Virus record (IMG/VR): IMGVR_UViG_3300009550_000008 | Length of the DNA: 64,000 bases | Origin: a virus | Strand: one strand, 5' to 3' | Shown here: positions 1 to 64,000 of the stretch, piece by piece | How the letters are laid out: every line of letters begins with the position of its first letter | Position numbering within the stretch: position 1 is the stretch's first letter | Notes under the pieces: model-generated | Told to the model about the DNA's origin: nothing | What the model saw: only the letters and a program-made list of their open reading frames with translations | Databases searched by the model: none | Program-made: the position numbers and the translations under genes

Positions 1-508
1 ATCCTGATACCTTCTTAACTGCATCATTCAATAAAGTGAAAGGTGCAGTTGCAATTGTCCAGCCAGCTTTAATCTTATCGGTTGCATCTTTAACAACCTT
101 GTTTAGATCAAACTCAGTTAATTCGTTTAGTGCATCACCTATGTTTTTAAATGATTTACTAAACTGTATATCAGGAATATTTTGACCGATTTTCCCCCAT
201 AGTTTATCACCATCTTTTAATGCAGACATGGATAAACCGTTTGCAAAATCATTCCATGCAGTAAGACCTCCAGCCATCATCTTGTCTTGGAACTTACCTA
301 AACCTTTATCAAGCATCTTTCCTCTTACACGGATATTCTTATCCGTTGAGTCTAATGCACCATCTAGTTTCTTTGCAGATTCAGACATAGAACTACCAAA
401 CTCACCTGCGATTTTGGCTGTCTCTTGCTTGAAACCTTCAAATTCCTTTGCGGTCTCTCCTAAAGATTTTTTAAGTTTATCAACTACTGGTTGAAGGGTA
501 TCGGCCAT
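1..508 (-). CDS. Partial ORF running off the window; probable tape-measure / gp29-like protein N-terminus
   Basis: Own translation from ATG at 508: MADTLQPVVDKLKKSLGETAKEFEGFKQETAKIAGEFG..., open to base 1, helical K/A/E-rich; lies downstream of gp26/gp51. Product inferred from position and composition. Confidence 0.5.
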   Translation of the reverse strand, partial: MADTLQPVVDKLKKSLGETAKEFEGFKQETAKIAGEFGSSMSESAKKLDGALDSTDKNIRVRGKMLDKGLGKFQDKMMAGGLTAWNDFANGLSMSALKDGDKLWGKIGQNIPDIQFSKSFKNIGDALNELTEFDLNKVVKDATDKIKAGWTIATAPFTLLNDAVKKVSG

Positions 509-514
509 TTAATA

Positions 515-709
515 TTACTCAGTTAAAAGTTGGGCTTCTACTTTGTCGATCTCTTCTTGCCAAAGTTTTACAGCTTTGTCATAAGATTCCTTTGCAGACT
601 CGTATTGAAAATCTTCCAGTTCGTCCTTGTTAGGTTCTACTGGAGGATTGTCTTTGAGTGCAACGAGGTGATCTGCGTCAACATGATCTTCTCTAATTTC
701 TTCTGCCAT
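515..709 (-). CDS. Small acidic hypothetical protein (64 aa)
   Basis: ORF track; AGGAG SD upstream; tightly packed in the operon. Confidence 0.7.
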   Translation of the reverse strand: MAEEIREDHVDADHLVALKDNPPVEPNKDELEDFQYESAKESYDKAVKLWQEEIDKVEAQLLTE

Positions 710-718
710 TTGTTACTC

Positions 719-1096
719 CTATTTTTCGTTGTTTGTTGAATGTTCTTTTGCAGCGGAATTGACATATAGTCCAAACCAAGCTGCTCCAGCACCAACTAGA
801 ATTGATATCAATCCTGATTGTTCCATGGATGGTTCAGGTAAATCTAAGAACCACATTACTACCCAATAAATTAAGAATATGTAAACACTTAAAAATGCTC
901 TTGGCCATATTCTCCACGCATCCACTGCTCTCGCAAGGTGAATCCATTTTTGCCATGGGTTAACTGTATCATTCGCTTTAAGATCACGAATCTCATCCTT
1001 AAGAGCACCATTCTCTTGAATCATCTCCATGAACTTGGATAAGTCCATTTCGACTTCGTTTCGAGACATGTCTCCACTGAATCTTTCGTCTGCCAT
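719..1096 (-). CDS. Membrane protein, N-terminal coiled coil plus 2 TM helices (possible holin-like)
   Basis: Hydrophobic segments AFLSVYIFLIYWVVMWFL and GLISILVGAGAAWFGLYV; AGGAGA SD. Confidence 0.6.
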   Translation of the reverse strand: MADERFSGDMSRNEVEMDLSKFMEMIQENGALKDEIRDLKANDTVNPWQKWIHLARAVDAWRIWPRAFLSVYIFLIYWVVMWFLDLPEPSMEQSGLISILVGAGAAWFGLYVNSAAKEHSTNNEK

Positions 1097-1126
1097 TTTT
1101 TATTTCTCCTAATTTAGTCATTGGGA

Positions 1127-1273
1127 TTATCGTCTATTCTTGCTTTGATTAGCTCTTTGACGCTCCCGTTCTTTTTCTTCCTCTAAATGTTGAAGTAATA
1201 ATTTAATGTAGATTTCCCTTTCCCATGGCATCATATTATCTAATTCCGTTAAGGAATAATTATGATGTTGCAT
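1127..1273 (-). CDS. gp51: gp51-like baseplate hub assembly catalyst (short form; probably the -1 frameshift extension of gp26)
   Basis: Own translation MQHHNYSLTELDNMMPWEREIYIKLLLQHLEEEKERE...; recognisable gp51 motif; frame open upstream to the gp26 stop. Confidence 0.85.
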   Translation of the reverse strand: MQHHNYSLTELDNMMPWEREIYIKLLLQHLEEEKERERQRANQSKNRR

Positions 1274-1326
1274 TAACTGAAAGTTTGTTGTGAGATAGTT
1301 TAATAAACTATCATGAGAAAGGGCTA

Positions 1327-2028
1327 TTAAAAAAAACCCTGTATACCAGTAATCTTCTTACTGATTTCTTTCCCACATGTTCCACATTCAGTGTCTACAT
1401 CTTTTTCAAGTCGCGGTATTGAATTGAAAAATTCTGCAAGGTCTTCTAATTGTTGAACAGATAAGTTGTCTACAAACTCCTCTAGTTCTGCAGTAGGTGA
1501 ATCATTCACTGAATAAATCTCCGTACTATCAAAAATATTAACCATGCATAGTTTTAACATTTCAATAGAAGAGGTAGCTTCATCCATCCCTTGTAACTGT
1601 TCCACAATAGAAACAGTAGGATATTTTAACTCCACTCCAATTTCATCATTTATCATAATCTTGTTATTGGGGGTATCACCCACAACTTCAACATTATCTA
1701 AATCTATTGTACATTCCCCATGACCATCACAGTCAGGATTATGACATGTTAAATTGACTGTTGTTGTTTCACCTACAGATTTAACTCTTATCTTTAGGAA
1801 TAAGTATTCCATATCGATAGTAGATAACAACTTTGCTTTGATCTTATTAAAAGTACATGCTTCAATAAGGTCTTGCACAGCCCTAAACATTGCTTTTTCG
1901 TTCTCTTCTTGTTGAGCAAGCATTAAAACTTTTTGCTCTTTAACTAGAAAAGGACGAAACTCAACTTCTTTTCCGTCACTAGGAAGTACACATGTGTACT
2001 TCGGTGCCGATTGCTTTGGTAAAGCCAT
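1327..2028 (-). CDS. gp26: gp26-like baseplate hub assembly protein
   Basis: MALPK...FRPFLVKEQKVL, DMEYLFLKIRVKSVGE, two CxxC-type pairs, C-terminal GIQGFF. Confidence 0.9.
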   Translation of the reverse strand: MALPKQSAPKYTCVLPSDGKEVEFRPFLVKEQKVLMLAQQEENEKAMFRAVQDLIEACTFNKIKAKLLSTIDMEYLFLKIRVKSVGETTTVNLTCHNPDCDGHGECTIDLDNVEVVGDTPNNKIMINDEIGVELKYPTVSIVEQLQGMDEATSSIEMLKLCMVNIFDSTEIYSVNDSPTAELEEFVDNLSVQQLEDLAEFFNSIPRLEKDVDTECGTCGKEISKKITGIQGFF

Positions 2029-2051
2029 AATGTATCCTCAATTTGAGGTGA

Positions 2052-2888
2052 TTAACCACCACCTCTTCTTTCATTGGTTATATATTTCGAATTGACTCCT
2101 AGGTCTCTCGAAATATTAGAACCTCTAGTGATTGCAGTATCAAAACTTCCAAGTTTTCTACCTAGGTCACCAGCCTTTTTATTAAATCTTCCCGCTACCT
2201 TGAGTCCTTCAAGGATTGCATCAAAAACTCTTCTACCTTTATTTAGACCACTCAATTCGAAGTTTCCTTGTTGAGGTTGGTTAAATGTTCCAACATCACC
2301 CATAGGTTGATACTCCGAAGACCAATGTCTATAATTTAAAGTAAATCCAAATTCTAAAATCTGATCTGAACTCTCCATACTCAACTCTTGAGCATCTAAA
2401 GAAGATGGGTAACATTCATGCAATGTGTATATCATTGCAGATGTACCGTCTTTTCTTAATACATGTATACGAACTGAACACGGTTGTGCATAGTCACTAT
2501 AAAAACTGAATACTTGTCCCTCGATTGCACCACCTTCATTTTGTAGTGCAGTCCTTGTTGATACATCTGCCGAGTGAACCATTCTCAACCATTCTTCTAT
2601 AATCATTCTATCCATGAAGTTTGCATCACAGATAAAACTAAAATCTACAGACTCACCATAATCGACAGTCCCGTCAGGCATATATCTATGACGATAATGT
2701 TGAGCTGTTCCTACTGACTTGCCTGGCAATGTTGCAGAGGTGCATAAGATACTGAGGTTCTCTCTTACATTAACTGCTGAAAAAGCAGGTGGTAATGTTA
2801 AGAACTCTACAACAAACCTATTTGGTTGTAGGGGTTGACCGATTTGAGACTTGAGTAAGTCTATTCCTTCTTTATGTGATTCTGCCAT
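2052..2888 (-). CDS. Tail-tube-fold protein (gp54/gp19-like tube initiator)
   Basis: PNRFVV, LCTSATLPGK, YTLHECYP, FTLNYRHW match the gp19/gp54 pattern. Confidence 0.7.
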   Translation of the reverse strand: MAESHKEGIDLLKSQIGQPLQPNRFVVEFLTLPPAFSAVNVRENLSILCTSATLPGKSVGTAQHYRHRYMPDGTVDYGESVDFSFICDANFMDRMIIEEWLRMVHSADVSTRTALQNEGGAIEGQVFSFYSDYAQPCSVRIHVLRKDGTSAMIYTLHECYPSSLDAQELSMESSDQILEFGFTLNYRHWSSEYQPMGDVGTFNQPQQGNFELSGLNKGRRVFDAILEGLKVAGRFNKKAGDLGRKLGSFDTAITRGSNISRDLGVNSKYITNERRGGG

Positions 2889-3472
2889 TAAACTATCTTC
2901 CTAATACTATCTCTATAAATTGAATTTGCATTATATGTTGTTCCCTTAGTTACAAATCTTTGACTTGGTAACATAACAACCAAGTCCATATGTTCAGGTT
3001 GTACTTCTACAATCCTACTGTTTAGATAACCATATTGATATTGTTTTATACATGGTTTTGCCCATCTAAGTCTACTAACACTTTTTACAGCTGGGTATCT
3101 AATGTTAAATGCATAGTCACCTTCATAGTCAGTAAAGAAATCATACATCCCATCCATGAGAAGAGCTCTATATCTAGGTGCAATGTAATGTAAATTTAAA
3201 CCTAAGAACCCAGTTGGATATCTTCTGACGCAGATTGTAAGAGGGAATGTATCATAATACTTTAATTTGTCATGTCCCTTTGCATGGTACATGAACATAT
3301 ACATCTTCCCTAATTCAAATCTTTGAACAAAATTTTGACCTTCTTTCAGGAACTTTTCAGGAGACCTTCTTATATCTCTCACATTTCCCTGAAACCATTG
3401 TAGTGAATCATAGGTTAGATTCTCTATCTGTTCGGGTCGTTGTTCTACTATATCTGAAAATAGACTTGCCAT
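2888..3472 (-). CDS. gp2: DNA end protector protein gp2
   Basis: GKMYMFMYHAK..KLKYYDTFPL, GFLGLNLHY, PCIKQY. Confidence 0.9.
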   Translation of the reverse strand: MASLFSDIVEQRPEQIENLTYDSLQWFQGNVRDIRRSPEKFLKEGQNFVQRFELGKMYMFMYHAKGHDKLKYYDTFPLTICVRRYPTGFLGLNLHYIAPRYRALLMDGMYDFFTDYEGDYAFNIRYPAVKSVSRLRWAKPCIKQYQYGYLNSRIVEVQPEHMDLVVMLPSQRFVTKGTTYNANSIYRDSIRKIV

Positions 3473-3478
3473 TGTCTA

Positions 3479-4426
3479 TTATTTATGATAATTGTTGTAT
3501 AAAACGAAGTTTTCTTTTTCTAATTTCTCACCTTCTTGAGGCATCGCCATAATATGTTTTAAATCTTCTACCCTGAGATGACCTTCAATACCTACACCAC
3601 CACCATATGATCTCATTTCAAACAAAGGTTTTAGGATTTCATCACATGTTCCATCTAAGGAAATCCTCACTCCTCTACAAGCATCTACCGAGTCAGTTAC
3701 TACTTTATAGAGATCATTTCGTTCTTCACCTACATGCATTTCTAGTTTGTCTTTGAATTTAACTGCAAATAAAGACTTATCATTATGATGACTATACAAT
3801 TGAAACCATTCATCGAAATCTATTTGAGGTTGTGGTAATCTATCTGCAGAATCCCACACTACAAACTCCTCGTTGCAATCAGTGTATTCTATAGCATGAA
3901 CACGGAACTGGCCTGGATGTGCAAACCATTTACCTCTTTCTTTTAACGATGCTTGAGGAACAGAATACAACCCCTCGTTTTTTATAATACGAACTAACCA
4001 CTGAATCTTACATGCATGAAAGAACATATTGTTCTGAGTGTCCATCATCCATTCACTCCATTTTTTATGATCTGTTTTTTTCCATGCAAGATCATCTTTG
4101 AATTGCATCATGGATTGATTTGAGTTGGGTGCTTTATGTAACCATGCAGCTCCGTATGCAGTTAGAGTATCTACGGGTTGATCTTTAAAGATTACTTCAT
4201 AAGTACCTTCTGATTTAGTAATACCAGCTTCCTTTGCTTCATTAAAAGAAACGATCTTAGGTTTACTAACCTTACTAATCTCATTGAAGTCTTTCTCCAA
4301 TCGATCTACATTAATTCTTTCATGGATACCGTCTGTTTGGGTTCCATTTATCTGATAGTGTTCTTCCATATTTCTACTCCAATAATTTTTCACTAATGGT
4401 ATTTCGGTTGAATTAATGATAGCCAC
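3479..4426 (-). CDS. Hypothetical protein with ParB/Srx-like motif; paralog of the N-terminal domain of 36624-38189
   Basis: FFHACKIQWLVRIIKNEGL...HPGQFR aligns by eye with YYHAAKAHWLVNNIQKEGL...HPGSIR. Confidence 0.6.
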   Translation of the reverse strand: MAIINSTEIPLVKNYWSRNMEEHYQINGTQTDGIHERINVDRLEKDFNEISKVSKPKIVSFNEAKEAGITKSEGTYEVIFKDQPVDTLTAYGAAWLHKAPNSNQSMMQFKDDLAWKKTDHKKWSEWMMDTQNNMFFHACKIQWLVRIIKNEGLYSVPQASLKERGKWFAHPGQFRVHAIEYTDCNEEFVVWDSADRLPQPQIDFDEWFQLYSHHNDKSLFAVKFKDKLEMHVGEERNDLYKVVTDSVDACRGVRISLDGTCDEILKPLFEMRSYGGGVGIEGHLRVEDLKHIMAMPQEGEKLEKENFVLYNNYHK

Positions 4427-5138
4427 CTAGCTTTAATTCTACCAATTTAACATCTGCTGGCACATCTACTGATACCCCGTCATCGTCTACCTCAACCATT
4501 TTTAACTTGTAACCATTCTCAACATACCTAAACATTTCCACATTTTCTCTTTCTTCAAACTCACCTCTTGGCATTGTAGGAAAGATTGATAACATGTCTC
4601 TAGTAAAAGCATATAATCCCAGTTGTTGATATTCAGAGATAGGTAATCTAGAGAAGTGTGTTGCATGTTGGTGTTTATCAAATGCAACCTTTACAACATT
4701 CTTATCGATACTCTTATAATCTTGATCTATCTTAACATATGCATTTACAATTGCAGACATAGGAAAGTTTGAAACTAATTTATCTATAGCATCAGGATTT
4801 ATTAGAGGTTCATCCCCTTGAATGTTGACAAAGATTTTCCCATCTAGTAATTCTAAAGCTTTTGCACAACGGTCTGTACCAGTTGCACAATCTTCTTCAA
4901 TGATAATGCACCTAATTTCTTGTTTAGAACAATAAGATGATATCCTTTCATCATCTGTAAGGACTACAACGGTATCTAAAGATTCTGCCATGCAAGCTCT
5001 ATCGTATACCCGTTTAATCATAGGTATACCTGATATGTCGACAAGAGGTTTACCTTCAAACCTCGTTGAATTCCATCTTGCTGGTATCAAACCAACAGTT
5101 AGATCAGATTCGTTATCGACTTTAGAGAGTGCTCGCAT
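4413..5138 (-). CDS. kdsB: 3-deoxy-manno-octulosonate cytidylyltransferase (CMP-Kdo synthetase)
   Basis: IPARWNSTRFEGKPL, TGTDR, VNIQGDEPLI, VVKV, FSR, E.RENVEMFR, SVDVPAD. Start probably ATG 5138 (track gives 5159). Confidence 0.9.
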   Translation of the reverse strand: MRALSKVDNESDLTVGLIPARWNSTRFEGKPLVDISGIPMIKRVYDRACMAESLDTVVVLTDDERISSYCSKQEIRCIIIEEDCATGTDRCAKALELLDGKIFVNIQGDEPLINPDAIDKLVSNFPMSAIVNAYVKIDQDYKSIDKNVVKVAFDKHQHATHFSRLPISEYQQLGLYAFTRDMLSIFPTMPRGEFEERENVEMFRYVENGYKLKMVEVDDDGVSVDVPADVKLVELKLGGYH

Positions 5139-5689
5139 TCTATATCTCCATATCCCCAAGTTGCATGTTCAAAATGTACTCCAGCTCTTTCTGCAGCTTC
5201 TTTATCGTACACCATATCACCAATATAGACTGTATCGATTGGGTCGACATTGCAGAATGCCATTACAAATAACAATTGATCGGGGTTGGGTTTACCTCTT
5301 AGTCCTTGTTTCGGACAAGAGATGTAATCAAATTCAGGTAGTTTATATTCTAGTAGTGCAACTGTCTCTCTAGACTTAGATGTACAGAGTGCAATCTTAT
5401 GTCCTTGACTTTTTAGTTCAGTTAAGGTATCATAGACATCGTCATACAACTCAATTTTGTCTAAACATCTTCTTGAATGGGTTTTATAGGTATCAAATAT
5501 CTCTAAATGCCTATCATGTAATCCTAATTCCCTCATCATATCAGGAAATGGTTTCCCTATTAGGGCTTTATACTTTTCGAAGGGAACATCGATCTCATGT
5601 TTCACCCTAACGGATGCCCATGCATGTTCCATGTTGGATAAAGAGTCGATAAGAACTCCGTCCAAGTCAAATACAAATAATTTACTCAT
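5099..5689 (-). CDS. HAD-superfamily phosphatase (Gph-like)
   Basis: FDLDGVLIDS, CTSK, KPNPD, YIGDMVYD...ATWGY. Confidence 0.9.
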   Translation of the reverse strand: MSKLFVFDLDGVLIDSLSNMEHAWASVRVKHEIDVPFEKYKALIGKPFPDMMRELGLHDRHLEIFDTYKTHSRRCLDKIELYDDVYDTLTELKSQGHKIALCTSKSRETVALLEYKLPEFDYISCPKQGLRGKPNPDQLLFVMAFCNVDPIDTVYIGDMVYDKEAAERAGVHFEHATWGYGDIECEHSLKSITNLI

Positions 5690-6135
5690 TTTTTACTCTT
5701 TTTGGGGACTAAATGGTCTTCTGTTAGTATCCTGAAACCCATTTTTCTGTCGTCACAGTATTCACCAGCAGCTTTAAACTTTGCTTGGTTAATTATATAG
5801 GTTAGAACCTTTTGTTTGTATTTCTTAGTGACTCGTTTAGGCTCTTTTGGTGGGAAACATTGAGATTTTGGTTTAACCTCGATGATTTCTCTCTTTAATT
5901 CACCTAAAGTATTACGATATTTGATATAGAAGTCAGGAAAGTAACGATGTACCTTCTTATCTACGGGTGAACGGTAAGGAATGATGATTTCTTCACTACC
6001 CCATTCCAAAATATTCGGGTTGTTGTCGCAGTATACCATGAATCTCCTCTCCCAAAGAGAGCGATAATATATCTTTGTAGGGTCACCCTTGTATTTTTTG
6101 TAATTCTTCGGTTTAAACTTACCACTGTATGACAT
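5686..6135 (-). CDS. gp4: Head completion protein gp4 (TnsA-like nuclease fold)
   Basis: YSGKFKPKN..KYKGDP, YRSLWE, WGSEE, HRYFPDF, IEVKP. Confidence 0.92.
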   Translation of the reverse strand: MSYSGKFKPKNYKKYKGDPTKIYYRSLWERRFMVYCDNNPNILEWGSEEIIIPYRSPVDKKVHRYFPDFYIKYRNTLGELKREIIEVKPKSQCFPPKEPKRVTKKYKQKVLTYIINQAKFKAAGEYCDDRKMGFRILTEDHLVPKKSKK

Positions 6136-6140
6136 AAATA
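6133..6140 (+). promoter_or_regulatory. T4-type late promoter (CATAAATA) for the gp48 operon
   Basis: One mismatch to TATAAATA; 33 nt before the gp48 ATG. Confidence 0.6.
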
Positions 6141-6166
6141 GATTATAAAGACCTTATTGTTAGGAA

Positions 6167-6174
6167 TATTTATA
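6167..6174 (-). promoter_or_regulatory. T4-type late promoter (TATAAATA) for the gp4-HAD-kdsB operon
   Basis: TATTTATA on + is a perfect consensus on -. Confidence 0.7.
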
Positions 6175-7283
6175 TGCCAAGTATCAACAAATTATTAGAC
6201 AAAGTCAACCAAGCTTCCCAAGCTATCAAATCCGTAAAGGGTATCAAATCCAAAATACAAAGTATTGGATATAAAGGTGGTGTTAACACGGAAGAGGTTG
6301 ATAAACTTCAAGAACAAGCAGAAGAGAGTAGACGAAAATTAGAGAAGAGAAGAGCATCTCTACAAGACAACTTATCAGCTGCAAACAAAACTAAACTTGC
6401 AAAAGGAAGACCATCAGAGGGAGTAAACGATCTACAGTATCCACTGGACGGTGATTTCGATAACTTCATAGTGTTTGAGACTCGTAATAGAAAAGCAAGA
6501 ACGGGTGGAAACATGTTGGCAAAGAATTCATATTCGATTGCATTACCTTTACCCGAAGATATATCCCAATCTACTCAAGTAGAATATGTAGAAGAGAATT
6601 TTGGACAAGCTGCAAGAGGGGCAAACAATGTAATCAGTGAAGGTGCTGGAATGGATGGACTTATATCCGAAGTTAAGAGTTTTGCACAATCTGCCTTTCA
6701 GTCAGGTGCAAATGCAATGACGGCTGGAATACAAAACCTCAAATCAGGTATGGCTGCAAACCCTATGCAAGAACAAACATTAAAAGGATTAACATTCAGA
6801 GAACATTCTTTTGATTTTACATTCATGCCTAAGAGTGAAGCAGAGGCAGAAGAGGTAACACAAATTATTAATATCTTTAGACTTGCAATGTTACCTGATA
6901 CATTTGCGTTAGACGCTGATTCACCTAATGAAAACTTCTTAAACTATCCAAATGTTTTTGATGTTTTTCTTGAAGGCCCTATTGTAAAGAATGTAGAAGC
7001 TTTCCTTCCTATGGTATGTACTCAAATGGATGTTGAGACATTCGGTGGTAACTCAGAATACTTACTTGGTGCATCGGATGACGAACAATACGCAGGTTCA
7101 ACCACATTAAAGCTATCATTCAAAGAAATCAAAATATTATCTCAAGAGGTTTACAATGCTAAAGTTTCTTCTGAGAAATGGAGAGGTGGAGAAGGTGTTG
7201 ACAATCCAAGTGGTTCTCCAAGCATACTAGATAATAAATCAAATTCAGGTTTTGATGACCCTGTATTTGGAGGTGATGGATAA
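6174..7283 (+). CDS. gp48: Baseplate tail-tube cap gp48
   Basis: LQYPLD, IALPLP, NP..EQTLKGLTFREHSFDFTFMPKS..EA, YPNVF, LSFKEI. Confidence 0.85.
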   Translation: MPSINKLLDKVNQASQAIKSVKGIKSKIQSIGYKGGVNTEEVDKLQEQAEESRRKLEKRRASLQDNLSAANKTKLAKGRPSEGVNDLQYPLDGDFDNFIVFETRNRKARTGGNMLAKNSYSIALPLPEDISQSTQVEYVEENFGQAARGANNVISEGAGMDGLISEVKSFAQSAFQSGANAMTAGIQNLKSGMAANPMQEQTLKGLTFREHSFDFTFMPKSEAEAEEVTQIINIFRLAMLPDTFALDADSPNENFLNYPNVFDVFLEGPIVKNVEAFLPMVCTQMDVETFGGNSEYLLGASDDEQYAGSTTLKLSFKEIKILSQEVYNAKVSSEKWRGGEGVDNPSGSPSILDNKSNSGFDDPVFGGDG

Positions 7284-8014
7284 TGGCTACAGAATATTTT
7301 AAAAACTTTCCCGAGATGCAATACAAGTTGGATAGTGGTAAGATTATCACTATCAAAGATTTCTTTCGTAAGGCAACAGTTGATTCTTCTGCAAGAGATG
7401 CCATTATAGATTATACTTATCATGAATTAGAAGAAGGTGATCGTCCTGATGTACTTGCAACTAAACTATATGGTAATGGTGATCTACACTGGACTTTCTT
7501 TTTGGTAAATGATCTAAGTAACTATTATGATTGGTGGAAAGATCAACAGTCTTTTCAGTCATACATAGATCATAAGTTAAGAGGACACTATCTAGTTGCA
7601 GATAACTCTACTGATATCGTAAATGCAAATAGGAAGTTTCACATTGGGGAAACTGTAACTGCAACTAACTCATCAGCTACTGTAATCGAGGTAGACCCAA
7701 CTCATAATAGATTAGGAATAGACATCCAGTCAGGATTTGCAACTGCATTAACAACAACAGGAACTTTTGTATACACACCAGCGAGTCCTACATTCCATTC
7801 ATTTACGCCGTCATCAATTATAGAGAGAAGAGATGGTGTTGCATATTATTATAAGGGTGATCTAAGAAGTAATAACTTTATAAGTGGATATCTTTCCAAG
7901 ACTCTTTGGGAAGATGAGTATGAAAAGAACGAAGAGAAAAGAAGAATTAAAATTATCAAACCGAATCTTATCAATAAAGTGGTACAGCAGTTTGAGAAAG
8001 TAATGAAGTCATGA
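7283..8014 (+). CDS. gp53: Baseplate wedge protein gp53
   Basis: YFKNFP, GDRPDVLATKLYG...HW, EYEKNEEKRRIKIIKP. Confidence 0.9.
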   Translation: MATEYFKNFPEMQYKLDSGKIITIKDFFRKATVDSSARDAIIDYTYHELEEGDRPDVLATKLYGNGDLHWTFFLVNDLSNYYDWWKDQQSFQSYIDHKLRGHYLVADNSTDIVNANRKFHIGETVTATNSSATVIEVDPTHNRLGIDIQSGFATALTTTGTFVYTPASPTFHSFTPSSIIERRDGVAYYYKGDLRSNNFISGYLSKTLWEDEYEKNEEKRRIKIIKPNLINKVVQQFEKVMKS

Positions 8015-9486
8015 GTGCAAACTATGTAGCAGGTGAATTCAAAATTGAATCATTCACCCTAATCAACCAGTATCAGGAATCTTTAGATATACAATCTTTA
8101 GTATCTAATTTTAAAATCTATGAATCTATATTCAGTAAATTCTTGACTGGTGAAATATCTTTGGTAGATGGATTGAACTTACCTAAAAACTTTAGGATGA
8201 CTGGACAGGAATATCTCCGTATATCTATCAGACAGAAAGAAGGTATTGACGAAGAAGCTGATAAGGAATTCTCGATAGACAAAACATTTAGAATCTATGC
8301 AATAGAAAATATCAATAGAATAGATGAGTTGACTCAATCATATGTTCTTAAGGTATGTGACCCACGAATGTTTTATGCAAGAAGAAAAAGACTCAGTCAA
8401 ACACTTCGAGGCAGATACGATCAAATATTACAGAATGCGTTGGTAGATGTAGGTAAGTTTAGAGTGAACGAGTTTGATGCATGGGAAAAGACTTCTCCTG
8501 ATAATAAACAATTTATATGTCCTAACTGGACAATAGAAAAATTGATGGATTACTTAATCAGTAATTCACAAGCTGGAGAGAGTCATGCATTTAAAAATGA
8601 TTTCTTTTTCTACCAAACAATGAATGGTGGATTCAGATTTCAGAGTGTAGATAAAATGATGGGTACAGAGTTTCCAATTGCATTTACAATGTCACCTAGA
8701 AATACAACCCTAGATACAGATAAGGAAGACATCAATGCAGAGTCAGGGTTAAACACTGCTCTTATTCTATACAAGAAACCTCAAATGTTTAACACACTTC
8801 AAGCAACATCAGGTGGTGCATATGCATCTACTCTCAAAGTGTATGACCCAATTAAGAAAGTAGAAGAAGAAAACATTTACTCTCTTCAAGATTCTATAAA
8901 GAAAGGACAACATGTTTCAGGACATCCTATGATAATGGTAGATGAGATGGAAAAGGTCTTAACAGCTGGAGAGATCATTGATAGAACCGTATCACCGACA
9001 GTTGATGAGATAGATGTTGACATTAATCCAACCGAAGAGTATGGGTCAATGATTGCAAGAGGATATACAACATCACATTCTTTTGATAATGCAGAGACAT
9101 TAGATGCACAGGAAGTATTTGAACCTAAGAAATTAAATGATAGTGGAAGCTTACAAAGAATTGCATTAAGAGAGATCATGAGACAAAACAGAATCACTGC
9201 ACAGATTCCTTTAAGGACAGACTTGTCTGTAGGTATGATAATTAAGTTTGGTATTCCTACACCTGAGGCAATGGGTGAGGGTACAAAATACGATAAGGCA
9301 AATGATGACAGATATCTTATAACAGATTTATCATTGTCAGCAAGTCCAGCTAGTAAACAAGGTATACTTACATTAGAATGTGTAAAAGAAAGTTATGCAG
9401 AGAAGATAGAAACATTAACACCAATAGAAGAGGCACCTCCAGCAGTACAAGAACCTAAAGGAAGCTTTCACAATAGTAGAGGATGA
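8011..9486 (+). CDS. Baseplate hub protein (gp27-like)
   Basis: Between gp53 and gp5; IYESIFS..LTG.I.L.D, PNW, FFFYQT..GFRFQS. Confidence 0.6.
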   Translation: MSANYVAGEFKIESFTLINQYQESLDIQSLVSNFKIYESIFSKFLTGEISLVDGLNLPKNFRMTGQEYLRISIRQKEGIDEEADKEFSIDKTFRIYAIENINRIDELTQSYVLKVCDPRMFYARRKRLSQTLRGRYDQILQNALVDVGKFRVNEFDAWEKTSPDNKQFICPNWTIEKLMDYLISNSQAGESHAFKNDFFFYQTMNGGFRFQSVDKMMGTEFPIAFTMSPRNTTLDTDKEDINAESGLNTALILYKKPQMFNTLQATSGGAYASTLKVYDPIKKVEEENIYSLQDSIKKGQHVSGHPMIMVDEMEKVLTAGEIIDRTVSPTVDEIDVDINPTEEYGSMIARGYTTSHSFDNAETLDAQEVFEPKKLNDSGSLQRIALREIMRQNRITAQIPLRTDLSVGMIIKFGIPTPEAMGEGTKYDKANDDRYLITDLSLSASPASKQGILTLECVKESYAEKIETLTPIEEAPPAVQEPKGSFHNSRG

Positions 9487-10733
9487 TGGAATATTTTTAC
9501 GGAATAGTTGAAGACAGACAAGACCCATTAAAGGTGGGTCGTGTGCGCGTGCGTATACACGGGATACATACGGATGATAAACTTTTAATTGCAACACCTG
9601 ATCTACCATGGTGTCAAGTTATTCTTCCAACAACTTCTGCAGCTCTATCAGGATTAGGAACAGGTCATGCTCTCGTAGAAGGGTCTACGGTATTCGGATA
9701 CTTTAGAGATAAAGCAAAACAAGACCCAATCATTCTTGGGAGTGCAGCGGGTATACCTCAAAATGGTTATAAGATTGATGTCGAAGATGCATTGATTACT
9801 AGATCAGGAGATAAAGGATTTAATGACCCGAGAAAATTAACAGTTGCAGATTATAACGACACACCCGATGGCCCGAACCCAGTTCAGGATTCAAGAAGGG
9901 GTTGGGGTCTTACAACTGCAATGGATACTGCACCAAAGACTCCAAAAGAATTAAAAATAAATTACGATAATACAGGTTCGACTATAGAAGAGTTAGAACT
10001 TACAGAGGATATGTTACCTTACTATCCTTTATATACAGATGAATCAGATTACTCATCACTTGCAAGAGGTTCAGTATTAGATCATACAATAAAAGGTGAT
10101 ATAGTTCACCCAGCAACACAAAAAATTCTATCAGACTTTGTTGATGTAGATTCTGCACCAGTATATCCATATAATAAAGTAACTCAATCTGAGTCAGGTC
10201 ATGTATTAGAAATAGATGACACACCGAAGAAAGAACGAATTAACATTCATCATAGATCAGGAACATTCCATGAGATTCATGCAGATGGTTCCGAAGTTAC
10301 TAGAATAGTAAACAATAATTATACTGCAATCCTTAAAGATGATAAAGTTTATATCGCTGGAAATGCAGACTTACAAGTAGGACACGGTAATGTGAACATA
10401 ACTATCGATACAGGTAATGTCGATATGAAAGTATTAAAGGGTAATGTGACCTCAGAGATTACAGAAGGAAATCTAAAAGCAGATATCCTCAAAGGAACAA
10501 CAGATGTATTATCAGAAGGTAAGATTACAATCACTGGTAATAACACAACAGAAATTATATCAAATACAACGATTGATGGAACACTTCATGTGACTGGAGA
10601 ACAAACAAATGACAAAGGTATTGTTGCAGAGGGTGAGATACAAACTAAGAAAGGTAACAAACCTAAACTTTCATCTCATACTCATACAATTGCTTCAGGT
10701 TCTTCGGCGGGTAAGACTAAGAAACCTGATTAG
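9483..10733 (+). CDS. gp5: Baseplate central spike gp5 (OB-fold and beta-helix, no lysozyme domain)
   Basis: GIVEDRQDPLKVGRVRVRIHG, YPYNKV..SESGH..EIDDTP..ERI..HRSGTF; C-terminal HTH motif. Confidence 0.9.
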   Translation: MMEYFYGIVEDRQDPLKVGRVRVRIHGIHTDDKLLIATPDLPWCQVILPTTSAALSGLGTGHALVEGSTVFGYFRDKAKQDPIILGSAAGIPQNGYKIDVEDALITRSGDKGFNDPRKLTVADYNDTPDGPNPVQDSRRGWGLTTAMDTAPKTPKELKINYDNTGSTIEELELTEDMLPYYPLYTDESDYSSLARGSVLDHTIKGDIVHPATQKILSDFVDVDSAPVYPYNKVTQSESGHVLEIDDTPKKERINIHHRSGTFHEIHADGSEVTRIVNNNYTAILKDDKVYIAGNADLQVGHGNVNITIDTGNVDMKVLKGNVTSEITEGNLKADILKGTTDVLSEGKITITGNNTTEIISNTTIDGTLHVTGEQTNDKGIVAEGEIQTKKGNKPKLSSHTHTIASGSSAGKTKKPD

Positions 10734-10737
10734 GATG

Positions 10738-10745
10738 TATAAATA
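10738..10745 (+). promoter_or_regulatory. T4-type late promoter TATAAATA
   Basis: Perfect consensus 5 nt before the gp25 ATG. Confidence 0.8.
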
Positions 10746-10750
10746 GTATT

Positions 10751-11167
10751 ATGGTCGATTATGTAAAACCCAAGTCAAAGAATGTTGCAACTCCAAATGC
10801 ATATAAGGATTTGGATTTATTGTTCACTGCACATCCTATTACAGGAGATGTTGCAACTAAATCGGACTCAGATGCAGTTCGTAGAGCAGTAAGAAATATA
10901 GTAATGACCAATTACTACGAGAGACCTTTTAAACCCAGTTTAGGTGGAAACATCAGAGGTCTATTGTTCGAATTAGATACGGACAGAAAAGTTAGACGGG
11001 CAAAGAAACATATAGCAGAAGCAATAGAAAATTTTGAACCTAGAGTTGAAAATGTAAGATGTAAATTTGATACAAGAGACAATAGTTTGGATGTAATCAT
11101 TTTCTATAACATTAAGAATGGTTTAACAAACCAAGAGCTTCAATTAACAGTTAATAGGACACGATAA
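10751..11167 (+). CDS. gp25: Baseplate wedge gp25
   Basis: YKDLDL.F..HP, AVRRAVRNIV.T...ERPF.P, FEPRV. Confidence 0.92.
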   Translation: MVDYVKPKSKNVATPNAYKDLDLLFTAHPITGDVATKSDSDAVRRAVRNIVMTNYYERPFKPSLGGNIRGLLFELDTDRKVRRAKKHIAEAIENFEPRVENVRCKFDTRDNSLDVIIFYNIKNGLTNQELQLTVNRTR

Positions 11168-13041
11168 TGGCAGTAAAAAGTTCACAAATAAATGTCACTG
11201 ATTTAGATTTTGATAACATATCAGATAACCTTAAAAATTATCTGAAAGGTCAATCTATATTTAAAGATTATAACTTTGAAGGTGCAACCTTATCAATATT
11301 GATAGACCTTCTTGCATATGCATCACATGTTGGTGCAGTAAACACTAACATTGCAGCTTCTGAGTTGTTTTTAGATTCTGCACAGATCAGAAAGAATGTT
11401 GTAAGTCGTGCAAAGGATTTAGGATTTGTTCCTTCATCAGAGAAAGCTTCTACTGCAACTGCAACTATGCAATTAAGAAATGTTAAAGGTGCAGATGGTA
11501 TAATCCCTGAACTAACTTCAATGATTATGCCGAGAGGTACAATCTTTACAACTACCTATGAAGGTACTAACTACGAATTTGTAACTGCAGAAACTTATAC
11601 ACCAAGTATCGACAACACAACATTCACATATAATGATATTGAATTAGTGCAAGGAACTTTTGCTCAAGATCAGTATGTGTTTGATTCACAAATTGCAAAC
11701 TCAAAGTTTGTATTATCAAATTCAAGAGTAGATAAATTAAGAATGACTGTTACTGTTAACTCAGGTGGAACATCTTCTACCTATTCTTTATCTACAGACA
11801 TTTCTAATATCACAACAACATCGAAGGTATACTATACTCAAGAAAACGAAGAAGGATTCATCGAGATATATTTTGGTGATGGTACATTAGGTACTAAACT
11901 ATTAGATGGTGATATTATTACAGTTGATTATATCATCGTTGATGATATTCATGCAGATGGAGCCAATAGATTCCAACAAACAACTGCAATTAATGGTTAT
12001 TCAGACTCATCAATCGTTGTTTCAGCAAAAGCAACGGGTGGTGCAGAGAAAGAATCTATCGAGTCAATTAAATTCAAAGCAACAAAGTTCTATACATCAC
12101 AGAACAGACTCGTAACACTAAACGACTACAAAGCAAAAGTACAAGAATACTATCCGAATGCAGATGCAGTTGCAGTATGGGGTGGTGAAGATAACGACCC
12201 GCCTGCATATGGTAAAGTATTCATTGCATTGAAACCAAACAATGCAGATTATCTTTCTGATACAGAAAAGAAATTAGTAAAGGATAATTTAAACAAACTA
12301 AATATGTTGACTGTTAGACCTGAGATAGTAGATGCAGATATCATCAAGATTCTAATTTCTACTACATTCAAATACAATCCAAATCTAACAACATTGACAG
12401 CTGGAGAATTAGCAACATTGGTTAAAGGAACAATCAATCAGTTTGATACTGATGAACTGAATGGATTCGATGCAATCTTTAGACATTCAAATCTATTAAA
12501 GACAATTGATGCAGCTGATTCATCAATCTTATCTAATACAACAAACATAAGACTTAAAAAGAAATTAAAAGGAACTGTATCTACTACTCCAAAAGGATAT
12601 ACAGTTTCTATGGGTAACCCACTATACAATCCTCATTCAGGACACAATGCTATGAGTGGTGGGATTATCACAACAACAGGATTTAAGGTCGGAGGTGACT
12701 CTGTTAATACCTATTACTTTGACGATGACGGTGCTGGTAATGTTAGAAGGTATTATCTCTCAGGTGCAACTCGGGTCTATAAGGACAATGCAGCTGGTGT
12801 AGTTAACTATGCCACTGGATTAGTAACAATCAATGCCTTCATTTTGACCTCAACGGTTAATACTGATACATCGATTGACTTTACAGTGATTCCTTCGGGA
12901 AATGATGTCGTTGCAGAAAGAGGTAACTTAATTGATATCTCTAGTGATGACATTAGTGTCACTGGACAAGTAGACACCATCGCAAGTGGTGAATCAAGTG
13001 CTGGTATAGGGTTCGAAACAACCTCAACCAGTAGTTATTAA
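11167..13041 (+). CDS. gp6: Baseplate wedge gp6
   Basis: LDFD.I..NLK.YL, FKDYNFEG, FLDSAQIR..VVS.AK, IYFGDG, QNRLVT..DY, WGGED. Confidence 0.93.
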   Translation: MAVKSSQINVTDLDFDNISDNLKNYLKGQSIFKDYNFEGATLSILIDLLAYASHVGAVNTNIAASELFLDSAQIRKNVVSRAKDLGFVPSSEKASTATATMQLRNVKGADGIIPELTSMIMPRGTIFTTTYEGTNYEFVTAETYTPSIDNTTFTYNDIELVQGTFAQDQYVFDSQIANSKFVLSNSRVDKLRMTVTVNSGGTSSTYSLSTDISNITTTSKVYYTQENEEGFIEIYFGDGTLGTKLLDGDIITVDYIIVDDIHADGANRFQQTTAINGYSDSSIVVSAKATGGAEKESIESIKFKATKFYTSQNRLVTLNDYKAKVQEYYPNADAVAVWGGEDNDPPAYGKVFIALKPNNADYLSDTEKKLVKDNLNKLNMLTVRPEIVDADIIKILISTTFKYNPNLTTLTAGELATLVKGTINQFDTDELNGFDAIFRHSNLLKTIDAADSSILSNTTNIRLKKKLKGTVSTTPKGYTVSMGNPLYNPHSGHNAMSGGIITTTGFKVGGDSVNTYYFDDDGAGNVRRYYLSGATRVYKDNAAGVVNYATGLVTINAFILTSTVNTDTSIDFTVIPSGNDVVAERGNLIDISSDDISVTGQVDTIASGESSAGIGFETTSTSSY

Positions 13042-13111
13042 TAAATGAATAAAGTGGTCGGGAGTCCCCCGAGTAGTTTCCCATTCAATTGGATTATAGG
13101 AGGAAAATAGA

Positions 13112-13579
13112 ATGGCAGATAAAAAAATAACCGCGTTGACGGTAATGAATGGTTCCGAGGTTTCAGGTACAGACATATTACATGTTGTAGATGACCCTAG
13201 TGGAACTCCAGTAAACAAAAGACTTGCAATTTCGAGTCTTTTTGAAAACATCCCAACTCATTTGGCGATTAATGACTTGAATGCAGTTAGTGCTTCAGGT
13301 TCAATCAATGACGGTGGTGTTGTAGTAGTTGATGCTGATTCAATCGGTGCAAACATGGCTCTAACACTATCTGACTCAAGTGATGTCGGAGAACTTAAAA
13401 TCCTTGTGATCGCAACAGACCCAGCTGGAAGTTATGATGTCGTATTGACACCTTCAACTTTCAACAACGGAACCACAATCACTTTCACAGATAAAGGCGA
13501 TAGCTGCATCTTGATTTGGTTAGGTAACGCAAATGGTGGTTGGAATGTGATTTCAAATATTGGTGGTACAATCGCCTAA
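13112..13579 (+). CDS. Putative virion structural/decoration protein (155 aa)
   Basis: AGGAGG SD; [11 protein letters not shown]-terminus; beta-rich; between gp6 and gp7. Confidence 0.6.
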
Positions 13580-13585
13580 TAATAT

Positions 13586-16500
13586 ATGTCTAAGAATGCT
13601 CTTAATGTTGACAGGATATCAGATAGGATATCATCACTTCTTCCTGATTTTGTTCAGGACGAAGCACCAGTATTTGAGCAATTTCTAAAAGCATATTATG
13701 AATTCCTAGAGGCTGAAGTTTTAACACTTGAGTCTCTAGGGGATTCTGACCCGTTTCAATTAGAAGACGGACAAGGAAACATTCTAGCTGAAACTGCTAC
13801 TAGCGGTGCATCACCCGATGCAGAAACCTCTAAGTTACTGAATGAGAAATATGATACACAAAACTTAACGGTTGACCCGTTTAAAGTTGGTGATTATATT
13901 GTCGGTAAGAAAACAAAGACCGTTGCAAAGATTAACATAATCAACGGAACTACTTTTTATACTGAGACTATTCATGGAACAGGTTTCGATAAGGGAGAGA
14001 CCGTAGAAACAAGGCAAGGTAATAACGAAGCAAAAGTTAAATCCTTCAAACAGAATACAGTCCTTGCAAGTAATCAACTATTAGATTATTCTGATATTGA
14101 TAATACAACGGAAGAGTTTCTAGACTACTTCCAAAAAGATTTCATACCATCGTTAGACTTGGACGATACAAAAGATGCAAGATTAACGATCAAGAACATT
14201 AGTGACCTTTATCAAAAGAAAGGTACGAAAGAATCAGTAGAATTCTTACTTAGACTATTATATGGTCAAGACGCAGAGATTAGATATCTCATAGACGAAA
14301 CAATTCAGATTTCAGAATCAGGACACAATCATCAAAGAAGGATTGCTGTCGTTATGGACGATCTTAACACTATACCAAGTGCAACAGATAAGGTTGTTCA
14401 GTATGGTGCAGATGGTATTTCAATTCTAGCTGAATCTATAGTAGAAAATGTATACATCATTAATACTGAGAGAGCAGAGTATTCAATAGAGGTTACAGAT
14501 AATCACTTTGGTACTTTTGAGGATGAGTATCCATGTACATTTGTAGATAGAGACGGAGTAACAAAGGTTACTGGTCGTGCAAAGGGTATTCTATCAGGTC
14601 TTGATAATACTCGTTCATCTATTTATGTTGCCCAAGAAGATGGTGATACTCTACTATTAGAGAGTCCACAAATATCAGGTAATATTACAACTGCAAATGG
14701 AACTAAGTCTTTAATAGGTGCAAGTTCTAAGTTCTTATCTGAACTAAAAGTTGGTGATACGATTAAGTATAAAGTATCAACCACAACATATACTTCTGAA
14801 ATTGCAACAATTACAGATGATGTAACTGCAACCTTAGTTGCAAATGCATCAGTGACAGCAGAGAATGTAGATTACTTTAATGACTCTCTTGCTGGAGGTA
14901 TATTGAATGAACATCAAAGTTTCGGTTCGATGTATTCACTTAATGACCCACTTATTTTTACAGACGGTAAAGCAGGAAGAGATGTAGTAAAAGCAAAAGG
15001 TGTAATCGATGGATTACGAAGAGGTGGTGTCGAGAAAGTATTCATCGAAGAGGGAGGAACAGGTTACAACGGTGGAGATATCATTGTCTTTGATAACTCT
15101 AATGCAGATGGTAACGCTGCAGAAGCTGTTATCGGTGCAATCGAAGATGTTGTAATTGCAGAGAACAGAACTGAATGGGGTCAATTTCAAATTACTGCAA
15201 CAGCAGGACAAACTCTATTCAACGGTACAGACGATAATGGTCAACTTATTTTATTCAACGATAATTCAGTAACGGTTTTCGTTGATGGTGTTGAGAAAAC
15301 ACCTTACACAGATTATACATTTAAAAATGATCGAGTTACATTTACCAGTGGACAATCTGCTGGTGCAGTTATAGAAATATACACAGATTTTAATAACATC
15401 CTATTAGAAGATGGAGATAGGATACAACTCCATACAACCGAATCACATATTAGAAGTGTTACGGTTACATCGACAGGCACAGGTTATACAACACTACCTC
15501 AATGTTTCCCAGGCGGTTACATTTACTTAGACCCAGCAGACTTATCAGGATATCAAGTTAACGAGGTTGTAACAGGTGGTACATCAAATGCAACTGCAAC
15601 AGTCGTAAGAATAGAAACAGATAAAGATAGATTAGTAGTTAAGAGACTACACACTGATACAGGACAATTCACTTCAACAGGAGAATTAATAACAGGTGGT
15701 ACATCAGGTACAGCTAAGACTGCAAAACAAATCAAAGTATCAAGTGGTACTGGTGCAAAACTTATTCCATTCTCAACAGAGATCGGAGGAGTAGGTTCAC
15801 TTAACATTCAAGAACAAGGATATAACTTTAGAGAGAATCAAGTAATGGATTCAACATCACATTATAAGATGTTGGTAACTACTCCATCGGCTTCTCTTAC
15901 AGGTAACCTAACAGTTACAGGAAAAATAACAGGGGCAACAGGTAAAGTTGTATCTTATAATGCAAACCAACATGTATTAACCTTTACAGATTTAGATGGT
16001 CATTTCCTTGACAACGAAGTAGTCGGGTTTAATAACAACGATACATTTAAATGTTTAAGTTTCAATCCCTTCCAAGCAAGAGGACAGCTTGGTGCAGAAG
16101 GAATTATTCAAAGACAGTTAGTTACAAATAATTCAACACTAGATGAATCTGCATCTAATATTCATGATGGTTTATTCTATCAGACACACTCTTACATTAT
16201 TAAAGTTGGTGAGAGTATAAACAAATATAGAGCAATTGTCAAGGACTTAGTTCACCCATCAGGTCATATCTTCTTTGGTGAGGTTGCAGTTAAAGAAACT
16301 GTAAACCCATTCGATGAAGTATTAGTAGAAGACCCACTTACAGGTGAATTAACATTACCTAGAAATACAATGGGTGTCGAAACTGCCCAAGATGGTAGTG
16401 CATTAAACAGATTTACCTTTGTACCTACAATCGTTATTAAGGGTGTACCAACACATCATATCGATTTAGAGAATGCAACAAGAACCAATTACTTGTCTCT

Positions 16501-17875
16501 CGATGTTAGAGATGACGAATCAAATATGGTTCTAGAAGATGGTTCACATGTACTATTAGAATCATCACCTGATGTCAATGCAATTACAGAATATCTAAAA
16601 GAGGTATTGATATATCCACACTATGATGACCCAAGTGTGATCGAACCTCTAATGACTTACATGCCTACAGACTTGACGGGTTATAGTGCAAACTTAGAAC
16701 ATCAACAAGGTCATGTTAACCTTATTCTAATAAAGAGTAAGGCAGAAGCAAAAGTCAATACACCTATGAGAAATGAAATACATTCAAGACATATCAGTCA
16801 CGATGTATCAGTAGAAAACAATGGGGTCAGAAATGTTTATGTAATAAACGGTGTAAGACAAAAGACATTACAATTACAAACTGGTCATACATATTACTTT
16901 GGTCATAGTGCTTCACATCCATTTAAGTTTTCAACAACAAATAATGGTTCCCATGCAAGTGGAACAGAATATTCAACGGGTGTATCTTATCTAAACCAAT
17001 GTACAGTAATTACAGTTACAGGTTCGACACCAACAACATTATATTACTATTGTGATAACCATACACTTATGGGTGGTGCAATCAATATAACAAGTGGTGA
17101 TAATAGAGCAACCTCATTAAGTATAGACAATGTAAACAATCCATCTCATAGTCCATACGAAAGAAGAGCAGAATTATACAGACAAGCGGACTCAGGTATT
17201 GTTATACCTTCATATCATCCTTTTGATGAAGAAGCAATCGTTTTCGAAGATGGATTCAAGATCATTATCGATAATGAAACACATTTCATTAGAGAAGAGT
17301 ATGAACCAATATATGAAAATTCATTCTTTATGAATGAAGCAGGTAGTGGTATGGGTGCAAGGTTTGTAACAGAGGATGGAGATACTCTTTCTTTAGAGGA
17401 TGGTTCATATGTTGCACAGAATACCGAATACCTTGGTACTGAGAGAGTACAAAACAATGCAAACTTTCAGATTCTTGCAGAGGATGGTGATAGGCTAACA
17501 CTTGAGGATGGTGGAAGCATTGTAGACGAGAGAACTCAGGGTAATACTTTAAGTTCATATGTTCCATTTGGAAATAAGATTGGTGACCTAAATAAAATAG
17601 TAAACCAAAACACTTATGACATTGCATATTACTTATTAGACGAGAGTATTGCAAATGATAGTGATGAAGATAGAATAGTGTTAGAAGACGGACACGGTTC
17701 TTTATTATTAGAGTCATCAAAAAACAGAACATTAAGTTTTGAAGATATGGATGCGTTCCTACCTAACTTTAGAATTAAGGACTTTGATGAGAAATTTAAC
17801 AAGAGGACTAATATAACTTGGAACGCAGTTATAAAATCCTCAAATATTACGAATTCAACATTGAGTTCTTTATAA
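13586..17875 (+). CDS. gp7: Baseplate wedge initiator gp7-like (1429 aa) with LEDG repeats and a cupredoxin-like insert
   Basis: LPDFV...F..FLKAYYEFLE, LYQKKGT..S..FL.RLLYG, IHDGLFYQ.HSY.IK, LVHPSG; between gp6 and gp8. Confidence 0.8.
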   Translation: MSKNALNVDRISDRISSLLPDFVQDEAPVFEQFLKAYYEFLEAEVLTLESLGDSDPFQLEDGQGNILAETATSGASPDAETSKLLNEKYDTQNLTVDPFKVGDYIVGKKTKTVAKINIINGTTFYTETIHGTGFDKGETVETRQGNNEAKVKSFKQNTVLASNQLLDYSDIDNTTEEFLDYFQKDFIPSLDLDDTKDARLTIKNISDLYQKKGTKESVEFLLRLLYGQDAEIRYLIDETIQISESGHNHQRRIAVVMDDLNTIPSATDKVVQYGADGISILAESIVENVYIINTERAEYSIEVTDNHFGTFEDEYPCTFVDRDGVTKVTGRAKGILSGLDNTRSSIYVAQEDGDTLLLESPQISGNITTANGTKSLIGASSKFLSELKVGDTIKYKVSTTTYTSEIATITDDVTATLVANASVTAENVDYFNDSLAGGILNEHQSFGSMYSLNDPLIFTDGKAGRDVVKAKGVIDGLRRGGVEKVFIEEGGTGYNGGDIIVFDNSNADGNAAEAVIGAIEDVVIAENRTEWGQFQITATAGQTLFNGTDDNGQLILFNDNSVTVFVDGVEKTPYTDYTFKNDRVTFTSGQSAGAVIEIYTDFNNILLEDGDRIQLHTTESHIRSVTVTSTGTGYTTLPQCFPGGYIYLDPADLSGYQVNEVVTGGTSNATATVVRIETDKDRLVVKRLHTDTGQFTSTGELITGGTSGTAKTAKQIKVSSGTGAKLIPFSTEIGGVGSLNIQEQGYNFRENQVMDSTSHYKMLVTTPSASLTGNLTVTGKITGATGKVVSYNANQHVLTFTDLDGHFLDNEVVGFNNNDTFKCLSFNPFQARGQLGAEGIIQRQLVTNNSTLDESASNIHDGLFYQTHSYIIKVGESINKYRAIVKDLVHPSGHIFFGEVAVKETVNPFDEVLVEDPLTGELTLPRNTMGVETAQDGSALNRFTFVPTIVIKGVPTHHIDLENATRTNYLSLDVRDDESNMVLEDGSHVLLESSPDVNAITEYLKEVLIYPHYDDPSVIEPLMTYMPTDLTGYSANLEHQQGHVNLILIKSKAEAKVNTPMRNEIHSRHISHDVSVENNGVRNVYVINGVRQKTLQLQTGHTYYFGHSASHPFKFSTTNNGSHASGTEYSTGVSYLNQCTVITVTGSTPTTLYYYCDNHTLMGGAINITSGDNRATSLSIDNVNNPSHSPYERRAELYRQADSGIVIPSYHPFDEEAIVFEDGFKIIIDNETHFIREEYEPIYENSFFMNEAGSGMGARFVTEDGDTLSLEDGSYVAQNTEYLGTERVQNNANFQILAEDGDRLTLEDGGSIVDERTQGNTLSSYVPFGNKIGDLNKIVNQNTYDIAYYLLDESIANDSDEDRIVLEDGHGSLLLESSKNRTLSFEDMDAFLPNFRIKDFDEKFNKRTNITWNAVIKSSNITNSTLSSL

Positions 17876-17889
17876 ATAGTATATAAATA
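17871..17889 (+). promoter_or_regulatory. Two tandem T4 late promoters (TATAAATA at 17871 and 17882)
   Basis: Two perfect consensus copies upstream of gp8. Confidence 0.7.
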
Positions 17890-17917
17890 ATCTATAGTAT
17901 AACGGAGATTTAGAAAA

Positions 17918-19351
17918 ATGGCAGCAATTATAACCGAAAAGTTTCGAACACATAGTGCGAAACAATTCATAGAAGATTTTGGAGAAGCAGCTTCTTCAAC
18001 TTATATGTTCATAGGTAGATCATACCCTTGGACAGATGACACATCACCCCCAACACCAGCAAATTCAGTTGGTGAAGAAATGGATGCATATTCAGACATG
18101 GTAGCAATGAAGAAAGTTTCTTCTGCTGATGTCACTCATGCAATTTCTAGAAAAAACTGGACATCAGGTACTAATTACGATGAGTTTGACCACACTATCA
18201 GTGCAAGTAATACTTCATCAGCATCAAGTGCCACTAACATTTATGACTCAAACTTTTATGTCATAACTGATGACTACCATGTTTATAAGTGTTTAAGAAC
18301 AGGAAGAGCAGACAACGGTTCAGTTGTTGCATCAACTGTTAAACCAACAGGAACCAGTGCAACTGCATTAGTTGAAACCAGTGATACTGGTGCTGGAACT
18401 GGAAGAGGATATCTTTGGAAGTACATGTATACTGTATCAGCTGCCGATACAATTAAATTTGTTACTACAGATTTCATCCCCGTCAAAACTATTGGTGCTC
18501 AAACAGAACTTGGTGGAACCTCAGACGATGGTACATCACAATGGGATGTTGAGAACAATGCTGTAGATGGTGGAATTCTCCATGTTAAAGTCTCCACTGC
18601 TGGAGCTGGTTACACTCAAGGTAACTACACCTCAGTTGCAATTAATGGAGACGGTTCAAGTGGTGTATGTACAGTTCATGTCAATGCATCAGGTGCCGTT
18701 TCTCATGTAACAGTTACAACAAATGGTTCAGGATACAAAAGAGCAAGTATCAATGTAAATGCTATCTCAGGAATCGGTTCTCCTTCAACGAATGCAGTAG
18801 TAACACCAATCATCTCTCCACAATACGGACACGGTGCAAACCCAGTTGAAGAACTAGGTGGAAACTTTGTGTTGGTAAACTCAAGACTTGAGTTTGCAGA
18901 AGGTTCAGGTGATTTCCCAACAGACAACGACTTTAGAAGAATTGGTCTAATTCAAGACCCATTCTCATCAGGTACTACAGTTGCAACAGGTACTAACTAT
19001 GCAGCTTATCATAAGATGACTTTATCATCAGTGTCAGGATTGTCAGTTGATGATACTATTATGGATGCAAATGCAGACGGAAGTGGTGTTGCAGTATCTA
19101 GAATTGTTTCTATAAGTGGTAATGTGGTATCTCATATCCCTCAAGCAAATAATGCTGGTGGATATGCAAACTTTGCGGGTTCTGATACAGTTTATAAAGG
19201 TTCGACCTCTATTGGAACTGTTTCAAGTGTGGACGCAACTTTCCCTGAGATTGTCAAGTACAGTGGTAACATCATGTATGTTGAAAACAGGGGAGCAGTC
19301 ACTAGGGCTGCAGATCAGATTGAAGATATCAAGCTGATCATTCAGATGTAA
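17918..19351 (+). CDS. gp8: Baseplate wedge gp8
   Basis: MAAIITEKFR, YHVYKCL, GYLWKYMY, GHGANPVEELGG, NDFRRIGL, YVENR...RA.DQIEDIKLII. Confidence 0.9.
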   Translation: MAAIITEKFRTHSAKQFIEDFGEAASSTYMFIGRSYPWTDDTSPPTPANSVGEEMDAYSDMVAMKKVSSADVTHAISRKNWTSGTNYDEFDHTISASNTSSASSATNIYDSNFYVITDDYHVYKCLRTGRADNGSVVASTVKPTGTSATALVETSDTGAGTGRGYLWKYMYTVSAADTIKFVTTDFIPVKTIGAQTELGGTSDDGTSQWDVENNAVDGGILHVKVSTAGAGYTQGNYTSVAINGDGSSGVCTVHVNASGAVSHVTVTTNGSGYKRASINVNAISGIGSPSTNAVVTPIISPQYGHGANPVEELGGNFVLVNSRLEFAEGSGDFPTDNDFRRIGLIQDPFSSGTTVATGTNYAAYHKMTLSSVSGLSVDDTIMDANADGSGVAVSRIVSISGNVVSHIPQANNAGGYANFAGSDTVYKGSTSIGTVSSVDATFPEIVKYSGNIMYVENRGAVTRAADQIEDIKLIIQM

Positions 19352-19385
19352 TTGATTACATCTTTAATTAACATAAGAGTAAACT

Positions 19386-22300
19386 ATGGCAGAGAAAACT
19401 GATTTAAATATATCACCTTATTACGATGACTACTCAGAAGATAAGAACTTTCAAAAAGTTCTTTATCGTGCTGGGAGACCACTTCAAGCAAGAGAGTTAA
19501 CTCAAACACAGTCTATCTTACAAAATCAAGTAGAAAGACTTGGTGACCATTTCTTTGAAGAAGGTTCAATTGTAACAGGTGCTCAGTCTGATGCAGACTT
19601 TGATGTTTACTATGTCAAAGTTAAGTCGACTAATCCTAATGAAAGTGGTGATGCATCTGTAGAAACATACAGAGCTTTATATCACGGTAAACATATTGTA
19701 GGACAAACATCAGGTGTTGTTGCAAAGGTTGTTACTTCAACTGCAGAAACTTCAACAGATAAACTTACTCTCTTTGTTAGATTCGAAAGACAAGGAACAG
19801 ATTCAAGCCAGTCGTTTGCATTTACAGCTGGAGAAACTCTAGTATTATGTAGTTTTAACTCATCAGGTGTTGTATCAGAAGATACTACAAGTAATAATGA
19901 CTTTACTGTAGAAGATGCATCAGAAAATCCTATTGGTCGTTCCTCTTATGCAAATATTTCAGAAGGTGTTGTATACATCAGAGGGTATTTTTGTAAGGTT
20001 GATGCTCAAGACTTAATCTTAGAAAAATATAGTTCTAAACCTTCTTACAGAATTGGTTTAATAGTTAAAGAAGAAATTATATCAACTGCAGAAGATAGCA
20101 CATTATATGATAATGCACAGGGAACTTCAAACGAAAACGCAGCTGGTGCTGATAGATTTAAATTCACATTAACTTTCGATAAGATTACATTAACAGCAAC
20201 AGATGAAGCAAACTTTATCGAGTTACTCAGAGTTAATCAAGGTCTAATTGAAATTAAAAATGATAGACCAATTTATTCAGAAATAGAAAACACACTTGCA
20301 AGAAGAACATTCGATACAAGTGGTGATTTCGTAGTTCAACAATTTACACATAGTTTAAGAGAACACTTAGACGATTCAACAAACAGAGGTTTCTACCCTA
20401 AAGCAAATGGTGGTGACGAAGCTAAATTCGTCATGCAGATATCGCCAGGCAAGGCATATGTAAAAGGGTATGAGATAGATAAACTTGGAACAACAAACCT
20501 TCCATTTGCAAAAGCAAGAACAACAACATCAATTACAGGTGCAAAAACACCAACAAGATTAGGTAACTATGTTAAAGCAGAAAACCTTTTCGGATTCCCT
20601 TCATTTGGAAACGAGTCAGGAGTACAAGGTCTTGACCCATTTGGAGTATGTCAATTATTCGCTGCCAAATTAACAGGTGGTAATCTAGGTTCAACAGATC
20701 ATATTGGTTTTACAAGAATTAGATATGTAGATGCACACGATGTATCAGGAGATGCAGAAGACGGAGTAAATCTATATCTATTCGATACCAAGATGTTTAC
20801 GAAGATTGGATACAGTTCACATACAGGTACAGCTGTTGCTGGAGATAAAGTAACTGGTGGAACATCAGGTGCAACAGGTATCGTTGCATACGATAATGGT
20901 TCTGATGCATTATATGTTCATGATGTAGTAGGTATATTTGCACACGGTGATGCAGTCACCTCAGAAGGTGATGGGGACTTTGCATGTACAATTGTAGGAG
21001 AAAACTACAGAGGTATCGCAAACGAAGTTAGATCATACAACATCGACAGAGCAAGAGGTATTGGTCAAGAAAGATCAGATGCAACTCATGCTGACTTTAC
21101 AGCAGACATTATAGAAGATGACGATTTCGTATTAACAGGGTCAGTATCCATCGCTGCAAACGGTAATGTAACTGGTTTCGGAACAAGATTCACCTCAGAA
21201 CTTAAAGAAGGTGATATCATCATTGACGGTGATGGTGACGAACAAGTCATTAATACCATTGCAAGTAATATTGCATGTCAAACAGTTGCAACTTCAAGTG
21301 TTGGAACCATGGCAAATGCAAACTGTACTCGAAGAAGAGTTAAGATTTACGATCAAGATCAGTCTGCAGCTATCTTTGCATGGCCAAGAGACTATGTTAA
21401 GACACATACACCCGATGAATGTTCAGTTAAGAAACAAAAAGTAATTCGTTCAAGTGGTGGAAATATTGTATTAGATACAGACAATAACGAAGCATTCTTA
21501 CAATTATCAAGAGACAATTTCCAAATTTCAATACTTGATTTGAATGGTAACTCAGCTGGTGGTGATGTACTCGGTAAAGAGTTTGACCCAACAGGAGTCA
21601 GTGCAGTTAAAAGTTCACCTACTGCAACAACTGAGAGATATACATTCCCAGTATCAGGAGTTTCAGATGGTGTTGACTTTATAGTATCATATGCAGTTAC
21701 ATTATCTGCACCAGTAAAAAGTAATAAGACACTAAGAAGATCAAGATGTTCAATCGTTGACACTGCATATGTAGCGGGTGCATCGAAATACGGAACATGT
21801 TATAATAACAAAGAAATATCTCTAGGGGTTTCAGATACTTTTGCAATCAGAGGTATCTTTGAAGGGATTGGTGGTTCAACACCTCTTCCACCTAGTGCAA
21901 TATTATCAGTTGCATCAGGATTACCTGAATCAGAAGAAATTATTATTGGACAAACATCAGGTGCAAAAGCAAGAATCATTAAATACAACAGTGGAGCTGC
22001 AACATACTTCTACTACATGAACCAATTTACTTTCTCAGACGGAGAGAGTGTAGTAGGACAAACCACAAATGCAACTGCAACAGTAGGAACATTAACAGCG
22101 GGTAGTGATAACATTACTGATAGATACTTCTTTGACAATGGTCAAAGAGATGGGTTCTATGACCATGGTAAGATCACATTAAAACCAGGCGCACCTACAC
22201 CAAACAATTCAATACTCATAGTGTTCGATTACTTCACATCAAGTGGTGGACAATTCTATGATGTAAACTCATATAACGGAGTAGACTATGGAGATATTCC

Positions 22301-25300
22301 AATCTATTCACCAAACAAAGTAGACCTAGGTGGATTAGAACCTGATGGTCAATTCGAATTATCAGACTCACTTGACTTTAGACCAAGTGTTGCACAATTA
22401 TATACTGATACAAACTTCTCAACTACACAGCCAGACCCAACAAGCCCAGCAAACATTTCAAGTGGTTTGAGTGGTGACCCATTCGATTATACTTCAAGAG
22501 TATATTCAGGAACAGGTGCTGGTGCAATAGACACCCCAGTTCCTACATTATCAACAACAGGTGATATTGAATTCTATACTTCAAGAATCGATAAAGTATT
22601 CTTGAGAAGTGATGGAAGATTTGATATATCTCAAGGTAACCCATCCATCACACCAACAAAACCAAAAGCTATCGATCAAGCAATCGAGTTGTTTGAACTT
22701 TTTGTTCCAGCATTTACTAAAAGGATTAGTGATGTTAGAGTAAGAAGTTTTGACCATCGTAGATATACGATGAAAGATATCGGTAAGATTAATAATAGGG
22801 TTACAAACTTAGAAAGAATTACATCTCTTTCATTATTAGAAAAAGATACACAAACACAACAGGTTTTAGATGCAGATGGATTTGATAGATTCAAGTCAGG
22901 ATTCTTAGTAGATAACTTTAGAGGCCATAAGATTGGTGATGTAAACCATCCCGATTACAAATGTGCAATTGATACTCAAATGGGTATGTTAAGACCTCAA
23001 TCATTTACTCAGTTCTTTGACATTGCATTGAATACAAGTGCATCATCTAATTACCAAAAGACTGGTGATCTAATTACATTACCTTATCAAAATGTATCAT
23101 ATGTTAATCAAGATAAATCATCAAGACATATCAATGTTAACCCATATCATGTCTTTGCATTTATTGGTAATGTTAAATTAACTCCTGAGAATGATATTTG
23201 GAATGACTCAGATAGATTACCTGATGTCAGAATAAACAGAGAAGGAAACTTTGATGCAGTTGTTGCTGGAGTAGGAAACTCTATGGGTACTGTATGGAAC
23301 TCATGGCAAACAACTTGGTCAGGAACACCTTCTACTGTATCCACAGAGGTTGAATCAACTTCAAGTGGTTCATGGAATGGTGACCCATTACAAGGTGGTA
23401 CATGGCAAGCAGGTACAGAGATCACTAGAGATATTACAGAGACACCTGAGATTCAAACTAGAACAGGTGTAACAACTTCTGTAGTAGAAGATTTTACAGA
23501 AACAAGAAACGATAGAATAGTATCAGTATCAATCATACCGTTCATGAGAGCAAGAACAGTTGAGATCGATGCAACAAACTTAAAGCCAGGCACTAACCAC
23601 TTCTTCTTCTTTGATGGAATAAGAATAGATCAGTTTGTAAGACCACATAGTACAGCTTACTCTCAAGATGGTGGAACTACAGTGACATCAGGACTTAAAA
23701 CAGATGGTAATGGAAGACTAAGAGGATTCTTTGAACTACCTAATAGTGATACACAAAGATTCCCAACAGGTAGAAGAGATTTAGTTGTAACTTCATCTTT
23801 CTATAATCTATCTAACCCACCGAGTCGTGGAGTTGGTATATATCAAGCTCAAGGATTATTACAGAGTTCACAAACTGAGATTACATCTACAAGAAATGGT
23901 ATAGTAATTACAGATAGACAATCAGCAACTAGACAAACATCTAGATCAGGTGAGAGAAGAAATATCGCTGCAGTTGATACTCAGGCACCTGATATACCAC
24001 AGGATACTCAGGAACCAGTAGAAGAAATAACAATCGATGTACCTGATACAAATACAGGAAATACAGGGCCAATTGTCCCTCCAGTATTCCCAATTATTTC
24101 TACTTCATTCCCACCAACGGTAGTCGTAGACTTACCAGTACCCGATCTTCCAATTGAAGTTCCTAATTTCTTTGTGCCAGGCACAGCTGATTTTAGAAAC
24201 ATGAGATTAGATTTAAATATTGAAGGTGAATTTGGATGGGGTGACCCACTTGCACAATCATTCTTATGTGAAGCAAGTGGTGGTATGATGTTAACATCTA
24301 TTGATTTGTTCTTCCAAGCAAAATCAACTCACATGCCTGTCTCAGTAGAGATCAGAAACATGGTAAATGGATATCCAGGCCAAACAGTTTTACCTTTCTC
24401 AGTTAAAACACTAAACCCTGATGCAGTTAATCTATCAGAAGATGGTTCTGCAGCGACAACATTTACTTTTGATTCACCAGTATTCGTAAATGATAATGAA
24501 GAATTCTGTTTCGTAGTTTATTCAAACTCAAACGATTACGAATGTTTCATATCAAGAATGGGTGAACCTGATTTAATTACAGGTGAAACAATTTCAGGAC
24601 AACCATATGCTGGTTCATTGTTCATGTCTCAGAACGCATCAACATGGACTGCAGAACAAACAGACGATCTTAAATTTAATATGAAGATCGCAGAATTCAA
24701 TAACTCTGTAGCAGCTGGACTGTATTTCGAAAACGAAGACCTTCCAGTATCTAAACTTGCAAGGAATCCAATACAAACAACTGCATCAAGTAATACAGTT
24801 AAAGTTTCAAGTTACTTACATGGATTGTACGATACAAGTTCTAACAGTAAAATAAAAGGAGTGAAGGGTGATAGAATAGGTTCAGTATTAGAAACTGATA
24901 CACCAACTCTTGCTGGTTCACCAAGTGACGGAACATACAGTAACCAAACTCAGAATTCAACAACTGGTAGTGGAACAGGTCTAAAAGTAGATATCACCAT
25001 TGCAAGTGGAGCGGTATCCGATGTTAGAATCGTAGACCCAGGCCAAGGACATGCAGCTGGAGACGATGTTACTTTTGATAACTTTACTTCAACTCATGAC
25101 TTAACAGTTAATGTTAAAACAGTGGGAGAAACTCTAGGAGGTCTTCCAGTAGATGCAATTGGTGGTGCATCGTTTGTAAGTTATAGTGCAGTATCAGATA
25201 TTGGTATTGACTCATATAATGTTGCAGTCGATCTATCAAGTTACATCGGAACAAACAAATTAAAATCAGGATACACTGCATTAGAATCAACTATCGGTGG

Positions 25301-26090
25301 TGGAGAGAATGTAGAAGCAGATAGAAACTACTACTACGATACACTACATACAATGATTCCAAACATCCAAAGAGGTGGTGCAAGAATTCTTTGTAGTACA
25401 GAATCAACTGCAATGAAAGCTCCCGAGGGACACATTGCAACAGGTGATACTTCATATGTAAGACGATCTCAGAATAACTTTATCACTATGAATGATAATT
25501 CATTCTTAGATAATCCAGGCATCGTTGCTTCACCGTTAAATGAAACAAACGAAATGTCAAGTGTTAGATCATTCAGACTACTACTACAAATGTACACAAC
25601 AAGTACAACTGTTTCACCAGTTATCGATGTGGGTACAATAGGATGTATTGCAGTTGCAAACAGAGTCAATAACATCAATAGTAGTTCAGATGTGCCTACA
25701 GGAGTCACATATTCGGCCTCTACGGAACCCGAAGGTGATAACAATGCATTTGTCTATGTAACAAGAAAGGTAAACCTTAAAACACCTGCTACAAGTCTGA
25801 AAGTTATTGCAGATAACTTTAGACCACCAAACACTGATCTTAAATATATGTTTAAGATTATTAAAGCAGACGAGAATACACCTTTAGATGATATCGGTTT
25901 CGAATACTTTAATACAACAGGAGCTCCTGATAAATCAATCGAAGTAGATCAGAGAAACTTCAAAGAGTATGAATATACTGCAGAAGACTTACCTGAATTC
26001 ACTGCATTCGTTGTTAAGATCGTAGGACAAGGTAACAATACATGTGTAGTACCAGCGGTATCTGCATTGAGATGTATGGCATTAGCATAA
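19386..26090 (+). CDS. Very large virion structural protein (VrlC/DUF4815-like, 2234 aa)
   Basis: NISPYYDD, RPLQARELTQ.Q, APGADR-like AAGADR, LARRT.D.SG, GKAYVKGYE, RFKSGFLVDNF, DPLAQSF. Confidence 0.8.
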   Translation: MAEKTDLNISPYYDDYSEDKNFQKVLYRAGRPLQARELTQTQSILQNQVERLGDHFFEEGSIVTGAQSDADFDVYYVKVKSTNPNESGDASVETYRALYHGKHIVGQTSGVVAKVVTSTAETSTDKLTLFVRFERQGTDSSQSFAFTAGETLVLCSFNSSGVVSEDTTSNNDFTVEDASENPIGRSSYANISEGVVYIRGYFCKVDAQDLILEKYSSKPSYRIGLIVKEEIISTAEDSTLYDNAQGTSNENAAGADRFKFTLTFDKITLTATDEANFIELLRVNQGLIEIKNDRPIYSEIENTLARRTFDTSGDFVVQQFTHSLREHLDDSTNRGFYPKANGGDEAKFVMQISPGKAYVKGYEIDKLGTTNLPFAKARTTTSITGAKTPTRLGNYVKAENLFGFPSFGNESGVQGLDPFGVCQLFAAKLTGGNLGSTDHIGFTRIRYVDAHDVSGDAEDGVNLYLFDTKMFTKIGYSSHTGTAVAGDKVTGGTSGATGIVAYDNGSDALYVHDVVGIFAHGDAVTSEGDGDFACTIVGENYRGIANEVRSYNIDRARGIGQERSDATHADFTADIIEDDDFVLTGSVSIAANGNVTGFGTRFTSELKEGDIIIDGDGDEQVINTIASNIACQTVATSSVGTMANANCTRRRVKIYDQDQSAAIFAWPRDYVKTHTPDECSVKKQKVIRSSGGNIVLDTDNNEAFLQLSRDNFQISILDLNGNSAGGDVLGKEFDPTGVSAVKSSPTATTERYTFPVSGVSDGVDFIVSYAVTLSAPVKSNKTLRRSRCSIVDTAYVAGASKYGTCYNNKEISLGVSDTFAIRGIFEGIGGSTPLPPSAILSVASGLPESEEIIIGQTSGAKARIIKYNSGAATYFYYMNQFTFSDGESVVGQTTNATATVGTLTAGSDNITDRYFFDNGQRDGFYDHGKITLKPGAPTPNNSILIVFDYFTSSGGQFYDVNSYNGVDYGDIPIYSPNKVDLGGLEPDGQFELSDSLDFRPSVAQLYTDTNFSTTQPDPTSPANISSGLSGDPFDYTSRVYSGTGAGAIDTPVPTLSTTGDIEFYTSRIDKVFLRSDGRFDISQGNPSITPTKPKAIDQAIELFELFVPAFTKRISDVRVRSFDHRRYTMKDIGKINNRVTNLERITSLSLLEKDTQTQQVLDADGFDRFKSGFLVDNFRGHKIGDVNHPDYKCAIDTQMGMLRPQSFTQFFDIALNTSASSNYQKTGDLITLPYQNVSYVNQDKSSRHINVNPYHVFAFIGNVKLTPENDIWNDSDRLPDVRINREGNFDAVVAGVGNSMGTVWNSWQTTWSGTPSTVSTEVESTSSGSWNGDPLQGGTWQAGTEITRDITETPEIQTRTGVTTSVVEDFTETRNDRIVSVSIIPFMRARTVEIDATNLKPGTNHFFFFDGIRIDQFVRPHSTAYSQDGGTTVTSGLKTDGNGRLRGFFELPNSDTQRFPTGRRDLVVTSSFYNLSNPPSRGVGIYQAQGLLQSSQTEITSTRNGIVITDRQSATRQTSRSGERRNIAAVDTQAPDIPQDTQEPVEEITIDVPDTNTGNTGPIVPPVFPIISTSFPPTVVVDLPVPDLPIEVPNFFVPGTADFRNMRLDLNIEGEFGWGDPLAQSFLCEASGGMMLTSIDLFFQAKSTHMPVSVEIRNMVNGYPGQTVLPFSVKTLNPDAVNLSEDGSAATTFTFDSPVFVNDNEEFCFVVYSNSNDYECFISRMGEPDLITGETISGQPYAGSLFMSQNASTWTAEQTDDLKFNMKIAEFNNSVAAGLYFENEDLPVSKLARNPIQTTASSNTVKVSSYLHGLYDTSSNSKIKGVKGDRIGSVLETDTPTLAGSPSDGTYSNQTQNSTTGSGTGLKVDITIASGAVSDVRIVDPGQGHAAGDDVTFDNFTSTHDLTVNVKTVGETLGGLPVDAIGGASFVSYSAVSDIGIDSYNVAVDLSSYIGTNKLKSGYTALESTIGGGENVEADRNYYYDTLHTMIPNIQRGGARILCSTESTAMKAPEGHIATGDTSYVRRSQNNFITMNDNSFLDNPGIVASPLNETNEMSSVRSFRLLLQMYTTSTTVSPVIDVGTIGCIAVANRVNNINSSSDVPTGVTYSASTEPEGDNNAFVYVTRKVNLKTPATSLKVIADNFRPPNTDLKYMFKIIKADENTPLDDIGFEYFNTTGAPDKSIEVDQRNFKEYEYTAEDLPEFTAFVVKIVGQGNNTCVVPAVSALRCMALA

Positions 26091-26293
26091 TGGGTATTAA
26101 GGTAGAAGGACATACACATTTGATAAGAGACGAAGAGTCTCATGCAATTATCAATACGGATGTTGAACAATATAGACTCACTATGAGACGAAGACAAGTG
26201 TTAAGAACTCAGAGAGATGAGATAAATAGTTTAAGACAAGAAGTAACAGAGATCAAAGGACTATTAAAGGAATTAATTAATAACAATGGCTAG
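26090..26293 (+). CDS. Small coiled-coil virion-associated protein
   Basis: TAATG overlap with the upstream stop; KVEGH..LIRD..S.AIINTD followed by a heptad tail. Confidence 0.7.
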   Translation: MGIKVEGHTHLIRDEESHAIINTDVEQYRLTMRRRQVLRTQRDEINSLRQEVTEIKGLLKELINNNG

Positions 26294-27506
26294 AACAGTA
26301 ACAAGAAATCAGACTTTAGAAGAGTTTAGAAGTAATTATAATGGACTTGCAGCGGATGTAGGGACACTATCAGGCCTTAGTGGTAATATTTCAAATCAAG
26401 GAAACATAGTCGATGCAATTAACGAATTAGAAGCAAAGACTTTCTATTTCGACTCGTTTACTTTTACTGCAACTGGTTCTCAGACAACTTTTAACTCATC
26501 ACACGAAAGTGATAGTAAAACTGTAAGGATTAGAACAGGTAGATACCAAGTATTTAAAAATTCTGCTCTACTTATAGAAGGTAACGATTTTAACCTTGCA
26601 TCATTAAGTAATGGTGAGTACGGTGCAATCACTTTAAACTCAGGTGCATCTGCTGGTGACATTATTACAATCTACACCTTTACAGGTTCAGTAGTTGGTA
26701 CACAAAGTGGTGTCGGTGGTGCTGGTGGTGGTCAGTTTACAGAAACAGCTCAAAACACAATTTACAATATTAACTCCAATGGTGTTATTCTAAATGGAGA
26801 TAGTACCTCACGAACAACAACTTTAGAGTCAGGATATACTTTACAATTAGCAGGTAAAACTTTTGCAGAAGATGATTTAGTTTCAGGAGTAGCTGGTAAG
26901 AAAGTACAATTCCCAATCGTATCTGATGGTACTGCACAATTTACTGGTGGAGTTGGAACAGGATTTAGTTCAATAACTTCTACTGCATTAGTAGGAAATT
27001 TAACAGGTAATGTAACTGGTAATGTCACAGGTGATGTATCAGGAAGTTCAGGAACAACAAATTCTATTAGTGCTCATAGTATAAATGCACTGAGTGATGT
27101 TACATTAAACTCTCCAGCAAATGGTCAGGTACTTGTATATAATACATCAAGTAGTAAATTTGAAAATGCAAATGCAGCTGCAACTTATACAAACGAAGAT
27201 GCACAGGATACTGTGGCTGCAATGATCGCAGCTGGAACTCACAGTAATATTACTGTTACTTACGATGACGCTGCGAATACAATGTCTTTTTCTGCAGCAG
27301 CTCAATATGCAGACTCAGATGCAAGAGGTGCTGTCTCAGGTGGAGATGGTCTTGCATACAATTCAACATCAGGGGTATTTGCTGTTAACACTTCCAACGG
27401 GATAGAAATCAATAGTGATTCAGTTGAACTAGATTATGAGATCGTATCTTCTGCACCTAGTGGTGTCGGTTCTACTGCAACTGGACACTTATGGTTTGTA
27501 GTATGA
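26286..27506 (+). CDS. Tail fibre/adaptor protein (406 aa)
   Basis: TLEEFR N-terminus, GNVTGNVTG repeats, INALSDV..NGQVLVY, C-terminal SSAPSG...GHLWFVV. Confidence 0.7.
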   Translation: MARTVTRNQTLEEFRSNYNGLAADVGTLSGLSGNISNQGNIVDAINELEAKTFYFDSFTFTATGSQTTFNSSHESDSKTVRIRTGRYQVFKNSALLIEGNDFNLASLSNGEYGAITLNSGASAGDIITIYTFTGSVVGTQSGVGGAGGGQFTETAQNTIYNINSNGVILNGDSTSRTTTLESGYTLQLAGKTFAEDDLVSGVAGKKVQFPIVSDGTAQFTGGVGTGFSSITSTALVGNLTGNVTGNVTGDVSGSSGTTNSISAHSINALSDVTLNSPANGQVLVYNTSSSKFENANAAATYTNEDAQDTVAAMIAAGTHSNITVTYDDAANTMSFSAAAQYADSDARGAVSGGDGLAYNSTSGVFAVNTSNGIEINSDSVELDYEIVSSAPSGVGSTATGHLWFVV

Positions 27507-27507
27507 T

Positions 27508-28962
27508 ATGGCTGACGAAATTTATATAAACACAGGGTCGACTTTTCAACAACCCTATCAGGGTCAAGTACCAGCAAACGCTCAACAACCAGTTATCAGG
27601 AACATTGATGGAACATATCCAGCAAATGCTCAGAGTCCGTTCACTTATCAGAACAGACAACCTTTTACATATCAAGATCAGAAAAACGCTAGACAGCCTG
27701 TAATTTACGATCATCGATCTCCGTTTACATATAATAGACAAGGTCGATCTCCATTTACATATCAACATCCAGTAATTAGAGATGGACAACAACCAAACAT
27801 ATATCAGGTACAAAGTCCGTTCACTTATAATAGAACAGGTCAATCGCCATTTACATATCAACATCAGTCACCTAGTACATATCAGTTCCAAGCAAATAAA
27901 CAACAACCGACTATTAAACAACAGTCTTACAATGATGTAAATGTAAATAGACAAACAACATATACAGTTGATGCTCGAACTCCTATACAAGAACCTCATA
28001 TTGGTAATAGACAAGTTGGTGTTCAAGGGCCGTACATAGGTGGTAACCAACAACCCCATTCCCACTACGAACCTGAATTGAATTCGTGGTTGAATTTTAG
28101 AGTTCCTCAGTCTACTCAAGCTCAAGGGCCGTATATAACACCACAAACATATGGGTTTCAAGCAAATGCAGTTAATGTGCAGACCAGTCGACAACAACCA
28201 GTAAGTTCACAGAGTCCATTTACATTTTCAGGTCAATCACATGAGACTGTATGGAACCAACAGATTGGTGAACCGATTCCTTACAGGGTTCCAGTAATCA
28301 ATCAACCAGCAAGACAGCCTGTTAGTTCACGAAGTCCATATAGACAACCTAGTATTACATTGACCAATGTTGGTAATGCAAGACAACCTTATAGACAACC
28401 CGTACAACAACCATCTATCTATCAACATATTAGACAGGTTGCTTACGATCATAGATCACCGTTTACATATCCTAGGACAGATGTGAATGCACAACAACCT
28501 AATATAAGGGATGCACAACAACCATATCCTTACATTGCAAACGCACAGGAGAGTAATGAGAGGAATGCAAGGAGTCCTTTCACTTACGATCATAGACAAC
28601 CTAGTAATATACAACAAGCATATCCTTACATTGCAAACGCACAAGAACCTAACATTAGGGATAAACAAAGTCCATTCACTTATGCACATCCAGTGAATGC
28701 ACAATCTCCATATATTGCAGATGCAAGATCACCTAGTACATATCAGGAATCTTATACTTACACCTACGATCATAGATCACCTTTCACATATCAGGTGAAT
28801 TATTCAACTACAAGACCCATCGGGCCTCTTGCAAAAGTTAAAGGTGTCTTTATAAACGATGGTGGTACAGTTAAAAAAGCACAGACTGTTCATGTGAATG
28901 ATAGTGGAACTGCAGAAAAAATACATGATGCAGTGCCTAATGCACAGTTCTTAAAAGGATAA
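27508..28962 (+). CDS. Pro/Gln/Tyr repeat fibre protein with internal mirror symmetry (484 aa)
   Basis: SPFTY, QQP, YPYIANAQ and YDHRSP repeats; N and C arms have reversed unit lengths. Confidence 0.8.
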   Translation: MADEIYINTGSTFQQPYQGQVPANAQQPVIRNIDGTYPANAQSPFTYQNRQPFTYQDQKNARQPVIYDHRSPFTYNRQGRSPFTYQHPVIRDGQQPNIYQVQSPFTYNRTGQSPFTYQHQSPSTYQFQANKQQPTIKQQSYNDVNVNRQTTYTVDARTPIQEPHIGNRQVGVQGPYIGGNQQPHSHYEPELNSWLNFRVPQSTQAQGPYITPQTYGFQANAVNVQTSRQQPVSSQSPFTFSGQSHETVWNQQIGEPIPYRVPVINQPARQPVSSRSPYRQPSITLTNVGNARQPYRQPVQQPSIYQHIRQVAYDHRSPFTYPRTDVNAQQPNIRDAQQPYPYIANAQESNERNARSPFTYDHRQPSNIQQAYPYIANAQEPNIRDKQSPFTYAHPVNAQSPYIADARSPSTYQESYTYTYDHRSPFTYQVNYSTTRPIGPLAKVKGVFINDGGTVKKAQTVHVNDSGTAEKIHDAVPNAQFLKG

Positions 28963-28970
28963 ATAGTAAT

Positions 28971-29306
28971 ATGGCAATCATAGCAAATTTATACATCGAT
29001 CAAGGAACAGACTATGCAATCACTGTAGATTGTACGGATACAGCTGGGGAGATACTAAACCTAACTGGATACACTGCAGCTGCACAAATGAGAAAAACAT
29101 ACGGTTCTTCTACAGTCAGTGCAACATTTGCTACATCTATTAATGCAAGTGCTGGACAGGTAACTTTATCACTAAACGATACTCAAACTACAGGTTTAGA
29201 GAGTGGTAGATATGTATATGACCTAAATATCACAAAGACTTCGTCATCAGAGACAACCCGAGTTGTTGAAGGACAAGCAATACTTACACCAGGCGTAACG
29301 AGGTAA
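28971..29306 (+). CDS. Conserved small virion protein (fibre adaptor-like)
   Basis: ANLYIDQG.D, NLTGYT..AQMRK.Y.S, GRYVYD, TRVVEG..TPGVTR. Confidence 0.7.
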   Translation: MAIIANLYIDQGTDYAITVDCTDTAGEILNLTGYTAAAQMRKTYGSSTVSATFATSINASAGQVTLSLNDTQTTGLESGRYVYDLNITKTSSSETTRVVEGQAILTPGVTR

Positions 29307-29308
29307 TC

Positions 29309-29527
29309 ATGGCAAACATTAAGGCAAGAGTTCTACAAGGAAATTCAATCAGAGCAAAACAGGTTGCAATTGGTAACTCTTCTACAGTGCAAGCTGATAT
29401 TTCTGCAAAGTCAATCAATGAACTCTCAGATGTAAACGCATCAGAAACAGACAACGGGGTTCTTCAATACAACGCTTCTACAGACAAGTGGGAAACCACT
29501 AATGTTTTAGACGGCGGAACATTCTAA
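29309..29527 (+). CDS. Small fibre linker protein ending in DGGTF
   Basis: INELSDV..NGVLQYNASTDKW; C-terminal DGGTF. Confidence 0.7.
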   Translation: MANIKARVLQGNSIRAKQVAIGNSSTVQADISAKSINELSDVNASETDNGVLQYNASTDKWETTNVLDGGTF

Positions 29528-29530
29528 TCG

Positions 29531-29538
29531 TATAAATA
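29531..29538 (+). promoter_or_regulatory. T4-type late promoter TATAAATA
   Basis: Perfect consensus preceding a ~130 nt leader. Confidence 0.75.
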
Positions 29539-29676
29539 CTTATACCAATCAAGGTGACATTCAGTGAGTCACGACCCACATAGTGAGTGGACTGATTAAT
29601 GATGTATCTTTCTCGGACAGTGAAGAGAATAAAAGCTTTTAATTAAACAATATAATATTCCTAGGAGGAATACAAA

Positions 29677-31143
29677 ATGTCAACAGTAATTCAGATTAAA
29701 CGAAGTACAGGACTGTCGGCTCCAACTGTTAGTAATCTTGCAGAAGGGGAATTGGCATATGTACAGGATAGGTCTAATTCGGGTGCTGGTGCAAAACTTT
29801 ACATCGAGTCAGTAGATTCAGATAACTCTACTGCCCTGATTCACGCAATCGGTGGTAAGTATTATACTGATATACTTGCTGGTTCGACTGCAACTCCTGC
29901 CGATTTTAAAGTCGGTAATGGGTCTTCTACAGGTGGTTCATTACAACTTATGGAAGACACTGATAATGGTTCAAACTATGTAGCTTTGAAAGCACCAAAC
30001 GCGGTGACTTCAAATGTAACATGGACAATGCCAGGCTCAGACGGAAGTGCAAACCAAGTTTTAGCAACAGACGGAAGTGGAACCCTATCATTTACTTCAA
30101 CAACATCGACTCTTGCTGGTGCAACAGATACAAATATTTCTGGCCCAAGTTCAGGACAAGTTCTTGTCTATGACGGTTCGGATTCATTTGATAATGTTAG
30201 TATCTCAGGAGACGCAACTCTCGCATCTAACGGTGCATTAACTATTGCAAATGACGCAGTAGAACAAGCAATGATTGCAGATGACGCGGTTGGTGCAGAC
30301 CAACTAGCTGCAAGTGCAGTTGTTATTGGTTCGATTGCAGCTGCAACTCTAGTAATAGAGTCAGAAGGTATTGGGTCTAACGACAACGATACAACAATCG
30401 CAACTTCAGCTGCAATTAAAGATTATGTCGATACACAGGTAACTGCCCAAGACCTTGATTTCCAAGGTGACACAGGTGGTGCATTGTCAATCGATTTAGA
30501 CTCAGAAACCCTTTCAATCGTTGGTACTGCTAACGAAATTGAGACAGCAGGTTCAGGTAATACAATCACAGTCGGTTTACCCGATAATGTGACTATTGCT
30601 GGTAACTTAACAGTAAGTGGTACAACTACTACAGTTAACTCTACTACTGTTTCTATTGCTGACCCAGTATTTGAAATCGGTGATGACAGTTCAGATGATA
30701 ACCTAGACCGTGGTATTAAATTTAAATACAACAGTTCAGGTGCCAAAGTTGGTTTCTTCGGTTTCGATGATTCAACTGGTAAATTCATTGCTGTAGGAGC
30801 TGCAACAGATAGTTCTTCAACATTCTCAGGAACAGCATTAAGTGCTGTGTTCGGTGGATTAGAAGCAACTGGTCTTGCTCTTTCAGGGTCTATAACCTCA
30901 GTAGACGGGTCTGCTCCAACAGCAGGTCAGGTGTTAATTGGTCACGGTACTAACGGTGACTTTGCAGCTGGAACCCTAACTGCTGGTGAAGGTATCGATG
31001 TGACTAATGCAGATGGAAGTATCACAATAGCTGGAGAAGATGCAACTACCTCGAATAAAGGTATTGCAAGTTTTGCTTCTGCAAACTTCACAGTTTCAAG
31101 TGGTGCAGTCACAATCACTGCTATAGATGGTGGTACATTTTAA
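29677..31143 (+). CDS. Tail fibre protein (IQIKRS N-terminus, DGGTF C-terminus)
   Basis: IQIKRS...LAEGELAY (Mtd-N-like), [37 protein letters not shown]. Confidence 0.75.
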
Positions 31144-31169
31144 TTAATCATCTTTAGGAGGAGATACCG

Positions 31170-31994
31170 ATGGCAACAGAGATTAAATTTAAACGAAGTT
31201 CGACTCAGAACGATCTTCCCGTAGTCAGTGATCTTGCCCTAGGCGAGATTGCAATTAATACCTATCATGGTCGTGTTTACACGGAGAAAAATGATGGGTC
31301 GGCTGCAATTGTGGAAGTCGGTTCAGTCCCAGCTTCTCTAACAATCAATGATGCAATCACATTTCCTACAAGTGATGGTTCAGCAAATCAAGCCCTAGTC
31401 ACAAATGGTTCGGGAACTTTATCGTTCTCAACCGTTGGTGGTACAGGACTATCAAGTTTTACATACACAATATCAGGTAATACAACTGCTATTACTGGTA
31501 ATGACGATGACTCAAACTCTTTATCCTACACAGCAGGTTCAGAGCAAGTTTATCTAAATGGTGTAAAACTGATTGATGGTGGAACGGACTATACAACCAC
31601 TAACTCCACAACTATCACTTTGGCTGCAAATGCGATAAGTGGTGATGTCGTACAAGTTCTTGCATATACAAGTGCAGACTTGGTACAAGGATACTACACG
31701 GCATCGGCATTAACTGCTACAACGGCTGATCAAGTGCTTTCATCTAACGGGATTGCAAATAAAGCAATCAAGTATGTGATATGTGCAACTCATGCTTCTG
31801 CAGGCACTCACGCTGCAGAGGTTTTATTAATCAACAATGGTTCAAATTCATATTTCGTTCAATACGGTGATGTGTTTTCGAACAGTTCGTTGTTCACTTT
31901 AGATAGTGATATTGACTCAGGTAATATGAGACTTCTCGTAACACCAGCCAATACAAACACAACGATAGATACATTCCAAATTAGACATTCATAG
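31170..31994 (+). CDS. Tail fibre protein (IKFKRS N-terminus)
   Basis: IKFKRS...LALGEIAINT, VYLNGVKL, C-terminal domain similar to 32006-32416. Confidence 0.7.
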   Translation: MATEIKFKRSSTQNDLPVVSDLALGEIAINTYHGRVYTEKNDGSAAIVEVGSVPASLTINDAITFPTSDGSANQALVTNGSGTLSFSTVGGTGLSSFTYTISGNTTAITGNDDDSNSLSYTAGSEQVYLNGVKLIDGGTDYTTTNSTTITLAANAISGDVVQVLAYTSADLVQGYYTASALTATTADQVLSSNGIANKAIKYVICATHASAGTHAAEVLLINNGSNSYFVQYGDVFSNSSLFTLDSDIDSGNMRLLVTPANTNTTIDTFQIRHS

Positions 31995-32005
31995 GAGGAT
32001 GAGTA

Positions 32006-32416
32006 ATGGCTATAAGTAAATCATTCAAACTTGCAGAACTCATTCGTCATATTGAATATGATTCTACGGATGATGTAATCAAAACAAGTAAAGCAACTCA
32101 AGATAAACATAAAAAGAGGGATTCTACAAGTAAATCCTCTACCGATGTATTCAATCTTGATACCTTTGCTCATGCAGACTTTAGAGCTGCAAGATACATC
32201 GTTGCAATGTCTAAAGGAACAGATTTCCATTCAACGGAAATTATGTTGATTCATGACGGAACCACAGTATCATTAACTCAATATGGAGTATTGCAAGATG
32301 CAACACTTGCGTCATTTGATGCAGACATCAATGGTGACAATGTTAGACTTAGGTGTACACCAGCTTCGGCAACTACGACTACAATCAAGTATGACCGTAC
32401 ACTGGTAGAAGCGTAA
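32006..32416 (+). CDS. Virion structural protein (136 aa)
   Basis: DTF....RAARYIV...HSTEIMLIHDG...QYG resembles the C-terminus of 31170-31994. Confidence 0.65.
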   Translation: MAISKSFKLAELIRHIEYDSTDDVIKTSKATQDKHKKRDSTSKSSTDVFNLDTFAHADFRAARYIVAMSKGTDFHSTEIMLIHDGTTVSLTQYGVLQDATLASFDADINGDNVRLRCTPASATTTTIKYDRTLVEA

Positions 32417-32435
32417 GAGAACTTCAAACCAAATT

Positions 32436-32463
32436 AAATGGGGCTTCGGCCCCATTTTCTTTT
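32436..32463 (+). terminator. Rho-independent terminator with UUCG loop
   Basis: AAATGGGGC-TTCG-GCCCCATTT followed by TCTTTT. Confidence 0.85.
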
Positions 32464-32534
32464 ACGGGTAAGGCTCTCTATCTCATAAATAATCCTATAC
32501 ATTCTAAACAATTCAATTTAGGACACGGAGAAAC

Positions 32535-32768
32535 ATGGCAGATACAAAAAATTTCAGAGTAGAGTATGGAATTAACAGTGGTTCTAGTGAGGTGATAAAT
32601 TCAAGTGGGAAAGTTGTAGCATCTGCTCTATCAGCAGTCGATTCAGACGATATAACAGAAGGTTCGTCTAATACATTTTTTACTACAACCCGTGTGAATA
32701 ACCACCTAGCAGATTCCGGCTCGGCAAAGACAATTAATAATGCTACAATAGATGGAGGAACATTCTAG
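32535..32768 (+). CDS. Small fibre linker protein ending in DGGTF
   Basis: NFRVEYGI N-terminus, DDITEGSSN.FFT, DGGTF; CATAAATA at 32484. Confidence 0.7.
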   Translation: MADTKNFRVEYGINSGSSEVINSSGKVVASALSAVDSDDITEGSSNTFFTTTRVNNHLADSGSAKTINNATIDGGTF

Positions 32769-34603
32769 TGGCTGCACAGAATTTTAAAATCAAGAACGGT
32801 TTAACGGTAGGTACTACTGAGGTAATCGATAGTTCAGGTGACTTAACAAATGCAGCTTTCGGAACTGCAGCTAAAGAAGCAATTGACGATCAAGTAAATA
32901 CTCTAATGACCGCAGGTTCGGGAATCTCATTATCATATGACGATTCAGCAGGAACATTAACAGTAACAAGAGATGCAGAAACAGGAGACATCGAAGGAGT
33001 TGTTGCTGGTACAAACTTAAGTGGTGGTGGTACATCGGGTACAGTCACATTAAATGTAGAACAAGAATTAACAAACTCAACTGCACCATTTTACCATAAG
33101 ATCGCTGTAACAGTAGTCAGTGATAGTGGTAACAAATATGCAATGGATGGAAATACATCAGGTGGTGTTGCAGTTAGATTGATGCCTAATATAGTTTATA
33201 GGTTCGATCAATCAGACAGTTCAAACGCAAACCATCCATTAAGATTTTCAGAAACCTCAGATGGAACCCACAACAGTGGTGCAGAAATATCTGATGGTTA
33301 TCTAATATACAACAAAGTCGGAACACCAGGCTCGGCGGGTGCATACACAGAAGTTGCATTTGACCAAGAAAGTAACGACACATTATACACATACTGTTCT
33401 GCTCATAGTGGTATGGGACAGACAGTCACATTAGGATATGCTGGTGACATTACAGGTGTTACTGCTGGAGACGGTCTCTCAGGTGGTGGTGCAACTGGAG
33501 CGGTATCACTTGCATTAGATTTAAGTGAACTAACAGCTGCAGTGGTAGACCCTGCGACAGATAGTATTGCAATTATCGATGCTGGAGATGGTTCATCTAA
33601 GAAAGAAGCAATCGCAGACCTTGCAACGATGCAAGCTGGAGACGGACTAAGTGCATCAAGTGGTGCATTTGCAGTAAATGTAGATGACAGTTCAATAGAA
33701 ACAAGTTCAGATTCACTACAAGTCAAAGCTGGTGGTGTTACAAATGCAATGTTAGCAGGTTCAATTGCAAACGCAAAACTTGCAAATTCAGCAATCACAA
33801 TTGCTGGAAGTTCTACTTCATTAGGTGGAACAGTTCTTGCAGACACCGATGCATTAACAGAAGGTTCTTCAAACTTATATCTAACAAACGAAAGAATTGA
33901 TGACAGAGTTGCAACTCTTATAGTTGGTGGTTCAAATATCACATCAACTTATGATGATGCAGCGGGTACATTAACACTTGCTGGTTCGGCTGCATATGCA
34001 GACTCAGATGCAAGAGGTGCTATATCGGTAACCGATTCAGGTGGAGATGGTTCACTTGCATACAATAACTCTACAGGTGTTATCACATATACAGGCCCAA
34101 GTGCATCAGAAGTAAGAGCTCATATAACTGCTGGAACTGGTATTGGAATCAGTTCAGGTGAAGTAAGTATCGGGCAAGCAGTTGCAACATCAAGTAATGT
34201 TCAATTTGCAAACTTAACACTTTCAGGTGACTTAACAGTAAACGGAACAACCACAACAGTAGCAACAACAAACTCAGTGATTTCAGATGCATTGATAGAA
34301 CTAGGAAATGGAACATCAGGTTCACCAGCAAATGATGCTGGTCTAGTTATCGAAAGAGGAAGTTCAGACAATGTATTCATTGGTTGGGACGAAAGTGCAG
34401 ATGCAATCACATTCGGTACAGGTTCATTTACAGGTGCAGATACAGGTAACTTGACAATAACACCTAGTGCAGTAAACACAGGTGCAGTGACAATTACAAA
34501 CGCAACAAATAGTGGTGGTACAGCAAGGAATGTTTATCAGTCTACATCAGCTCCGACAGGTGGAGATGGTGCAGTTGGTGATTTATGGATTTTATACTCT
34601 TAA
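32768..34603 (+). CDS. Tail fibre/adaptor protein with cupredoxin-like insert (611 aa, GTG start)
   Basis: NFKIKNGL N-terminus, HPLRFS...YCSAHSGMG, LTEGSSNLY, C-terminal TSAPTGGDGAVGDLWILYS. Confidence 0.75.
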   Translation: MAAQNFKIKNGLTVGTTEVIDSSGDLTNAAFGTAAKEAIDDQVNTLMTAGSGISLSYDDSAGTLTVTRDAETGDIEGVVAGTNLSGGGTSGTVTLNVEQELTNSTAPFYHKIAVTVVSDSGNKYAMDGNTSGGVAVRLMPNIVYRFDQSDSSNANHPLRFSETSDGTHNSGAEISDGYLIYNKVGTPGSAGAYTEVAFDQESNDTLYTYCSAHSGMGQTVTLGYAGDITGVTAGDGLSGGGATGAVSLALDLSELTAAVVDPATDSIAIIDAGDGSSKKEAIADLATMQAGDGLSASSGAFAVNVDDSSIETSSDSLQVKAGGVTNAMLAGSIANAKLANSAITIAGSSTSLGGTVLADTDALTEGSSNLYLTNERIDDRVATLIVGGSNITSTYDDAAGTLTLAGSAAYADSDARGAISVTDSGGDGSLAYNNSTGVITYTGPSASEVRAHITAGTGIGISSGEVSIGQAVATSSNVQFANLTLSGDLTVNGTTTTVATTNSVISDALIELGNGTSGSPANDAGLVIERGSSDNVFIGWDESADAITFGTGSFTGADTGNLTITPSAVNTGAVTITNATNSGGTARNVYQSTSAPTGGDGAVGDLWILYS

Positions 34604-34623
34604 TTGAGTCAGTGAGGAATTAA

Positions 34624-35910
34624 ATGGCGTCAGGTAACCAAAAGGTTAAAACCCCTTCGGGTTGGAATGCAACTCAAGGTGCTTGGGTAAAAACAGGCAG
34701 TACAACTTGGAAGGCAGTAGATCAGATTTATATCAAGACTCCCGATGGATGGAATGATGCATCAGGACAAGAAGCAACGCAAATTCCTTACCCTTACATT
34801 GCAACTGGACAGGAACCAAACATTAGACAAACTATTGTTACATATCCTTACATTGCAAATGCTCAAGAACCAAATATAAGACAAACCATTGTTCCCTATC
34901 CTTACATTGCAAATGGTCAGGAACCTAACCAAAGATCAAGACAGATTTCTTATACCTATCAGGCACAGGCAAGACAACCAGTTGAATATCAATATGGTTC
35001 ACCGTTTACATACGATCATAGAGAACCTAATACATATTCAATAAGATCACCGTTTACATACGATCATAGGTCACCGTTCACTTATAATAGAACTGGAAGA
35101 AGTCCTTTTACTTATAATAGAACTGGTAGGACACCATTTACATATCAGGCACCAGCAAGACAACCTGCGACATATCAGGCTCCTGCTCGACAACCTTTTA
35201 TTGCAAATGCAAGACAACCGAATACATATCAAGCACCAGCAAGACAACCATTTATTGCAAGTGCAAGACAACCAGCAACATATCAAGCACCTGCGAGACA
35301 ACCGTTCATTGCATCTGCGAGACAACCTGCGACTTATCAAGCACCAGCAAGACAACCGTTCATTGCAAGTGCAAGAAACCCGTTCACTTATCAAGCAAGA
35401 ACACCAGTGTTTATACCAGGCGGTGGTGGTGGTTGCTTCAGTTCCGATATGCTTATTCTTATGGGTGATAATAGACTTATGCCTATCAGTGAAGTTCAAG
35501 CTGGAGACTTTGTATTATCATTTAACTTTGAAACTAACTTACTAGAATCTAGAGAAGTTGGTGCAATGATGGAACCAAGAGAAGATATACAACTATATAA
35601 TGTTAAACTTTCAAATGGTAACCACATTGAAATATCAGGTGGTCACCCAGTATCTACATCAAGAGGATGGAGATATATTAATGAGGATGCATGGAAAGTC
35701 GAAGTTGAAGCTGGAATTGCAGACTTCGAATGTGCAGAGGGTGAATTTGAAGTGGGTGACGAACTATTCTATTTCGGAGAACAAGAAGTGGTCGTTGAAA
35801 GTATAACTAAACAAGAAGAACTACAAACTACTTACAACATTGTATTAGTAGAAGGTAATGAAAACTATTTTGTGAATGGTGTTCTAGTTCATAACGGAGA
35901 GAAGAAGTAA
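34624..35910 (+). CDS. Repeat fibre chain A with C-terminal Hint (intein-like) autoprocessing domain
   Basis: Trp-rich N-terminal domain, 23 Pro-terminated repeats, GGGGG linker, then CF...SGGH...TYNI...NYFVNGVLVHN-GEKK. Confidence 0.88.
   Translation: MASGNQKVKTPSGWNATQGAWVKTGSTTWKAVDQIYIKTPDGWNDASGQEATQIPYPYIATGQEPNIRQTIVTYPYIANAQEPNIRQTIVPYPYIANGQEPNQRSRQISYTYQAQARQPVEYQYGSPFTYDHREPNTYSIRSPFTYDHRSPFTYNRTGRSPFTYNRTGRTPFTYQAPARQPATYQAPARQPFIANARQPNTYQAPARQPFIASARQPATYQAPARQPFIASARQPATYQAPARQPFIASARNPFTYQARTPVFIPGGGGGCFSSDMLILMGDNRLMPISEVQAGDFVLSFNFETNLLESREVGAMMEPREDIQLYNVKLSNGNHIEISGGHPVSTSRGWRYINEDAWKVEVEAGIADFECAEGEFEVGDELFYFGEQEVVVESITKQEELQTTYNIVLVEGNENYFVNGVLVHNGEKK
35167..35382 (+). 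repeat. 4 x 54-bp coding tandem repeat (ATYQAPARQP-FIASARQP)
   Basis: Visible in DNA and protein, with synonymous variation between copies. Confidence 0.9.
35434..35895 (+). other. Hint domain (Cys271-Asn424); +1 residue is Gly
   Basis: Block A Cys, block B SxxH, terminal His-Asn; no homing endonuclease insert. Confidence 0.85.
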
Positions 35911-36602
35911 TGGCTCAACAACCGTATCCAGCTAGTGCCCAACAACCGTTTACTTATAACGCGCAGAATCCATTTACATATCCTGCGAATTATCAGAATC
36001 CGTTCACTTATAACGCACAGAACCCGTTCACATACCCAGCAAACTATCAGAACCCGTTCACATACAATGCACAGAATCCGTTTACTTATCCAGCAAACTA
36101 TCAGTCACCGTTTACGCATAATGCTCAGAATCCGTTTACTTACCCAGCAAACTATCAGAGTCCATTTACATATCCAGCAAATGCACAACAACCTTATCCG
36201 TATATTGCAAATGCACAACAACCGTATCCGTATACTGCAGTAGGACAACAACCTAATATTAGGGCTTCACAACAACCTGCGATTAAAGATAGACAATCAC
36301 CGTATATTGCAGCTGCACAGGAACCAAATATTAGAGATTTACAGAGTCCGTTTACATATATGAATCAGGGTCGAGTACCTCAGACATATATTCACCAGTC
36401 TCCATTTACATATTCAAGACAAGGTGATACACAACAGTCTTATGACCATAGAAGTCCATTTACTTATCAGGTTATTGCAAATACTCAGAACAACTATGAC
36501 CATAGGTCTCCGTTCACATATGCAAGACAGGGACGAACTCCTGAACCAAGATGGGATGGTGTGGTTACACAACAGTGGCCTGCGACTCCAATTACCTCTT
36601 AA
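35910..36602 (+). CDS. Repeat fibre chain B, mirror partner of chain A (230 aa)
   Basis: TAATG overlap with chain A; 23 Pro-terminated repeats. Confidence 0.85.
   Translation: MAQQPYPASAQQPFTYNAQNPFTYPANYQNPFTYNAQNPFTYPANYQNPFTYNAQNPFTYPANYQSPFTHNAQNPFTYPANYQSPFTYPANAQQPYPYIANAQQPYPYTAVGQQPNIRASQQPAIKDRQSPYIAAAQEPNIRDLQSPFTYMNQGRVPQTYIHQSPFTYSRQGDTQQSYDHRSPFTYQVIANTQNNYDHRSPFTYARQGRTPEPRWDGVVTQQWPATPITS
35949..36164 (+). repeat. 4 x 54-bp coding tandem repeat (FTYNAQNP-FTYPANYQNP)
   Basis: Visible in DNA and protein. Confidence 0.9.
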
Positions 36603-36623
36603 TTTAGACACCTAAATATTTCT

Positions 36624-38189
36624 ATGTTAAAGACCATAGAAAACCTTGAACAAGCACGCAACTTTGAATTTAATACTCAGGGTATTGTTACCCAAGGATA
36701 TCAACAAGAAGCAATACGATTAGCAAATTCATATGATTTTGCAAGACCTAATAATGAAACGAGTGTTGATTGTTGGCAAGTGATGAAGTATGCCTTTGAG
36801 TCTCAACCACCTATAAAAAAGGTTCATTGGGAACAGATAAAAGAAAGGATAAATGATAATACATTACATACATTTGGACAATTACATCACAATTCTGTAC
36901 AGTATCTTAGATATGTTCAAGATGGTTGGACAGAAAAACTAAGACCCGACCATCCTATTGGTGGTGGTTCGATGGACTTTATGAATTATGATGATGAGTA
37001 TCAATGGTTATCAACTGTTAGTGACCATCCTGATTGTAATCAATTAAATCCAAGAGAAGAGAATACTCTAAGTTCATGTTATTATCACGCTGCAAAAGCA
37101 CACTGGTTAGTAAACAACATTCAGAAAGAAGGATTGAGACATCCTATCCAAGGACATACACATAAAAGTACAAGTGCCTCAGAATTTGGATTGACTATTC
37201 ATCCAGGCTCGATCAGATGTAGAGTAATGGAGACCCTTGATGACAATGAACTATATGTTTTAGTTACTGATTTTGAAAATGTATTTGATGAAGTAGAACC
37301 TTTTACATTCGAAGAGATGATGGATATGTGGGGTGAGTTAGGTAATAACAAAGGTAATCTATCTGCAATATTCGTTGATGGTAAAATAGAATGGTCACTA
37401 TCATCTACAGCTGGACTTGATTTTAGAGATGAAGTTTTTGATTTCAATAGAAAGGTAACTAAGTTAACGAAGAAAAAACCAGTTAACATATATCTTGGAT
37501 ACGATTCATCACATAGTGAGGTATACGATGTTGCAGAAGCTTCTATTCATCATTCTATAGAGAAATGTAAGAGTGGTGGTGTATCACATGAATTCTTTAA
37601 TGACTATAAGATAGAAGTCAAGAAACTTGACATTAATGCAATTTCAGAGTATACTAGACCTTACGCAAATCAATCTACTGAGTTTACTTACAGTAGATTC
37701 CTCATTCCATATCTAGAGAACTATGAAGGATTCAGTTTCTTTATAGATGACGATTACATATGGCAATGGTCACCTACATCCTTATTCTATTTCTTAGACC
37801 CTGAACATGCAATTGCTTGTGTTCAGTATCAGTTCGATCACCATGATGAAACCAAAATGGATGGTGAGAAGAATGTATCATATCCTAAAAAACTTTGGTC
37901 AAGTATGATGATCTTTAACAATGGTCATGAGGATTGTAAAAAATTAACACCCGAAGTTGTGAATACTGCAAGTGGACAATACTTACATCAGTTTGAATGG
38001 ACAGATCAGATCAGTGAAATCCCAGGCCATAAGATTGCAACAGAAGGATATGATAGTGAGTTATTAAAGACTCACCATGCAGTTCATTATACAAGAGGAG
38101 GCCCATGGATAAAAGACATGGATTATTCCAACATAAATATGTTAGAACTGTATAAACAGATGAAAAACAAGTTGCCAAAAAGCAACTAA
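36624..38189 (+). CDS. Fusion of a ParB/Srx-like domain and a GT-A glycosyltransferase (CDI/GT8-like)
   Basis: IYLGYD, QSTEFTYSRFLIPYL, FIDDD (DxD), YPKKLWSSMMIFN, YLHQFEW, VHYTRGGPW. Confidence 0.85.
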   Translation: MLKTIENLEQARNFEFNTQGIVTQGYQQEAIRLANSYDFARPNNETSVDCWQVMKYAFESQPPIKKVHWEQIKERINDNTLHTFGQLHHNSVQYLRYVQDGWTEKLRPDHPIGGGSMDFMNYDDEYQWLSTVSDHPDCNQLNPREENTLSSCYYHAAKAHWLVNNIQKEGLRHPIQGHTHKSTSASEFGLTIHPGSIRCRVMETLDDNELYVLVTDFENVFDEVEPFTFEEMMDMWGELGNNKGNLSAIFVDGKIEWSLSSTAGLDFRDEVFDFNRKVTKLTKKKPVNIYLGYDSSHSEVYDVAEASIHHSIEKCKSGGVSHEFFNDYKIEVKKLDINAISEYTRPYANQSTEFTYSRFLIPYLENYEGFSFFIDDDYIWQWSPTSLFYFLDPEHAIACVQYQFDHHDETKMDGEKNVSYPKKLWSSMMIFNNGHEDCKKLTPEVVNTASGQYLHQFEWTDQISEIPGHKIATEGYDSELLKTHHAVHYTRGGPWIKDMDYSNINMLELYKQMKNKLPKSN

Positions 38190-38200
38190 TATGTTATAAT
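38172..38200 (+). promoter_or_regulatory. Sigma70-type promoter TTGCCA-17-TATAAT with extended -10 TG
   Basis: TTGCCA 38172-77, TG 38192-93, TATAAT 38195-200. Confidence 0.7.
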
Positions 38201-38209
38201 GGAGATATT

Positions 38210-38779
38210 ATGAATTGTTTAATATACGATCAATGGGGTAATCTTTTTATAAGAAAACCTAATGGACTTGAGTGGAGACATGAAAATGTCGATAGACCTG
38301 CTTTAGGTTTTGACTTTGATGTTCTTATATACGATGATGTTGAATTTAAAATTGAAAAATTTGAAGACGGCAAAGAAATGGAAGAACAGGAAAAGCAACC
38401 CTTAACTGAAACCGATAAAGATGCCATCGAGGCATATATTGAAAATGCTGAACCCCCTAGTGGTGTCAGTCTAAACCAACAATATGTTGGGAGAATTGCA
38501 GAAGTTGTTAGAAACAATGTTATGCATCAATGTGAGAAATATGGATTCGATGATATGATCGAAGTATTGATGGCTGCAAGAGAAGGTTCTGCACATCCAT
38601 ATCGATCAAATGCTAGAAGAGCATTAGAATATTCAGATGCAGTAGCAAATGTTGCAGAGGGTGTATTCAGAGAGATTCAAATCACTAGAGAAGATACACT
38701 TAAACCTTTAGATGAATACATAATGCAAATACCACCTCCGTCTATTGGTGTTGGTAGAGATCAGTCTGTAGTAGGTTAA
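38210..38779 (+). CDS. Hypothetical protein; possible tail-fibre assembly chaperone-like
   Basis: C-terminal KYGFDD.......HPYRSNARRALEYSDAV resembles fibre-chaperone-like helical domains (weak). Confidence 0.5.
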   Translation: MNCLIYDQWGNLFIRKPNGLEWRHENVDRPALGFDFDVLIYDDVEFKIEKFEDGKEMEEQEKQPLTETDKDAIEAYIENAEPPSGVSLNQQYVGRIAEVVRNNVMHQCEKYGFDDMIEVLMAAREGSAHPYRSNARRALEYSDAVANVAEGVFREIQITREDTLKPLDEYIMQIPPPSIGVGRDQSVVG

Positions 38780-38780
38780 C

Positions 38781-39497
38781 ATGCCCTCATTCGACTCGAT
38801 CAATGTCGAACACATTGAGTCCCCTTTTTACATCGAAGACATGCCTTTGGGTAATACTGTCTATGTTATAGATGATTATCTAGAGTCTTCACTTCATAAA
38901 GCCATGCATAGACATTTAGATCAGTGTTCATGGCAAAAGACTAATCAAGTCGATTATAGGGGCCCGAATCGAGGAGGACTTCCTAATCATTCTTTATGGG
39001 GATGTTCTTTTATAGTAGGTGAAAAACAAAATGATGGATATCTAAATGGTGCATCAGGATGTTCTAATTATTTAATTAGATGGTTTAATAGAAGACTAGA
39101 AACAGACTTTGGTTTTGCATGGGTAAGGTTTCAATATGCTGGTGCAAACTCTCAAACCCATGGTCAACATGGAACATGTCATGCAGATTGTCAGAAAGAT
39201 GATGAATGGAATCTTTCCTTTCTTTATTATACAAATAGATTTTGGAATCCACACTGGGGTGGTAAGTTAAGATTCTATAGTGAAAATAGAGAAGGTGGAA
39301 TCTTAGAACAAATGGATGATGTCGAAATAGGTTCCATTGATTTCAAACCAAATCGTCTCTTAATGTTTGATGGAAGAATACAACATGGTGCAGAAGCTCC
39401 ATCAGAAGATGCACGATATATAGATAGAAGATCAATTGTCGTTAGAGGAGACGAGATCGAGTTATTAAATAGGGGAGATAGATATGCCTACAATTGA
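38781..39497 (+). CDS. 2OG-Fe(II) oxygenase (prolyl-4-hydroxylase-like)
   Basis: HAD (HxD), WNPHWGG.L.F, FKPNRLLMFDG.IQH, terminal R.S. Confidence 0.85.
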   Translation: MPSFDSINVEHIESPFYIEDMPLGNTVYVIDDYLESSLHKAMHRHLDQCSWQKTNQVDYRGPNRGGLPNHSLWGCSFIVGEKQNDGYLNGASGCSNYLIRWFNRRLETDFGFAWVRFQYAGANSQTHGQHGTCHADCQKDDEWNLSFLYYTNRFWNPHWGGKLRFYSENREGGILEQMDDVEIGSIDFKPNRLLMFDGRIQHGAEAPSEDARYIDRRSIVVRGDEIELLNRGDRYAYN

Positions 39498-40410
39498 GTT
39501 TAGAACATATAATAAACCATCGTTTGAAATGTTCAGACCAGTTGCAGCTAAATCTATGCAACCTGAATGGTGGAAGAAACAAAAGATTCGTGTAGATCAT
39601 CGTGGTCGTGTTGCACAAACAATAAGGTCTTGTCCTTCAATGCAAGACTGGTTAACAATGGGATATTATATTGTTTCAAGTGTTGATATCCCAATTAGAA
39701 ATGGATTAGATTGGAACTGGCCTAGTGGAGAAAGATTCTCTACGGATGAAGAAATTCCAGTACATTCTAGATCACACCCGTCTGCTCAAATGCAAGATTC
39801 TATAGAGTATTTGGGAGACGATGGCCCAGTTAAAGATGCATTTAAAATATCATCTTACTGGAATATGAAAACCCCGCCGGGCTATTCTGTTTTATTTTTA
39901 GACCCTTTCCTGTTTCAGAATAAATACTTTGCATGTTGGCAAGGAGTGATTGATACTGATGAGTTCAATGTTAATTTGGACAATGCACACATCATATTCT
40001 ATCCTAAAGTAAACCATTCATTTGTTATACCAGCTGGTACTCCACTGGTACAAGTGTTCCCATTTAAGAGGGAAGAATGGACATCAACATATTTTTTTCA
40101 AGAGCACTCAGATTGGCATAAGAATCATGGAACACATGAGAAGTCAATGCAAAAATGGCAAAGGAGTTTGGAATTGGTAGATGCAGATGGAACACCTAAT
40201 GAGAAGATCAACATCGGTGGTTATAGGAATGCTAAAATTTGGAAACCAAAGAGTAGATTCTTTGATAAACCCGAAGAAGTAAACCCACCACCTGAATGTC
40301 CAATGCACAGATCAGAAGAACAGCTGGAAATGGACTTTAATGATAAACAACGAGAGTTGACAGATTTAAATTGGGACGGTTCGGAGTCAAAGAAAATAGA
40401 TAGAGATTAG
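39484..40410 (+). CDS. Conserved hypothetical protein (DUF6065-like), often next to phage 2OG oxygenases
   Basis: TIRSCPSM.D....GY, KTPPGYSVLF..P, GVIDTD, IPAGTPLVQVFPFKRE.W. Confidence 0.6.
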   Translation: MPTIEFRTYNKPSFEMFRPVAAKSMQPEWWKKQKIRVDHRGRVAQTIRSCPSMQDWLTMGYYIVSSVDIPIRNGLDWNWPSGERFSTDEEIPVHSRSHPSAQMQDSIEYLGDDGPVKDAFKISSYWNMKTPPGYSVLFLDPFLFQNKYFACWQGVIDTDEFNVNLDNAHIIFYPKVNHSFVIPAGTPLVQVFPFKREEWTSTYFFQEHSDWHKNHGTHEKSMQKWQRSLELVDADGTPNEKINIGGYRNAKIWKPKSRFFDKPEEVNPPPECPMHRSEEQLEMDFNDKQRELTDLNWDGSESKKIDRD

Positions 40411-40413
40411 ATT

Positions 40414-41094
40414 ATGTCAGTTAGATTATTATTTCCAACATTACTTTTTGAGTATAACTTGTTGGAAGAAGGGTTAGTTACTCAAACATATTTGGATGAA
40501 TTAAAAGCAGATATGGATGCAATGAGAATGAAAGACCCAGTGGGAAGACAGATTTCTAATGCATATACTGGTTGGCAATCGAATGATGGTTGTGAGTCTA
40601 GGCCTGCATGGGTAAAAATGATGAGAATCATTAAAGAGAAATTCAACCAAGAGATACTTCCTTTTAGTGGAGTGGATACATCAAAATTCCAAGTTAGAAT
40701 GGGTAATTGTTGGGCAAATGTAAATGATAGAGGTGCATGGAATAAACCACATGGTCACAATGGATGTTGGTGGAGTGGTGCATTATATATTAATGCAGAA
40801 GGTGACGAAGGAGATTTCGTTGCAATCAATACAGACCCTAAAGTATTAAGTGACTTCCCAGCTGCACCTAGGTTTAGAGAGAATCATTGTATAAGACCTA
40901 TCTCAGGAACACTTCTTTGTTTCCCTAGTGGTCTACTACATATGGTTGAACCTAATGCATCAAGTAATGATAGATACAGTGTTGCATTTAATATGAATAA
41001 CGAAAGGTTAAGTGGGTCACCTCAAGAGACAGCAATTCCTATAGATGACAACTGGAATAAATTCGATATAGAAGAAGGCGAAGTAAAGAGATAA
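40414..41094 (+). CDS. Putative 2OG-Fe(II) oxygenase (TIGR02466-like)
   Basis: WANVN..G.WNKPHGH, WSGALY, FPSGLLHMVEPN, RYSVAFN. Confidence 0.85.
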   Translation: MSVRLLFPTLLFEYNLLEEGLVTQTYLDELKADMDAMRMKDPVGRQISNAYTGWQSNDGCESRPAWVKMMRIIKEKFNQEILPFSGVDTSKFQVRMGNCWANVNDRGAWNKPHGHNGCWWSGALYINAEGDEGDFVAINTDPKVLSDFPAAPRFRENHCIRPISGTLLCFPSGLLHMVEPNASSNDRYSVAFNMNNERLSGSPQETAIPIDDNWNKFDIEEGEVKR

Positions 41095-41111
41095 TTTCCA
41101 TAAATAATCGT

Positions 41112-41372
41112 ATGGAAATAACGATATCACCTTACATCATTTGGAATCTAGTGATGACTGTAATCATAGTCCCACTAGGATTTTTGATTCGTACAGTCCT
41201 ATCTGAACAAAAAAGACTAGATATTCTCGTCAATAAAACTAGGGAAGAGATCGCAAAAGACTATGCCACAAGAGAACAGATTGAGGCAGACTTCAATAGG
41301 ATTATGACTTCTATTCAGAAGATAGATGAGAAACTTGACAGACTTCAGCAGAAAACTTTCTTCCAAGAATAA
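41112..41372 (+). CDS. Small membrane protein (1 TM plus coiled coil)
   Basis: IIWNLVMTVIIVPLGFLI then heptad repeats; CATAAATA 5 nt upstream. Confidence 0.7.
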   Translation: MEITISPYIIWNLVMTVIIVPLGFLIRTVLSEQKRLDILVNKTREEIAKDYATREQIEADFNRIMTSIQKIDEKLDRLQQKTFFQE

Positions 41373-41378
41373 AAAAGG

Positions 41379-41386
41379 TATAAATA
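41379..41386 (+). promoter_or_regulatory. T4-type late promoter TATAAATA
   Basis: Perfect consensus upstream of gp13. Confidence 0.75.
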
Positions 41387-41414
41387 GTAGTATACGAAAG
41401 GAAATACTACTATT

Positions 41415-42230
41415 ATGGCAAAACCAAACTCAAAAGCATCATTAAAAGAATATGTTAAAAGAAGACTGGGAGCTCCAGTTTTAGAAATTAATGTAGACGA
41501 TGACCAGTTCGATGATAGAATTGATGAGGCATTGCAATACTTCCAAGAGTATCATTATGACGGTTCTATGCGTGTTTACTTAAAACACCAGTTAACTTCT
41601 GATAACATTGCAACTATGAGAACAGATGAGACCTTTACTGAGTCTGCAGCTGGTACTCATGACTATACAGATCAACAAGTAAAACAACAAAAGAATTATA
41701 TCGTTTTACCTGAGTTTGTATTGGCAGTCAATAGAATTTTCCCGTTCACCGATAAACACAACATGAACATGTTTGATCTTAGATATCAATTAAGATTAAA
41801 CGATCTATACGATCTTTCAGCTACAAATATTCTGTACTACGAAATGGTACAACAACACATCACAATGATGGATAATATTTTAGTTGGTCAAGTTCCAGTT
41901 AGATACAAACAACATATGAACAGACTATACCTCGATGGAGATATGGAATCACTGAACGCTGGTGAATTTATCATAATAGAATGTCATAGAAAAATAGACC
42001 CAACCGATTTCACAGATATATACAACGACATGTGGTTAAAAAGATATACAACTGCATTAGTGAAACACCAGTGGTCAGAGAATTTATCGAAGTTTGAGGG
42101 AATTGCATTGCCTGGCGGTGTGACTATGAATGCATCAGAAATGAAAGCACAAGCACAAGAGGAGATAACAAAGCTGGAAGAAGAGAGTAGGTTAAACTAC
42201 GAACTTCCCGTCATGGATATAATGGGGTAA
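41415..42230 (+). CDS. gp13: Neck protein gp13
   Basis: RRLGAPVLEINVDDDQ..DRIDEALQYF.EYHYDG, WLKRYTTALVK.QW..NL.KF.G..LPGGV. Confidence 0.93.
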   Translation: MAKPNSKASLKEYVKRRLGAPVLEINVDDDQFDDRIDEALQYFQEYHYDGSMRVYLKHQLTSDNIATMRTDETFTESAAGTHDYTDQQVKQQKNYIVLPEFVLAVNRIFPFTDKHNMNMFDLRYQLRLNDLYDLSATNILYYEMVQQHITMMDNILVGQVPVRYKQHMNRLYLDGDMESLNAGEFIIIECHRKIDPTDFTDIYNDMWLKRYTTALVKHQWSENLSKFEGIALPGGVTMNASEMKAQAQEEITKLEEESRLNYELPVMDIMG

Positions 42231-42234
42231 TTGA

Positions 42235-43092
42235 ATGCCTACGAATGTTTACTTTAATCATGCTGTAAAGACAGAACAGCACCTCTATGAGGACTTAGTC
42301 GTTGAATCATTACGATTCTACGGACACGATGTCTTATATCTACCTAGAACAATTGTAGAAGAGGATACTATTTTCACCGAGGATGTACAATCCACATTCG
42401 GTGACGCCTATTCGGTTGAAATGTATCTCGAAAATACAGAAGGGTTCGAAGGAGACGGAGACCTTGTTTCTAAGTTCGGTGTACAGATACAAGAGGAAGC
42501 AACATTCATTATATCTTTAAGAACATGGGAGAGATTCATTTCCCTAGATTCTAACCTTGCAGTATCACTAAGACCTAACGAAGGGGATTTAATTTACTTC
42601 CCACTTACAGGTTCATTATTTGAAATCAGATTCGTAGAAGACCAAGACCCATTCTTCCAGTTAGGAAAGATGTTTGTATTCAAGATGAGATGTTCATTGT
42701 TCGAATACTCAGGAGAAGATTTCGATACTGGTACAAGTGCAGACTTGGTAGAAGCAGATCAAGCTTACACAATCGAATTGACCATGACTGGTTCAGGAAA
42801 CTATACTCATGGAGAGAATTTAACTACTGTAATTGATTCAGTTACACATACAGTTGGAGAGGTTGTACTATGGCAACCAAACGCAAACAAACTTACAATT
42901 AAGGATAACACTAAGACACTACAAGTTGGAGATACACTAACAGGTGCATCATCTACAACTGCAAGAGCAATTGGAAGTATCGTGGATGTTCAATCATTCC
43001 ATAATCTAGCTTCTGCTCAGAATGTAGAGTTCGAAGAGAAGGATAGTTCATATCTAGACTTTAGTGAAGTGAATCCATTCGGTGAACCATAA
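42235..43092 (+). CDS. gp14: Neck protein gp14
   Basis: EQ.LYEDLVVESL..YG, SKFG, RPNEGDLIYFP, PFFQLGK, DFSEVNPFG. Confidence 0.93.
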   Translation: MPTNVYFNHAVKTEQHLYEDLVVESLRFYGHDVLYLPRTIVEEDTIFTEDVQSTFGDAYSVEMYLENTEGFEGDGDLVSKFGVQIQEEATFIISLRTWERFISLDSNLAVSLRPNEGDLIYFPLTGSLFEIRFVEDQDPFFQLGKMFVFKMRCSLFEYSGEDFDTGTSADLVEADQAYTIELTMTGSGNYTHGENLTTVIDSVTHTVGEVVLWQPNANKLTIKDNTKTLQVGDTLTGASSTTARAIGSIVDVQSFHNLASAQNVEFEEKDSSYLDFSEVNPFGEP

Positions 43093-43093
43093 A

Positions 43094-43309
43094 ATGATAG
43101 AAAAAATAATAGCAGAAACGATTGGTTGTGACCAAGACGCAGTAAAAGATAAATCAAATTTTGTAAAAGATTTAGGTGCAGACTCATTAAATATTGTTGA
43201 ATTGGTCATGGAAATTGAAAAAGAATTTGATATAGAAGTTCCTGATGATGATGCAGAAACATTACATACAGTTGCAGACTTGAAACAGTATATTGAGGAC
43301 AACTCATAA
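43094..43309 (+). CDS. acpP: Acyl carrier protein
   Basis: DLGADSL (phosphopantetheine Ser), VELVM.IE.EFDIEVPD..AE...TV.D. Alternative GTG start at 43082. Confidence 0.9.
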   Translation: MIEKIIAETIGCDQDAVKDKSNFVKDLGADSLNIVELVMEIEKEFDIEVPDDDAETLHTVADLKQYIEDNS

Positions 43310-44358
43310 TGTTCGGAACATATTTTTATAACGAAACAATCAAGAGATCAATATCAGTCTTTGGTACATTGTTCAATAATATTGACATCAAGAAAACTAA
43401 AGCTGATGGGACTGTACTCACATCACAAAAAGTACCCATAAGTTATGGGCCTAAACAAAAGTTCCTCTTAAGGTTACAAGACGATGCAAAGGCAAGGGAT
43501 GGTAGTGTTACCTCGATCTCTTTACCTCGTATTGCATTTGAAATGACTGGATTAGAATACGACCCTACAAGACAACAAAATAAATTAATCAGAACTTCTA
43601 AGACAACAGTAGAAACTGCAGATACAGGAAAGAGAGGATTCCAGTATCAACCAGCTCCATATAACATTAACTTTTCTTTATCAATACTTGCAAAGAATGT
43701 TATAGATGGTATACAGATTTTAGAACAAATACTTCCTTACTTCCAACCTGAGTATACCGTTGCAATGAAAATGGTAGACAGTATGAGTGAAGTAAGAGAT
43801 GTACCAGTCATATTAACATCTACCAATATGGAAGATATGTATGAAGGTGCATTCGAAGAAAGACGAGTTATCGAATATACACTAGAATTTACTATGAAGA
43901 CATACTTCTTCGGCCCAGTTTATACAGGTGAGGTTATTAAGAATGTTATCGAAAGAGATTACATTAATGATAATGTTCAAGCTGGATTTACTTCAACTGA
44001 GATACAAAACTCAGGACTGGTCAAAGAAGTGAAACACTACGAACCAGCATTCGGTGAAGTTGCTAATGCAGTATCGAACAGTTCAACAGTGTCCTTTCCA
44101 AGTGTAATAAATAGTAAGATAAGTGCAAACGATGAAGTGTTTGGTACAAATTTATCAACCAATCCTACAGTTAGTAGTGTTGCAAGTGATAAACTATCAA
44201 TAGTATTGAGTAGTAATGTTACTATCGATGCTGGTACTACACTTAAGTTTGTTGGTTCAGTTGACCCGAGTGATACATTTGTGGTTGCTGAGACGGTGAC
44301 TTTTTATGATGAAGGTGGTAGTTCGACTTATTCGGAAGACCTCGCTGGTGATGCATAG
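43309..44358 (+). CDS. gp15: Tail sheath stabiliser/terminator gp15
   Basis: YFYNE..KR....FGTLFN, VPISYGPKQKFL, LPR, QILEQILPYFQP. Confidence 0.93.
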   Translation: MFGTYFYNETIKRSISVFGTLFNNIDIKKTKADGTVLTSQKVPISYGPKQKFLLRLQDDAKARDGSVTSISLPRIAFEMTGLEYDPTRQQNKLIRTSKTTVETADTGKRGFQYQPAPYNINFSLSILAKNVIDGIQILEQILPYFQPEYTVAMKMVDSMSEVRDVPVILTSTNMEDMYEGAFEERRVIEYTLEFTMKTYFFGPVYTGEVIKNVIERDYINDNVQAGFTSTEIQNSGLVKEVKHYEPAFGEVANAVSNSSTVSFPSVINSKISANDEVFGTNLSTNPTVSSVASDKLSIVLSSNVTIDAGTTLKFVGSVDPSDTFVVAETVTFYDEGGSSTYSEDLAGDA

Positions 44359-44360
44359 TT

Positions 44361-44774
44361 ATGGCAAAAGAAATAGACGAAAAATTAGATAATCTTCTTG
44401 ATATCGGTTCTGATATCAAACAAGAAACCAAGTTAGTCAAACTTCCGACAAGGGAGAAGAATATTGAAACAGACTACAAGTATGCCCGTGAGAACCTCTA
44501 TGACCTCGTAGAACGCGGTCAGGATGCAATAGACGGCATACTAGAACTATCCAAAGAGACAGAACACCCTAGGGCATATGAAGTTGCTGGACAACTTATA
44601 AAGACTGTATCTGAGACTGCAGAGAAGTTAATAGATATACAGAAGAAATTAAAAGACCTAGAGAAAGAAGATAGTTCCGTAAGAACGCAACACAATCACC
44701 TTTATGTAGGTTCAACAAGTGAGTTGCAAAAGTTCTTAAAGAAGGAGTCTAAGAAAGATGTTCGAGACGATTGA
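44361..44774 (+). CDS. gp16: Terminase small subunit gp16
   Basis: DYKYARENL, HPRAYEVAGQLIK, VGSTSELQK. Confidence 0.92.
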   Translation: MAKEIDEKLDNLLDIGSDIKQETKLVKLPTREKNIETDYKYARENLYDLVERGQDAIDGILELSKETEHPRAYEVAGQLIKTVSETAEKLIDIQKKLKDLEKEDSSVRTQHNHLYVGSTSELQKFLKKESKKDVRDD

Positions 44775-45360
44775 AAACCCAAAATTTGCCCCTATACCAA
44801 ACGATTTAACAACGGATGACCCGTTGTGGATGATCTCGTTAGCACAGATCACACGACACAATGAACATTATTGGACGGATGTTGATGATATCCATACCTA
44901 TAATGCATATGAAACTATAATTAAAGACAAGGTTAAAGACAAAGTAGTTTGTGACCTAGGGAGTGGTCTAGGAGTATTACTTCACCTTGCAGAATACCAT
45001 GGTGCAAAAGAATGTATTGGAATAGAATCTAATACACAAGCAGCTGTATACTCTCAGGGTATGTACCCTCACTGGAATATTATACACAACAACTTCTTTA
45101 AAATGCATGATTGGCCAGTGGCAGATATCTATCTGCATAATCTAGATCAATCAATATTAAAACCTATGATGGATAAGGCAGAACTGGTAGGTTTACATCA
45201 TGATTATCAAATATTCCCAAGACCAAAGAACCTACGAGACACACCTAAAGGGGTCATAGAGTCCTCTCTAGTGCCGTTAGAAGGTGAACCTATGGATGGA
45301 ATGGTAGACTTTGTTAAAACCCATCACAGGGCCTTTAAAGAGAGGTTACGACTTGGTTAA
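44758..45360 (+). CDS. Class I SAM-dependent methyltransferase
   Basis: KDKVVCDLGSGLGVL...GAK.CIGIE, followed by ADI. Confidence 0.75.
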   Translation: MFETIENPKFAPIPNDLTTDDPLWMISLAQITRHNEHYWTDVDDIHTYNAYETIIKDKVKDKVVCDLGSGLGVLLHLAEYHGAKECIGIESNTQAAVYSQGMYPHWNIIHNNFFKMHDWPVADIYLHNLDQSILKPMMDKAELVGLHHDYQIFPRPKNLRDTPKGVIESSLVPLEGEPMDGMVDFVKTHHRAFKERLRLG

Positions 45361-46957
45361 ACCAGTAAATGAAGGATACTTAGGAAACACCCTCATCAAG
45401 AGAGCAGGTGTCGAGTCCCAGTATACCAAAGAAGAGTTAGAAGAATACATGAAGTGTTCTAAAGACCCTTGTCATTTTATTGAAACCTATACTCAGATCA
45501 TATCTCTAGATGAGGGTATGGTTCCATTTAAACTGCGTGGATATCAAGATAAACTTATAGAACATTATAACTCAAATAGATTTAATGTAGTTCTTGCATC
45601 AAGACAGTCAGGTAAATCGATCACATCATGTGCATATCTATTATGGTTCCTATTGTTTCATCCCGAAGTAACAGTCGCGGTACTTGCAAACAAAGGTGCA
45701 ATTGCAAGGGAGATGATCGCAAGAATCGTAACCATGTTAGAGTCTGTACCGTTCTTTTTACAGCCAGGCGTTAAGATTCTAAACAAAGGTTCGATAGAAT
45801 TTGCAAACGATTCGAAGGTGGTTGCAGCTGCAACATCTTCAAGTTCGATTCGTGGTATGTCAATTAACTTACTATACCTCGATGAGTTTGCATTCGTTGA
45901 TGATGCAGATACATTCTATACTGCAACATATCCCGTTATCACATCAGGTAAAGACTCGAAGGTTATCATTACATCTACTGCAAACGGTGTAGGTAATATG
46001 TTTCATAGAATATACGAGTCTGCAGTACACGAACAATCAGAATATAAACACTTTATCATAAACTGGTACGATGTGCCGGGCCGTGATGAAGAATGGAAGA
46101 AAGAGACCATTGCAAACACCTCAGAGGCACAGTTTGAACAAGAGTATGGTAACTCATTCTTAGGAACAGGAAACACCCTAATCAACTCAGATACCTTGTT
46201 AGGTATGATGGCATATGAACCTGAATGGAATAGGGATAGCGTAAACATATATAAAACACCAATAGAAGGACATGAGTATGTCTGTACGGTTGATGTTGCA
46301 AAAGGGAGAGGTATGGACTTCTCTACATTTACCGTCATCGATGTATCTACGAGTCCTTTTGAACAGGTTGCAACATATAGGGATAGTATGATAAGTCCCA
46401 TGCTGTTTCCTGATATTATAAATAAGTATGTAAGAAATTATAATGATGCATTAGTTATAATTGAAAACAATGCTGAGGGTGGAATGGTAGCAACTCAGTT
46501 ACACTATGATATTGAATATCCAAATGTGTTTGTCCAAGGACAATTGAAAGCAGAGGATATCGGTGTCACAGTTAACAAAAAAATTAAAAGAATTGGTTGC
46601 TCTACACTCAAAGAATTATTAGAGGAAAATAGATTAAAAGTTGTAGATCGTGCTACTATAACAGAATTGATGACCTTTGTCACAAAAGGAAATTCCTTTC
46701 AAGCTGACAGAGGATATCATGACGATATGGTTATGAATCTAGTGTTATTCAGTTGGTTCATCACTACTGAATATTTTTATCACCTTACGGATAAACAGGT
46801 TAAAGACTTGTTATATGCCGAACAACAAAAGATGATAGAAGACGATGTCTTACCAGCTGGGGTCTTCGGAGATGTTAAACCCGAGGAAACTACCTTTGTC
46901 GATGACGAAGGAGACCGTTGGTATAGTAAAGACATGGGTAATGAGATGAAATTGTAG
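45353..46957 (+). CDS. gp17: Terminase large subunit gp17
   Basis: SRQSGKS Walker A, YLDEFAF Walker B, ITSTANG, DVAKG, HDDMVM. Probable TTG start at 45353 after AGAGG (track gives 45311). Confidence 0.95.
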   Translation: MVKPVNEGYLGNTLIKRAGVESQYTKEELEEYMKCSKDPCHFIETYTQIISLDEGMVPFKLRGYQDKLIEHYNSNRFNVVLASRQSGKSITSCAYLLWFLLFHPEVTVAVLANKGAIAREMIARIVTMLESVPFFLQPGVKILNKGSIEFANDSKVVAAATSSSSIRGMSINLLYLDEFAFVDDADTFYTATYPVITSGKDSKVIITSTANGVGNMFHRIYESAVHEQSEYKHFIINWYDVPGRDEEWKKETIANTSEAQFEQEYGNSFLGTGNTLINSDTLLGMMAYEPEWNRDSVNIYKTPIEGHEYVCTVDVAKGRGMDFSTFTVIDVSTSPFEQVATYRDSMISPMLFPDIINKYVRNYNDALVIIENNAEGGMVATQLHYDIEYPNVFVQGQLKAEDIGVTVNKKIKRIGCSTLKELLEENRLKVVDRATITELMTFVTKGNSFQADRGYHDDMVMNLVLFSWFITTEYFYHLTDKQVKDLLYAEQQKMIEDDVLPAGVFGDVKPEETTFVDDEGDRWYSKDMGNEMKL

Positions 46958-46977
46958 TTCTTTAGAAACTATAAAGT

Positions 46978-46985
46978 TATAAATA
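46978..46985 (+). promoter_or_regulatory. T4-type late promoter TATAAATA
   Basis: Perfect consensus upstream of gp18. Confidence 0.8.
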
Positions 46986-47023
46986 AAACAGTAAACAACT
47001 TTTTACATTAACAGGAGAAAAAT

Positions 47024-48997
47024 ATGGCATTTCAAGTATCACCAGGCGTACAAGTCAAAGAAGTTGACTTGACAAATGTTGTGCCTGCAGTATCTTCTAC
47101 TATTGGAGGATTCGCGGGTTCATTTAGATGGGGCCCTGTTGATGAAGTAGTATCAGTTTCAGATAGCAAAGGTTTGGTAGACCATTTCTTTACACCAGCA
47201 GACACAGACGCTGGTGCCGAGGATTTCTACTCTGCAGAGGCTTTCTTAAGATATGGTTCATCATTAAAAGTTGTTCGTGTTGCAAGTGCAACTGCCTATA
47301 ACGCAAACGCAGGAGGAGACTCCGATGCTTCCATCAAAAACCTTGATGCATATCAAACAGGTTTTGAAAATGGTGGTGCAGCGGGAACCGTTGGGGCATG
47401 GACTGCAAAATATCCAGGCGCAATTGGAAACTCATTGAAAGTTTCAGTATGTGCATCTCCTGATGCATATTACAATGACAATGTAACTACTCTAGACGCT
47501 GCAGAAGCAGCTGGTCAGACAGTTATCAGTGTTACAGCAGAAACAGGTTTCAATGTTAGAGATATCGTCAGGTTTGGTACTGATACTCAAGAATATAGAG
47601 TAACAGCAACTGCAACAGGAACAATAACCGTAGAAGCCCTAAACCAACCAGCTGGAACTGGATTAGTCAACGCAGTTGACAACTCTACACAAGTTCACAG
47701 ATATTGGGAGTTTTATAATCAATTTGATAAAGCTCCAGGCACATCTGCATCTGCAACAGCAGCTTCAGGTAGTGCAGACGAGATTCATGTCGTAGTTATA
47801 GACGAAGACGGAGTTATCACAGGTAAACAACACGAAGTTCTAGAAACTTACGGGTTTGTTTCATGTGCATCTGACAGTAAAGATGCATCAGGTAATTCAA
47901 ATTACTACAAGACTAAAATCAACAATCAATCAGATTGGATTTGGTGGACTGGTCACAGTACATCAACTCACCCAGCTGTAAATAGCACTCATACACATGC
48001 ATTATCAGGTTCTACTGCATTCGGTAGACCTTCTGCACCAATCGCATCATCTCTAGCAGATGGAGCTGACGGTGCATTACCTACACCAGCAATTAAATAT
48101 GGTGGATATGTAGATAATTTCGGAGATGCAGAAACTATGGATGTTAGTTTCCTAATTACAGGTTCTACTAGAACTTCAAACGGAGACCTATTAACAGATC
48201 ACAATACGATTGTTAACCAATTAATTCAAATCGCAGAAAACCGTAAAGACTGTATGGTAATTGCTTCACCTCGAAGAGCATCAGTCGTTAATGTCGCTTC
48301 TGAATCAACTCAAAGTTCAAATGTAGTAGCAGATTATGCATCAGTTACTTCAAGTTCTTATGCAGTATTAGATTCAGGTTGGGTATACCAATATGACAGA
48401 TATAACGATAGATACTGTTGGGTGCCAGGCAACGGACATACATCAGGTATCATGGCAAGAGCAGACCTATTAAGAGACCCTTGGTATTCACCAGCAGGAT
48501 TCTCTAGAGGTCAGTATCTAGGAATTACAAAACTTGCATTTAACCCATCGCAATCATCGAGAGATGATCTATATCAAGCAAGAATTAATCCAATAGTTAC
48601 ATTCCCAGGCCAAGGAACAGTTCTTTTCGGAGATAAAACTGCATTAAGTACACCATCTGCATTCGATAGAATCAATGTCAGAAGGTTGTTCATTGTCTTA
48701 GAGAAAGCAATTGCGGTTGCAGCTAAATCACAACTCTTTGAATTCAACGATGCATTCACAAGAGCACAGTTTAGAGCAGCGGTAGAACCTTTCTTAAGAG
48801 ATGTTAAGAACAGAAGGGGTCTAACAGACTTCACAGTATTATGTGATGAAACAAACAACACTGATACAGTTATAGATAGAAACGAATTTGTATGTTCTAT
48901 CTTTGTGAAACCTGCTAGAAGTATTAACTTTATCACTCTTAACTTCGTGGCTGCAAGGTCAGGGGTTGAGTTTGAAGAAATCTACGGAGCAGTTTAA
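47024..48997 (+). CDS. gp18: Tail sheath protein gp18
   Basis: SPGVQVKEVDLT, FRWGP, WYSPAG..RG, FDRINVRRLF, KPARSINFI.LNF. Confidence 0.96.
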   Translation: MAFQVSPGVQVKEVDLTNVVPAVSSTIGGFAGSFRWGPVDEVVSVSDSKGLVDHFFTPADTDAGAEDFYSAEAFLRYGSSLKVVRVASATAYNANAGGDSDASIKNLDAYQTGFENGGAAGTVGAWTAKYPGAIGNSLKVSVCASPDAYYNDNVTTLDAAEAAGQTVISVTAETGFNVRDIVRFGTDTQEYRVTATATGTITVEALNQPAGTGLVNAVDNSTQVHRYWEFYNQFDKAPGTSASATAASGSADEIHVVVIDEDGVITGKQHEVLETYGFVSCASDSKDASGNSNYYKTKINNQSDWIWWTGHSTSTHPAVNSTHTHALSGSTAFGRPSAPIASSLADGADGALPTPAIKYGGYVDNFGDAETMDVSFLITGSTRTSNGDLLTDHNTIVNQLIQIAENRKDCMVIASPRRASVVNVASESTQSSNVVADYASVTSSSYAVLDSGWVYQYDRYNDRYCWVPGNGHTSGIMARADLLRDPWYSPAGFSRGQYLGITKLAFNPSQSSRDDLYQARINPIVTFPGQGTVLFGDKTALSTPSAFDRINVRRLFIVLEKAIAVAAKSQLFEFNDAFTRAQFRAAVEPFLRDVKNRRGLTDFTVLCDETNNTDTVIDRNEFVCSIFVKPARSINFITLNFVAARSGVEFEEIYGAV

Positions 48998-49007
48998 GGA
49001 GTAAAGA

Positions 49008-49505
49008 ATGGCAACAATAGACGAATTTAAAGCACAACTGATTGGTGGTGGCCCAAGACCTAACCGATTCAGAGTCTTCATTCCTAGAAGTGGAAATAGG
49101 ATTGAGTTCCTATGTAAAGCTGCTGCAATACCTGCTGCTACCCTAGGTGAGATTATCGTTCCTTTTAGAGGACACAATCTTAAACTTGCTGGAGACAGAA
49201 CATTTGAAGATTGGTCAGTGACCATCATCAACGATGCTGAGTTTTCTGCAAGGTCAGGCTTAGAGGCATGGCAACAAGATATACAAGAACTAGACTCAGG
49301 TGTAGGTATGGCATCTAATGACTACCTATTGTCTAGGGCTTTTGTAGAACAGTTAGGAAAAGACGACGCAGTCCTTGCGAGATATGAATTCTTCAACATG
49401 TTCCCGAAAAACATTGCTCAGATCGAATTAAGTTACGAAACTGTAGATGCATTGGAGGAATACACTGTTGATTTCACATATTCTCACTGGGAAAGAGTCA
49501 AGTAA
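49008..49505 (+). CDS. gp19: Tail tube protein gp19
   Basis: GGGPRPNRF, AGDRTFEDW..TIIND, FP..I..IELS. Confidence 0.93.
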   Translation: MATIDEFKAQLIGGGPRPNRFRVFIPRSGNRIEFLCKAAAIPAATLGEIIVPFRGHNLKLAGDRTFEDWSVTIINDAEFSARSGLEAWQQDIQELDSGVGMASNDYLLSRAFVEQLGKDDAVLARYEFFNMFPKNIAQIELSYETVDALEEYTVDFTYSHWERVK

Positions 49506-49547
49506 TAATAGTGAAAACTACCTCCTCGCGGAGGTCTAAATAATATT

Positions 49548-51083
49548 ATGGAATTATTCGGGTTCGAAATTACTCGTAAGAAAGACGAGTTAAGAGCAAC
49601 GGAGGTAAAGAATGCAAAGTCATTCGTACCTCCAGTTGACGATGATGGCACTCCAGTCATACAACAACAGGCTGGGTACATATCAGGAGGCGCATACGGT
49701 GCCTATGTTGATATGGAAGGTGGTATCAAGAATGAGGCAGAACTCATTCGTAGATACCGTGAGACATCATTAGTACCTGAATGTGATTCGGCAATAGAAG
49801 ATATTGTCAATGAGTGTATCACATCTGATATAACAGATAGGATTGTAGCACTCGATCTCAGAGATGTTAAACTCTCTGACGGCATCAAGAACAAGATGCA
49901 AGACGAGTTTGGTCACATCTTATCCTTAATGAAGTTCAATCAGAACTCTCATGAAATATTCAGAAAGTGGTATGTTGATGGAAGAATTTACTTCCATAAG
50001 GTCGTAGACAGCAAAAGACCTAAGTTAGGTGTTGTCGACTTAAGGAACATTGACCCACTTAAAATTAAGAAGGTCAGGAATGTTGAGAAGGAAAAAGACC
50101 CTAAGACTAAAGTCGAAAGGGTTTCAAAGATCGAAGAATTTTACATGTTTAATGATAAAGGATTCGATAAGTCTTCATCAACAGATGGTAATGTTGTAAG
50201 AATTGCCCCTGAGGCAGTTACATATACTACCAGTGGATTATTAGATTACAGTAGAAATGTTGTAATCGGATATCTTCACAAAGCATTGAAGACTGCAAAT
50301 CAGTTAGCAATGATGGAGGATGCCCTTGTTATCTACAGGATTTCAAGAGCTCCCGAAAGAAGGATATTCTACATTGATGTAGGTAACCTTCCAAAGGCAA
50401 AGGCAGAACAATACCTTGCCGATGTTATGCACAAATATAGAAATAAATTAGTGTATAACGCAGAGACAGGTGAGATCAAGGATGATCGTAAACACATGTC
50501 GATGTTAGAAGACTTTTGGTTACCTAGAAGAGAAGGTGGTAGAGGAACAGAGATAACTACACTTCCAGGCGGTCAAAACCTTGCAGACATAGACGATATA
50601 GAATACTTCAAGAAGAAGTTATATCAGTCACTAAATGTGCCTGCAACGAGATTAGAAGCAGACAATGGATTTAACATGGGTCGTGCATCAGAAATCTCAA
50701 GAGACGAACTTAAATTTAATAAGTTCACAAACAGACTTCAAAAGAAGTTTGGAAGAGTTTTTACAGATATTCTTAAGACTCATTTAGTTCTTAAGGAGAT
50801 CGTAACTGGAGAAGAATTTGACAAGGTTAAAGACTTCATTCAGTATGAATTTGCAACTGACAACCACTTTACAGAGTTGAAGGAAGCAGAGATTCTAAGG
50901 GAGAGATTAGATACCCTTGGAACTATTTCTGATTATGTTGGTAAATACTATTCTAACGAATACATTAGAAAGTATGTACTAAGACAAACAGAAGAGGACA
51001 TCAAAATCATCGATGCTCAGATAAAAGATGAGGGTGCTGATGAGGAAGGTGGAGAAGATGATGATGGATTTGGAGGATTTTAA
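49548..51083 (+). CDS. gp20: Portal protein gp20
   Basis: FRKWYVDGR, MEDALVIYRISRAPERRIFYIDVGNLP, EDFWLPRREGGRGTEI. Confidence 0.97.
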   Translation: MELFGFEITRKKDELRATEVKNAKSFVPPVDDDGTPVIQQQAGYISGGAYGAYVDMEGGIKNEAELIRRYRETSLVPECDSAIEDIVNECITSDITDRIVALDLRDVKLSDGIKNKMQDEFGHILSLMKFNQNSHEIFRKWYVDGRIYFHKVVDSKRPKLGVVDLRNIDPLKIKKVRNVEKEKDPKTKVERVSKIEEFYMFNDKGFDKSSSTDGNVVRIAPEAVTYTTSGLLDYSRNVVIGYLHKALKTANQLAMMEDALVIYRISRAPERRIFYIDVGNLPKAKAEQYLADVMHKYRNKLVYNAETGEIKDDRKHMSMLEDFWLPRREGGRGTEITTLPGGQNLADIDDIEYFKKKLYQSLNVPATRLEADNGFNMGRASEISRDELKFNKFTNRLQKKFGRVFTDILKTHLVLKEIVTGEEFDKVKDFIQYEFATDNHFTELKEAEILRERLDTLGTISDYVGKYYSNEYIRKYVLRQTEEDIKIIDAQIKDEGADEEGGEDDDGFGGF

Positions 51084-51085
51084 CC

Positions 51086-51259
51086 ATGAGTGATGCAAGA
51101 AAGATTGTTGACGAAATAGAAGCAGGTAAACTTGAACAAGCCAAACAAAGTGTATTTGATGGTATCAAGAACAAAGCTGCAGAAACAGTTGACATGAAAA
51201 GAGTTGAAAAGTCAGTGAACTGGATGGGTGATAACTCAGAAGGTGAAGTAGAGAAGTGA
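51086..51259 (+). CDS. Small prohead core protein (gp67-like position, 57 aa)
   Basis: Own translation MSDARKIVDEIEAGKLEQAKQSVFDGIKNKAAETVDMKRVEKSVNW...; directly after gp20. Confidence 0.65.
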   Translation: MSDARKIVDEIEAGKLEQAKQSVFDGIKNKAAETVDMKRVEKSVNWMGDNSEGEVEK

Positions 51260-51555
51260 AAACATTCTCCGATGTAGCTCAGGAACTTCACGAGGCAAAG
51301 TTTAATTGTCCCGAAGGTCATGAGGTCATCAAAAGGGAAAAGCTAATATTCGGTGAAGAAACTATAAATATAATATACACCGAATGTGAAGAAGGAATAA
51401 CTGTATTTCTAAACGGACAAGATATACAAGAAACTTTTTCAGATGAGGAGTCCCTAAAAATTGGTATGCAGTCAGTGAAGAAAATGTTAAAAGACATGTC
51501 CGAAGAAGGTATATCAATAGAGGAATTAGTAAATGAAATTAATATCGGAATTTAA
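51256..51555 (+). CDS. Hypothetical prohead-region protein (99 aa, GTG start)
   Basis: GTGA overlap; MKTFSDVAQELHE N-terminus resembles a capsid-targeting sequence. Confidence 0.6.
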   Translation: MKTFSDVAQELHEAKFNCPEGHEVIKREKLIFGEETINIIYTECEEGITVFLNGQDIQETFSDEESLKIGMQSVKKMLKDMSEEGISIEELVNEINIGI

Positions 51556-52186
51556 CGACTACAGTGTAAGCCCCGTAATAGTAGAGGGTAAAGAAGATGG
51601 TAAGAAAGATTACTTCATCGAAGGTATCTTTATGCAATCCGAAATTAAAAATCGTAACGGTAGGATATACCCTAAAGAAGTTATACAGAAAGAAGTAAAA
51701 AGGTATAACAAAGAATTCGTAGAACAAGATCGTGCATTCGGTGAGTTAGGACACCCCGAAGGGCCAACGATTAATTTAGACAAAGTGTCTCACATGATTA
51801 CCAAACTAGAAGAAGACGGTAACAATTTCGTGGGACGAGCAAAGATTTTATCAACACCAAACGGACAGATAGTTAAAAACTTGATTGATGATGGTGCAAA
51901 GCTAGGTGTTTCTTCAAGGGGACTAGGTTCACTAGAATCCAAAGGAAACGCACAGTATGTTAAAGACGATTTTCAACTTGCAACAGCAGGTGATATCGTA
52001 GCAGACCCTTCTGCTCCTGAAGCATTTGTAAATGGTATAATGGAAGGAACAGAGTGGGTATATGAGAGTGGTATCTTGAAAGCAAGAGATATAGAAGAAA
52101 TGCAGTCGGAAATGAGGACTGCTAGACTAAATCAACTTGAAGAAACCAAATTGAAACTATGGAAAAGGTTCGTTGGGAACCTATAA
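51533..52186 (+). CDS. gp21: Prohead protease gp21
   Basis: IEGIFMQ...NRNGR.YP, GELGHP, LGVSSRGLGS, D.VADPSAP.A. Confidence 0.95.
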   Translation: MKLISEFNDYSVSPVIVEGKEDGKKDYFIEGIFMQSEIKNRNGRIYPKEVIQKEVKRYNKEFVEQDRAFGELGHPEGPTINLDKVSHMITKLEEDGNNFVGRAKILSTPNGQIVKNLIDDGAKLGVSSRGLGSLESKGNAQYVKDDFQLATAGDIVADPSAPEAFVNGIMEGTEWVYESGILKARDIEEMQSEMRTARLNQLEETKLKLWKRFVGNL

Positions 52187-52188
52187 CA

Positions 52189-52196
52189 TATAAATA
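52189..52196 (+). promoter_or_regulatory. T4-type late promoter TATAAATA
   Basis: Perfect consensus upstream of gp22/gp23. Confidence 0.8.
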
Positions 52197-52225
52197 AAAA
52201 AGTAATCTTTAAACAGGAGAAATTT

Positions 52226-53596
52226 ATGTCAGATTTAGAAAACCAAGTAGAGAACACCTCTGAGGTTTCTTCTATCGTGGAAGAACCTACAAAAGGTGCC
52301 GAAAAAGGTGACAAATCTGCTCACAAGCAAGGTTCCAGCTCTGAGGAAAAAATAGAATCAGGAAAAGCTGAAGTCGTCAAACCCGAAGAAAATCCTGTTG
52401 ACAAGGCTGTTGCAGCTGCAAAGAAAGCAGCGGATGGTACTAAACCAGTATCAGACGATGTGAATAAAGGTGCAGAAAAAGGTGACAGCAAAGCAGAAAA
52501 AATTAAAGAAGATGAAGATTCCACAGAAGAGGCTATCGTTGAAAAGGGTGCGTCTAAAATGGAACTTATCAAGGCTGCAGTCGACAGTATGAAAGGTCTG
52601 AACAAAGAAGAGTTGAACAAAATGTTCGCTTCATTGTCAGAAGACGAGGTCGATGAATCCTTGACTAAAGCAGAAGTTGCTAGAAATATTGTAGAAGCGT
52701 TAAAGGCGTTATCTTTAGAAGAAGTCGCAAAACTCGTTAAAGAAATGGGTTATGAGGACGAAGAAGAAGATGAAGATGATGACGAGGACGAGGATAATGA
52801 CGAGAAAGAAGAATCCGTCAAAGAATCAGCTGCAGTAGAATCTTCATTAGTCGAGATAGAAATAGATGACGACCTATCAAAAATCTCAGAATCGCTTGAA
52901 CTATCAGAAGAAAATGCTGAGAAAGCAAGAACTATCTTTAAGGCTGCAATCAACTCAAAAGTTGAAGAAGCAAAAGCAGAACTTGAAGAGCATTATCAAA
53001 CAGAATTAAAATCCCAAGTAGAAACTGTTAAGGAAGAATTAACTTCTTCTGTAGACAAGTATCTAACATATTGTGCTGAAGAGTGGACGAAAGAAAACGA
53101 ACTTGCAATAGAAAGGGGTTTGAGATCAGAAATGACTGAAAACTTCATCGCAGGACTTAAGACATTGTTCGTAGAACATTATGTCGAAGTACCCGAAGAT
53201 AAGTACGATGTTATGGACGAACTCGCAAATCGTCTTGATGAGATGGAAGCAAAACTTGATTCAGAAGTATCCAAGAATATGGAAATTTCAGAAGAGTTAG
53301 GCAGTCTTAAAAGACAAAATGTTGTGACAAAGGCATGTGAAGACTTGTCTGAATCACAAACAGAGAAAATGGTTTCATTATCAAACGGTGTAGACTTCAC
53401 AGACGAAGCAGATTTCGAAGAGAAAGTTGCAGAAATCAAAGAAGCATACTTCGGTGTAGATAGTGAAAACATTGCTGAAGAAACAATCAGTGAAGAAGGA
53501 ACAGGAGATTTCGAAGTTGAAAAAGCAGAGAAAGTTCTAGACCCTTCAATCGCTAGATATTCAGAGGCATTAACTAAACTAAAACCATTAGGTTAA
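52226..53596 (+). CDS. gp22: Prohead scaffold protein gp22
   Basis: Acidic coiled coil; VDKYL.Y..EEW..ENELAIERG..SE..E.F..GLK.LF.EHY. Confidence 0.92.
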   Translation: MSDLENQVENTSEVSSIVEEPTKGAEKGDKSAHKQGSSSEEKIESGKAEVVKPEENPVDKAVAAAKKAADGTKPVSDDVNKGAEKGDSKAEKIKEDEDSTEEAIVEKGASKMELIKAAVDSMKGLNKEELNKMFASLSEDEVDESLTKAEVARNIVEALKALSLEEVAKLVKEMGYEDEEEDEDDDEDEDNDEKEESVKESAAVESSLVEIEIDDDLSKISESLELSEENAEKARTIFKAAINSKVEEAKAELEEHYQTELKSQVETVKEELTSSVDKYLTYCAEEWTKENELAIERGLRSEMTENFIAGLKTLFVEHYVEVPEDKYDVMDELANRLDEMEAKLDSEVSKNMEISEELGSLKRQNVVTKACEDLSESQTEKMVSLSNGVDFTDEADFEEKVAEIKEAYFGVDSENIAEETISEEGTGDFEVEKAEKVLDPSIARYSEALTKLKPLG

Positions 53597-53614
53597 TTTA
53601 AGGGGTATAAACTC

Positions 53615-54919
53615 ATGTTTTTATCAGAAAACTTACAAGAGAAGTGGGAGCCAATTCTAGAGCACTCCGATCTACCAAAGATCGAAGACAACTACAAGAA
53701 AGCTGTCACTGCAGTAATACTCGAAAACCAAGAGAAAGCACTAAACGAAGATAGAGCTGCTCTTGAGGAAGCTGCACCTTTAAACTCTACTGGTAGCGGA
53801 ATCTCCAACTGGGATCCAATTTTGATCTCATTAGTGAGACGAGCTATGCCAAATCTCGTTGCATACGACATTTGCGGTGTTCAACCAATGACAGGCCCTA
53901 CAGGTCTTATCTTTGCTATGAAAGCAAGATACAATGACTACCCAACTGAAACTAGACTCAACAATAGTGAAGCACTATTCGGTGAAGCTAGATCAGACTA
54001 CTCAGGTAGTGCAGACCCTACAGCAGGCCCAGTGGGTTCAGACCCAATCGGTGACCCATTCGATACTTCTTCACCTTCTTATGCATCAACTACTGGTGCT
54101 GGAATGGCAACTGCATCTGCAGAAAGCCTAGGTGATGCAGCGGGTAACCATTTTGCACAGATGTCTTTCACAATTGAGAAAGCAACTGTTACTGCAAAGT
54201 CAAGAGCACTCAAAGCAGAGTACACTTTAGAATTAGCACAAGACCTCAAAGCAATCCACGGTCTTGATGCAGAATCAGAACTTGCAAATATTTTGTCAAG
54301 TGAGATTCTTGCTGAAATCAACAGAGAAGTTGTCAGAAATGTCAACCTTCAAGCCAAAACTGGTGCAGCTGACACAGCTAGTGCTGGTACATTCAACTTA
54401 GATGTTGATGCAAACGGTAGATGGTCTGTTGAGAAATTCAAAGGTCTATTGTTCCAAATCGAAAGAGAAGCAAACACAATAGCACAAGAAACAAGAAGAG
54501 GAAAAGGTAACTTTATCCTTTGTTCTAGTGATGTTGCATCTGCTCTTTCAATGGCTGGTGTATTGGATTACACACCTGCGTTAAACACTGACATCAATGT
54601 TGATGATACTGGTAATACTTTTGCTGGTGTTCTTAACGGAAGAGTTAAAGTGTACATCGACCCATATGCTGGTGTTGATTACATGACTGTCGGTTACAGA
54701 GGGTCTAACCCTTATGACGCTGGTATGTTCTATTGCCCATATGTTCCACTTCAAATGGTGAGAGCAGTTGGCGAGAATACTTTCCAACCAAAAATCGGAT
54801 TCAAAACTAGATACGGAATGGTATCTAACCCATTCGTAGGTTCTACACCTTCTGATGGTCTTGCATCTGCTGGAACAAACTTCTACTACAGAAAAATGGC
54901 AGTGTCCAACATTCTGTAA
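53615..54919 (+). CDS. gp23: Major capsid protein gp23
   Basis: LISLVRRAMPNLVAYDICGVQPMTGPTGLIFAM, ELAQDLKAIHGLDAE, FQPKIGFKTRYG. Confidence 0.98.
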   Translation: MFLSENLQEKWEPILEHSDLPKIEDNYKKAVTAVILENQEKALNEDRAALEEAAPLNSTGSGISNWDPILISLVRRAMPNLVAYDICGVQPMTGPTGLIFAMKARYNDYPTETRLNNSEALFGEARSDYSGSADPTAGPVGSDPIGDPFDTSSPSYASTTGAGMATASAESLGDAAGNHFAQMSFTIEKATVTAKSRALKAEYTLELAQDLKAIHGLDAESELANILSSEILAEINREVVRNVNLQAKTGAADTASAGTFNLDVDANGRWSVEKFKGLLFQIEREANTIAQETRRGKGNFILCSSDVASALSMAGVLDYTPALNTDINVDDTGNTFAGVLNGRVKVYIDPYAGVDYMTVGYRGSNPYDAGMFYCPYVPLQMVRAVGENTFQPKIGFKTRYGMVSNPFVGSTPSDGLASAGTNFYYRKMAVSNIL

Positions 54920-54937
54920 ACGAATTTCGTTTCGATT

Positions 54938-54966
54938 AAAAAGGTCTCTTCGGAGACCTTTTTTTT
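54938..54966 (+). terminator. Rho-independent terminator with UUCG loop after gp23
   Basis: AAAAAGGTCTC-TTCG-GAGACC-T8. Confidence 0.92.
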
Positions 54967-55013
54967 AGCACTAAATATAAGGTCATTACACACATACACA
55001 CAGGAGGTAAAAA

Positions 55014-55232
55014 ATGGCAAATCAACAAAAATCAGGGTTCGAAATCCGAGCCGAACTACTATCACAAGCACAATGTCTCTTAGAAGGAAACATCTACAGA
55101 AACAATGACGCTGTTGCAACTCACAATGACAACTTCCCAAACGATAGAAAACCATTAGGTGACCAATTCGTTTCTACGGAAAGTGTTATTGCAACTGCAA
55201 GACAACTTAATGAGTTTGTGAACGAGAAGTAA
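55014..55232 (+). CDS. Conserved small hypothetical protein (72 aa)
   Basis: GGAGGT SD; KSGFEIRAELL...VIATARQLNEFV. Confidence 0.75.
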   Translation: MANQQKSGFEIRAELLSQAQCLLEGNIYRNNDAVATHNDNFPNDRKPLGDQFVSTESVIATARQLNEFVNEK

Positions 55233-55237
55233 CATTT

Positions 55238-55259
55238 TTGGGGAACTTCGGTTCCCCAA
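55238..55259 (+). other. UUCG hairpin without a U-tract
   Basis: TTGGGGAAC-TTCG-GTTCCCCAA. Confidence 0.7.
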
Positions 55260-55275
55260 TTCAATAAATAGTAAT

Positions 55276-55497
55276 ATGAAAGAATTTGATAAAAAAATAA
55301 CAATCAGTGAAGGCCCATTTGAGAGAATTGCATTTCCAAGTGGTGTTGAAACACACGATGTATTAAGTCGTAAAATTACCACATCCTATATCCAAGACGG
55401 TTATCTTTGTGAACAAACTGTACTAAGAGAATATAGACCTGATGGTGACTACCACGATCAATCCACATCCAAGAGGATAATTAAAGTTAATGGCTGA
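55276..55497 (+). CDS. Hypothetical protein (73 aa)
   Basis: ORF track; AATAAATA 5 nt upstream; overlaps the gp3 start. Confidence 0.65.
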   Translation: MKEFDKKITISEGPFERIAFPSGVETHDVLSRKITTSYIQDGYLCEQTVLREYRPDGDYHDQSTSKRIIKVNG

Positions 55498-56032
55498 CCC
55501 AATAATCAATAAGTCTCTTTTAGGTAAGAATAATTTTAGACTTCTTATCGACAAAGTACCTACTGTAGAGTTCTTTGTGAAGACTGTAAACATCCCAGGC
55601 GTGCAATTCACTGAAACTGTTGCACCTGCTGGAATCGGTTTAGATGCATTCTTCCCAGGCGATAAGGTTTCTTTCGATACTCTCAGTATCGGTTTCTTAG
55701 TAGATGAAGACCTAGGAAACTTTAAAGAGATATTTGATTGGATGGATTCTATTGTTCCAGTATCAGACCCAAATGCATATGCAGCTTATGTTCAGTCAGT
55801 CAAGACTGCAACTGGTACTTCATCTGCAATTGATAATGATATGAATCAATACTCAGACATAACTCTTATTACAAACACTAATAAAAACATACCTAATAAA
55901 TTCTTTAGGTTCCATGATGCATTCCCTATATCACTAAGTGGGATTGAGATGGAATCAGGGGCAGACGGTGAACCCGTAATTGCAACTGTAGAATTTAGGT
56001 TCACATACTACGAAATAAAATCCACTTCCTAA
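55490..56032 (+). CDS. gp3: Tail completion / tube terminator gp3
   Basis: P.VEFF...VNIPG, F.VDEDL.N..EI..W, F.DAFP.SLS, F.FTYY. Confidence 0.88.
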   Translation: MADPIINKSLLGKNNFRLLIDKVPTVEFFVKTVNIPGVQFTETVAPAGIGLDAFFPGDKVSFDTLSIGFLVDEDLGNFKEIFDWMDSIVPVSDPNAYAAYVQSVKTATGTSSAIDNDMNQYSDITLITNTNKNIPNKFFRFHDAFPISLSGIEMESGADGEPVIATVEFRFTYYEIKSTS

Positions 56033-56054
56033 AGTACCATAAATATGGTATAAT
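56026..56054 (+). promoter_or_regulatory. Sigma70-type promoter (TTCCTA-17-TATAAT, extended -10) overlapping a CATAAATA late site upstream of uvsY
   Basis: TGGTATAAT 56046-54; CATAAATA 56038-45. Confidence 0.55.
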
Positions 56055-56063
56055 AGGTATATT

Positions 56064-56507
56064 ATGACTCTCGATGAATTAAAAGCAGAGTGGAAAAAGG
56101 ATTGTGAAATTGATGATATCGAACTAGATAAATCATCATTAGAAGTTCCTAGACTCCACGCAAAATACTCAGACCTCTTAACTGATGCAGTAATCAGGCA
56201 TAAGAACATCCAACTTAAATACTCCATGCTATTGAAAGATAAATGGTTGTGGTTTAATGGTAAGATGGATGAAGGTCGTATCAAAGAATTAGGATGGGAT
56301 GATGACCCATTTGACGGTCTAAAGATCATGAAGAATGATATGCAAATATTCTTCAATGCAGATCAAGACTTACAAAAGTTAAACGCACAAACTGAGTATG
56401 CACAGATAACAATTGATTTCTTAAAAAGATGTATGGAAAACATTACATGGAGACATCAAACTATCAAGAATACAATCGACTGGCGTAAGTTCATGGCGGG
56501 TTCATAA
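56064..56507 (+). CDS. uvsY: Recombination mediator UvsY
   Basis: W.KD..ID..ELD..SL..P.LHAKY, R...IKN.IDWRKF.AG. Confidence 0.9.
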   Translation: MTLDELKAEWKKDCEIDDIELDKSSLEVPRLHAKYSDLLTDAVIRHKNIQLKYSMLLKDKWLWFNGKMDEGRIKELGWDDDPFDGLKIMKNDMQIFFNADQDLQKLNAQTEYAQITIDFLKRCMENITWRHQTIKNTIDWRKFMAGS

Positions 56508-56593
56508 TGGATTGGTATATGTTAATGAACTTTGCAGTAGTGATATTAATTTCATATTGGATAGGCCGTTGGGATGGTAAGAGGAAGTCATAA
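56507..56593 (+). CDS. 28-aa single-TM microprotein
   Basis: MDWYMLMNFAVVILISYWIGRWDGKRKS; TAATG overlaps at both ends. Confidence 0.6.
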   Translation: MDWYMLMNFAVVILISYWIGRWDGKRKS

Positions 56594-57282
56594 TGGTTTA
56601 TAATAATTACTGTTGTGTTCTATCTGAATTTCTTAATCCTACTGAGGTAGAATACCTTCACGGATATGCAAGGAGTCTTCCTATACAGGAAGGTAGACTT
56701 GGATTTGATGGTAAAGATTCTGATTCTCAGAAAGCAAGAGAAGGTAATTCAGGTAATGTAGATAATAGTGTTAGACAATCTACTAACAAGTGGATATATC
56801 ATGATGACCCTAAATTCTCAGTAGATTTAAAACAAAAGATATTTGATGGTATGATGCAAGCTAATCAAATGAGTGGATGGAACTACGAGGTCGATCATAT
56901 GGAAAACTGGCAGTACACTGTATATGACCATCAACCTGATAGACCTACTGGAGATTTCTATACATGGCATACTGATTGTGGTTCTGAACCATATTCATGG
57001 GGTAAAATAAGAAAACTATCTGCATCAATTCAATTATCAGCTCCTGATGAATATGAGGGTGGTCATTTTCAATGGATAGAAACAACAAAAGTATTTGACA
57101 ATCTCAAAAAACGAGAAGATGTAATCAGACAAGATGAATTAATTTGCTCTGCACCTATGAGTGGTAGAGAGTTAGGTTCACTACTTGTATTTCCTTCTTG
57201 GTTACATCACCAAGTCACACCCGTGACAAGAGGAACTAGGAAGTCCTTAGTAGTATGGAATACAGGATGGCCTCTGAAATAA
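56593..57282 (+). CDS. 2OG-Fe(II) oxygenase (PKHD/P4H-like)
   Basis: WHTD, RKLSASIQLS...YEGG, FPSW..HQVTPVTRGTRKSLVVW. Confidence 0.9.
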   Translation: MVYNNYCCVLSEFLNPTEVEYLHGYARSLPIQEGRLGFDGKDSDSQKAREGNSGNVDNSVRQSTNKWIYHDDPKFSVDLKQKIFDGMMQANQMSGWNYEVDHMENWQYTVYDHQPDRPTGDFYTWHTDCGSEPYSWGKIRKLSASIQLSAPDEYEGGHFQWIETTKVFDNLKKREDVIRQDELICSAPMSGRELGSLLVFPSWLHHQVTPVTRGTRKSLVVWNTGWPLK

Positions 57283-58688
57283 CCCTCAAGAAGGTCGATG
57301 AGGTCTTCATGCAAGTTCAATGTGACGATGGTCTCTCTAGAGACTTGTTCGATTTCTTTTCGTTCACCGTTCCAAATGCAAAGTTCATGCCCTCAGTTAA
57401 GAATAGATACTGGGATGGTAAGGTTCGTCTGTTCTCAATCAAAACAAATAAAATTTATATTGGATTACTTCCATATGTAGATGAGTTCTGTAGAGAAAGA
57501 GGATATGATATTGTAGGTATAAACGATATCATAGGAGAGAAAGAAAGACAGCCTGATGAGAACTTCATACAAGAACTAGGATTACCTTTTGAACCTAGAG
57601 ACTATCAAATGGATGCATTCAGAACTGCAGTCCAATATGGTAGACAACTTTTACTTTCACCAACTGCAAGTGGTAAATCATTAATCATTTATTTACTTGC
57701 ACGATACTATAACAAAAAAACGATCATCATTGTTCCTACAACTTCACTTGTAGAACAGATGGCAAAGGATTTTAAAGACTATGGATACGATAAAGAGATA
57801 TGCAAAATATATGGTGGTCAGCCTGTATTCGATTCTGACATTACGATATCAACATGGCAGAGTTTTAGTAAAGCACCTAAAGATGTCATGCAATCATTCG
57901 AAGTCGTATTCGGAGACGAAGCCCACCTCTTCAAAGCAAATGTCCTCAAAGGAATCCTCGAAAAAATGAAAAAGACTGCAATCCGTTTTGGAACTACTGG
58001 AACACTAGATGGTTCTGAATGTCATAGATTGCAATTAGAAGGAATGTTCGGCCCAGTCAAAAAGGTCATAAGCACAAAAGAGTTAATGGATGAAGGAACA
58101 ATTGCAAATTTAAATATCGATTGTGTCATACTTCGTCATACCAAACAAAAGAAAATGACCTACCAAGAAGAGATGGATTACCTTGTTTCTAACGATGCAA
58201 GAAACTTATTCCTTGTTAATCTTGTTAGAAGCTTGAAAGGTAATACACTGGTGTTGTTTCAATATGTAGAAAAACATGGTACAGTATTATTTGATATGAT
58301 GTCTCATACGGACATGGGTGGTAACCTACATTATGTGTATGGTGGAACAGATACAGAAGATAGAGAACATGTTAGAGAGATTGTAGAGAATAATAAAGAG
58401 GATACTATTCTTGCATCATACGGAACATTCTCTACTGGAGTAAACATAAAAAGAATCGATAACATTGTCTTTGCAAGTCCATCTAAATCTAGAATACGAA
58501 ATCTACAATCAATTGGTAGAGGCCTTCGTAAGGTAGATGGTAAAGATTCCATGAGACTATTCGATATTGCTGATGATCTTCAATGTGATAACTACACTCT
58601 AAATCACCTGAAAGATCGTATAAATATATACAACGAAGAGAGATTTTCATATGAAATTAAGCAGTTCGAATTAAATGACAAGCCCTAA
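57267..58688 (+). CDS. uvsW: UvsW DNA helicase
   Basis: PRDYQ, SPTASGKS, DEAH, GTTGT, FSTGVNI, LQSIGRGLR. Confidence 0.95.
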   Translation: MASEITLKKVDEVFMQVQCDDGLSRDLFDFFSFTVPNAKFMPSVKNRYWDGKVRLFSIKTNKIYIGLLPYVDEFCRERGYDIVGINDIIGEKERQPDENFIQELGLPFEPRDYQMDAFRTAVQYGRQLLLSPTASGKSLIIYLLARYYNKKTIIIVPTTSLVEQMAKDFKDYGYDKEICKIYGGQPVFDSDITISTWQSFSKAPKDVMQSFEVVFGDEAHLFKANVLKGILEKMKKTAIRFGTTGTLDGSECHRLQLEGMFGPVKKVISTKELMDEGTIANLNIDCVILRHTKQKKMTYQEEMDYLVSNDARNLFLVNLVRSLKGNTLVLFQYVEKHGTVLFDMMSHTDMGGNLHYVYGGTDTEDREHVREIVENNKEDTILASYGTFSTGVNIKRIDNIVFASPSKSRIRNLQSIGRGLRKVDGKDSMRLFDIADDLQCDNYTLNHLKDRINIYNEERFSYEIKQFELNDKP

Positions 58689-59202
58689 GGATATTATCCC
58701 ACAAAAATATGAAGTTCTGAAACTTAGAAGTGGTTCAGAGGTTGTAGGTATGACAAGAGATACCCATGATGGAATAGTGATTACTCTTCCTATGATCTGT
58801 AGGTTAGAGACAATCAATCCCGAAGGTAGTCATACCCTTGCAACATTCTATCCTTATGCACCATTGTCTGCAGACCCAACAGTCCAAATTCCAAATGATA
58901 TGATTGCACATAGAAGTAGTCTTAATGAACAGTTCGTTCCTTTCTATGATGAAGCTTCTGCAAGATGGTTCGACATGGTTGAAAATAAATCTATTCCTCT
59001 AACAGGTAATAGAAAAGAAATTCGTAGAGCATACCTCGATAGAATAGTTAATGACCTCATGTCTGCAACTGGTGGCCCAATCACTGAAAGGGAAGAGAGG
59101 ATGTTAGAAAGACTCGAAGAAGAAGAATGGGATGAGTTAGATGAAACTATGGCAGACTTCGAACATGCAATCCCACCCACCGACAAAAAGAAAATCCATT
59201 AG
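58675..59202 (+). CDS. Hypothetical protein (Sm-like N-terminus) between uvsW and gp55
   Basis: VLKLRSGSEVVG pattern; C-terminal KKIH. Confidence 0.6.
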   Translation: MTSPKDIIPQKYEVLKLRSGSEVVGMTRDTHDGIVITLPMICRLETINPEGSHTLATFYPYAPLSADPTVQIPNDMIAHRSSLNEQFVPFYDEASARWFDMVENKSIPLTGNRKEIRRAYLDRIVNDLMSATGGPITEREERMLERLEEEEWDELDETMADFEHAIPPTDKKKIH

Positions 59203-59333
59203 TCTCAAATAATTTTCACTTTATCTCAAAAAGCCTTTCCATAAGTTTAGCGAATGCATATATACTATCGAATAAATTTGAGTTATATAAGTTTATTCAT
59301 GTGTATTATAATTTAATTTTAGGAAAAACCACT

Positions 59334-59504
59334 ATGACCACAGCAGTTTTAAGAATTGCGAAGAGCATGGTGTCTGAAATCGAAAACTTGAGAAGATCAG
59401 AGATTGTATCAAAGCTAATCGATGGTGTAGAATTCATCACACTGTTAACTCTTCCAATATTGTTACCGATAGGAATAATGTACCTCGCAACTGCGGGATA
59501 TTGA
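59334..59504 (+). CDS. 56-aa membrane microprotein
   Basis: AGGA SD; C-terminal TM FITLLTLPILLPIGIMYLA. Confidence 0.6.
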   Translation: MTTAVLRIAKSMVSEIENLRRSEIVSKLIDGVEFITLLTLPILLPIGIMYLATAGY

Positions 59505-59527
59505 GGCTAGTTGTGGCATTTACAAAA

Positions 59528-59620
59528 ATGTCACGAAAATATTTACAACAACTTCAAGAGAAGGGGGAGGTAGTCTTACTCCTCCTGATCTTCTTCGCAT
59601 CGATTTGGGGCGTCTCATGA
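59528..59620 (+). CDS. 30-aa membrane microprotein
   Basis: MSRKYLQQLQEKGEVVLLLLIFFASIWGVS; ATGA overlap with the next ORF. Confidence 0.5.
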   Translation: MSRKYLQQLQEKGEVVLLLLIFFASIWGVS

Positions 59621-59730
59621 AACACTATATACTAGGTGGAATGATTAGTTTGTGCATGTTTTATATCTCGATTGGAGATATGGATAGAATGAGTCGTGCA
59701 GTCGAAAGAAGAGTAGAAGTAGTATCTTAA
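59617..59730 (+). CDS. 37-aa membrane microprotein
   Basis: MKHYILGGMISLCMFYISIGDMDRMSRAVERRVEVVS. Confidence 0.5.
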   Translation: MKHYILGGMISLCMFYISIGDMDRMSRAVERRVEVVS

Positions 59731-59840
59731 TCCCTTATTAATATATTCCCCTGCGGTAACATAATTATTTTATCATAGATTTCTCATCTGTAAAGGTGGT
59801 TTTCGAAGAAATTTCAAATTAAATAAATACTAAAAAGCCT

Positions 59841-59869
59841 CTTACAATATAGAGATTTTCTAGTATAAT
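59841..59869 (+). promoter_or_regulatory. Sigma70-type promoter CTTACA-17-TATAAT for gp55
   Basis: -10 ends 6 nt before the ATG; AT-rich UP-like tract upstream. Confidence 0.65.
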
Positions 59870-59875
59870 AGACAC

Positions 59876-60436
59876 ATGACTACTAAAAAAGACCCTAAAA
59901 AAGCAGAACACTATGTTAACAACAAAGAGTTCACACTAGCAGTCTCCGAGTATAACGCATCAGTTAAACTTGCAGAATCCAACGGGGAAGTCCCCCCAAG
60001 AATGACAGAATACATTGGTGAATGTATCTATAAAATTGCTACTCGATTATCGACTAGACCTAATTTTATTAACTACACATACCGAGACGAAATGATTTGT
60101 GATGCAATTGAAAACTGTATCCAATACATCGGTAACTTCAATACAGAAAAATCAAATAATGCATTTGCATATGTAACACAAATTTGTTACTACGCATTCC
60201 TACGAAGGATACAGAAGGAGAAGAAACAGGTATTCATCAAGCAGAAGTCCATCGAGGAATCAAATGTTACTATGGATGCATACACAACTATTGATGGTGA
60301 ACACGACCCTAATCTTACAAACACAAATGTAGAGTGGATGCAAGAACATATGAATCGGGTTGAGTACGAACCACGAAAATCAAAAAGAGCCAAGAAAGTA
60401 AAAAAGGAAACCAATCTAGAAAAATTCTCTAAATGA
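59876..60436 (+). CDS. gp55: Late-transcription sigma factor gp55
   Basis: HYVNNKEF, YIGEC..KIA..LS.RPNFINYTYR.EMI.DAIENC, AFAY.TQICYYAFLRRI.KEKKQ. Confidence 0.95.
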   Translation: MTTKKDPKKAEHYVNNKEFTLAVSEYNASVKLAESNGEVPPRMTEYIGECIYKIATRLSTRPNFINYTYRDEMICDAIENCIQYIGNFNTEKSNNAFAYVTQICYYAFLRRIQKEKKQVFIKQKSIEESNVTMDAYTTIDGEHDPNLTNTNVEWMQEHMNRVEYEPRKSKRAKKVKKETNLEKFSK

Positions 60437-60660
60437 CAATCAAAAGAATCCATGTAAATATGCATAAGATTCGTGCTAATAAAAAACACGGAACTAATGA
60501 ACCAGTTATTACGGTCAAAGAAGGTCGTAAGAATACATATGGACATGAGGTTGAAATTCTTGGGCCGAGCAAAGTAATATATGGTGGAAATGATAAACCG
60601 ATATTACCATGTGGTGCAAGAGTTGTAATTGAAACTGAATCAGAAGTGATTATAAAATGA
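60433..60660 (+). CDS. Conserved hypothetical phage protein (75 aa)
   Basis: IHVN.HKIRANKK....PVITVK, GPSKVIY, CGARVVIET. Confidence 0.7.
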   Translation: MTIKRIHVNMHKIRANKKHGTNEPVITVKEGRKNTYGHEVEILGPSKVIYGGNDKPILPCGARVVIETESEVIIK

Positions 60661-61724
60661 AGATAGCAATACTTAACGACACACACGCAGGTGTCCGAGG
60701 TGATATGCAGGCTATGTCTGATTACCAAGGACGATTTTATCAGGAAGTATTTTTCCCGTATCTAATTGAAAACGATATTAAACATATCATTCATCTAGGG
60801 GATTACTTTGATCGAAGGAAGTACATCAACTTCTCGTCTCTCAAAGCAAACAGAGAACACTTCATAAAACCTATGTTAGAAGCTGGTATCAGTATGGATT
60901 TGATTATTGGTAATCATGATACTTATTATAAGAATACCAATGATGTAAATGCACCTGATCTATTACTATTTGAATCCGACAACATTAGTATAATACAAGA
61001 ACCCGAAGTCAGAGAATACGATGGGTTGAATATTGCAATGAGTCCATGGATTAATAGTGATAACTACGCAGATTCCGTTGAGTTTTTAACTACATGTAAT
61101 GCACCTATTTGTATGGGTCATTTTGAATTTGAGGGTGCATTAATGATGCCCGGCATGACATGTCAACATGGATTAGATCATTCATATGTAAGTCGATTCG
61201 AAAAGGTTTACAGTGGTCACTTCCATCAGAAATCAAAATTTGCAAACATTCATTACCTTGGTTCACAAATGCAATTCACTTGGTCAGACTATGGAGATAA
61301 CAAATACTTCCATGTGTTTGATACATCAACAAGGGATATGCTTCCAGTTCCCAATCCAATTACTATATTCGAAAAGGTATTCTATGATGATACAAAAGAG
61401 TCATTTGAAACCATCGTTAATAAAGACTATAGTAATGTATCAGGAACATTCACAAAGGTAATTGTTGTTAACAAAGACAATCCTTATTGGTTCGATGCAT
61501 TCTTAGATAAGATACATGCAGCTTCTCCATTACATTTACAAGTAGTAGATGACCATAAACATATGGACTTGATGGATGATTCTGATGTGGAGAATGTTGA
61601 AGACACATTAACTATATTAAACAAGTATGTAGAAGGTATGGAGATACAAGGTAAGAAAAAGCCTCTTACCGATTTGATGACTTCATTGTATAATGAAGCA
61701 TTAGACGAACACACTTATCTATGA
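60657..61724 (+). CDS. gp47: Recombination nuclease gp47 (Mre11/SbcD-like)
   Basis: DTH.G, HLGD.FDRR, GNHD, GHFE, SGHFH. Confidence 0.95.
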   Translation: MKIAILNDTHAGVRGDMQAMSDYQGRFYQEVFFPYLIENDIKHIIHLGDYFDRRKYINFSSLKANREHFIKPMLEAGISMDLIIGNHDTYYKNTNDVNAPDLLLFESDNISIIQEPEVREYDGLNIAMSPWINSDNYADSVEFLTTCNAPICMGHFEFEGALMMPGMTCQHGLDHSYVSRFEKVYSGHFHQKSKFANIHYLGSQMQFTWSDYGDNKYFHVFDTSTRDMLPVPNPITIFEKVFYDDTKESFETIVNKDYSNVSGTFTKVIVVNKDNPYWFDAFLDKIHAASPLHLQVVDDHKHMDLMDDSDVENVEDTLTILNKYVEGMEIQGKKKPLTDLMTSLYNEALDEHTYL

Positions 61725-63436
61725 TAATATTTAAAGAAGTACGATATAAAAATTTACTTTCATCGGGAAACAAGTTTACCAAGATACCACTTAATTCCCA
61801 TCAGACTACTCTTGTACTAGGAGAGAACGGTGCTGGTAAATCAACATTATTAGATGCATTATGTTATGCATTATATGGTCGTGGGTTTCGTAACCTAAAG
61901 AAAGACCTTCTAATTAACTCAGTCAATCAAAAAGAATTATTAGTCGAACTCGATTTTACTATCGGGAGAAAAGACTACAAATTAATCCGTGGGGCAAAAC
62001 CAAATAAATTTGAAATTTGGTGTAATGACATTTTGTTAAATCAAGATGCAAGTGTCAGGGATTATCAAGACCATCTAGAATCGAACATACTCAAAATGAG
62101 TTATCGTTCTTTTACTCAGGTGGCAATCCTAGGGTCGGCAAACTTTACTCCGTTCATGCAACTTCGAGCAAAGGACAGAAGGAAGTTAGTCGAAGACCTT
62201 TTGGATATCACAATATTTACAACTATGATGCAGTTGTTGAGGAAACGAAAATCTAATCATGCATTAGATATCAAGGAAAATCAACATGAGATTGCAATTC
62301 TTGAAGAAAGGATTAATGGTCTTAATAGTCAACTTGATGCGCTTCGTGAAAATCGTGATGAAAAAATATACAAATTTGAAACTACCATTAATCAAACTCA
62401 AACCAACATAGACAAACTATTAGGAGAGGTTGATGAAAAGACGAAAAATGTGGTGGAGAAAACACGACTTATCTCGGATAAAGATTCTACGGAAACTAGA
62501 CTTAAACAAACAAATGACATGGAGACTCAACTCGAAAGAGCTCGAAAGAAAGCAATTGCAGACATTGAGTTCTACGAGAACAATGACAATTGTCCAACAT
62601 GCAAACAGGGATTAGACCATGAACACAAGCAGAAGCACATTCAGGAAAAAAATTCGAAGGTTACAGAGATCAAGGAAGCGTTGTCAACTCTCGAAGGACA
62701 AGTCTCAGATTTACATTCCGAAATTGAAAGAATCAACGGAGTCCAGTCAGAAATAGACGAGATACAAAGAGAGATAGGTCTTTCACAAACAGAGATCGTT
62801 TCTAATCAAAAGTATATCGGTAAGTTACAGAAAGAGATCAAAGAACTTGAACAAGAGCAAGAAGGTAATACTGATGCACATGAACAAGTAGAAAAGGCAG
62901 AGGATGATTTGCACATCTTAACTAAGAAGAAACAACATCTTGCTGACCATGGTCACTATCTAGAAATTGCAACTCTACTCTTAAGAGATCAGGGTGTAAA
63001 AGAAAAGATTATCAAACAGTATGTTCCTATCATGAATAAACTAATTAACAAGTATCTTGCACAATTAGAATTCTATGTTGGGTTTGAACTGGATGAAAGT
63101 TTTGATGAAACAATCAAGTCTAGATTCAGGGATGTATTTAAATATGAGAACTTCTCTCAAGGTGAAAAGATGAGAATCGATCTTGCATTACTATTCACTT
63201 GGAGAGCTGTTGCAAGAATGAAGAACTCAGTAAATACAAACCTTCTAGTATTGGATGAAGTATTCGACAGTTCCCTCGATGCATCAGGTACAGATGAATT
63301 CATGAAGATGTTGAATACACTTACAGAGAAGACAAATGCATTTATTATATCTCACAAAGGTGATATACTATACGATAAATTCGAACATGTAGTGAGGTTT
63401 GAGAAACATAAAAACTTCTCAAGAATAGCAGAATAA
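61721..63436 (+). CDS. gp46: Recombination ATPase gp46 (Rad50/SbcC-like)
   Basis: GENGAGKST, CPTCKQ zinc hook, FSQGEK, LDEVFDSSLD, ISH. Confidence 0.96.
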   Translation: MIIFKEVRYKNLLSSGNKFTKIPLNSHQTTLVLGENGAGKSTLLDALCYALYGRGFRNLKKDLLINSVNQKELLVELDFTIGRKDYKLIRGAKPNKFEIWCNDILLNQDASVRDYQDHLESNILKMSYRSFTQVAILGSANFTPFMQLRAKDRRKLVEDLLDITIFTTMMQLLRKRKSNHALDIKENQHEIAILEERINGLNSQLDALRENRDEKIYKFETTINQTQTNIDKLLGEVDEKTKNVVEKTRLISDKDSTETRLKQTNDMETQLERARKKAIADIEFYENNDNCPTCKQGLDHEHKQKHIQEKNSKVTEIKEALSTLEGQVSDLHSEIERINGVQSEIDEIQREIGLSQTEIVSNQKYIGKLQKEIKELEQEQEGNTDAHEQVEKAEDDLHILTKKKQHLADHGHYLEIATLLLRDQGVKEKIIKQYVPIMNKLINKYLAQLEFYVGFELDESFDETIKSRFRDVFKYENFSQGEKMRIDLALLFTWRAVARMKNSVNTNLLVLDEVFDSSLDASGTDEFMKMLNTLTEKTNAFIISHKGDILYDKFEHVVRFEKHKNFSRIAE

Positions 63437-63444
63437 TATAAATA
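63437..63444 (+). promoter_or_regulatory. T4-type late promoter TATAAATA
   Basis: Perfect consensus 5 nt before the ATG at 63450. Confidence 0.75.
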
Positions 63445-63449
63445 GTATT

Positions 63450-64000
63450 ATGAAAACATTTAGGGAATTACTAGACGAAAATAACAAAGAGGAAATCTCT
63501 AAGTTATTAAAAGACTTTAAACCTGATATCAAGGGAAAGAAGGCTATCGATTATAAAATCACATACGATAGACCATCAGATGTCCCAAATGATTTCGATA
63601 AACTAAAGAAACTTTTAGATAAACATGGTATTGGTTATGCAATGAATACCTCAAAGTCTTCTAAAGGTACAATTCAGATCGAAGGAGACGATGGTAATAA
63701 ACACAGAATCTTCTTTAAACCATCACAGAATGCAACCAAAGGCCCGTCAGGAGCTCAATGGGAATCAATTATTGCAGTAGGTGTAAACAAACTGAAAGGT
63801 AAGAACTGGGATGTCGGCCCTGAATGGGATGTTGCATCTAAGTTTTGGGAAGATTATGGTGGTATTGGTGAAACAATTGCAAAAGATTTTATTGCAAAAT
63901 TAGGTGTAGATAAATTAGAAGGAACTGGACAAAGTTCTGCTTCTCTAAATCCAAAATGGAAAGGAACAAATACCACACCTAAAACAGACATGAAATCCAG
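63450..64000 (+). CDS. Partial late ORF with a capsid-targeting-like N-terminus
   Basis: Own translation MKTFRELLDENNKEEISKLL...PSGAQWESII...TPKTDM, open to the window end. Confidence 0.65.
   Translation, partial: MKTFRELLDENNKEEISKLLKDFKPDIKGKKAIDYKITYDRPSDVPNDFDKLKKLLDKHGIGYAMNTSKSSKGTIQIEGDDGNKHRIFFKPSQNATKGPSGAQWESIIAVGVNKLKGKNWDVGPEWDVASKFWEDYGGIGETIAKDFIAKLGVDKLEGTGQSSASLNPKWKGTNTTPKTDMKS

What the first reader, a model, noticed from the sequence alone, without database searches (positions are those of the whole stretch)
27508..28962. Single-chain protein palindrome using the same pairing code, possibly with a forked tip
Seen: the N arm (res 17-122) has units 12,8,8,8,12,8,10,6,8,8,10,8 and the C arm (res 332-437) read backwards gives the same series; the next pair is 12 vs 13. 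Partners follow the A/B code: FTYNRQGRSP with YPYIANAQEP, VIYDHRSP with NIRDKQSP, VIRDGQQP with FTYDHRQP, FTYNRTGQSP with YPYIANAQES. The centre has two local symmetric blocks: QGPYI...HYEPELNSWLN...QGPYI and QPVSSQSP...VWNQQIGEPIP...QPVSSRSP. Inference: one chain folds into a long hairpin stalk ending in two sub-hairpins, probably the receptor-contacting tips. This is a second, independent instance of the antiparallel model.
Basis: partly seen in the sequence, partly recalled or inferred. Interest (0 to 1): 0.85.

Follow-up and report, generated by a model that had tools for sequence, protein, structure and literature searches.

The report
Fold-back mirror-repeat phage fibre protein
A 484-residue protein of an uncultured marine T4-like phage has two long repeat arms that are length-for-length mirror images with complementary unit types. 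Relatives keep this match while changing it in step, so the chain most likely folds back on itself into a thin hairpin fibre of a kind I could not find described.

Summary
ORF 27508-28962 (484 aa) has Pro-punctuated units whose lengths mirror between the N and C arms. An objective test supports this: 11 Pro:Pro coincidences at x+x'=453, the best of all possible mirror constants, and none of 5000 shuffles reached the anchored count.

- **Conservation:** divergent orthologs (40-50% identity) keep the mirror with different layouts. Units change length or swap type in both arms together.
- **Arm length:** arm length up to the tip co-varies (143/143, 144/144, 126/126).
- **Pairing code:** pooled over 104 systems, 8:8 pairs are 93 NIR-type:xTY-type with no NIR:NIR and 2 xTY:xTY. 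The 10:10 pairs are 77 FTYxRxGxxP:YPYIAxxxxP with no like-with-like.
- **Split relatives:** at the same syntenic site, relatives carry two genes. One encodes head + N arm + globular domain (in one locus also a Hint domain). The other encodes C arm + tail. Their arms mirror each other.
- **Conservation profile:** both termini are the most conserved parts and the centre the least.

This supports a fold-back stalk (17-159 against 294-437) with a 134-residue tip. The forked tip and receptor contact remain inference, because AlphaFold2 (twice) and the complex job gave nothing usable. The oligomeric state is unknown.

The scan had already noted the two-chain form on this same window (e1-5878120). 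This is the one-chain form. No paper describing it was found.

The parts
27508..28962 (+). Gene for the 484-aa mirror-repeat protein (stop codon included)
   Evidence: ORF list and translation. It has 411 homologs in marine metagenomes and viromes and 146 clusters at 50% identity. No Pfam family matches.
27508..27555 (+). Head, residues 1-16 (MADEIYINTGSTFQQP), the most conserved part
   Evidence: Invariant columns M1 I5 Y6 I7 N8 G10 Q14 Q15 P16. Mean identity to distant orthologs is 0.86.
27556..27984 (+). N arm, residues 17-159: Pro-punctuated units of 6, 8, 10 and 12 residues. Strictly regular to residue 122, irregular over 123-159.
27985..28386 (+). Tip, residues 160-293: not mirror-symmetric about 453, and the least conserved part
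   Evidence: Mirror coincidences stop here. Its bounds sit at equal arm offsets in six orthologs. Mean identity to distant orthologs is 0.24.
27997..28143 (+). Tip block 1, residues 164-212: QGP + 8-mer, variable loop (184-200, contains the only HxH), 8-mer + QGP
   Evidence: Local Pro pairs are 175/208 and 183/200 (positions). The loop varies in length between orthologs. A low-confidence hairpin lies at 184-197.
28198..28338 (+). Tip block 2, residues 231-277: VSSQSP, loop, VSSRSP
   Evidence: Local Pro pairs are 231/277 and 237/271 (positions). A low-confidence hairpin lies at 243-262.
28387..28818 (+). C arm, residues 294-437: mirror partner of the N arm
28819..28959 (+). Tail, residues 438-484 (IGPLAKVKGVFINDGG...KIHDAVPNAQFLKG), conserved
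   Evidence: Invariant columns I438 A442 K443 V444 K445 N450 K457 H473 P477. It matches phrog_13729 at E 7.9e-5. AlphaFold2 gives strands at 448-474 with pLDDT about 50.
28971..29306 (+). Downstream 111-aa gene, conserved next to the fibre gene(s) in relatives. Possible assembly factor.
   Evidence: Matches phrog_1084 (8e-28) and phrog_3304 'L-shaped tail fiber protein assembly' (6e-24). A 110-aa gene sits at the same position in L001 and L002.
34624..36602 (+). Two-gene form of the same repeat grammar in this window (428 aa with Hint end, 230 aa)
   Evidence: 26 Pro:Pro coincidences at one mirror constant, with the same unit pairs.

Best explanation
The gene encodes a thin fibre of the host-recognition cluster of a pelagimyophage-like T4-type phage.

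**Topology.** The chain folds back on itself. The N arm (17-159) and the C arm (294-437) run antiparallel in the register i+j=453, each unit facing a unit of the same length. The conserved head (1-16) and tail (438-484) therefore lie together at one end. That end is presumably where the fibre attaches to the virion. The variable 134-residue centre (160-293) is the far tip, presumably the host-contacting part.

**What sets the register.** It is set by complementary unit types:
- NIRxxQxP against xTYDHRSP;
- FTYxRxGxxP against YPYIAxxxxP;
- FTYQNRxP against YIAxxRxP.

A finer rule applies at the unit ends: F1 faces Q7/A5, while V/I/L1 faces S7/K5.

**Shown.** The mirror exists, its compensatory evolution, the pairing code, and the split-gene relatives.

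**Inferred.**
- The pairing is within one chain.
- The arms are extended beta strands. If so, the stalk would be about 47 nm long (143 residues at about 0.33 nm each).
- Virion location and tip function.

**Unknown.** Whether hairpins bundle, for example three into a six-stranded needle as in T4 gp37.
For: **1. The mirror is real and non-random**.

**2. It is conserved with compensation.**
- In 12 of 13 orthologs of the window's clade, the best mirror constant equals head-Pro + tail-Pro, although the layouts differ. Six further IMG/VR orthologs rank it first or second.
- Unit 9 is 8/8 in the window protein but 10/10 in P0005. Unit 11 is 10/10 against 12/12. These were read from the P0005 sequence printed, segmented by my own reading as for the window protein; searches support them only indirectly.
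- Unit 6 is xTY:NIR in the window protein but NIR:xTY in P0004, P0005 and P0008-12.
- Arm lengths to the tip landmarks are 143/143, 144/144 and 126/126.

**3. The pairing code holds.**
- In 11 non-redundant orthologs, 34 of 46 8:8 pairs are hetero and none are homotypic. The null gives a mean of 13.5 homotypic pairs and a minimum of 3 in 20000 permutations.
- In the same set, 16 of 21 10:10 pairs are A:B (p=1e-4).
- Pooled over 104 systems, the 8:8 pairs are 93 R:Y, 0 R:R and 2 Y:Y. The 10:10 pairs are 77 A:B, 0 A:A and 0 B:B.

**4. Residue covariation.** Within Y:R pairs it is strongest at Y1-R5 (Z 9.4), Y1-R7 (8.9) and Y7-R1 (5.7). These are the directly opposite and diagonal positions of an in-register antiparallel pair.

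**5. Even spacing.** All blocks up to 36 residues between coincident Pro are even. Every Pro of both arms sits at an even offset for the first 12-27 Pro in the 14 orthologs of the window's clade. In the more distant orthologs the even run is shorter, 6-8 Pro in some arms.

**6. Split relatives.** In syntenic locus L001 the single gene is replaced by two genes. Gene A encodes head + N arm + globular domain + Hint. Gene B encodes C arm + tail. Their arms mirror with 13 Pro:Pro coincidences. Of 79 loci classified (78 IMG/VR loci plus L001), 34 are split this way and 27 are single-chain. Seven distinct split pairs give 14-24 anchored coincidences. This places the non-repeat domain at the end opposite to head and tail.

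**7. Conservation profile.** Head 0.86, tail 0.61, arms 0.37-0.38, tip 0.24.

**8. Genomic context.**
- A baseplate gene series and a 2234-aa giant gene lie upstream.
- I take that giant gene to be the VrlC counterpart, by size and position only.
- The nearest gp6 relatives are in Methylophilales and Pelagibacter myophages.
- PMC7029224 places tail-fibre genes downstream of VrlC in such phages.
Against: - There is no structural support. AlphaFold2 gives pLDDT 32 with no arm contacts for the whole protein, and pLDDT 39 for the tip.
- Two database relatives carry uncompensated deletions between repeats: P0006 lacks 36 residues of the C arm, and P0121 is 164 aa. These are either tolerated variants or misassemblies.
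- In a distant clade the mirror holds with 7- and 9-residue units. So the even-length rule is not universal and the arms need not be canonical beta ladders throughout.
- The most distant orthologs (P0064, P0078, P0114) show no significant Pro mirror under the simple anchored test.
- The covariation statistics are not corrected for shared ancestry.
- Nothing shows that the protein is in the virion.
Confidence: 0.62

Rival explanations
1. The arms pair antiparallel but between chains. The N arm of one subunit lies against the C arm of another, giving a domain-swapped dimer or an open polymer rather than a hairpin.
For: Any antiparallel homo-pairing gives the same mirror of lengths and the same code. 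In split relatives the pairing is between two chains by necessity.
Against: A full-length antiparallel dimer needs the centre to pair with itself. The mirror stops at residues 160/293, and Pro parity breaks at different offsets in the two arms. In split relatives the non-repeat domain sits at one end only. A rod with two identical ends is an odd design for a fibre that must bind the virion at one end.
Confidence: 0.17
2. The protein is not a virion fibre. It is a secreted or cell-surface Q/N/Y-rich fibre, for example a substrate of the phage's curli-type secretion genes. The same antiparallel grammar would serve self-assembly.
For: The composition is Q, P, Y, T and N rich. Pelagimyophages carry CsgF/CsgG with no identified curlin (PMC7029224), and an earlier scan note reports such an operon in this genome.
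Against: No signal peptide is evident in the N-terminal sequence MADEIYINTG... (my reading; no predictor was run). The gene sits inside the baseplate-fibre gene series, between fibre-like genes, and next to a gene matching a 'tail fibre protein assembly' phrog. No curlin family hit was found. Frequent Pro argues against amyloid stacking.
Confidence: 0.08
3. There is no specific pairing. The protein is a parallel trimeric fibre or a disordered low-complexity linker, and the mirror is a by-product of repeat shuffling.
For: Structure predictors see no order. Repeats recombine readily, as the deletion variants P0006 and P0121 show.
Against: Repeat shuffling does not produce matched lengths, matched changes in both arms, absence of like-with-like pairs, or covariation at opposite positions. 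There is no DNA palindrome.
Confidence: 0.05

Closest known systems
Needle domain of the T4 long tail fibre tip, gp37 (Bartual et al. 2010, as summarised in PMC9659904)
   Same: Both belong to T4-type phages. In gp37 each chain runs out to the receptor-binding head and returns, giving a six-stranded antiparallel beta needle. The termini of that region lie proximal and the binding part distal. That is the same topology as inferred here.
   Different: - No sequence relation was found.
- gp37 has arrays of HxH iron sites. Here there is one HxH, in the tip, and none in the arms.
- The arms here are 143 residues long, Pro-punctuated, and built from discrete complementary unit types.
- The same architecture also exists as two separate chains.
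- Trimer state is unknown here.
Two-gene mirror pair of this window, ORF 34624-35910 and 35910-36602 (earlier scan note e1-5878120)
   Same: It uses the same unit vocabulary, the same pairing rules and the same Pro:Pro register.
   Different: It has two chains and no tip domain, a Hint domain at the far end, and different end modules. Its N-terminal domain shows no detectable similarity to the tail studied here.
Split head/tail relatives at the same syntenic site (L001 and 34 loci classified as split)
   Same: They have the same head, tail, arms and code, and take the place of the single gene.
   Different: The chain is interrupted at the tip. A 200-300-residue globular domain ends chain A instead of the 134-residue central tip; in L001 a Hint domain follows it.
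Adenovirus/reovirus triple beta-spiral and T4-type triple beta-helix fibre shafts
   Same: These are also repetitive, Pro/Gly-punctuated beta fibres of viral attachment proteins.
   Different: Those are parallel trimers with one repeat length and no mirror between the two halves of a chain (my own knowledge, not tested here beyond the absence of Pfam or PDB hits).

Membership tests
T4 gp37 needle/tip family | Detectable sequence or profile similarity to the gp37 C-terminal region | tested here: not met
   A profile of 20 orthologs against all PDB sequences gave no match at E<=1. No Pfam family matched at E<=0.1.
T4 gp37 needle/tip family | Repeated HxH motifs in both strands that bind iron along the axis | tested here: not met
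   There is only one HxH (HSH 184-186), in tip loop 1. The arms carry single His in YDH/YQH contexts, and there is no Cys.
T4 gp37 needle/tip family | The chain folds back so that outgoing and returning strands are antiparallel | tested here: inconclusive
   Sequence evidence is strong, but structure prediction gave no usable model.
T4 gp37 needle/tip family | Homotrimer | not testable with these tools
   No oligomer information was obtained.
Mirror-coded repeat fibres of marine T4-like phages (family seen only in this scan) | Pro-terminated units whose lengths mirror between two arms at one register | tested here: met
   11 Pro:Pro pairs at sum 453, the top of all constants. Shuffles and register slides score lower.
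Mirror-coded repeat fibres of marine T4-like phages (family seen only in this scan) | Complementary unit types, never like with like | tested here: met
Mirror-coded repeat fibres of marine T4-like phages (family seen only in this scan) | The mirror is kept through compensatory change in relatives | tested here: met
   The exceptions are P0006 and P0121.
Mirror-coded repeat fibres of marine T4-like phages (family seen only in this scan) | The arms lie on two separate chains | tested here: not met
   Here both arms are in one ORF. Split relatives exist at the same site.
Collagen-like or polyproline-II fibres | Period of three residues (G-X-Y) | tested here: not met
   Unit lengths are 6, 8, 10 and 12, and only 22 of 484 residues are Gly.
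Curlin (CsgA/CsgB) repeats | Match to curlin repeat families | tested here: not met
   No Pfam hit.

The most novel reading that the evidence does not exclude
These proteins are a natural, sequence-programmed antiparallel zipper: a fibrous architecture in which two extended strands more than 140 residues long are held in register by a small alphabet of complementary units (NIR:xTY, FTYxRxG:YPYIA, with F/Q-A versus V-I-L/S-K fine tuning). It is usable either as one folded-back chain or as two chains. It would be a beta-strand counterpart of the coiled-coil heptad code, distinct from every solved phage fibre fold.
Probability: 0.4. Interest if true: 0.9.

Novelty: new variant of a known kind. 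Interest (0 to 1): 0.72.

Why it matters
Tail fibres of pelagimyophage-type phages, which infect some of the most abundant marine bacteria, could not be identified by earlier genome mining (PMC7029224). This gene family fills part of that gap. It sits in the host-recognition cluster, with conserved ends and a variable tip.

If the inferred structure holds, it would be a long fold-back fibre whose register is written in a readable pairing code. That would be of interest for protein design, as programmable beta zippers. It would also help in reading host-range modules from metagenomes, because the tip can then be located from sequence alone. The one-chain and two-chain forms at the same locus give a natural experiment on how such fibres assemble.

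Tried and rejected
- **AlphaFold2, whole protein, 20-sequence alignment:** pLDDT 32, no arm contacts.
- **AlphaFold2, residues 123-331, 11 sequences:** pLDDT 39, no secondary structure. Neither model was fit for a fold search, so none was run.
- **Complex prediction, arm 17-134 against arm 319-437:** no verdict, score 0.00. I do not use it for or against binding.
- **PDB profile search:** nothing.
- **Pfam:** nothing. **PHROGs:** only a weak hit to the tail.
- **tblastn against 50,697 phage records:** no match with the whole protein. With the tail alone, only hits at E about 1. So no cultured phage relative was found; BLAST's low-complexity filter may hide some.
- **ESM Atlas:** the sequence is held but has no model.
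- **DNA inverted repeats as the cause of the mirror:** none of note.
- **Tail related to the N-terminal domain of ORF 34624:** no BLASTP alignment, so this idea was dropped.
- **Universal even-length rule as proof of beta structure:** weakened by the 7- and 9-residue units of a distant clade.
- **Pfam on the globular domains of seven split relatives:** only a sub-threshold AXH-like hit over the Hint-like end of the L001 protein.
- **Literature searches for this repeat grammar or for fold-back fibres in marine phages:** nothing relevant was found.

Full report
**What is there.** ORF 27508-28962 (+) encodes 484 residues rich in Q, P, Y, T and N. It lies in a co-directional structural gene series. 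Baseplate genes (tube cap, gp5-like hub, gp6-, gp7- and gp8-like wedge) come first, then a 2234-aa giant protein. A 406-aa fibre-like protein, this gene, a 111-aa gene and more fibre-like genes follow. The nearest cultured relatives of the gp6-like protein are Methylophilales phage Melnitz and Pelagibacter phages Mosig and HTVC008M, at about 40% identity. In such pelagimyophages the genes downstream of the giant VrlC gene form the hypervariable host recognition cluster. Their tail fibres could not be identified by homology (PMC7029224). I equate the 2234-aa gene with VrlC by size and position only.

**Checking the observation.** Splitting after each Pro gives units mostly of 6, 8, 10 and 12 residues. 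I therefore used Pro positions alone.
- Over all possible mirror constants the best is 453, which is P16 (end of the head) plus P437 (end of ...STTRP). It gives 11 Pro:Pro pairs.
- Anchored there, 9 of 14 Pro in the first 120 residues coincide. Unit shuffles of the C arm give a mean of 1.5 and never reach 9 in 5000 trials. Sliding the register gives at most 6.
- After the 12/13 irregularity the register returns: P159 faces P294.

So the arms are 17-159 and 294-437 and the tip is 160-293. The DNA has direct repeats but no meaningful inverted repeats, so the mirror is a property of the protein.

**Conservation and compensation.** There are 411 homologs in marine metagenomes, but only 146 clusters at 50% identity in 1.8 billion representatives. 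No hit was found in cultured phage records.
- I identified twenty full-length orthologs with the same head and tail.
- In 12 of the 13 orthologs of the window's clade, down to about 40% identity, the top mirror constant is again exactly head-Pro plus tail-Pro.
- Six further orthologs from IMG/VR rank that constant first or second.
- The layouts differ, so the match has been kept through change. Unit 9 is 8/8 here but 10/10 in P0005, and unit 11 is 10/10 here but 12/12 there. I read these from the P0005 sequence printed, with my own segmentation.
- At unit 6 the window protein has VIYDHRSP facing NIRDKQSP. P0004, P0005 and P0008-12 have the NIR unit in the N arm and the xIYDHRSP unit in the C arm.
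- Measured from the anchors to conserved tip landmarks (IQEPHIG... and ...NVGNARQP), the two arms are 143/143 in the window protein and P0003. They are 144/144 in P0004, P0005 and P0009, and 126/126 in P0007.
- A distant clade has six 7-residue units followed by two 9-residue units in the N arm. These are mirrored by two 9s followed by six 7s in the C arm, giving 11 consecutive Pro:Pro coincidences.
- The exceptions are P0006 (36 residues missing from the C arm only) and P0121 (164 aa). Both look like deletions between repeats and may be assembly errors. The most distant orthologs fail the simple anchored test.

**The pairing code.**

| Data set | Unit pairs | Complementary | Like with like | Null or p |
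|---|---|---|---|---|
| 11 non-redundant orthologs | 46 of 8:8 | 34 NIR-type: xTY-type | 0 | null mean 13.5, minimum 3 in 20000 |
| 11 non-redundant orthologs | 21 of 10:10 | 16 FTYxRxGxxP: YPYIAxxxxP | 0 | p=1e-4 |
| 104 systems pooled | 204 distinct 8:8 | 93 R:Y, 90 Y:other (mostly FTYQNRxP with YIAxxRxP) | 0 R:R, 2 Y:Y | not computed |
| 104 systems pooled | 145 distinct 10:10 | 77 A:B | 0 A:A, 0 B:B | not computed |

Inside the Y:R class the strongest residue couplings are Y1-R5 (Z 9.4), Y1-R7 (8.9) and Y7-R1 (5.7). Phe at Y1 goes with Gln at R7 and Ala, Ile or Gly at R5. Val, Ile or Leu at Y1 goes with Ser or Glu at R7 and Lys or Gln at R5. With Pro facing Pro, position k faces 8-k. Y1-R7 and Y7-R1 are therefore directly opposite, and Y1-R5 is the diagonal neighbour on the same face. 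This is what an in-register antiparallel pair predicts. The statistics are not corrected for shared ancestry.

**Conformation.**
- In the window's clade all blocks up to 36 residues between coincident Pro are even.
- Every Pro of either arm lies at an even offset from its own anchor for the first 12-27 Pro.
- Residues sort strongly by parity. Counts are given as even:odd offset: Y 1:24, F 1:10, V 0:8, H 0:6, A 2:16, against P 26:1, T 16:3, D 9:1, I 9:2.
- This fits two long extended strands with Pro opposite Pro at non-hydrogen-bonded positions, but it is an inference.
- The 7- and 9-residue tracts of the distant clade show that equal length, not evenness, is the general rule.
- If fully extended, 143 residues would span roughly 47 nm.

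**Hairpin or swap.** Any antiparallel self-pairing gives a mirror. Three observations favour a fold-back chain.
1. The centre does not mirror at constant 453, and the two arms lose Pro parity at different offsets.
2. Relatives split the protein at the tip. In L001 the gene order is giant gene, 68-aa, 417-aa, then the fibre gene(s), then 110-, 79-, 538-, 275- and 136-aa genes. This matches the window. The single gene is replaced there by a 581-aa protein (head, N arm, globular domain, Hint-like end) and an overlapping 271-aa protein (C arm, tail). Their arms mirror with 13 anchored Pro:Pro coincidences and the A:B code. Of 79 loci classified (78 IMG/VR loci plus L001), 34 are split and 27 single-chain. 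Seven distinct split pairs give 14-24 anchored coincidences. The non-repeat domain is thus at the end opposite to head and tail.
3. The conservation profile is head 0.86, tail 0.61, arms 0.37-0.38 and tip 0.24, as identity to distant orthologs. This is the usual fibre pattern of a conserved attachment end and a variable host-binding end, provided both termini sit together.

**The forked tip.**
- Around loop 1, a QGP + 8-mer on one side and an 8-mer + QGP on the other recur in P0005 and P0009, and partly in P0004 and P0007. Loop length ranges from 11 to about 40 residues (read from sequences printed and the alignment).
- Block 2 is replaced by other sequence types in other subclades.
- Among close orthologs block 1 is the least conserved region against P0001. 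Against P0002 and P0003 the linker before it is lower still.
- AlphaFold2 draws hairpins at 184-197 and 243-262 but with pLDDT of 40-50. The tip-only run gave nothing.
- A two-loop tip is plausible but not shown.

**Comparison with known systems.** The closest known thing is the gp37 needle of T4: a six-stranded antiparallel needle made by three chains that go out to the receptor-binding head and come back (PMC9659904). The topology inferred here is the same. However, there is no sequence relation and no HxH iron-site array. The arms are much longer and are built from a small alphabet of complementary units. The architecture also occurs as two chains. I found no paper describing this repeat grammar.

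The scan had already noted the two-gene form on this same window (e1-5878120). I re-derived that match independently: 26 Pro:Pro coincidences at one constant.

**Verdict.** The hairpin reading is supported by comparative evidence but not by structure. The forked tip and receptor contact are unproven. The oligomeric state is open.

Noticed in passing
L001:4256-6816 (ENA ERZ23487539 scaffold_310), plus 34 loci classified as split (for example L039, L040, L043, L048, L050, L075, L077): At the syntenic site of the single gene, many relatives carry two genes. The first encodes head + N arm + a 200-300-residue globular domain with no Pfam match; in L001 a Hint-like end follows it. The second encodes C arm + tail. 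The split form is at least as common as the single chain (34 against 27 of 79 loci).
   Followed up: partly
P0006 (446 aa) and P0121 (164 aa), proteins: These variants have deletions between repeated units in one arm only, which breaks the mirror. They are either tolerated natural variants or metagenome misassemblies across repeats.
   Followed up: no
P0072 residues 114-173 and 329-388 (distant clade, also L021, L035, L042): Ala-rich 7-residue units (VAAARQP, IAAYQSP) and 9-residue units occur in both arms in mirror order. A second unit vocabulary therefore obeys the same mirror rule.
   Followed up: partly
window 28971-29306: A 111-aa gene matches phrog_1084 and phrog_3304 ('L-shaped tail fiber protein assembly'). 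A 110-aa gene sits directly after the fibre gene(s) in L001 and L002. It is a candidate assembly factor for the hairpin fibre.
   Followed up: no
window 27508-27555 and 28819-28959: The head (DEIYINTGST) and two stretches of the tail (KGVFINDGGT, QTVHVNDSGT) share a hydrophobic-x-hydrophobic-N-x-G-x-T pattern. The N terminus may add a third copy to a small base domain formed with the C terminus. This was read by eye only.
   Followed up: no
P0018 (502 aa): This protein has the head of the present family but ends in PRWDGVLQQQWPATPITS, the C-terminal motif of ORF 35910-36602. End modules of the two zipper families therefore recombine.
   Followed up: no
window 26286-27506 and 32768-34603: The 406-aa and 611-aa fibre-like proteins share a near-identical stretch (A..YADSDARGA.S....GDG.LAYN.STGV). 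This suggests a common joint or adaptor module. Seen by eye in the translations.
   Followed up: no
window 17871-17889 and 29531-29538: T4 late-promoter-like TATAAATA boxes flank the block from the gp8-like gene to the 72-aa gene. No box lies between them, so the fibre gene may be part of one long late transcript. The window has 12 such boxes against 6.3 expected.
   Followed up: no
window 28057-28065 (residues 184-186): The only HxH of the protein (HSH) lies in tip loop 1. In T4 gp37 such motifs bind iron, but here it is single and not conserved (YAN, QAH, NAW in close orthologs).
   Followed up: partly

What the first reader, a model, noticed from the sequence alone, without database searches (positions are those of the whole stretch)
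34624..36602. Two adjacent genes whose repeats are exact mirror images: a candidate antiparallel protein zipper with a pairing code
Seen: splitting at the recurring xxP boundaries (a few lack the Pro and were placed by homology), chain A residues 56-261 give unit lengths 10,8,10,8,10,8,10,8,8,8,8,10,10,10,10,8,10,8,10,8,10,8,8. Chain B residues 6-211 give 8,8,10,8,10,8,10,8,10,10,10,10,8,8,8,8,10,8,10,8,10,8,10, which is the exact reverse (23 units, 206 aa each). Paired units are complementary rather than identical: YPYIANAQxP with FTYxRxGRxP, NIRxxxxP with xxYDHRSP, FIASARQP with FTYNAQNP, ATYQAPARQP with FTYPANYQNP. In the 10-mers an aromatic at position 1 always faces Gly/Ala at position 7 of the partner. 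Where A has F-TYQAPARQP the partner is FTYPAN-A-QQP; where A has A/N-TYQAPARQP the partner is FTYPAN-Y-QxP, a compensatory swap. Tyr3 mostly faces Arg, Lys or Ala. A TAATG overlap suggests 1:1 synthesis. Inference: the chains zip into a long two-stranded antiparallel beta-ribbon filament, about 70 nm if fully extended at ~3.3 A per residue. This differs from the parallel trimeric fibres of T4, and I do not recognise it as described.
Basis: partly seen in the sequence, partly recalled or inferred. Interest (0 to 1): 0.95.

Follow-up and report, generated by a model that had tools for sequence, protein, structure and literature searches.

The report
Mirror-coded two-chain phage fibre
Two neighbouring genes of an uncultured marine T4-like phage encode repeat proteins that match unit by unit when one is read backwards; over 100 natural gene pairs keep this match and change in step, which points to a thin fibre of two chains zipped head to tail by a sequence code that I could not find described.

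Summary
Observation confirmed. The 23 units of A (56-261) and B (6-211) are an exact mirror (chance about 1e-6), with no DNA inverted repeat behind it. Among 120 distinct homologous gene pairs (B 190-559 aa), 107 peak at the register fixed by two terminal anchors; chains fit their own partner (median 0.78) far better than foreign ones (0.27). Units fall into two classes that pair heterotypically (93-98%) and swap between chains. Close relatives show compensated indels and co-substitutions at one register (67 vs 18 expected). Prolines and aromatics keep strictly opposite parity and aromatics face Gly/Ala, as expected for an antiparallel two-stranded beta-ribbon. A paralogue at 27508-28962 uses the same code as a one-chain hairpin and is split in other phages. 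Both follow a fibre gene with a shared end motif; A's far end carries an exchangeable tip (short tail, Hint domain or other domain). The TAATG overlap is not conserved. No PDB, family or literature precedent found. The scan noted this family before on other genomes.

The parts
34624..35910 (+). Gene A (428 aa): base domain, repeat strand, Gly linker, Hint domain
34624..34788 (+). A residues 1-55: conserved small Trp/Lys/Thr-rich base domain (inferred docking module)
   Evidence: invariant columns in alignment A1; anchor Trp43
34789..35406 (+). A residues 56-261: 23-unit repeat strand (outgoing strand)
35407..35910 (+). Gly-rich linker and Hint domain (Cys270 at 35431; His-Asn followed by Gly, no +1 nucleophile); exchangeable tip position
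   Evidence: Pfam Intein_splicing E 5e-9; tail classes
35910..36602 (+). Gene B (230 aa): returning strand
35925..36542 (+). B residues 6-211: 23-unit mirror-complementary repeat strand
36543..36602 (+). B residues 212-230: conserved C-terminal peptide with two Trp; lies at the base, next to A's base domain (inferred)
   Evidence: alignment A2; anchor Trp223
32768..34603 (+). Upstream fibre/structural protein (611 aa) ending in a G-D-L-W motif; inferred carrier on which A/B docks
   Evidence: PHROG tail fibre and structural hits; motif upstream of A in 115 of 115 loci with flank
27508..28962 (+). Paralogue C (484 aa): one-chain fold-back version; arms at residues 17-122 (27556-27873) and 332-437 (28501-28818) pair by the same code; base domain at the C-terminus
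26286..27506 (+). Upstream carrier of C (406 aa) ending in the related G-H-L-W motif

Best explanation
A and B are the two strands of one long, thin virion fibre of a marine T4-like myophage. A runs out from the base and B runs back, antiparallel and in fixed register (residue i of A opposite residue 264-i of B in this window), as a twisted two-stranded beta-ribbon, about 68 nm if flat. Units of 6, 8 or 10 residues come in two complementary classes; either class can sit on either chain, and a unit pairs with a unit of equal length and opposite class. Odd positions form the hydrogen-bonded pairs and carry aromatic-over-Gly/Ala or Tyr-over-Arg knob-and-hole pairs; prolines sit at the alternate positions, where the backbone NH points outward, so they cost no cross-strand bond and block the edges. 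The irregular order of unit lengths fixes a single register. A's N-terminal domain and B's C-terminal peptide form the base, which docks on the end of the fibre protein encoded upstream; A's C-terminus is the distal tip and carries an exchangeable module, here a self-cleaving Hint domain. Shown: mirror, class rule, co-variation, parity, gene context, one-chain paralogue. Inferred: physical binding, beta conformation, strand number, docking, role in host attachment.
For: Exact mirror beyond chance; 107 of 120 distinct pairs peak at the anchor-predicted register over 66 different B lengths; cognate 0.78 vs non-cognate 0.27, cognate ranks first for 48 of 52; heterotypic pairing 93-98% vs 51-73% expected, covariation on the anti-diagonal in both directions; co-substitutions between close relatives peak at K-2 (67 vs 18.3 +/- 4.4) and K (55), for example A182 Ala>Phe with B82 Tyr>Ala against a 95% relative; matched +18/+18 and +36/+36 indels; 30/30 and 31/31 Pro on one parity, 33/33 and 42/42 aromatics on the other, 2327 of 2329 segments of even length; at i+j=264, 55 aromatic-small pairs and 1 aromatic-aromatic; aromatic-Gly pairs are typical of the narrow H-bonded pair of antiparallel sheet (PMC3410847); one-chain hairpin and split forms of paralogue C; tail-fibre genes occupy the syntenic slot in Pelagibacter phage Mosig.
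Against: 13 of 120 pairs peak off register; six are repaired by one block indel of 18-88 aa, but L073, L074 and L231 stay at 50-71% and a further group at about 75%; whether these are assembly errors was not tested. The upstream carrier is probably trimeric (T4 fibres are; PMC3004832), which suits three AB copies as well as one. The base domains of A and C resemble each other only weakly (hhalign probability 11%). No cultured phage carries the genes, so the place on the virion is inferred from gene order only.
Confidence: 0.68

Rival explanations
1. A and B pair antiparallel as described, but three AB pairs assemble on the trimeric carrier into a six-stranded needle or a bundle of three ribbons, like the needle of T4 gp37 with each hairpin split into two genes.
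For: T4 long-fibre proteins are trimers (PMC3004832) and the gp37 needle is six-stranded antiparallel (PMC9659904); all aromatics lie on one face, which could form a shared core.
Against: About 29% of the alternate positions are Pro, which removes the outward NH donors needed for a hydrogen-bonded six-stranded sheet or barrel; the aromatics already have small cross-strand partners; no similarity to gp37 in PDB or PHROG searches.
Confidence: 0.2
2. The chains pair antiparallel but not as beta strands, for example as a polyproline-II-like duplex as in the antigen I/II stalk.
For: High Pro and Gln content; AlphaFold2 assigned no strands in the repeats (low confidence).
Against: Strict period-2 alternation and even unit lengths fit beta strands, not the period 3 of polyproline II; covariation links same-parity positions.
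Confidence: 0.06
3. B is a stoichiometric chaperone or splint that holds A extended during assembly and is absent from the particle, or the duplex is a length ruler and not an attachment fibre.
For: Tail-fibre loci often carry chaperones (peptidase S74 in the syntenic slot of Mosig); no virion proteome exists.
Against: In paralogue C both strands are one chain, and in split C forms the base domain is on the second chain; the variable tip domain sits at the turn, as in adhesins.
Confidence: 0.05
4. The mirror is a by-product of DNA events (inverted duplication, gene conversion) or of flexible parsing.
For: Both chains use the same unit vocabulary and have recent tandem duplications.
Against: No inverted repeat links the two arrays; a parse-free test gives the same register; paired units are different, not identical; non-cognate pairs do not fit.
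Confidence: 0.01

Closest known systems
Needle domain of the T4 long tail fibre protein gp37 (PMC9659904, citing Bartual et al. 2010)
   Same: Distal part of a T4-type fibre, antiparallel beta strands running out and back, receptor-binding module at the turn.
   Different: gp37 is a homotrimer of one chain with a six-stranded needle about 15 nm long (PMC3004832) and, from my own knowledge, metal-bound; here there are two gene products, Pro-punctuated repeats in two complementary classes, 55-175 nm if flat, and no sequence similarity was found.
Streptococcal antigen I/II (SpaP/SspB/AspA) stalk (PMC3178794)
   Same: Two unlike repeat regions pair out and back to form a stalk that projects a variable head at the turn.
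   Different: One chain; alpha-helix plus polyproline helix; the two repeat types are confined to their own arms. Here the strands alternate with period 2, the classes swap freely between chains, and the halves are usually separate genes.
Stalk-and-knob CDR-H3 of bovine ultralong antibodies (own knowledge, not tested)
   Same: Free-standing two-stranded antiparallel beta-ribbon with alternating aromatics and a variable knob at the tip.
   Different: About a dozen residues per strand, one chain, no repeat code.
Hint (Hedgehog/intein) self-cleaving domains, Pfam PF14890/PF01079
   Same: A's C-terminal domain has Cys1 after a Gly linker, a block-B His and a terminal His-Asn.
   Different: No Cys/Ser/Thr after the Asn, so not a splicing intein; present in only 38 of 99 well-matched pairs, so accessory to the zipper.

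Membership tests
T4 gp37-type needle fibre | Sequence or profile similarity to gp37 needle or relatives | tested here: not met
   No PDB match at E<=1 with the A profile; no PHROG or Pfam match for the repeats
T4 gp37-type needle fibre | Both strands of the hairpin in one chain | tested here: not met
   A and B are separate genes in all 120 pairs; only paralogue C has one-chain forms
T4 gp37-type needle fibre | Trimer giving a six-stranded antiparallel needle | not testable with these tools
   Complex prediction unavailable; Pro at about 29% of edge positions argues against
T4 gp37-type needle fibre | Encoded in the tail-fibre region of a T4-like phage | tested here: met
   Between baseplate and neck genes
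Antigen I/II stalk | Ala-rich alpha-helical arm paired with a Pro-rich polyproline arm | tested here: not met
   Both chains have the same composition and period-2 pattern; classes occur on both chains
Antigen I/II stalk | Variable head at the turn of an out-and-back stalk | tested here: met
   Exchangeable tip right after the last paired unit; analogy only
Splicing intein | Cys1, block-B His, terminal His-Asn | tested here: met
Splicing intein | Cys/Ser/Thr at +1 and a C-extein | tested here: not met
   Gly then three residues and stop; none of 38 matched homologues has C/S/T at +1
Two-stranded antiparallel beta-ribbon (structural class) | Period-2 alternation with cross-strand covariation at i+j constant | tested here: met
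Two-stranded antiparallel beta-ribbon (structural class) | Backbone hydrogen-bonded ladder in a confident model or structure | tested here: inconclusive
   AlphaFold2 pLDDT 30 and 43

The most novel reading that the evidence does not exclude
A natural protein duplex with base-pair-like logic: two separately encoded chains, each an arbitrary string over a small alphabet of complementary unit types, zip into a free-standing two-stranded beta-ribbon 55-175 nm long whose length and register are written in the strings, with a swappable tip (including a Hint domain that may trim the tip or couple a small molecule to it). It would be a new class of virion fibre and a programmable heterodimer code.
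Probability: 0.6. Interest if true: 0.95.

Novelty: categorically new. Interest (0 to 1): 0.88.

Why it matters
Known phage fibres are mostly parallel homotrimers, and long free-standing two-stranded beta-ribbons between two gene products are not a described fibre type as far as I could find. Here the pairing rule can be read off the sequence, and more than 60 natural architectures supply a ready set of cognate and non-cognate pairs, so beta-strand register and specificity, a hard problem in protein design, become directly testable. It also raises an evolutionary question: how two tandem arrays in different genes expand in mirrored step. And it points to the host-attachment apparatus of a widespread uncultured group of marine T4-like phages.

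Tried and rejected
AlphaFold2 on one-chain paralogue C with 8 rows gave pLDDT 30; it placed strands only at the two termini. AlphaFold2 on an artificial A-linker-B chain, made by reading through in-frame stops in homologue L083 with 30 rows, gave pLDDT 43 and no secondary structure; Foldseek on it found nothing. No hit in cultured phages, PDB sequences, Pfam/PHROG/NCBIfam for the repeats or named ESM Atlas clusters. A DNA inverted duplication was rejected. No natural A-B fusion was found among longer proteins; P0001 joins a C-type start to a B-type end on a 2-kb contig and may be a chimera. Long eukaryotic hits of the profile search (for example P0043, a RanBP-domain protein) are compositional and were rejected. 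Literature searches found no description; the two-protein fibre of phage A1002 (PMC13730344, abstract only) is a chain of dimers on a rope protein, a different design. The library lacks most subscription papers.

Full report
Setting. The window is the structural region of a T4-like myophage: baseplate wedge and other structural genes upstream, neck, terminase and sheath genes downstream. The sheath is 51% identical to that of Pelagibacter phage Mosig and 47-49% to HTVC008M and Melnitz. In Mosig the slot between baseplate and neck holds tail-fibre genes, a peptidase S74 and 2OG-Fe(II) oxygenases. A and B sit in that slot. No whole genome is held and the host is unknown; four hits in cellular assemblies belong to four unrelated MAGs and are probably binned phage contigs (inference).

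Observation. A (34624-35910) and B (35910-36602) translate as stated. The series are exact reversals; the best parallel match at zero shift is 15/23, and the chance of the exact string is about 1e-6 by permutation or Markov model. No inverted repeat links the arrays, so the mirror is at protein level. The 54-, 30- and 24-nt tandem arrays occur in opposite order in the two genes with similar copy numbers (54 nt x 4.5 in A, x 4.2 in B).

Family test, without parsing. Scans of viral, metagenome and genome contigs gave 120 distinct A/B pairs, B ranging from 190 to 559 aa in 66 lengths. In the window the prolines satisfy p(A)+q(B)=266, the sum of two conserved Trp positions at A's start and B's end. 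Using the same anchors, 107 of 120 pairs have their best antiparallel proline match at exactly that sum, with a median 94% of B prolines matched. In the first 52 pairs the cognate match was 0.78 against 0.27 for non-cognate combinations, and the cognate A ranked first for 48 B chains.

Exceptions. Thirteen pairs peak elsewhere. Six (L012, L031, L106, L107, L235, L257) return to 84-97% with one block indel of 18, 44 or 88 residues, and several have near-identical relatives that match fully, as expected from collapsed tandem repeats in short-read assembly or from transient variants. L073, L074 and L231 remain poor, and a small group sits near 75%. I could not check reads.

The code. Units are almost all 6, 8 or 10 residues; 2 of 2329 segments are odd. 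They fall into two classes, typified by FTYDHRSP and NIRDAQQP. Opposite classes face each other in 93% of 6-mers, 98% of 8-mers and 97% of 10-mers, against 51, 52 and 73% expected. Either class can be on either chain: the share of the first class in A ranges from 0.12 to 0.77. Mutual information concentrates at i+j = L-2 and i+j = L, in both directions and among odd positions. An aromatic at position 1 faces Gly/Ala/Ser in 270 of 275 cases in 10-mers and 174 of 177 in 6-mers. Because pooled units are not independent, I also counted substitutions between close relatives along a spanning tree: changes in A and B coincide at K-2 67 times and at K 55 times, against about 18 under shifted controls and 15-42 at other offsets. 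Relatives also differ by matched indels, +18/+18 and +36/+36.

Structure, inferred. In the window all 30 and 31 prolines lie on one parity and all 33 and 42 aromatics on the other, over 200 residues; at i+j=264, 55 aromatic-small pairs and one aromatic-aromatic pair result. Period-2 alternation of this length indicates extended beta strands. Aromatic-over-Gly pairs are characteristic of the narrow hydrogen-bonded pair in antiparallel sheet (PMC3410847). If odd positions are those pairs, the even positions are the non-bonded pairs whose NH groups point outward in a two-stranded ribbon (general beta-sheet geometry). That is where every proline sits: free of cost to the ladder, and blocking a third strand at about 29% of edge sites. 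This favours a two-stranded ribbon, probably coiled, about 68 nm if flat here and 55-175 nm across the family. It does not exclude side-by-side bundling of three ribbons.

A natural control. ORF C (27508-28962) uses the same units in one chain: residues 17-122 pair with 437-332 by the same rules. Homologues of C occur both as single chains and as two genes that mirror each other at a fixed anchor in most, not all, cases. The two-gene state is therefore equivalent to a hairpin opened at the turn. In L230 the order of A and B is reversed and the match is still complete. The TAATG overlap occurs in only 21 of 120 pairs.

Base and tip. A's N-terminal domain and B's C-terminal peptide are the conserved ends and meet at one end of the duplex. 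The gene upstream of A ends in a G-D-L-W-type motif in 115 of 115 loci with enough flank, and the gene upstream of C ends in a G-H-L-W variant; the protein upstream of A hits tail-fibre and structural PHROGs. C carries a similar small domain at its C-terminus, only weakly alignable to A's. I infer that this domain docks the ribbon on the carrier's tip. At the other end, A continues past the last paired unit into a short Gly-rich tail (44 pairs), a Gly linker plus Hint domain (38) or a longer extension (17), mostly a 145-160 aa domain followed by a small extra gene. The Hint domain has Cys1, a block-B His and His-Asn but no +1 nucleophile, so it should cleave itself off, not splice; whether it merely leaves a Gly-ended tip or couples something to it is open.

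Comparison and novelty. It works like the gp37 needle (antiparallel distal fibre; PMC9659904) and like the antigen I/II stalk (two unlike repeat arms projecting a variable head; PMC3178794), but fails membership in both. No match in PDB, Pfam, PHROG, NCBIfam, cultured phages or named Atlas clusters, and five literature searches found no description. The scan has reported the same family on other genomes; those notes agree but are not independent evidence. Verdict: a real, strongly selected mirror code; antiparallel A-B pairing about 0.9 likely; a two-stranded beta-ribbon fibre about 0.7; structure and function still need experiment.

Noticed in passing
window 27508-28962: One-chain hairpin paralogue of the A/B pair; its central 135 residues are irregular and do not mirror at the main register. 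About half of its homologues are split into two genes, the first with its own tip domain or a Hint domain.
   Followed up: yes
window 36624-41094: A weak glycosyltransferase-8-like protein (E 0.014) and two 2OG-Fe(II) oxygenases follow B; the glycosyltransferase-like gene directly follows the pair in 65 of 89 loci. They could modify the Pro/Tyr/Thr-rich fibre, but such oxygenases are also syntenic in Mosig, which lacks the fibre.
   Followed up: partly
L230:5420-7215: Gene order swapped (B before A), shortest pair found (B 190 aa), mirror complete; a good construct for experiments.
   Followed up: partly
L051, L057, L063, L065, L075 (between A and B): Pairs with a 145-160 aa tip domain on A carry an 86-100 aa ORF between A and B, possibly a tip chaperone or partner; no Pfam match for two tip domains tested.
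   Followed up: partly
L073:7417-10816 and L074: A lineage with 16-residue units built on the same pattern; mirror holds near base and tip but many central pairs are like-with-like.
   Followed up: partly
L078, L050: Single segments that are identical in both chains and face each other (self-complementary units), like palindromic sites in DNA.
   Followed up: no
P0002-P0030 and P0032-P0108: A third group of first-chain proteins with C-like starts and large C-terminal domains, 400-580 aa, suggesting further paralogous fibre loci in related phages.
   Followed up: no
window 43082-43309: A 75-aa ORF between the neck genes that looks by eye like an acyl carrier protein (acidic, with a D-S-L motif); not searched.
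   Followed up: no

What the first reader, a model, noticed from the sequence alone, without database searches (positions are those of the whole stretch)
35407..35924. Non-splicing Hint domain at the junction of the zipper: candidate trans-ligation or tip conjugation
Seen: the last repeat of chain A is followed by VFIP-GGGGG-C, then a complete Hint domain ending VHN-GEKK-stop. The +1 residue is Gly and the C-extein is only 4 aa. Established: cis-splicing needs Cys/Ser/Thr at +1. Hedgehog and bacterial intein-like Hints form a thioester at the N-terminal Cys that is resolved by an outside nucleophile or water. Inference: in the mirror register the activated Gly270 lies beside the N-terminus of chain B (Ala-Gln-Gln-Pro after Met removal). 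The Hint could (a) ligate A to B into one hairpin like the single-chain paralog at 27508, (b) attach a small molecule, lipid or host surface amine at the distal tip, or (c) act as a self-removing cap.
Basis: partly seen in the sequence, partly recalled or inferred. Interest (0 to 1): 0.9.

Follow-up and report, generated by a model that had tools for sequence, protein, structure and literature searches.

The report
Self-excising Hint cap on phage fibre
One chain of a two-chain fibre in an uncultured marine T4-like phage ends in a real intein-like (Hint) self-cutting domain plus a four-residue lysine tail; it most likely cuts itself out and may re-attach that tail rather than join the two chains, and I found no paper describing this in phage fibres.

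Summary
Observation confirmed. Chain A (34624-35910) has five Gly, a complete Hint (Cys271-Asn424), then GEKK-stop. Three independent DNA runs show the same stop. The fold is closest to type-A BIL domains (Tetrahymena BIL2, CthBIL4). Gly-1, Cys1, block-B His and His-Asn are invariant in 41 relatives; dN/dS is 0.10-0.24.

The mirror register puts chain B's start about 6 residues from Gly270, but A-B ligation is unlikely. The A/B split holds in every locus where B was fetched, 64 of 78 loci lack the Hint, and B starts with Pro in 5 of 9 Hint-bearing types and has no nearby Cys or Lys.

All 41 tails carry a Lys (about 10 expected), and Hint-less alleles read like the re-ligated product.

Best reading (0.5): an optional, horizontally swapped cap that excises itself and re-attaches its tail through a Lys side chain (as BIL2 does) or the +1 amine. 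Cleavage alone is the main rival. No chemistry is shown. The scan noted this module before on other DNA, once in this family; I found no paper on it.

The parts
34624..35910 (+). Chain A, 428 aa: head domain, Pro-punctuated repeat strand, Gly5 linker, Hint, tail
34624..34767 (+). Conserved N-terminal head (aa 1-48), probably docks on the upstream carrier fibre (inferred)
   Evidence: 77-87% identical across Hint-bearing relatives over the first 62 aa
34768..35418 (+). Repeat strand of chain A (aa 49-265), mirror partner of chain B, net charge about +16
35419..35433 (+). Gly5 linker; Gly270 is the -1 acyl donor
   Evidence: Gly at -1 in 41 of 41 variants; length polymorphic in reads
35434..35895 (+). 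Hint domain, 154 aa, type-A BIL-like, acidic (about -20): Cys271, block-B His341, F4 Asn405, His423-Asn424; no homing endonuclease
35896..35910 (+). Four-residue C-extein (Gly-Glu-Lys-Lys) and stop; also carries a GGAG ribosome site for chain B
   Evidence: Lys present in 41 of 41 family tails; stop spanned by independent runs
35910..36602 (+). Chain B, 230 aa, mirror-image repeat strand; separate gene in all loci
32768..34603 (+). Upstream carrier tail-fibre protein (context)
   Evidence: PHROG tail fibre hits
27508..28962 (+). Paralogous zipper, single-chain here, no Hint; split and sometimes Hint-capped in relatives (context)

Best explanation
The Hint is an optional, swappable, self-excising cap on the distal end of fibre chain A. 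Step 1 (inferred from conserved residues and known Hint chemistry): Cys271, helped by His341, turns the Gly270-Cys271 bond into a thioester. Step 2 (inferred): an amine from the protein's own short tail resolves the thioester. The likelier amine is a Lys427/428 side chain, giving an isopeptide as in Tetrahymena BIL2; the alternative is the Gly425 alpha-amine freed by Asn cyclisation, as proposed for type-A BILs. Step 3 (inferred): Asn424 cyclises and the Hint leaves. Some molecules will simply be cleaved. The mature tip is chain A ending in a Gly-rich linker plus a tiny Lys-bearing peptide, paired non-covalently with chain B and resembling what Hint-less relatives encode directly. Shown here: anatomy, fold, conservation, distribution, register. 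Not shown: any chemistry, or what benefit the cap gives (transient acidic cap on an Arg-rich unpaired strand, or near-neutral mobile module).
For: Gly-1, Cys1, His341, His423 and Asn424 are invariant in 41 variants whose Hints are 29-59% identical in the sampled pairs, one close pair aside; dN/dS 0.10-0.24. An invariant His-Asn before a 4-residue tail makes most sense if the tail has to be released from the Hint (inference). Lys is present in 41 of 41 tails against about 10 expected, mostly at +3 to +6, and in the last two residues in 37 of 41 against a 14% background. In a separate metagenome sample that includes unrelated carriers, 27 of 27 short tails contain Lys. In the wider family +1 is Lys in 139 of 234 domains. 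Closest solved structures are BIL2 (Lys isopeptide splicing, PMC8616854) and CthBIL4. Hint-less alleles keep an in-frame Gly/Pro linker plus a Lys or Glu-Pro end of similar length to the joined product; Hint-less L042 is sister to Hint-bearing L003. The window's Hint groups with L052, while its downstream gene groups with L002/L008/L078 (AU p 0.028 and 8e-5).
Against: No biochemical data. Cleavage dominates over splicing in characterised type-A BILs (PMC4031507, PMC7664689), and one review says they cannot ligate (PMC7765530). Hint-less alleles of the window's clade also keep a terminal Lys, so that Lys may be selected for a reason unrelated to Hint chemistry. In this family the Lys is fixed relative to the C-terminus, not to the Asn, and can be over 25 residues away (L014, L056). 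The tail is unresolved in the model (pLDDT 46). The block-F His is not conserved. No benefit is demonstrated.
Confidence: 0.5

Rival explanations
1. Cleavage-only cap. The thioester is resolved by water or cytoplasmic thiols, the Hint is discarded, and chain A ends in free Gly270. The tail Lys has another role, such as termination context or a modification site.
For: Cleaved products dominate in type-A BILs (PMC4031507, PMC7664689). The terminal Lys persists in Hint-less alleles. The acidic Hint (-11 to -25) could shield the basic strand until B pairs.
Against: Does not explain the invariant His-Asn, or Lys in short tails on unrelated carriers. Hint-less strands are equally basic. No Hint-less allele ends simply in the Gly run.
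Confidence: 0.23
2. Tip conjugation in trans. The thioester transfers chain A onto an outside amine or alcohol (another virion protein, a lipid or small molecule, or a host-surface amine), as Hedgehog does with cholesterol and BIL2 does with Ras.
For: The Hint occupies the same distal slot that a ~150-aa adhesin-like domain fills in 21 loci. It is swapped between lineages like a host-interaction module. BIL2 conjugates in trans (PMC8616854). Family-specific conserved residues Met316, Pro318, Arg319 and Trp349 could form a binding site.
Against: No sterol-recognition-like domain follows the Hint. A trans reaction does not need His-Asn or a tail Lys. The thioester would have to survive the cytoplasm and the virion's lifetime (inference).
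Confidence: 0.13
3. The Hint stays on the mature fibre as a structural or binding tip domain and is processed slowly or not at all.
For: Same slot as globular tip domains. Paralogs P0098, P0117 and P0119 end in a Hint that lacks His-Asn.
Against: All catalytic residues and Gly-1 are invariant at this locus.
Confidence: 0.09
4. One reading: the thioester is attacked by chain B's N-terminal amine, joining A and B into one covalent hairpin.
For: B residue 2 faces A264, within reach of a Gly5 linker. A single-chain paralog exists.
Against: 64 of 78 loci have split A/B with no Hint. B starts with Pro in 5 of 9 Hint-bearing types, with the same mix in Hint-less types. No Cys or early Lys in B. Spacing varies from 2 to 11 residues. 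The paralog's centre is a long irregular region, not an A-end/B-start turn. The invariant His-Asn and tail Lys are left unexplained.
Confidence: 0.05

Closest known systems
BIL2 of the Tetrahymena thermophila BUBL1 locus (PDB 6Y75/6TMM; PMC8616854)
   Same: Best structural match (TM 0.79, 23% identity). Cys...His-Asn Hint with no endonuclease; BIL2 resolves its thioester with a C-extein lysine. Ubiquitin-Hint polyproteins are among the top relatives (P0147).
   Different: BIL2 sits between folded ubiquitin-like domains in a ciliate and is Zn-linked. Here it is at the end of a phage fibre with a 4-residue C-extein; Lys use is inferred only.
Type-A bacterial intein-like domains (Amitai 2003, Dassa 2004, Aranko 2013; CthBIL4, PDB 2LWY), cited through PMC4031507 and PMC7664689
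   Same: Top sequence hit for the family profile (E 3e-14). Cys1, C-terminal His-Asn, non-nucleophilic +1, no endonuclease, insertion in a variable region.
   Different: Described in bacterial proteins. This one is phage-encoded, C-terminal, has a Gly run before and a Lys tail after, and has an extra acidic helix.
Hedgehog Hint-SRR (Hog) domain
   Same: Gly|Cys junction and a thioester that can be resolved by a non-canonical nucleophile.
   Different: Hog has a sterol-recognition region and uses only the first acyl shift. Here His-Asn is invariant and no acceptor domain follows; the structural match is weaker (TM 0.67).
Class-1 mini-inteins (Ssp DnaB, gp41-1)
   Same: Same fold and blocks A, B, G; filled and empty alleles exist.
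   Different: No Cys/Ser/Thr at +1 (40 of 41); host is a variable fibre tip, not a conserved enzyme site.
Intramolecular chaperones of tail fibres (Ser-Lys dyad; PMC12403621)
   Same: C-terminal, self-released domain on a phage fibre.
   Different: Unrelated fold and chemistry; those drive trimer folding, whereas this cap is absent in most relatives.

Membership tests
Type-A BIL | Hint fold with Cys/Ser at position 1 and block-B His | tested here: met
   Cys271 and His341 invariant; AF2 and Foldseek
Type-A BIL | C-terminal His-Asn | tested here: met
   61 of 61 aligned Hints; the set was selected on having His-Asn, but an HMM search of all loci found no degenerate Hint at this locus
Type-A BIL | No Cys/Ser/Thr at +1; no homing endonuclease | tested here: met
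   40 of 41 non-nucleophilic; Hints are 152-168 aa
Type-A BIL | Located in variable regions of non-conserved proteins | tested here: met
   Optional module at a hypervariable tip
Type-A BIL | Reaches the curated PT-HINT (PF07591) threshold or nests among described BILs | tested here: inconclusive
   PT-HINT 16.9 bits against 27.7; best PDB profile hit is 2LWY; no tree with described BILs was built
Type-A BIL | Demonstrated N- and C-terminal autocleavage with minor splicing | not testable with these tools
   needs expression and MS
BUBL/BIL2 | Flanked by ubiquitin-like domains | tested here: not met
   flanks are a repeat strand and a 4-aa tail
BUBL/BIL2 | C-extein Lys forms an isopeptide | tested here: inconclusive
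   Lys in 41 of 41 tails; bond not testable here
Class-1 intein | Cys/Ser/Thr at +1 | tested here: not met
   +1 is Gly here; one Ser in 41
Class-1 intein | Inserted in a conserved site of a continuous host protein | tested here: not met
   stop after 4 residues, spanned by independent runs
Hedgehog Hog domain | Sterol-recognition region after the Hint | tested here: not met
   tail is 4 aa here, 4-29 aa in relatives

The most novel reading that the evidence does not exclude
Phage fibres use a Hint domain as an ATP-free isopeptide ligase. The Gly270 thioester is captured by a lysine side chain, normally the tail's own and possibly one on a neighbouring virion or host protein. That would be a lysine-dependent form of protein splicing so far described only for a ciliate protein, used across a very large family of virion tips.
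Probability: 0.35. Interest if true: 0.8.

Novelty: new variant of a known kind. Interest (0 to 1): 0.6.

Why it matters
Hint chemistry has not, in the literature I could search, been described for phage tail fibres, yet the profile finds 7,459 clusters at E<1e-10. If the tail Lys is the nucleophile, this is a compact natural isopeptide ligase of biotechnological interest and a new way to mature virion tips. This family offers a natural control set: orthologous fibres with the Hint, without it, or with an adhesin-like domain in the same slot. That makes the question of what BIL domains are for directly testable. The more exciting reading, two gene products stitched into one hairpin, is probably wrong.

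Tried and rejected
Complex prediction of A172-428 with B2-96 gave no verdict (score 0.00) and is not used either way. AF2 of the single-chain paralog was uninformative (pLDDT 32).

No deposited phage genome has a chain-A homologue; only weak hits to helicase inteins appeared. The window's own assembly is not held, so other Hints in this genome were not searched. Dassa 2004 could not be read and is cited through reviews.

A frameshift or false stop joining A and B was rejected. One contig joint skipping 35400-35968 at 88% likeness was set aside as a probable repeat match. RNA runs held only small shares and say nothing on expression.

I considered that the terminal Lys is only a by-product of B's ribosome site. 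It is weakened because the Lys persists with spacers of 14-41 nt and on unrelated carriers. Charge shielding as the purpose is not supported, because Hint-less strands are equally basic.

The upstream carrier did not reject a window+L052 clade (AU 0.40), so the swap rests on the downstream gene and the Hint tree; these groups were named after seeing identities, and trees were quick-mode. The gp13 tree did not finish.

Full report
Setting. The window is the structural region of a T4-like marine myovirus. Its major capsid protein is 68% identical to Methylophilales phage Melnitz and 65% to Pelagibacter phage HTVC008M, and near-identical DNA occurs in marine metagenomes of many studies. The host is unknown. 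The finding lies at the end of chain A (34624-35910), between a carrier tail fibre and chain B (35910-36602).

Observation. Pfam Intein_splicing passes its cut-off and there is no endonuclease. The AF2 model is confident (pLDDT 92). Its best matches are Tetrahymena BIL2 (TM 0.79), DnaB mini-inteins and CthBIL4, and a family profile ranks CthBIL4 and BIL2 first by sequence. Contigs from three independent DNA runs span the junction with no listed indel, so A and B are separate genes.

Signs of activity. Among 41 distinct family Hints, Gly-1, Cys1, block-B His and His-Asn are invariant, and +1 is Gly 14, Phe 11, Met 6, Leu 3, Ile 2, Tyr 2, Arg, Lys, Ser 1 each. dN/dS against three relatives is 0.10, 0.15 and 0.24. 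Block F has Asn or His at F4 and no conserved His further on. The domain is maintained as if both the N-terminal acyl shift and Asn cyclisation matter. That is inference; no reaction was observed.

Geometry. The antiparallel register matches 26 of 31 prolines (next best 17, parallel 14) and holds in dozens of relatives. B residue 2 faces A264, so Gly270 lies six residues beyond.

Against A-B ligation. Of 78 IMG/VR loci with chain A, 14 carry the Hint, 12 end in a short Lys tail, 31 in a short Glu-Pro-type tail and 21 in a ~150-aa globular tip domain; A and B are separate genes wherever B was fetched. The pair evidently works without a covalent link. B's first residue after Met is Pro in 5 of 9 Hint-bearing types, Ala in 3 and Ser in 1, with a similar mix in Hint-less types. 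B has no Cys and no Lys before residue 126. The distance from B's start to Gly-1 ranges from 2 to 11 residues. The paralog at 27508 is single-chain in some genomes and split in others, and its centre is a long irregular region rather than a joined A-end and B-start.

The premise that splicing needs Cys/Ser/Thr at +1 is incomplete. Type-A BILs can splice, with cleavage dominating, by attack of the freed +1 amine on the thioester (PMC4031507). BIL2 splices through a C-extein lysine to give an isopeptide and can also conjugate in trans (PMC8616854). Here every one of 41 tails contains a Lys against about 10 expected, and 37 have it in the last two residues against a 14% background. In a separate metagenome sample that includes unrelated carriers, 27 of 27 short tails contain Lys. 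In the wider family +1 itself is Lys in 139 of 234 domains, many in tandem arrays. Hint-less short alleles read like the joined product, a Gly/Pro linker and an in-frame Lys or Glu-Pro end of similar length, and none stops at the Gly run.

Evolution. On a tree of the downstream gene, Hint-bearing alleles are scattered: six changes at minimum, three forced by well-supported branches. The window sits among Hint-less alleles, and Hint-less L042 is sister to Hint-bearing L003. The window's Hint groups with that of L052 (53% identity, support 97), while its downstream gene groups with L002/L008/L078. The alternative groupings are rejected at AU p 0.028 and 8e-5; the upstream carrier is uninformative. 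The module is thus optional, repeatedly lost and at least once swapped. These were quick trees on few sequences.

Mechanism. Most likely (0.5) the Hint forms the Gly270 thioester, an amine of its own tail captures it (Lys side chain more likely than the +1 amine), and Asn cyclisation frees the domain, leaving a tip like that of Hint-less relatives. Cleavage alone (0.23) is the main rival: it is the usual outcome for BILs, and Hint-less alleles also keep the Lys, which shows the Lys can be kept for other reasons. Conjugation to an outside nucleophile (0.13) is suggested only by the Hint sharing a slot with adhesin-like domains. Retention as a tip domain is 0.09 and A-B ligation 0.05. The benefit is unexplained.

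Novelty. It works like a type-A BIL and meets that family's sequence features, but misses the PT-HINT threshold and its activity is untested. It is not a class-1 intein, a Hog domain or a BUBL. Five literature searches found no description of Hint domains ending phage fibres; subscription journals are largely outside that library. Earlier scan notes report the same Gly-Hint-Lys cap in at least 65 genomes, once in this zipper family; these are unchecked leads, not support.

Noticed in passing
L048-L076 (e.g. L049:10001-11365, L057:10001-11545): In 21 loci a ~145-160 aa Gly/Pro/Tyr-rich globular domain replaces the Hint at the tip of chain A and is followed by an extra 86-100 aa ORF before chain B. 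Several genomes use a near-identical domain at both zipper loci.
   Followed up: partly
P0098, P0117, P0119; L052:478-2238: Split versions of the 27508 paralog also end in Hints: after a tip domain, either with His-Asn-Lys-stop (L052) or lacking His-Asn altogether (the three proteins). L019 is a close Hint-less counterpart ending at the same position.
   Followed up: partly
window 36624-41094: Conserved GT8-like glycosyltransferase and 2OG-Fe(II) oxygenase cluster directly behind chain B. Short Hint-less tails end in Lys or Pro, both typical hydroxylase targets, so the tail might be a modification site. Untested.
   Followed up: no
P0121-P0264: Many close relatives of this Hint occur as tandem arrays of 2-8 domains joined by Lys-Gly-Gly-type linkers; full Lys splicing would give an isopeptide-linked peptide chain.
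   Followed up: no
window 35701-35745 (Hint aa ~349-366): Family-specific acidic helix at the usual endonuclease insertion site, with invariant Trp349; a Met-x-Pro-Arg motif (316-319) is also nearly invariant. Possible binding surface.
   Followed up: no
window 43082-43309: Acyl-carrier-protein-like ORF (75 aa, judged by eye) between the gp14 and gp15 neck genes.
   Followed up: no
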